Assembly (NCBI GenBank): GCA_036679605.1
Contig: JAZDCZ010000363.1
Coordinates: forward strand, 1-13,642
Direction: 5' to 3'
From: Gemmatimonadota bacterium
GTDB taxonomy: Bacteria > Gemmatimonadota > Gemmatimonadetes > Gemmatimonadales > GWC2-71-9
DNA: 13,642 nucleotides
The stretch's first letter is position 1. Every line of letters begins with the position of its first letter. The translations under genes and the position numbers were made by a program. This document shows positions 1-13,642 of the stretch, one piece after another. The notes under the pieces were generated by a model. It had not been told where the DNA came from and searched no databases. It saw only the letters and a program-made list of their open reading frames with translations.

Positions 1-654
1 CCACGGCTGCGAATGAACTCTGGAGTTGGGATATCACGAAGTTGAAGGGCCCGGCGAAATGGACTTACTACTACCTGTACGTGATTCTGGATGTTTTCAG
101 CCGCTACGTGGTGGGCTGGATGGTAGCGCAGCGGGAGTCAGCAGTGCTGGCCAGGCGGCTGATCGAGGAGACGTGCGAGCGACAGGGAGTCACCCGAGAT
201 CAGTTGACCTTGCATGCGGATCGCGGTTCATCGATGAGGTCTAAGGCCGTGGCACTGCTGCTGGCCGACCTGGGTGTGACGAAGACGCATTCGAGGCCGT
301 ACACGTCGACCGACAATCCATTTTCGGAGGCGCAGTTTAAGACGATGAAGTATCGGCCGCAGTTTCCCAGTCGGTTTGGATCCCTGCAGCATACGCGTGG
401 CTTCTGCGGGCCTTTCTTTGATTGGTACAACACCGAGCACCGCCATAGCGGACTGGCGATGCTGACGCCTCAGGCGGTGGTTTGGACAGGAAAAGCGAAC
501 CCGTAGAATGCCCTGAGAGCGCTGATCTCGAAATGGCGAGAGGAAGGAGTACCCCCGAATCCGCAGTTACCGGGACGCGAAACGAGCAGGAGTCACTTGT
601 AAATGCTCCTTAAACTCCAACCCGTGTGTGTCTCACTTTCATTGACAGGTACCG
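1..654 (+). mobile_element. IS3-family insertion sequence A (right part; left part outside window)
   Basis: Carries the DDE transposase at <3-506, followed by an IR-like end GTGTCTCACTTTCATTGACAGGTACCG (628-654). The end is either the CA at 647 or about 654. Confidence 0.7.
3..506 (+). CDS. IS3-family DDE transposase (rve integrase core), 5'-partial, C-terminus possibly degenerate
   Basis: Frame is open from position 3 (TAANELWSWDITKLKGPAKWTYYYLYVILDVFSRYVVGW). DDE motifs are WDIT, HADRG and NPFSEAQFKTMK, followed by WYNTEHRHSG. Confidence 0.9.
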   Translation, partial: TAANELWSWDITKLKGPAKWTYYYLYVILDVFSRYVVGWMVAQRESAVLARRLIEETCERQGVTRDQLTLHADRGSSMRSKAVALLLADLGVTKTHSRPYTSTDNPFSEAQFKTMKYRPQFPSRFGSLQHTRGFCGPFFDWYNTEHRHSGLAMLTPQAVVWTGKANP

Positions 655-655
655 C

Positions 656-1423
656 TGGCGCAGGCGTCCTGAGAGCCGGCGAGTGAAGGAGAATCGGCGC
701 TTGCTAATGGAGATTGAGCAGTCTCACAAGGCGAGTGATCGGAGCTATGGTAGCCCGCGAGTGCATGAGGATTTGCAGGAGCTGGGAATTCGGTGTGGCC
801 GCAAGCGTGTGGCGCGACTGATGCGAGAGAACGGGATCCGAGCGAAGCACACTCGGCGGTACAAGGCTACCACGGATTCCGCTCACAGCGAGCCGGTTGC
901 TCCCAACCTATTGGATCGGCAGTTTGAGGTTGCTGAGCCGGATCGTGTCTGGACAGCAGACATCACGTACATCCGGACACGAGCAGGGTGGTTGTATTTG
1001 GCGGTGATTTTGGATCTGTTTTCACGTCGTGTGGTAGGGTGGTCGATGAGCAACCGGATCGACGGTCAGTTGGCTGTGACGGCTCTGAGAAGGGCACTGC
1101 GAAGCCGCAGGCCGTCACCTGGCCTTCTGCACCACTCCGACCGGGGACGTCAGTACGCCTGCGGCGACTATCGCGACATACTAGAGGATCACGGAATGAT
1201 TTGCAGCATGAGCAAGAAAGGCGATTGCTGGGACAACGCAGTGTCGGAGAGTTTTTTCAAGACTCTGAAGGTCGAGCGCGTGAACGATCGGGACTATTGG
1301 ACCCGGGAGGAAGCCAAGATAGATATCGTCGAGTACATCGAGCGGTTCTACAACCGCAAACGGCGGCATTCATACCTGGGCTATCTCAGTCCGGTGGAGT
1401 ATGAACTACAAAAAGCGGCTTAA
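656..1423 (+). pseudogene. IS3-family transposase OrfB, 5'-interrupted (ORF track 626-1423)
   Basis: WRRRPES...SYGSPRV (HTH_21-like), APNLLDRQF, WTADITY, HHSDRGRQY, CWDNAVSESFFKTLK, YNRKRRHSYLGYLSP. The first ~10 codons of the computed ORF come from the end of IS A. Confidence 0.88.
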
Positions 1424-1427
1424 CTCC

Positions 1428-1453
1428 GTGTCCACAAAATCGGGGCAACTCCA
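1428..1453 (+). repeat. Right terminal inverted repeat of IS3 element B
   Basis: GTGTCCACAAAATCGGGGCAACTCCA directly after the orfB stop, ending in the IS3-type CA-3'. The partner IR is not in the window. Confidence 0.75.
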
Positions 1454-1981
1454 GAGCTACTCAGTCGCTGCGAACGCGGTGAGGTCGGCGCAGTCATCGT
1501 GCTAAAGCTTGACCGCCTGACTCGCCAGACCCGCCACCTCTTGAGCATCGTCGAAGATCTGTTCTTAGCCAAGAACATTGAGCTTCACAGTGTCAGCGAG
1601 AGCCTGGATACCTCAACCCCACATGGTCGCTTTGTCCTGACGTTGTTCGGCGGCCTCGCCCAGATGGAGCGAGAGTTGATTGCCGAGCGTACAAGAGTTG
1701 CTCTCGAGTTCAAGCGCCAACAGTGCCAGCCTACCAGTCATGCCCCTCTAGGCTTCCGTGCAAATGGCAAGCGACATCGGATGCTGCCGGTGCCGGAGGA
1801 ACTTGAGACCGTGCGGCACATCCTCACGCTATGGCGCTGCGGTTCTTCTTATGCTTCCATCGCTGCCAAGCTCAACGTTGAGGGAGTCAGAACAAAGCGA
1901 GGCGGTCGCTGGCACCGTTCGACCATCTCAAGGGTGGTGAAGCGACGTGATCTGTACGTGGAGGTTCTAGGGCGACTCTAG
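1454..1981 (+). pseudogene. Serine recombinase (resolvase catalytic domain plus C-terminal recombinase/HTH), N-terminus cut off by IS
   Basis: In frame from the IS junction: ELLSRCERGEVGAVIVLKLDRLTR...LDTSTPHGRFVLTLFGGLAQMERELIAERT...SYASIAAKLNVEG...GGRWHRSTI. The catalytic YxRVS motif is missing. ORF track 1499-1981. Confidence 0.88.
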
Positions 1982-2708
1982 AGCCTCGGCTGATACGCCC
2001 GAACGGACGTGTCAGTTGGAGGGAACCGTAAGCAGGCTGTCCGTCCCTATGATCTGGCAAACCACCAGCACGAAGAGCACCACCGTTCCCCTGTCCAGTG
2101 AGCTTTGGGACGGTTGTATTACCACAGTAGAGGCTCTGCTCGGTGTTCCTCTCTCATCACGTCCTGCCTTATTGCATAATTGAGTGGGTCCCTTCTGCGG
2201 CAGTTAGGGTGATGCCACGTGAAGTCCCCACCCCCCTGTTTGCGTTCCTGCAGGAGGTTGGAAGGGGCCGTACGGGGGGAAGGGCATTCGGGCGGCTATA
2301 CGATCACCCCCTCAGAAATTCGCGACCAAATTCCACGAGGGTGCCCAAGTCAGCTTCGCGGACCTGGACCTGTAGCTTCGCGATCTCGTTCCGAAGCGAC
2401 GCTCATGGTAGTGAGCGTCCTGTCTCAGGTGTACCTACAAGTGACAGTTCGTCGCTTGGCTACCATCACCCCCGACGACTTGGTTGGTGACCCCGCGTCT
2501 CGTCGTCGGGCGGCTGTCCTGCTGGGCTTCAGACTAACGGCGGGACCAGGACGTTCGGCGGTTGCACCGGCACGAACGCCGCCCGCTAAACAAGGAGACC
2601 ATCGAGGTCGCACGCAGCCTCGGTGTGACGGTGCGGTCCCATACCGCGGATCGACCGGGCGTCAAGCTGAGTATGGGTTAGCCAGCCCAGGACACATTAC
2701 CGAAACCT

Positions 2709-3572
2709 CTAAGAACCCGAACCTTTCTTCTTCTTCTTCTCCTGCCGTGGCGCTCGCCTGGTCCAAATCACGATTACACCGCACCGGGAATCACTACTTA
2801 GAAAGTCCGCTGGTGTCTCTGCAGGACCGCGGTAGACCTCTACCGCTTCCACGTCGTTTGCCGCCACCATCTGGTTAATGATCCCAGGCCCCTCCCTGAG
2901 GAGCGCCCCGTCGATGTAGACGTTCACACCGCACGCCTGTTTGTCCACATCCCGAGGGTCTGGACAGCCTGTGCCAGTGCATGCACTTCCGAATAGCGTT
3001 GCCAGCGGTGGACTAGCCCGAACCATTCGGATGCTCCACTGCCGACCGCCCTTCGACACGACGCGGACCCCGGCCATATTGCGAAAGATGTCAGTCACCT
3101 GTCCCGGATTCTTCGCCTCGATCTCTTCACGGGTCAGAAACACTCCCCATCCCCGGCGCTTCCGCTCGTAGAATCCCCGCAGCGGACCCGGCGCAAATGG
3201 CTCGGCTTCGCCCACTACGGCAACCGTATCAAGCACGAGTGCGTCCTGAGGTAGTATCACTGTCAATTCAATGTCTGCAACGGCGGCAGGAACTTCGAAT
3301 TCAGGTGTAACTGTCGGAGAGTACCCGACTCGGCGCACATGGAGCAGGAACCGACCAGGCTCGGCGTGCAACAGGAACCCTCCGTCGCTACCCGAAACCG
3401 CGCTCGCGACTGCACTCCCGTCCACACCCATCAGCATAACGAACGCTCCATGGATCGCCGTCAAGGTCGAATCGGCGCGAACCGTACCACGAATTAAGGT
3501 CTGGGAGTGAAGGGCTGAGCTTGCCGCGAGCAAGCTCAGGATGGTTACGGCAACGCTGACTGTGCATCTCAT
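2709..3572 (-). CDS. Secreted carboxypeptidase-regulatory-like domain plus TonB-dependent receptor plug domain protein (no beta-barrel), 287 aa
   Basis: ATG at 3572 with GGAGG RBS. Signal peptide ends ...ALHS-Q. IRGTV...SDGGFLL...VRRVGY marks the Ig-like domain. GFYERKRRG.G.FLTREEIE, VYIDG, VEAVEVYRGPAETP and CGVIVIWTR mark the plug region. Confidence 0.82.
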   Translation of the reverse strand: MRCTVSVAVTILSLLAASSALHSQTLIRGTVRADSTLTAIHGAFVMLMGVDGSAVASAVSGSDGGFLLHAEPGRFLLHVRRVGYSPTVTPEFEVPAAVADIELTVILPQDALVLDTVAVVGEAEPFAPGPLRGFYERKRRGWGVFLTREEIEAKNPGQVTDIFRNMAGVRVVSKGGRQWSIRMVRASPPLATLFGSACTGTGCPDPRDVDKQACGVNVYIDGALLREGPGIINQMVAANDVEAVEVYRGPAETPADFLSSDSRCGVIVIWTRRAPRQEKKKKKGSGS

Positions 3573-3615
3573 TCTTTCACCTCCAGTATACGAAACGCCG
3601 ATAGAAACTAACCGC

Positions 3616-4809
3616 TTACCGAGTGGCGCGGCGCGGCAGCCGAAACCTCTGAACATACGGCACATCCTCACTGCTCACTCCAACGCCATACAGGTACCGC
3701 ACACCGATCGCAAGAGTCCTTGGATCTACGTCCTCCCCTCCCTGCACATCGATTGTTCCCAGAAACCGACCAGTCCGCTCGAACACGTCAAACGTAGCAA
3801 GAATGTTGGGGCGTTCTCCCGATGGTACTTGCACCCAGATTCGGCCGAGACGGTCCGAAACGAGTCCAAGAACAGGGGGATGCATCAGGGGGATCTTGAG
3901 CTTCCGTTTGAACCGTTCCGAACTCGCTTGCGCTGTCTTGGCATAGCGCTCAATCAGTGCTGTGGCGGAATCGTGCGCCAACGCCGCCTCTACAGAGCCT
4001 ACCGGCATTGCCTGAACATCTCTGCCAATGCTTCCGATGCGTCGTCCAGACCTGTCGCTGATCGTTAGATCGTACTGATCACCAATGGCAGTGACAAGCC
4101 ACCCGTTTGGCAAGATCGTCCACGCCAGGTCAGCCGTGAATGGCTGATATAGGTAACCTGTATAGCCACGCGCTTCTCCGCTCACTCCGATCATCGGTCG
4201 ATAGTAATGAGGCAGCGGTCGCCTTTCACGCGTTACCGCCGCGTCTCGTACATCAACGCCCTCTAAGTATCGTTCGATCGATGTGTCTCGTACGTTGCGC
4301 CAAGCGGCATAGAAGCGTCCCGATTCCCCGCTCACCAACGGCTCTCGTAGGAATCCGAATCCCTTGATTGAGCGGGAACCTTCATACGCTCCATCAGCGT
4401 CAAATATTGCATACAGTTGTTTGCCCGCATCGCCCACGACAACTTGGTAATCCGCCAATACGGCGATTGATACCGGTCTCTGGAACTCTCCCGGCCCCCA
4501 ACCTTCACTGCCAATCGTGCGCCAGTATCGGCCCTCATCATAGACCTGCACCCGAGAAAACAATCCATCAAGTACGTATACACGATCACTGTCATCAACT
4601 GCTATGTTCGCGATTCGTCCAAATGAATACGCATCCTCGTCCTCGAGTTTCCCCCCAATCATAATATCGGGATTAGTGCTCAAGTGACTCTCTCCCCAAA
4701 CAGCAACGGATCTCTGACTGGGAACGGCTGTCCCTTGTGCTTCGCTGCTCTGCGCAGCTGCCAGGAAGGAAAGCAGCATCCAGAAGTAGCGGGAAGGACG
4801 CACATGCAT
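3616..4809 (-). CDS. Secreted 6-bladed beta-propeller (NHL / DUF5128-like) protein
   Basis: GGAGG RBS and Sec signal (...SSEA-Q). Motifs FGRIANIAVDDSDRVYVLD, IGSEGWGPGEF, DRLGRIWV, FDVFERTGRFLG, DVPYVQRFRL. Confidence 0.82.
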   Translation of the reverse strand: MHVRPSRYFWMLLSFLAAAQSSEAQGTAVPSQRSVAVWGESHLSTNPDIMIGGKLEDEDAYSFGRIANIAVDDSDRVYVLDGLFSRVQVYDEGRYWRTIGSEGWGPGEFQRPVSIAVLADYQVVVGDAGKQLYAIFDADGAYEGSRSIKGFGFLREPLVSGESGRFYAAWRNVRDTSIERYLEGVDVRDAAVTRERRPLPHYYRPMIGVSGEARGYTGYLYQPFTADLAWTILPNGWLVTAIGDQYDLTISDRSGRRIGSIGRDVQAMPVGSVEAALAHDSATALIERYAKTAQASSERFKRKLKIPLMHPPVLGLVSDRLGRIWVQVPSGERPNILATFDVFERTGRFLGTIDVQGGEDVDPRTLAIGVRYLYGVGVSSEDVPYVQRFRLPRRATR

Positions 4810-4833
4810 CGTTAAACCTCCGAAATTTGAACG

Positions 4834-5868
4834 CTATTTATACAACTGGAGCTGGTACCGCACCAGTTCATAACCGTTGATGCTTCTAACCACATACAAT
4901 TCACCTACATCACTCGACGCCACGAGACTCATCGCAAAGGGCACTTCACTTGCCGATATGACATTGCCGTCTTTACTTAGGATGCGAATCGTTGTGACAT
5001 CAGTTTGCGGCGAGTACGTCAAATAGATCATGTAATCGCCGACCCACCCCACACCTACACAGCGCTCGAATACGTCCACCAAACGTCGACCTTCATTTGC
5101 CACGTCAACCGCAAACTCTTCAGCCCGCTTCATCTCCACCTCACGATTCCACCATGACTCAGGCTCTCCTGCTAGGGAGTATTGGGAGACTTCGAAGGGA
5201 TTCAGCCTCACGTGAGTTAGATCGGCGCCAGGGCCGGCACTGGCAAGTCCGAGGCCCCAACCGAGGAGTATCGAGTCAGCCGGGTTCAATTCGCGCGGTC
5301 GCCCGAAGGTACCGACGGCAGAGAGATCAGCGGTATAAGTGTGCAACACCGTAGTTATACTGTCCGCCCATCCAAGTACGACCAAATAGCCGGAGGCAAA
5401 GAACACCTGTGATATACGACGGAATCGGTCAGGTAGTTCGCAGTCCTCCGTATGTTTCAGCGTGGCGTCGTACCGTCGACAGTGAGACGACGAACCCGAG
5501 AAGAGCCATACAGTGCCATCGCCGGATACTGTCACGTGCTCTGGCCAGGACCCGTCGACGAAGCGTCGTAACCGAAGCCCGCGGGCCACATCGCCTACCG
5601 TATCAACCACATGAAGTCGCAAGCTAGTGCGATCCAGCACCAGAAGTTGCGAGGAAGGCGAACGGGCTGCACTAGCGAGCGAACGTATGCCCGTGCTATC
5701 GCCTAATTCGATCGCATACTGCTGCACCAACTGACCGGGAACTCGATCGGCGCTGCGGCATCCATGCAAGCAAATGCAGGTGTACGACATCAGTGTCAAA
5801 AGCAGGGTGTTAACTCTCCCTGGCCGTCTATGTGGTTCATGGCTGGTGCGCAACGTTATCTCTCGCAA
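4834..5868 (-). CDS. Putative beta-propeller-type lipoprotein / hypothetical protein (start uncertain)
   Basis: 344-aa ORF co-oriented within the operon, with possible lipobox LHG-C. Repeated blade-like strands: LLVLD...LHVVDTVG, VTVSGDGTVWL, LHTYTADL...FG, IRILSKDG, LVRYQL. The TTG start has no clear RBS. Confidence 0.62.
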   Translation of the reverse strand: MREITLRTSHEPHRRPGRVNTLLLTLMSYTCICLHGCRSADRVPGQLVQQYAIELGDSTGIRSLASAARSPSSQLLVLDRTSLRLHVVDTVGDVARGLRLRRFVDGSWPEHVTVSGDGTVWLFSGSSSHCRRYDATLKHTEDCELPDRFRRISQVFFASGYLVVLGWADSITTVLHTYTADLSAVGTFGRPRELNPADSILLGWGLGLASAGPGADLTHVRLNPFEVSQYSLAGEPESWWNREVEMKRAEEFAVDVANEGRRLVDVFERCVGVGWVGDYMIYLTYSPQTDVTTIRILSKDGNVISASEVPFAMSLVASSDVGELYVVRSINGYELVRYQLQLYK

Positions 5869-5970
5869 TTGAAAGTACCGTCATTAGAGACTATAGGAGT
5901 GTGGCCGACAACATCAGGAGTCAAAGCGAAAACACATCAACTGCAGCTCCTCACGCCGATCTCAGGTTCC

Positions 5971-6342
5971 TCATTCCAACGTGATAACTCGGGCCACCTG
6001 CAGACGGTTAGCTTCACCATGGCCACTGTACACGACTTCAATTTGCGTTCCACTACATGTCCTTACGGCGAAAGCGTCCTCAGAAATCTGCTTACCTTTG
6101 ATCACGGCTCCGTCTGCAAGAACATGGACATCGCCGGTGTATTCTCCTAACGCTGGAATCCTGCACCTGTCAAAAGGCATACATCCAAGGAGCGGGTCTT
6201 GGGTGCAGGTCCAGTAGCCGCTTTCGAAGCTCCCGAAGCAAGTGTCTTGGTTACATTGCCAACAGGGACCAGCCTCCGATGGCGTGGCCGTTACGACTAT
6301 TCCTGTCAGACTGATAGCAATCGCTACTGCAAGTCTCTTCAT
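5971..6342 (-). CDS. Small secreted Cys-rich protein, 123 aa
   Basis: ATG at 6342 with GGAGGTGAGC upstream. Signal MKRLAVAIAISLTGIVVTATPSEA. Six Cys in the first ~36 mature residues plus one later (VRTC). Confidence 0.8.
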   Translation of the reverse strand: MKRLAVAIAISLTGIVVTATPSEAGPCWQCNQDTCFGSFESGYWTCTQDPLLGCMPFDRCRIPALGEYTGDVHVLADGAVIKGKQISEDAFAVRTCSGTQIEVVYSGHGEANRLQVARVITLE

Positions 6343-6375
6343 GCTCACCTCCGGTTAGTGAAATGATGGTTCTTT

Positions 6376-6403
6376 GGTGCATCCAACCATTGCTACGGTT
6401 GCG
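6376..6403 (-). promoter_or_regulatory. Degenerate ECF-type promoter copy (CGCAAC-N17-GCACC)
   Basis: Same AAC...GCACC architecture as the four strong copies, 33 bp upstream of the 6342 ATG. The spacer is 17 bp and lacks TTCRTG. Confidence 0.4.
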
Positions 6404-6469
6404 ATGTTTCCGGACATTGCCGAACCACACTCCCTGTACCAATGCAAAATTAGGTTATTGATCACCCGG

Positions 6470-8047
6470 CTATCCACCCGCCCTTCCTGCCGCGAGTAAT
6501 TCCTTCAAAGTCCGAGCCTTCCGTAGAAGTTTTATTACACAGCGAACCTGAACGTCATCTCTTGCTCGGTCGCGCAATTCCGCCGGCCGACCAAGCAGAT
6601 ACCTAGTCAGCTGATAATGGACCTGCCGTGCGACAGATTCTCGAGCGGCTCGCGACAAGTGAATGGGTACGGAAATACCACGTGCACGGGACCGATCAAG
6701 GAGTTTATCGATCATGACATCCGTGACTTCTAGATTGTTGTGGGAAACCATGCCTGCCGCTATCACGTCGAAGGGGTAGAGTGCTATAATTTCGCGGAGA
6801 GCTTGCGCTTCATCATCCGGCACAGTGACAAACAAATCATCGCCAGACTTAGCCGAGTCGGCGGCCACAACTATATCAGGAACGATACGACCTTCACCAC
6901 CAAGCACTCGCCCGGCATCTGACACGTACACTGTCGTCGCAGATGGCCAATCGCCACGTCCCGTCAATTGCAAACCTGTCGTCAACTTGCTCTGATGACG
7001 GTGATCAATCCTAGATATAGACCGGCCGCTCGGTGTGTACAGACGCGCAATAGTAATCCGCACTGCGTGGCTATCAGAGAGCTGCCGGAAAAACGAACTC
7101 ACGCCCTTTCCGAAGCTCGGGGTGCCAACGAGGAGTGCTCGGTCATGGTCCTGAAGGGCCCCAGCAACTACTTCGGCCGCGCTCGCCGTAGCTTCATTCA
7201 GAAGGACAACTAGGGGCATGTCGGCCCACCGTTGCGGGTGGCTTGCCTTGTAAGTTCGTGGCATCCCCGGCCCGTGCCCTTTCATCGTCACCACCGTTTG
7301 AGCGCTGTCAAGAAACAGATCAGCGATGCCAACGGCCTCGTAGTGGCTCCCGCCAGGGTTGTCTCGCAGGTCAAGAATGAGCCCCCGCGCGCCTCTGGCT
7401 TCCAGCCGTTCTACCGCTGCCCTTACCTCGTCAGTCGCGCCTTGGGTGAAAGACCTAACTCTTATGTACCCGATTCCGGGAGCGATATTGATCGGCTCGT
7501 CAACGCCTCCTACGTGGACGAAATCACGAGTGGCTTCTATGTGGAGCGGCTCCGCTACTCCCGGGCGGAGCACCGTGAGTTTAAGGCGTGTGCCCAGCTC
7601 TCCTCGTGTAGCGCTCGCCACCTGTTGCGTAGTCCATCCTGTTGTCGACTCATTATCCACCTCGATAATCCTGTCACCCGGCTTTAGTCCCGCGCGGGCG
7701 CTGGGAGAGCGTGGCAGCGGATGCACAACGGCGATCCAGCGACCTAGTGATTCGATTTCCATTCCAATGCCAGCGAAATTGCCGGTCATCCGGAAGAGTA
7801 GGCCGTCAAGCCGGTCGCCGCGGAGCAAGGTTGTGTAGGGATCGTTTAGGCTTGCCAGCATGCCGTCGATGGCCATGTCGTAGAGGTCATCGGAGTCGAG
7901 CGAATCGACGTAATGCTCGGTCAGCATTGCGACGACAGTTCTCAACCGGCCTTCTGCGGATACGTTTCGAACCGCCTGCAGTTGAGAAAGCAGAGAACTG
8001 GGCACCGTCAAAACAACGATGAGCGATGTCAAAGTTGTGCTACCCAT
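6470..8047 (-). CDS. S41 family C-terminal processing peptidase (CtpA-like, PDZ domain)
   Basis: GMLASLNDPYT, FAGIG (PDZ), AGLKPGDRI, DLRDNPGG, TASAAEVVAGALQD (catalytic Ser), FGKG (catalytic Lys), TPSGRSI, IVPD. ATG at 8047 begins a signal-like N-terminus. Alternative start is GTG at 8086. Confidence 0.93.
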   Translation of the reverse strand: MGSTTLTSLIVVLTVPSSLLSQLQAVRNVSAEGRLRTVVAMLTEHYVDSLDSDDLYDMAIDGMLASLNDPYTTLLRGDRLDGLLFRMTGNFAGIGMEIESLGRWIAVVHPLPRSPSARAGLKPGDRIIEVDNESTTGWTTQQVASATRGELGTRLKLTVLRPGVAEPLHIEATRDFVHVGGVDEPINIAPGIGYIRVRSFTQGATDEVRAAVERLEARGARGLILDLRDNPGGSHYEAVGIADLFLDSAQTVVTMKGHGPGMPRTYKASHPQRWADMPLVVLLNEATASAAEVVAGALQDHDRALLVGTPSFGKGVSSFFRQLSDSHAVRITIARLYTPSGRSISRIDHRHQSKLTTGLQLTGRGDWPSATTVYVSDAGRVLGGEGRIVPDIVVAADSAKSGDDLFVTVPDDEAQALREIIALYPFDVIAAGMVSHNNLEVTDVMIDKLLDRSRARGISVPIHLSRAARESVARQVHYQLTRYLLGRPAELRDRARDDVQVRCVIKLLRKARTLKELLAAGRAGG

Positions 8048-8112
8048 ATCGTCCGTGCGTTGAGGATTAACCCCGTTCAGGGGCACGGCGCCATTGCTGC
8101 CTACTCAATACA

Positions 8113-8139
8113 GGTGCCACGAACAACCGAAAGGTCACA
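8113..8139 (-). promoter_or_regulatory. Putative ECF sigma promoter for the S41 gene
   Basis: Minus strand reads TGTGAC-CTTTCGGTTGTTCGTG-GCACC, one of four near-identical copies. Confidence 0.75.
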
Positions 8140-8318
8140 CGCCAAATTCGATCACGTTTGCACACAGGGCTCAAGTTGATGCTTTGCAACAAGTTACGTG
8201 TCAGGGCGATAGGATCGGAAGGAACAAGGACCTCTCCGCCGCTCGCTGAGGGGTCCGTTGTTGCGAGCGCTCTCTCCTTTAGAGATGGGTTGGTCTGAGT
8301 GACCGGGATGGCGTCCTA

Positions 8319-8345
8319 TGTAACCTTTGCGGGTTTCGTGGCACC
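8319..8345 (+). promoter_or_regulatory. Putative ECF sigma promoter for the peptide/beta-propeller pair
   Basis: TGTAAC-CTTTGCGGGTTTCGTG-GCACC, 48 bp upstream of ATG 8394. Confidence 0.75.
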
Positions 8346-8393
8346 AAGTAAGGAGAGAGACAAGGTTCCTTTCTCATTCCATGTGAGGTTCCG

Positions 8394-8600
8394 ATGAAAG
8401 CTCAGTCGATGTGCAAGATCTTCTTTGCCGTAGGGGTCTTGGCCGTGTTACCCGTCGCCCTTACGAGTTCGGGTCAATCCATTAGGGTTACAATCGTTGA
8501 CGCATGCGCTCAAGGCGGTTGCCGCTTTTCACCAGGAGAGTGGTGTGACAGTGAAATACCTGACGGGCAACCCATGTTCAATTATGTGGACCGCCCCTAA
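8394..8600 (+). CDS. Small exported Cys-containing peptide, 68 aa (NVEALA-like organisation)
   Basis: GAGG RBS, hydrophobic N-terminus, then IVDACA and a short tail with GGC...WC. Lies after a promoter motif and before a beta-propeller lipoprotein gene. Confidence 0.72.
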   Translation: MKAQSMCKIFFAVGVLAVLPVALTSSGQSIRVTIVDACAQGGCRFSPGEWCDSEIPDGQPMFNYVDRP

Positions 8601-8683
8601 AACAGTCGCTCTTGCCCCGATCCTCTTGTTGTACAACGCTACAGTGACTGGATACTGTACCTTCTACTCTGGGGCTTCGTGGT

Positions 8684-9769
8684 ATGCGCACGCTGCCTGT
8701 TAGGAATGCTGCTTCAATCCTGCTAGTCGTTGCAGGGTGCGGAGACTGGGAAGGAATTCAACGTAGGGCACCAGCGGAGATCGAGCACAGCAACATCGAG
8801 GTCGTTGAGATAGGTGCTCGGATACTTTCCGAGTCGGAGGTGCTGGGTCTTCCATCCGACATCGCAATCATTGGAAACAGATTGGTCGTCATCGATATGA
8901 GCGGCGACCCGGCGCTTCTGGTATTCGATCGCGCTAGCGGAGTCTTCGAACGCTCATTGGGCGGGCCCGGAGAGGGTCCAGGAGAATTCAAAGTAGCTTG
9001 GTCGCTCGATCCGGTTCCGGGCAGTGACCTGGATCTGTGGGTCTACGACATATCGTTAACGAGACTCACGAAGATCAGTTTGGTGCCTAATCCTGTCCAA
9101 GCTAGAGATGTCAATGGCGAGATAGTTAGCCTTCGGTCCGAAGGGATGCCAACCGGACCGCTTTGGCTCGACGATGATACGATAGTCAGCCTAGGCCTCT
9201 TTCCTGGTGGGCGCCTGGCGTTCTTCGATAACTCAGGAGCGCAGACGGCCAGCACAGGAAGTGTCCCACCGGGTCCTTCAAACGTGCCAGCCAGTGTAAG
9301 ACAGCATGCCTATCAAGCCACGATGGTGGTGCACCCGCGGCGACGGATGCTGGCAGCGGTCACAAGACGCGCCAGCAAGATTGAGATCTACCGGTCAGAC
9401 GGTTCGCCCATCGTGCAAGTTGATGGACCGCTTCCATTTGAGGTGACGTATGCGCTCAGGTCGAGTCCACGTGGGCCCGTGTTTAAGACGGAGCCCTATC
9501 ACCGTTTGGGCTACATTGACGGGACCGGGTCAAGTGAGTACATCTTTGCGTTGTTCTCCGGCCGAACGTGGGGAGAGTTCTCAGACCGAGCGGGCTTCGG
9601 AAGATTCGTACACATATTCGATTGGGATGGCACCTTCAAGAGGGCACTTCGCCTTGATCAGGATGTCCTTAGTATCGCCGTGGACAAAGAATCGACGACG
9701 TTGTACGCTGTGCGGCATTATCCGCATCCTGCAATACTGCTATACTCGCTTGTCGACGAGGTGCTGTGA
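8684..9769 (+). CDS. TolB-like 6-bladed beta-propeller lipoprotein (BF3164-like)
   Basis: Lipobox VAG-C19. Motifs LGGPGEGPGEF, LWVYD, YIFALFSGRT, VHIFDWDG, IAVD...LYAV. Confidence 0.85.
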   Translation: MRTLPVRNAASILLVVAGCGDWEGIQRRAPAEIEHSNIEVVEIGARILSESEVLGLPSDIAIIGNRLVVIDMSGDPALLVFDRASGVFERSLGGPGEGPGEFKVAWSLDPVPGSDLDLWVYDISLTRLTKISLVPNPVQARDVNGEIVSLRSEGMPTGPLWLDDDTIVSLGLFPGGRLAFFDNSGAQTASTGSVPPGPSNVPASVRQHAYQATMVVHPRRRMLAAVTRRASKIEIYRSDGSPIVQVDGPLPFEVTYALRSSPRGPVFKTEPYHRLGYIDGTGSSEYIFALFSGRTWGEFSDRAGFGRFVHIFDWDGTFKRALRLDQDVLSIAVDKESTTLYAVRHYPHPAILLYSLVDEVL

Positions 9770-9816
9770 TCACGAGACGTGACTTCCACTGTGCTGCCGC
9801 AATCGAAGTTGGCCGA

Positions 9817-11979
9817 TTACCGTCTTGCTATCGCCCCGAACGATGTAGACGCGAGAGCTTCTGCCACACGCATAACGTCATTTAGGGAATTGCTAACGAA
9901 CCGCAAGCGAACTGACTTGTCCAAGATCACATACATGGGTGTTTCCCATAGACCAAGGGCTTGCCGAATCATTCCCCGCACGTCCTGAAAAATCGGTAAC
10001 CTTCTGACCGAGATAAGCGCTCGAACATCGGCAGACGGCGCGTTATGGGTAACGATCAAGACCCGGCCACCTCCTACCTCAAGCCGATCGGCCACCGTTT
10101 GCAAGAGCGGTAGCTCATTCCGACACGGTGCACATACCGACGAGTGGAAGGCGAGCAGCGTGATCCTCCCGGCTGCCAGCTCGTGCAGACCTTGCACTTG
10201 ATCTGTTGAGTCCAGAAGTTCCACATCTCTGGAGATACTCTTGTTAATAGTTTGAGCGAGAGCGCGCCGCCACATCTCGAGACGAGCACGTTCGGCGGCT
10301 TGCTCCCACTGTTCGCGATTGATGAGTTCGGCGGCAATCGCGATGGTGGAGTCGGCGGAAGCCGAGGCTACATTGGGATCCACTGCCACCCGCGCCAACA
10401 TCTCGATGGCACCTGCGGTATCGGCAACTTGTAGTCTGATGTCGGCAATTATTCTTGAGGCGGAGGGATCCCAACCAGAAGCCGCGGCTGCCATCAACAT
10501 ATCCTGGCCGGCCTCGATCTCACCAGTTTCTACTAGCATTTTGCCCAGAGGCACCCGAATCTTGTTGCGTCTTGTTTCGTCGCGGCCTTCCTGTTCACCG
10601 ACGGCCACATATAGATCTCGGTTCCGGGTCGTTTCATCGTCGATGCGAAGGAGTTGTGCCTGGAGCTGCTCTACGGCGTTGGATCTGAGTTCTGACACCT
10701 CGCCCATCCGCCGTGCTATTTCCAGAGCCGTCCAGGGCTCGATCGCGATACGGCGGTCGGCCCACCGCACAATGCCGTCTATATCTTGAGCGGCCAACGC
10801 CGTACGAAAACCCTGCCGTGCTAGCCTCACATGTGCCCGATTGGACACACTCCAAAGACCTTCCAACTCGATCAGCAGGCGATCTTTGGATCTACCATAC
10901 TGACGAACATTATCTTGGACACGCAGCTCGATAGCGAGCGAATGCTCTGGTGCCTGTGCTAGCAAACGCTCGCGCCAATATCGTATGGTACTAGGGTCCG
11001 CTTGTGTGGTTAGGGCAAACAAATACATACCAGCTATGTCGTCATCATCAAGTGATGGCTGTGCGGCAGATCTCGTTTGTAGCCGTGCGAAACGCTGAGA
11101 GTGACGAGCACGGAGGCTATCGATGCTGTTCGTGCTAGCTAGAGCCGCCTCGAACCCGTTCAACCTGACCCACGCGTCGGGTAGAAGTGGGTAGAGTTCC
11201 GCGGCAATCCTCGCAGTCTCAAATGCCGCCTCCCAGTTGCGACCGATCAAGTCGTTCTGCTTCTGGACAAGGGCGCGATATTCCGGTTTGCCGGTGTCGT
11301 CGTGAGTCATGAGCTCCCACAGCTTCCGGCCGTTGCTATCAACCCGCTGGATGGCTGAGTCCTCCACTGCAAATACCGCATATACCACTGAGTCAGGCAG
11401 AATGAATGTTCCGGCGAACTTCCGTCGGCTCTTCTTGGAAAGCTCGCCCACCACAATCTGTTGCATTCCGTCGTTGTAGGCTCGATCGCCAGGTCTCCGA
11501 TAGCGAGCCCGCAGGACTAGCCGCTCCTCGCCAGACAACATCGACGTGGCGCGATACTCGACTGTTATTCGATCTCCCGTTCTCGGTTTCTGCGGCGTCA
11601 AGTGCAACTCGCCTGTCGTCAGCTCGGCACCCAGGTCGGAAGATGAAACGACAAACAGGAGGCCCACTCCCGCAAGCAGGACGAGTGTAGCGGCGACCAT
11701 CATCGGACGCGCTACTGATCGGTGCCGCAGTGGGTTGTTCGTTGGCAGCTCGACTCTGTCGCCCGCCTGGTTTCTTGCGAGGATCTGCCCCAATAGCTCT
11801 GGCCGAGGGGTCTTTAGCGGAAGTGACTGTGCCTGCTGGGTTAGCTCACGAATGGATGCTAAAGTGCGTTGACACGACCGGCACTTGGCCACGTGAGCTG
11901 CCGTGCGCTCGCGTAGTCTTCCGTTCAATTCTTGGTCAGCGAGGTCGTTCAGTCGGGAACGCGACGGGTGCCAAATCAT
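9817..11979 (-). CDS. Anti-sigma factor (zf-HC2) fused to an extracytoplasmic TlpA-like thioredoxin protein, 720 aa
   Basis: N-terminal HPS...L..LAD.EL...HVAKCRSC (HxxxCxxC). TM helix MMVAATLVLLAGVGLLFVV. Helical middle region. C-terminal LLAFHSSVCAPCRNELP...WETPMYVILDK. ATGA overlap with the sigma gene. Confidence 0.85.
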   Translation of the reverse strand: MIWHPSRSRLNDLADQELNGRLRERTAAHVAKCRSCQRTLASIRELTQQAQSLPLKTPRPELLGQILARNQAGDRVELPTNNPLRHRSVARPMMVAATLVLLAGVGLLFVVSSSDLGAELTTGELHLTPQKPRTGDRITVEYRATSMLSGEERLVLRARYRRPGDRAYNDGMQQIVVGELSKKSRRKFAGTFILPDSVVYAVFAVEDSAIQRVDSNGRKLWELMTHDDTGKPEYRALVQKQNDLIGRNWEAAFETARIAAELYPLLPDAWVRLNGFEAALASTNSIDSLRARHSQRFARLQTRSAAQPSLDDDDIAGMYLFALTTQADPSTIRYWRERLLAQAPEHSLAIELRVQDNVRQYGRSKDRLLIELEGLWSVSNRAHVRLARQGFRTALAAQDIDGIVRWADRRIAIEPWTALEIARRMGEVSELRSNAVEQLQAQLLRIDDETTRNRDLYVAVGEQEGRDETRRNKIRVPLGKMLVETGEIEAGQDMLMAAAASGWDPSASRIIADIRLQVADTAGAIEMLARVAVDPNVASASADSTIAIAAELINREQWEQAAERARLEMWRRALAQTINKSISRDVELLDSTDQVQGLHELAAGRITLLAFHSSVCAPCRNELPLLQTVADRLEVGGGRVLIVTHNAPSADVRALISVRRLPIFQDVRGMIRQALGLWETPMYVILDKSVRLRFVSNSLNDVMRVAEALASTSFGAIARR

Positions 11980-12530
11980 CGTTCATCACCGATTACGCGG
12001 CGGAGGAGTTCCCGTGCGCGATGGAGTCTCATCCTAGAAGCTCCACTCGTGATTCCTAGCATGACTGCAATCTCCGAATGTGAATACCCTTCCGACTCCT
12101 TCAACACGAAGACGACACGAAATGACGTGGGAAGGCTTTTGAGTGCTTCTTCAAGCGTCACTCGCTCACAGTATCGTAACGGAGGGTCTGTCCGTGCATC
12201 TTGCGGTAGCTCGTCGAGCGACATCTCGGCCCTTCTCCTGTCGGAGCGGAGTTTTATCAATGCGGCTCTCACCGCAACCTTTCTTATCCACGCCCCAAGA
12301 TTTCCGCGGCCCTCATATTTCCGGAGGGCGTTCGGAAGGTCTAGAAAGATATTTTGCACGACATCTTCTGCGTCCATTTGGGAGTGCACCAAGTAGTAAG
12401 CGACCGTGTATACGACCCCTGCGTATCGTTTGTATAATCGTGCGATGGTTTCCGGGTCCCCGGACCGTGCACGATTCAAGAATACGGAGAACTCGCGCTT
12501 GCCAAGGCCTGGTGTCACGTCAACCGGCAT
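11976..12530 (-). CDS. ECF-type (group 4 sigma-70) RNA polymerase sigma factor
   Basis: Region 2 reads DAEDVVQNIF...AWIRKVAVR. Region 4 reads LP..FRVVFVLKESEGYSHSEIAVMLGI..GASRMRLHRAR. ATG 12530 is preferred over GTG 12560, which abuts the predicted -10 box. Confidence 0.93.
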   Translation of the reverse strand: MPVDVTPGLGKREFSVFLNRARSGDPETIARLYKRYAGVVYTVAYYLVHSQMDAEDVVQNIFLDLPNALRKYEGRGNLGAWIRKVAVRAALIKLRSDRRRAEMSLDELPQDARTDPPLRYCERVTLEEALKSLPTSFRVVFVLKESEGYSHSEIAVMLGITSGASRMRLHRARELLRRVIGDER

Positions 12531-12562
12531 TATCTGCGAGGCTCCGTAGCCCACATACACAT

Positions 12563-12589
12563 GGTGCCATGAACCAGACGAAAGTTACA
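12563..12589 (-). promoter_or_regulatory. Putative autoregulatory ECF promoter of the sigma/anti-sigma operon
   Basis: Minus strand reads TGTAAC-TTTCGTCTGGTTCATG-GCACC, 32 bp upstream of ATG 12530. Confidence 0.75.
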
Positions 12590-12916
12590 TGGGTCCGCTG
12601 GACGGCCATCCGGACCAAACCGGTGCCCGCCGTTCCGTCGAGTCGAGGAGATGCTGCCAAGGCAGATGAAGTTTGGACGGGGCTCTAGGGGCGCCGGGAT
12701 CGTGAATAAGGCTATGGTGATCATGGCGACCTATAGATACAGCACGAACCGCAGTATCGCGAGGCCGATCGTCAGAGTTTTCACGTCTCAACAACACATG
12801 ATCGTTCATGGGACACCTAGCCAGTGCGCCCAACCGAGCTAACCTCTTATCTACTAGAAACTTAGACGAACCGAGCAAACGGACTGAGTGTCCCGATCCT
12901 GCACCAATACGGTGCA

Positions 12917-12943
12917 TGTGACCTTTTTGCGATTCGTGGCACC
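12917..12943 (+). promoter_or_regulatory. Putative ECF sigma promoter for the six-Cys peptide gene
   Basis: TGTGAC-CTTTTTGCGATTCGTG-GCACC, 147 bp upstream of ATG 13091. Confidence 0.72.
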
Positions 12944-13090
12944 ATTGAATTGTAGGGTAAGGCCGAACATGCGACCCGAGACATCGGGCCCGAAACTCAC
13001 GGATCGAGAGGGGTCACTCACCAGGACGGAGGTTCACGGAAGCAATCGTGAAGTTTCCGGAGTTCTCAAAAAACATTCTAGGAGGATATC

Positions 13091-13300
13091 ATGGCGAAGT
13101 TCAACCAGGACCAGACGGGCATGTTGCAAACAGCCGGGCTCACAACCGATGAGATCAAGTCTCTGGAGACCGCTGGTATTGACCCGGCCTGCTTTCTCAA
13201 GTGTGCCGTAGCGTTTGCGGCTTGCATCGCGGCGGGAGGTAGCGTCATGGAATGCGCAAAGGCACAAGCCGGGTGCATCGCTGCCTGCGTCCTTGGTTGA
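13091..13300 (+). CDS. Six-cysteine peptide, 69 aa; candidate bacteriocin/RiPP precursor
   Basis: Strong AGGAGG RBS (13080-13085). Polar leader-like half, then an Ala-rich core with C-x3-C-x6-C-x9-C-x6-C-x3-C. Confidence 0.8.
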   Translation: MAKFNQDQTGMLQTAGLTTDEIKSLETAGIDPACFLKCAVAFAACIAAGGSVMECAKAQAGCIAACVLG

Positions 13301-13602
13301 AGGAGCGGAGAGAGTTCGACCTGATACGGCAGCGGCCCCACGGTGCTTCCATGTGGCTTCGGTTGTTGTTGGCGACGTGCGCCGATGGCTGTGAGTATGG
13401 AGAGGGCCTTAGATCGACCGATGGGTCCCTACAATCACACCAGTGAACAGTAAAGTGCTTCACCGGCGGACGACGGTGCACTCCCTAAACGGAGTTTTCA
13501 ATTTCAGGAGGTTTCCCAATGGCAGACCCCCCTCTCTGCCAATATGAGTGAGACACCTTTCTACTGTTAGTTTAGTGAGCAGGGCGATGAAGGAGAATGG
13601 GG

Positions 13603-13642
13603 ATGGACACGATGGATGTGGCTCTCTCTGATCATGGTCTGG
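13603..13642 (+). CDS. Possible start of the next gene (runs off the window)
   Basis: AAGGAG at 13590-13595, then ATG at 13603 in a frame open to the end (MDTMDVALSDHGL). The frame choice is ambiguous. Confidence 0.25.
   Translation, partial: MDTMDVALSDHGL

Follow-up and report, generated by a model that had tools for sequence, protein, structure and literature searches.

Among described systems, the DdvS-DdvA pair of Myxococcus xanthus, in which an ECF sigma factor is coupled with a single-pass zinc anti-sigma bearing a large periplasmic part and in which four local promoters with a GTAA-type -35 element, one of them autoregulatory, lie in one island, offers a parallel to a locus found in a Gemmatimonadota genome and analysed here as a window of 13,642 nucleotides (PMC6061681; PMC11506125). 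As far as these sources describe the pair, the differences are also clear. The spacing is 2 nt longer here (GTRA-n18-CAC, against the GTAA-n16-CGT read by DdvS), and the outer domain of the anti-sigma ends in a TlpA-type thioredoxin with no match to CHAT, so that neither the periplasmic TPR-CHAT architecture nor the promoter type of the Myxococcus system was found; peptides, propellers and a protease stand in place of the CBASS/CRISPR cargo of the DdvS island, and paralogous cassettes with respelled boxes accompany the locus (PMC6061681; PMC11506125). A local ECF regulon is by itself ordinary; what is new, judging from sequence comparison, is a set of paralog cassettes that each have their own -12/-11 spelling, matched by altered sigma contact residues. 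The reading favoured here, to which a probability of roughly 0.78 is assigned, is that the four boxes of the window (Table 1) would be promoters for the ECF sigma of their own IS-flanked cassette, their spelling tuned to that sigma over its two paralogs.

Table 1. Features of the 13,642-nt window, with positions counted from its first nucleotide.
Feature	Position	Strand	Remarks
Box 1, ECF-type promoter TGTGAC / GGCACC	8113..8139	-	before S41 protease; predicted start ~8104
Box 2, promoter TGTAAC / GGCACC	8319..8345	+	before Cys peptide and propeller; predicted start ~8354
Box 3, autoregulatory promoter TGTAAC / GGCACC	12563..12589	-	sigma/anti-sigma operon; predicted start ~12554
Box 4, promoter TGTGAC / GGCACC	12917..12943	+	before six-Cys peptide; predicted start ~12952
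Box 5, weak candidate promoter CGCAAC, 18-bp spacer, TGCACC	6376..6403	-	before second peptide/propeller operon
ECF sigma factor (ATG 12530, 184 aa; longest ORF from GTG 12560)	11976..12530	-	Pfam, TIGR02937
Putative anti-sigma, 720 aa	9817..11979	-	gene overlaps sigma stop
Secreted Cys peptide, signal-like N-terminus, AC-x-C-x-C core	8394..8600	+	alignment with orthologues
TolB-like/DUF5128 six-bladed propeller, probable lipoprotein	8684..9769	+	PF15869, E 1.6e-22
S41/CtpA-Prc protease, PDZ-containing; cargo under box 1 is exchangeable	6470..8086	-	domain searches
Second operon, four genes	2709..6342	-	
Second operon: secreted 7-Cys protein	5971-6342	-	
Second operon: 344-aa protein without family assignment	4834-5868	-	
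Second operon: DUF5128 propeller	3616-4809	-	
Second operon: carboxypeptidase-regulatory/TonB-plug protein	2709-3671	-	
Six-Cys peptide, orphan, under box 4	13091..13300	+	no homologue found
Conserved 47-bp element directly upstream of box 1	8157..8203	-	sequence conservation
IS3-type transposase gene, 3' end (left flank)	1..506	+	rve, rve_3; 98% identity to end of contig C83
Right-flank repeat, left end and opening codons of an IS transposase gene	13530..13642	+	

The original prediction described four near-identical boxes, invariant at 17 of 27 positions, that lie between genes and point downstream, and all of this was borne out. The pattern TGTRACYTTY-N6-TTCRTGGCACC has exactly four matches in the window (boxes 1 to 4), with none added when up to three mismatches are allowed; the recount of invariant positions again gave 17/27, and all four boxes are intergenic and oriented at the next gene (S41 protease, peptide and propeller, sigma, and six-Cys peptide). 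None of 200 shuffled sequences contained a pattern match, a comparison that is circular in that the pattern was drawn from the same four sites. In the genome-wide scan that had been proposed, leave-one-out matrices trained on three boxes placed the held-out box at rank 1 in the 6.72-Mb genome in three of four trials; in the fourth, the held-out box was one of five sites scoring at least as high as itself, the others being the sigma promoters of two paralogous cassettes (C357 and C422) and their two copies on C212. The 40-nt upstream flanks of the four boxes share only 7-20/40 identical bases in pairwise comparison, which indicates that none of the boxes arose recently by copying of another. 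The weaker fifth copy that had been claimed does exist as a site; it is marginal, however, scoring 9.4 bits against 29-32 for the main boxes, with a spacer one base longer, CGCAAC at -35 and no T-tract. Its score was equalled by 137/5000 random 128-nt windows and 47/2000 shuffles (p about 0.025), and it is possible but marginal as a promoter. Loosening the pattern to YGTRAC-N16-GCACC gave 31 real versus 26 control sites, a count so near the control that targets cannot be defined by the core hexamers alone, and this definition was abandoned. Searching 400 other genomes for the exact box returned one single-mismatch site in 4/400; each falls inside an ORF, which in three cases is a moeA-like gene, and the 3-kb loci around these sites contain no sigma. 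Viral sequences gave one box match with no related genes alongside, and all these matches were taken as chance. Scans of sigma-70 promoters (5 versus 6.0) and terminators (10 versus 10.8) were likewise at chance level.

Aligned by sequence, the boxes read TGTRAC at -36 to -31, then 17 bp, then C-13 A-12 C-11 C-10, a register that coincides at zero shift with the pan-ECF consensus T-36 G T A A C-31 C-30 / C-13 G T C-10 given in Table S1 of Todor et al. (2020; PMC7776599) and has the bipartite -35/-10 form with a 16-18 bp spacer expected of ECF promoters. The 16 bp claimed earlier had been counted to G-14, and the ECF register gives 17 bp; of the -10 element that had been called atypical, the odd base is the C at -11, GCACC being one base away from the lineage's usual GCATC. 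The consensus T-11 is absent from the window boxes (C in 4/4), versus T in 33/35 boxes of other relatives. TTCGT was rejected as an alternative -10 core, as it would lie 12 bp from AAC and the covariation of residue 84 follows the CACC register. Transcription is predicted to start at the ninth base after each box (Table 1), at the edge of the 5-8 nt after GCACC expected earlier, and the predicted sigma-operon start at 12554 implies that the sigma probably begins at ATG 12530 rather than GTG 12560.

The window sigma, at 184-194 aa, has only the sigma2 and sigma4 domains (Pfam Sigma70_r2 at 42-110, r4_2 at 135-186; TIGR02937 above cut-off), as is usual for ECF (group 4) proteins of about 200 aa. 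When regions upstream of related sigmas were scanned, as had also been proposed, the 27-bp box occurred at 13 bits or more in 21/60 versus 1/120 control regions, so an autoregulatory copy before the sigma gene, as expected of ECF promoters, is conserved in relatives. In five of these 21 (C13, L048, L052, L063 and L066), the start codon lies 8 nt past the box, as in leaderless transcripts, and at one further locus (L078) three boxes have their own common spelling. A separate search of the genome's contigs for relatives of the sigma produced only distant sigmas (22-36% identity) and was left unused. With residues numbered as in RpoE, by alignment to AlgU and Table S1 of the recognition-code study (PMC7776599), the contact residues of the window sigma are D56, V79, R80, I84, R171, M172 and H175. 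Covariation was assessed in the 39/60 related sigmas with a box of at least 9.5 bits, the other 21/60 having no such box within 280 nt. With the tested matrix positions left free, R or K at 171 pairs with C-31 in 14/14 of these 39 sigmas versus 2/25 for other residues, a pairing spread over at least five separate clades and consistent with experiments in which R171 gives C at 0.88 and K171 gives C at 0.98 at -31 (PMC7776599). D84 pairs with G-12 in 4/4 related sigmas (CG 0.62 by experiment); I84, found only in the window sigma among the genome's 25 listed ECF-like sigmas, prefers CA at -13/-12 (0.46, top of 16), and R84, present in both paralog sigmas, prefers C-12 (0.49 as summed from the published data) (PMC7776599). 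By itself, the covariation of 84 with -12 is weak at a strict threshold (260/5000 permutations), related sigmas are not independent of one another, and one relative (L150) combines R84 with A-12, counter to the pairing. Sigmas with E56 retain T-11 in 6/6, and the code as published ties an acidic residue 56 to A-11, not C-11 (PMC7776599). S172 pairs with C-34 in 10/10 related sigmas here as against G-34 (0.83) in the experiments (PMC7776599), so the recognition code is not fully portable.

The layout of the window is replicated by C357 and C422 in the same genome, and the bases at -12/-11 are partitioned by cassette: AC in the window (4/4), CC in C357 (3/3) and CA in C422 (5/5). The exact chance of this partition is 3.6e-5, or 3.6e-3 when only the 3x3 positional homologues are counted; the matrix had been trained without two of the C422 boxes. 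Those homologues are C357:225601 (-10 GACCCC) and C422:7535 (AGCCAC) for box 1, and C357:225793 (CGCCCC) and C422:7685 (GGCCAC) for box 2, and box 3 has an identical position relative to the sigma gene in all three cassettes. Box 1 and its C357 homologue are identical at 35/40 upstream bases, yet the -10 of each follows its own cassette. In C422 a strong box (6674) also precedes the second propeller operon, and two promoters of this cassette have similar flanks (76% over 115 nt). All twelve cassette boxes have TGT-AC, the T-tract and C-13/C-10 in common and no cassette has T-11; the TTC spacer element occurs in 9/12 cassette boxes versus 1/35 boxes of relatives. The cassettes differ at -33, -12 and -11, the bases assigned to residues 172, 84 and 56/79, at which the three sigmas differ. 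Where the window has an S41 protease under box 1, C357 has a subtilase and C422 a DsbA-like protein, and the 47-bp element upstream of box 1 recurs before C357:225601, C422:7535 and C422:2911, with no further convincing match in the genome or the fetched relative loci. C357 and C422, whose sensor halves are nearly identical, have swapped this half lately while retaining diverged sigmas; positive selection on these sigmas was rejected, dN/dS being below 0.25 in every sigma segment. Contamination of the genome bin is 6.3%, and the case for co-residence of the window with C357 and C422 therefore rests on similar depth (14.2 versus 15-18 for the other two cassettes) and composition. At its right flank, the window ends in a repeat with 90-100% identity to stretches on C26, C296, C243 and C18; on C243 it presumably begins an IS3-like orfA frame.

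Taken together, register, boxes before related sigmas and covariation of base with residue lend comparative support to the original prediction that the sigma drives the units of the cluster. A back-to-back GGCACC pair on contig C165 hints at non-local targets, and the regulon of the window sigma may extend past its cassette. We infer insulation between the paralog cassettes, with some evidence running counter. A bolder version, against which the odds seem somewhat tilted, would treat the three cassettes as mutually orthogonal ECF switches whose -10 cores (AC, CC and CA at -12/-11) were respelled with their sigmas, the near-universal T-11 being given up. TTC at -20 to -18 would be a third recognition element, absent from the known ECF code, and a sensor half made up of the TM-periplasmic anti-sigma, the propeller and the mature peptide would recombine as a block and so rewire one peptide signal to various insulated outputs.

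The protein features suggest how such a switch might operate. The putative anti-sigma has an N-terminal HxxxCxxC zinc motif (C33, C36), a single hydrophobic helix (93-111), a large outer region and a C-terminal TlpA/ResA-type thioredoxin with a complete CxxC (C616, C619); with its gene at +1, this is the arrangement of class I (ZAS) anti-sigmas, zf-HC2 falling under the cut-off. Its family, found in 43/401 genomes, has a profile that matches ResA/TlpA and the N-terminal domain of DdvA (8rlz, E 0.0049), and the zinc motif occurs in 9/14 family proteins, the remaining five being shorter (530-678 aa). C38, C43 and C51 of the Cys peptide are invariant across 16 aligned orthologues, and propeller orthologues adjoin the anti-sigma gene at many loci; the predicted peptide-propeller complex scored 0.28 (mark 0.32). 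The overlapping ORF 8497-8703 was taken neither for a gene nor for a frameshift, since it has no paralog and the peptide aligns end to end with its orthologues; a homologue search for the six-Cys peptide was negative, with atlas matches under 0.9. In the proposed scheme, the membrane anti-sigma would hold back the sigma as long as no signal arrives from the envelope; such a signal, in which the secreted Cys peptide, the propeller and the outer thioredoxin domain probably take part, would lead to anti-sigma proteolysis on the model of DdvA-DdvS. The released sigma would read TGTRAC through domain 4 (R171 to C-31, M172 to T-34 and a tolerated G-33) and C-13 A-12 through I84 of domain 2, the unusual C-11 probably being contacted by D56/V79; it would fire its own operon from box 3, a positive feedback, and the promoters of the peptide and propeller, the S41 protease and the six-Cys peptide. 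The S41 transcript probably reads through, and the second operon may be reached in this way. After duplication, the sigma and promoters of each cassette would drift jointly to a new spelling, with less cross-activation.

Part of the evidence would also suit boxes that are real ECF promoters cross-read about equally by the three paralog sigmas, the spelling being tolerated drift or local copying within one cross-wired regulon. In the test backbone of the published experiments, R84 gave 0.067 for CC versus 0.086 for CA (PMC7776599), and without a CC-over-CA preference the paralog sigmas might read the window boxes; in another relative (G002), whose sigma has G56 and M84, a CACC site stands back-to-back with the CATC promoter of that sigma, which means that C-11 can be tolerated without D56. 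The elements common to the twelve boxes, the TTC shared by nine and the similar sensor halves of C357 and C422 point the same way. Nevertheless, the -12/-11 partition is perfect despite unrelated promoter flanks, and each differing base is matched by a differing residue; we regard equal cross-reading as unlikely.

Far less probable is a different sigma acting in trans, either the C13 paralog or another ECF, with the local sigma as a passenger. The number of ECF-like sigmas in the genome would allow it, as would the similar sites that C165 and C212 contain with no intact cassette sigma nearby, but residue 171 of the C13 sigma is E and the box of that sigma has G-31, against C-31 in all twelve boxes, I84 is peculiar to the window sigma, and box spelling tracks the neighbouring sigma across the phylum. 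The boxes might otherwise be operators of another DNA-binding protein or copied intergenic remnants, since an HTH-protein gene adjoins the module in several relatives and box 1 is preceded by a second conserved element; such a gene is absent from the window, however, and boxes that have no palindrome, face the next gene in 12/12 cases, have unrelated flanks (in the window) and combine canonical ECF geometry with residue-base covariation make this explanation hardly credible. Promoters tuned to their own cassette's sigma remain the preferred reading.

The escape of duplicated regulators from cross-talk is usually inferred across species, whereas a single genome here combines three close ECF paralogs with their 12 cognate promoters, with changes at the residues assigned to the differing bases. 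The set is a testing ground for the recognition code at -11, which has only been modelled, and for the unexplained spacer element, and may supply orthogonal sigma-promoter parts. Literature searches on Gemmatimonadota ECF sigma/anti-sigma pairs and on insulation of paralogous ECF sigmas found nothing, although Datasets S1/S2 of Todor et al. could contain related sigma-promoter pairs; as far as the literature searched extends, this is the first promoter model found for a widespread, undescribed Gemmatimonadota signalling module. In the part of the Casas-Pastor 2021 supplement covered by a text search, no group has TGTAAG or GGCAT, and Gemmatimonadetes are listed there only as minor members of five other ECF groups.

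As described in that source, ECF231 shares a TGTAACCTT -35 and a zinc-finger, single-TM anti-sigma at +1; it differs in its Bacteroidetes/Acidobacteria hosts, periplasmic HEAT repeats, adhesins and GTTTCCAC -10, and neither a HEAT-repeat anti-sigma nor adhesin neighbours nor that -10 was found here (Casas-Pastor 2021). The small, linked regulon on a probably mobile cassette resembles those of local ECF regulators, and the recognition code applies in that the -35 is the pan-ECF consensus and the 171/-31 and 84/-12 pairings behave as measured; the code as published departs from this locus in the non-T at -11 of three paralogs, in S172 with C-34, and in the additional TT(C) at -21 to -18, which it does not cover (PMC7776599). 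A T-tract directly after the -35 element is shared with sigma V, M, W and X of Bacillus subtilis, whose promoter selectivity involves this spacer tract, whereas the second T element, TTC, about 9 bp on, is confined to the three-member clade (PMC5758882). Finally, like sigma-I of Clostridium thermocellum, the cassettes present homologous alternative sigmas of one genome whose promoter differences may limit cross-talk; unlike sigma-I, which is not of the classical ECF class I, they diverge in the -10 core, reside in mobile cassettes and recombine their sensor halves (PMC6056542).

All four promoter boxes of the original prediction are present with zero mismatches at the coordinates tabulated below, each directed at the gene downstream, and the count of 17 invariant positions out of 27 was reproduced. 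Given that the shuffle control is circular, a leave-one-out test was added, wherein a matrix of three boxes was scanned across the 6.72-Mb genome for the fourth; the left-out box was the top site in three of four trials, and in the remaining trial the only other sites reaching its score were promoters of paralogous sigmas. The upstream flanks of the four boxes are unrelated (7-20 of 40 bases identical). The box (TGTRAC, 17 bp, C-13 A-12 C-11 C-10) matches the ECF consensus register, T-36 G T A A C-31 C-30 with C-13 G-12 T-11 C-10, without a shift (PMC7776599); the spacing is 17 bp between TGTRAC and C-13 in this register, the 16 bp of the original prediction being counted to G-14. The comparison set comprised 60 relatives of the sigma gene: 48 belong to pairs with an anti-sigma of this family and 12 are further hits, after removal of one truncated frame and of seven metagenome loci that were duplicates. 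A box lies within 280 nt upstream at 13 bits or more in 21 of the 60, versus 1 of 120 control regions; at 9.5 bits or more the figure is 39 of 60. Sigma L051 of genome G149, which is flagged as unpublished and falls under both thresholds, counts only in the denominator and the tree. Most often the -10 of these relatives reads GGCATC, though variants occur, CGCGTT for example. From the start codon 8 nt downstream of the box in five relatives and the purine 8 nt after 10 of the 12 cassette boxes, the transcription starts in the table are predicted, and sigma translation would accordingly begin at ATG 12530.

Coordinates of cassette features and related elements (window coordinates unless a contig or fetched locus is named)
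Feature	Position	Strand	Remarks
Box 1	8113-8139	-	before S41 protease; predicted start 8104
Box 2	8319-8345	+	before Cys peptide and propeller; predicted start 8354
Box 3	12563-12589	-	before sigma; predicted start 12554
Box 4	12917-12943	+	before six-Cys peptide; predicted start 12952
Fifth site	6376-6403	-	before second peptide/propeller operon
ECF sigma			paired with anti-sigma
Anti-sigma	9817-11979		putative; 720-aa zinc-motif/TM/thioredoxin protein; overlaps sigma stop
Secreted Cys peptide and propeller			facing sigma/anti-sigma pair
S41 protease; second peptide/propeller/plug operon			remaining cassette genes, with orphan six-Cys peptide
Orphan six-Cys peptide	13091-13300	+	symmetric C-x3-C-x6-C-x9-C-x6-C-x3-C core; leader ends in AG
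Second IS3-type transposase fragment	626-1423	+	left cassette edge
Truncated serine recombinase	1499-1981	+	left cassette edge
47-bp element	8157-8203	-	also L001 (C357 cassette) ~7620-7666; L002 (C422 cassette) 7554-7600 and 2929-2975
Near-identical sensor half	L001 7872-12014; L002 7836-11977		
C422 sigma promoter copies (two)	L003 (C212:129233-133618)		before truncated sigma fragment; before redoxin/peptide/propeller run
Back-to-back CGTAAC/GGCACC sites	C165:61885; C165:61921	-; +	within L004 7860-7948 (C165:61859-61947)

The weaker fifth copy exists, but it has an 18-bp spacer, lacks a T-tract and reaches only p ~0.025. As a crude scan found no terminator-like site in the gap that separates the S41 gene from the second operon, transcripts from box 1 may read through into that operon. 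The window is the entire contig C294, and the IS ends on both sides of the cassette suggest a composite-transposon-like arrangement; the transposase and recombinase fragments occur together at its left edge. The orphan peptide, for which the search gave no homologue, is reminiscent of bacteriocins of the helix-loop-helix type that carry a double-glycine-type leader; no processing genes were seen up to the IS end. Of 401 genomes of the phylum, 43 carry the anti-sigma family, often with peptide and propeller adjoining; the nearest atlas clusters of the window's anti-sigma are Gemmatimonadota in most cases. A full CxxC in the thioredoxin domain (residues 616-619 of the window's protein) is present in this genome's three cassettes, the remaining 11 of 14 family proteins having CxxA/S. 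At eight fetched loci (L128, L131, L132, L139, L141, L143, L144, and L146), the family match begins near residue 55-120 with little or no zinc domain, and the fetched regions hold no sigma hit; these proteins are possibly stand-alone sensor forms.

Three further sigma/anti-sigma pairs of this family lie on contigs C357, C422, and C13 of the same bin. The module is repeated in C357 and C422, whose sigmas form one clade with the window sigma (support 99/88); the C13 pair is more distant, with one ordinary TGTAAG/GGCATC box. A genome scan with a 10-box matrix gave 14 sites scoring at least 23.6 bits, all of them in the three cassettes or on C212, where the C422 sigma promoter is present in two copies that may widen the regulon of C422; at 20 bits or more there were 17 real versus 3 control sites (training sites are 10 of the 17). 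The -12/-11 spelling is AC in 4/4 window boxes, CC in 3/3 of C357, and CA in 5/5 of C422 (two of the last held out of training), with an exact chance of 3.6e-5, or 3.6e-3 for the three positional homologues per cassette alone, and position -33 is A in 3/3 of C357, G in 5/5 of C422, and split 2 + 2 in the window. The window, C357, and C422 sigmas differ at residues 84 (I, R, R), 56/79 (D/V, D/F, V/Y), and 172 (M, V, M; RpoE numbering), to which Table S1 of PMC7776599 assigns the differing bases. Upstream of box 1, 35 of 40 bases are the same as at the homologous C357 box, and the -10 is nonetheless cassette-specific. The GCACC -10, proposed to be atypical, is so at C-11, since T-11 occurs in 33/35 boxes of other relatives and 0/12 cassette boxes, whereas CA at -13/-12 is as in the relatives' usual GGCATC; TTC at -20 to -18 marks 9/12 versus 1/35. 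The 47-bp element upstream of four homologous promoters, conserved although adjacent coding DNA is saturated, may be the site of a second regulator or the product of recent conversion. In another family, L147, L151, and L153 carry two or three cassettes in tandem, and adjacent sigmas in L147 and L153 have differently spelled boxes (e.g., GGCATA vs. GTCATC).

Covariation was scored with a matrix leaving -34, -31, -12, and -11 free, residue numbers being transferred via AlgU, which agrees with the RpoE list of Todor et al. (2020) at an offset of one; the related sigmas counted are not independent of one another. C-31 accompanies R/K171 in 14/14 sigmas and other residues in 2/25, a pairing that spans at least five clades of a tree with bootstrap not fully settled; PMC7776599 gives measured C-31 preferences of 0.88 (R171) and 0.98 (K171). 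G-12 accompanies D84 in 4/4 sigmas (measured CG, 0.62), 84/-12 covariation by itself being weak (260/5000 permutations at the strict threshold), and I84, the window sigma's residue, has CA as its top dinucleotide (0.46). Against these stand S172 with C-34 in 10/10 (measured G, 0.83) and M171 with G in 3/3 (measured T, 0.63). On sequence grounds, the local sigma likely reads the boxes.

How well the paralogs are insulated is a separate matter. In the test backbone R84 overall favours C-12 (0.49, our own sum of four cells), but its CC (0.067) is not above CA (0.086); in genome G002 a CACC site stands back-to-back with the CATC autoregulatory one, yet the sigma there carries G56 and M84; T-11 is retained in 6/6 E56 sigmas; and L150 has A-12 alongside R84. 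The paralogs may thus well cross-talk to some degree. The C165 sites, intergenic and pointing at two unassigned putative lipoprotein genes, have the same back-to-back geometry as the G002 pair, and I84 is unique to the window sigma among the 25 ECF-like sigmas listed in the genome; the odds that these sites are trans targets are about even. Bin contamination is 6.3%; C357 and C422 share a 114-bp overlap at their ends, window depth (14.2) is similar to that of C357's long pieces (15-18), and window composition is unremarkable, all of which is consistent with, not proof of, origin from one genome.

When C357 is compared with C422, synonymous divergence amounts to 1.25-1.9 for the sigma and 0.75 for the zinc domain versus 0.13-0.30 for the rest of the anti-sigma, 0.29 for the propeller, and 0.15 for the mature peptide (98% identical); the sigma and the zinc domain are old, as are the promoters. 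The simplest reading of this one pairwise comparison is that the sensor half was recently exchanged between two older output halves, with breakpoints near anti-sigma residue 60 and the signal end of the peptide. As the window cassette is saturated against both sisters, it probably senses a different ligand.

Class I zinc anti-sigmas retain their sigma until proteolysis, as described for DdvA-DdvS (PMC11506125), and DdvS activates four local promoters (PMC6061681). By analogy, the anti-sigma here would hold its sigma until proteolysis, whereupon the sigma would fire the local promoters; proteolysis would probably be set off by an envelope or thiol-redox signal that the peptide, propeller, and outer thioredoxin domain relay. 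The S41 protease is exchangeable cargo, because a subtilase or DsbA-like protein fills the same slot in the sisters. The literature search turned up nothing published about these Gemmatimonadota sigmas, and the available part of the PMC7826278 supplement holds no matching ECF group by text description. Local autoregulated ECF regulons (PMC7776599), restricted cross-talk among paralogous alternative sigmas (PMC6056542), and T-tract selectivity (PMC5758882) are already known; what is new is the paralog-specific respelling together with the loss of T-11.
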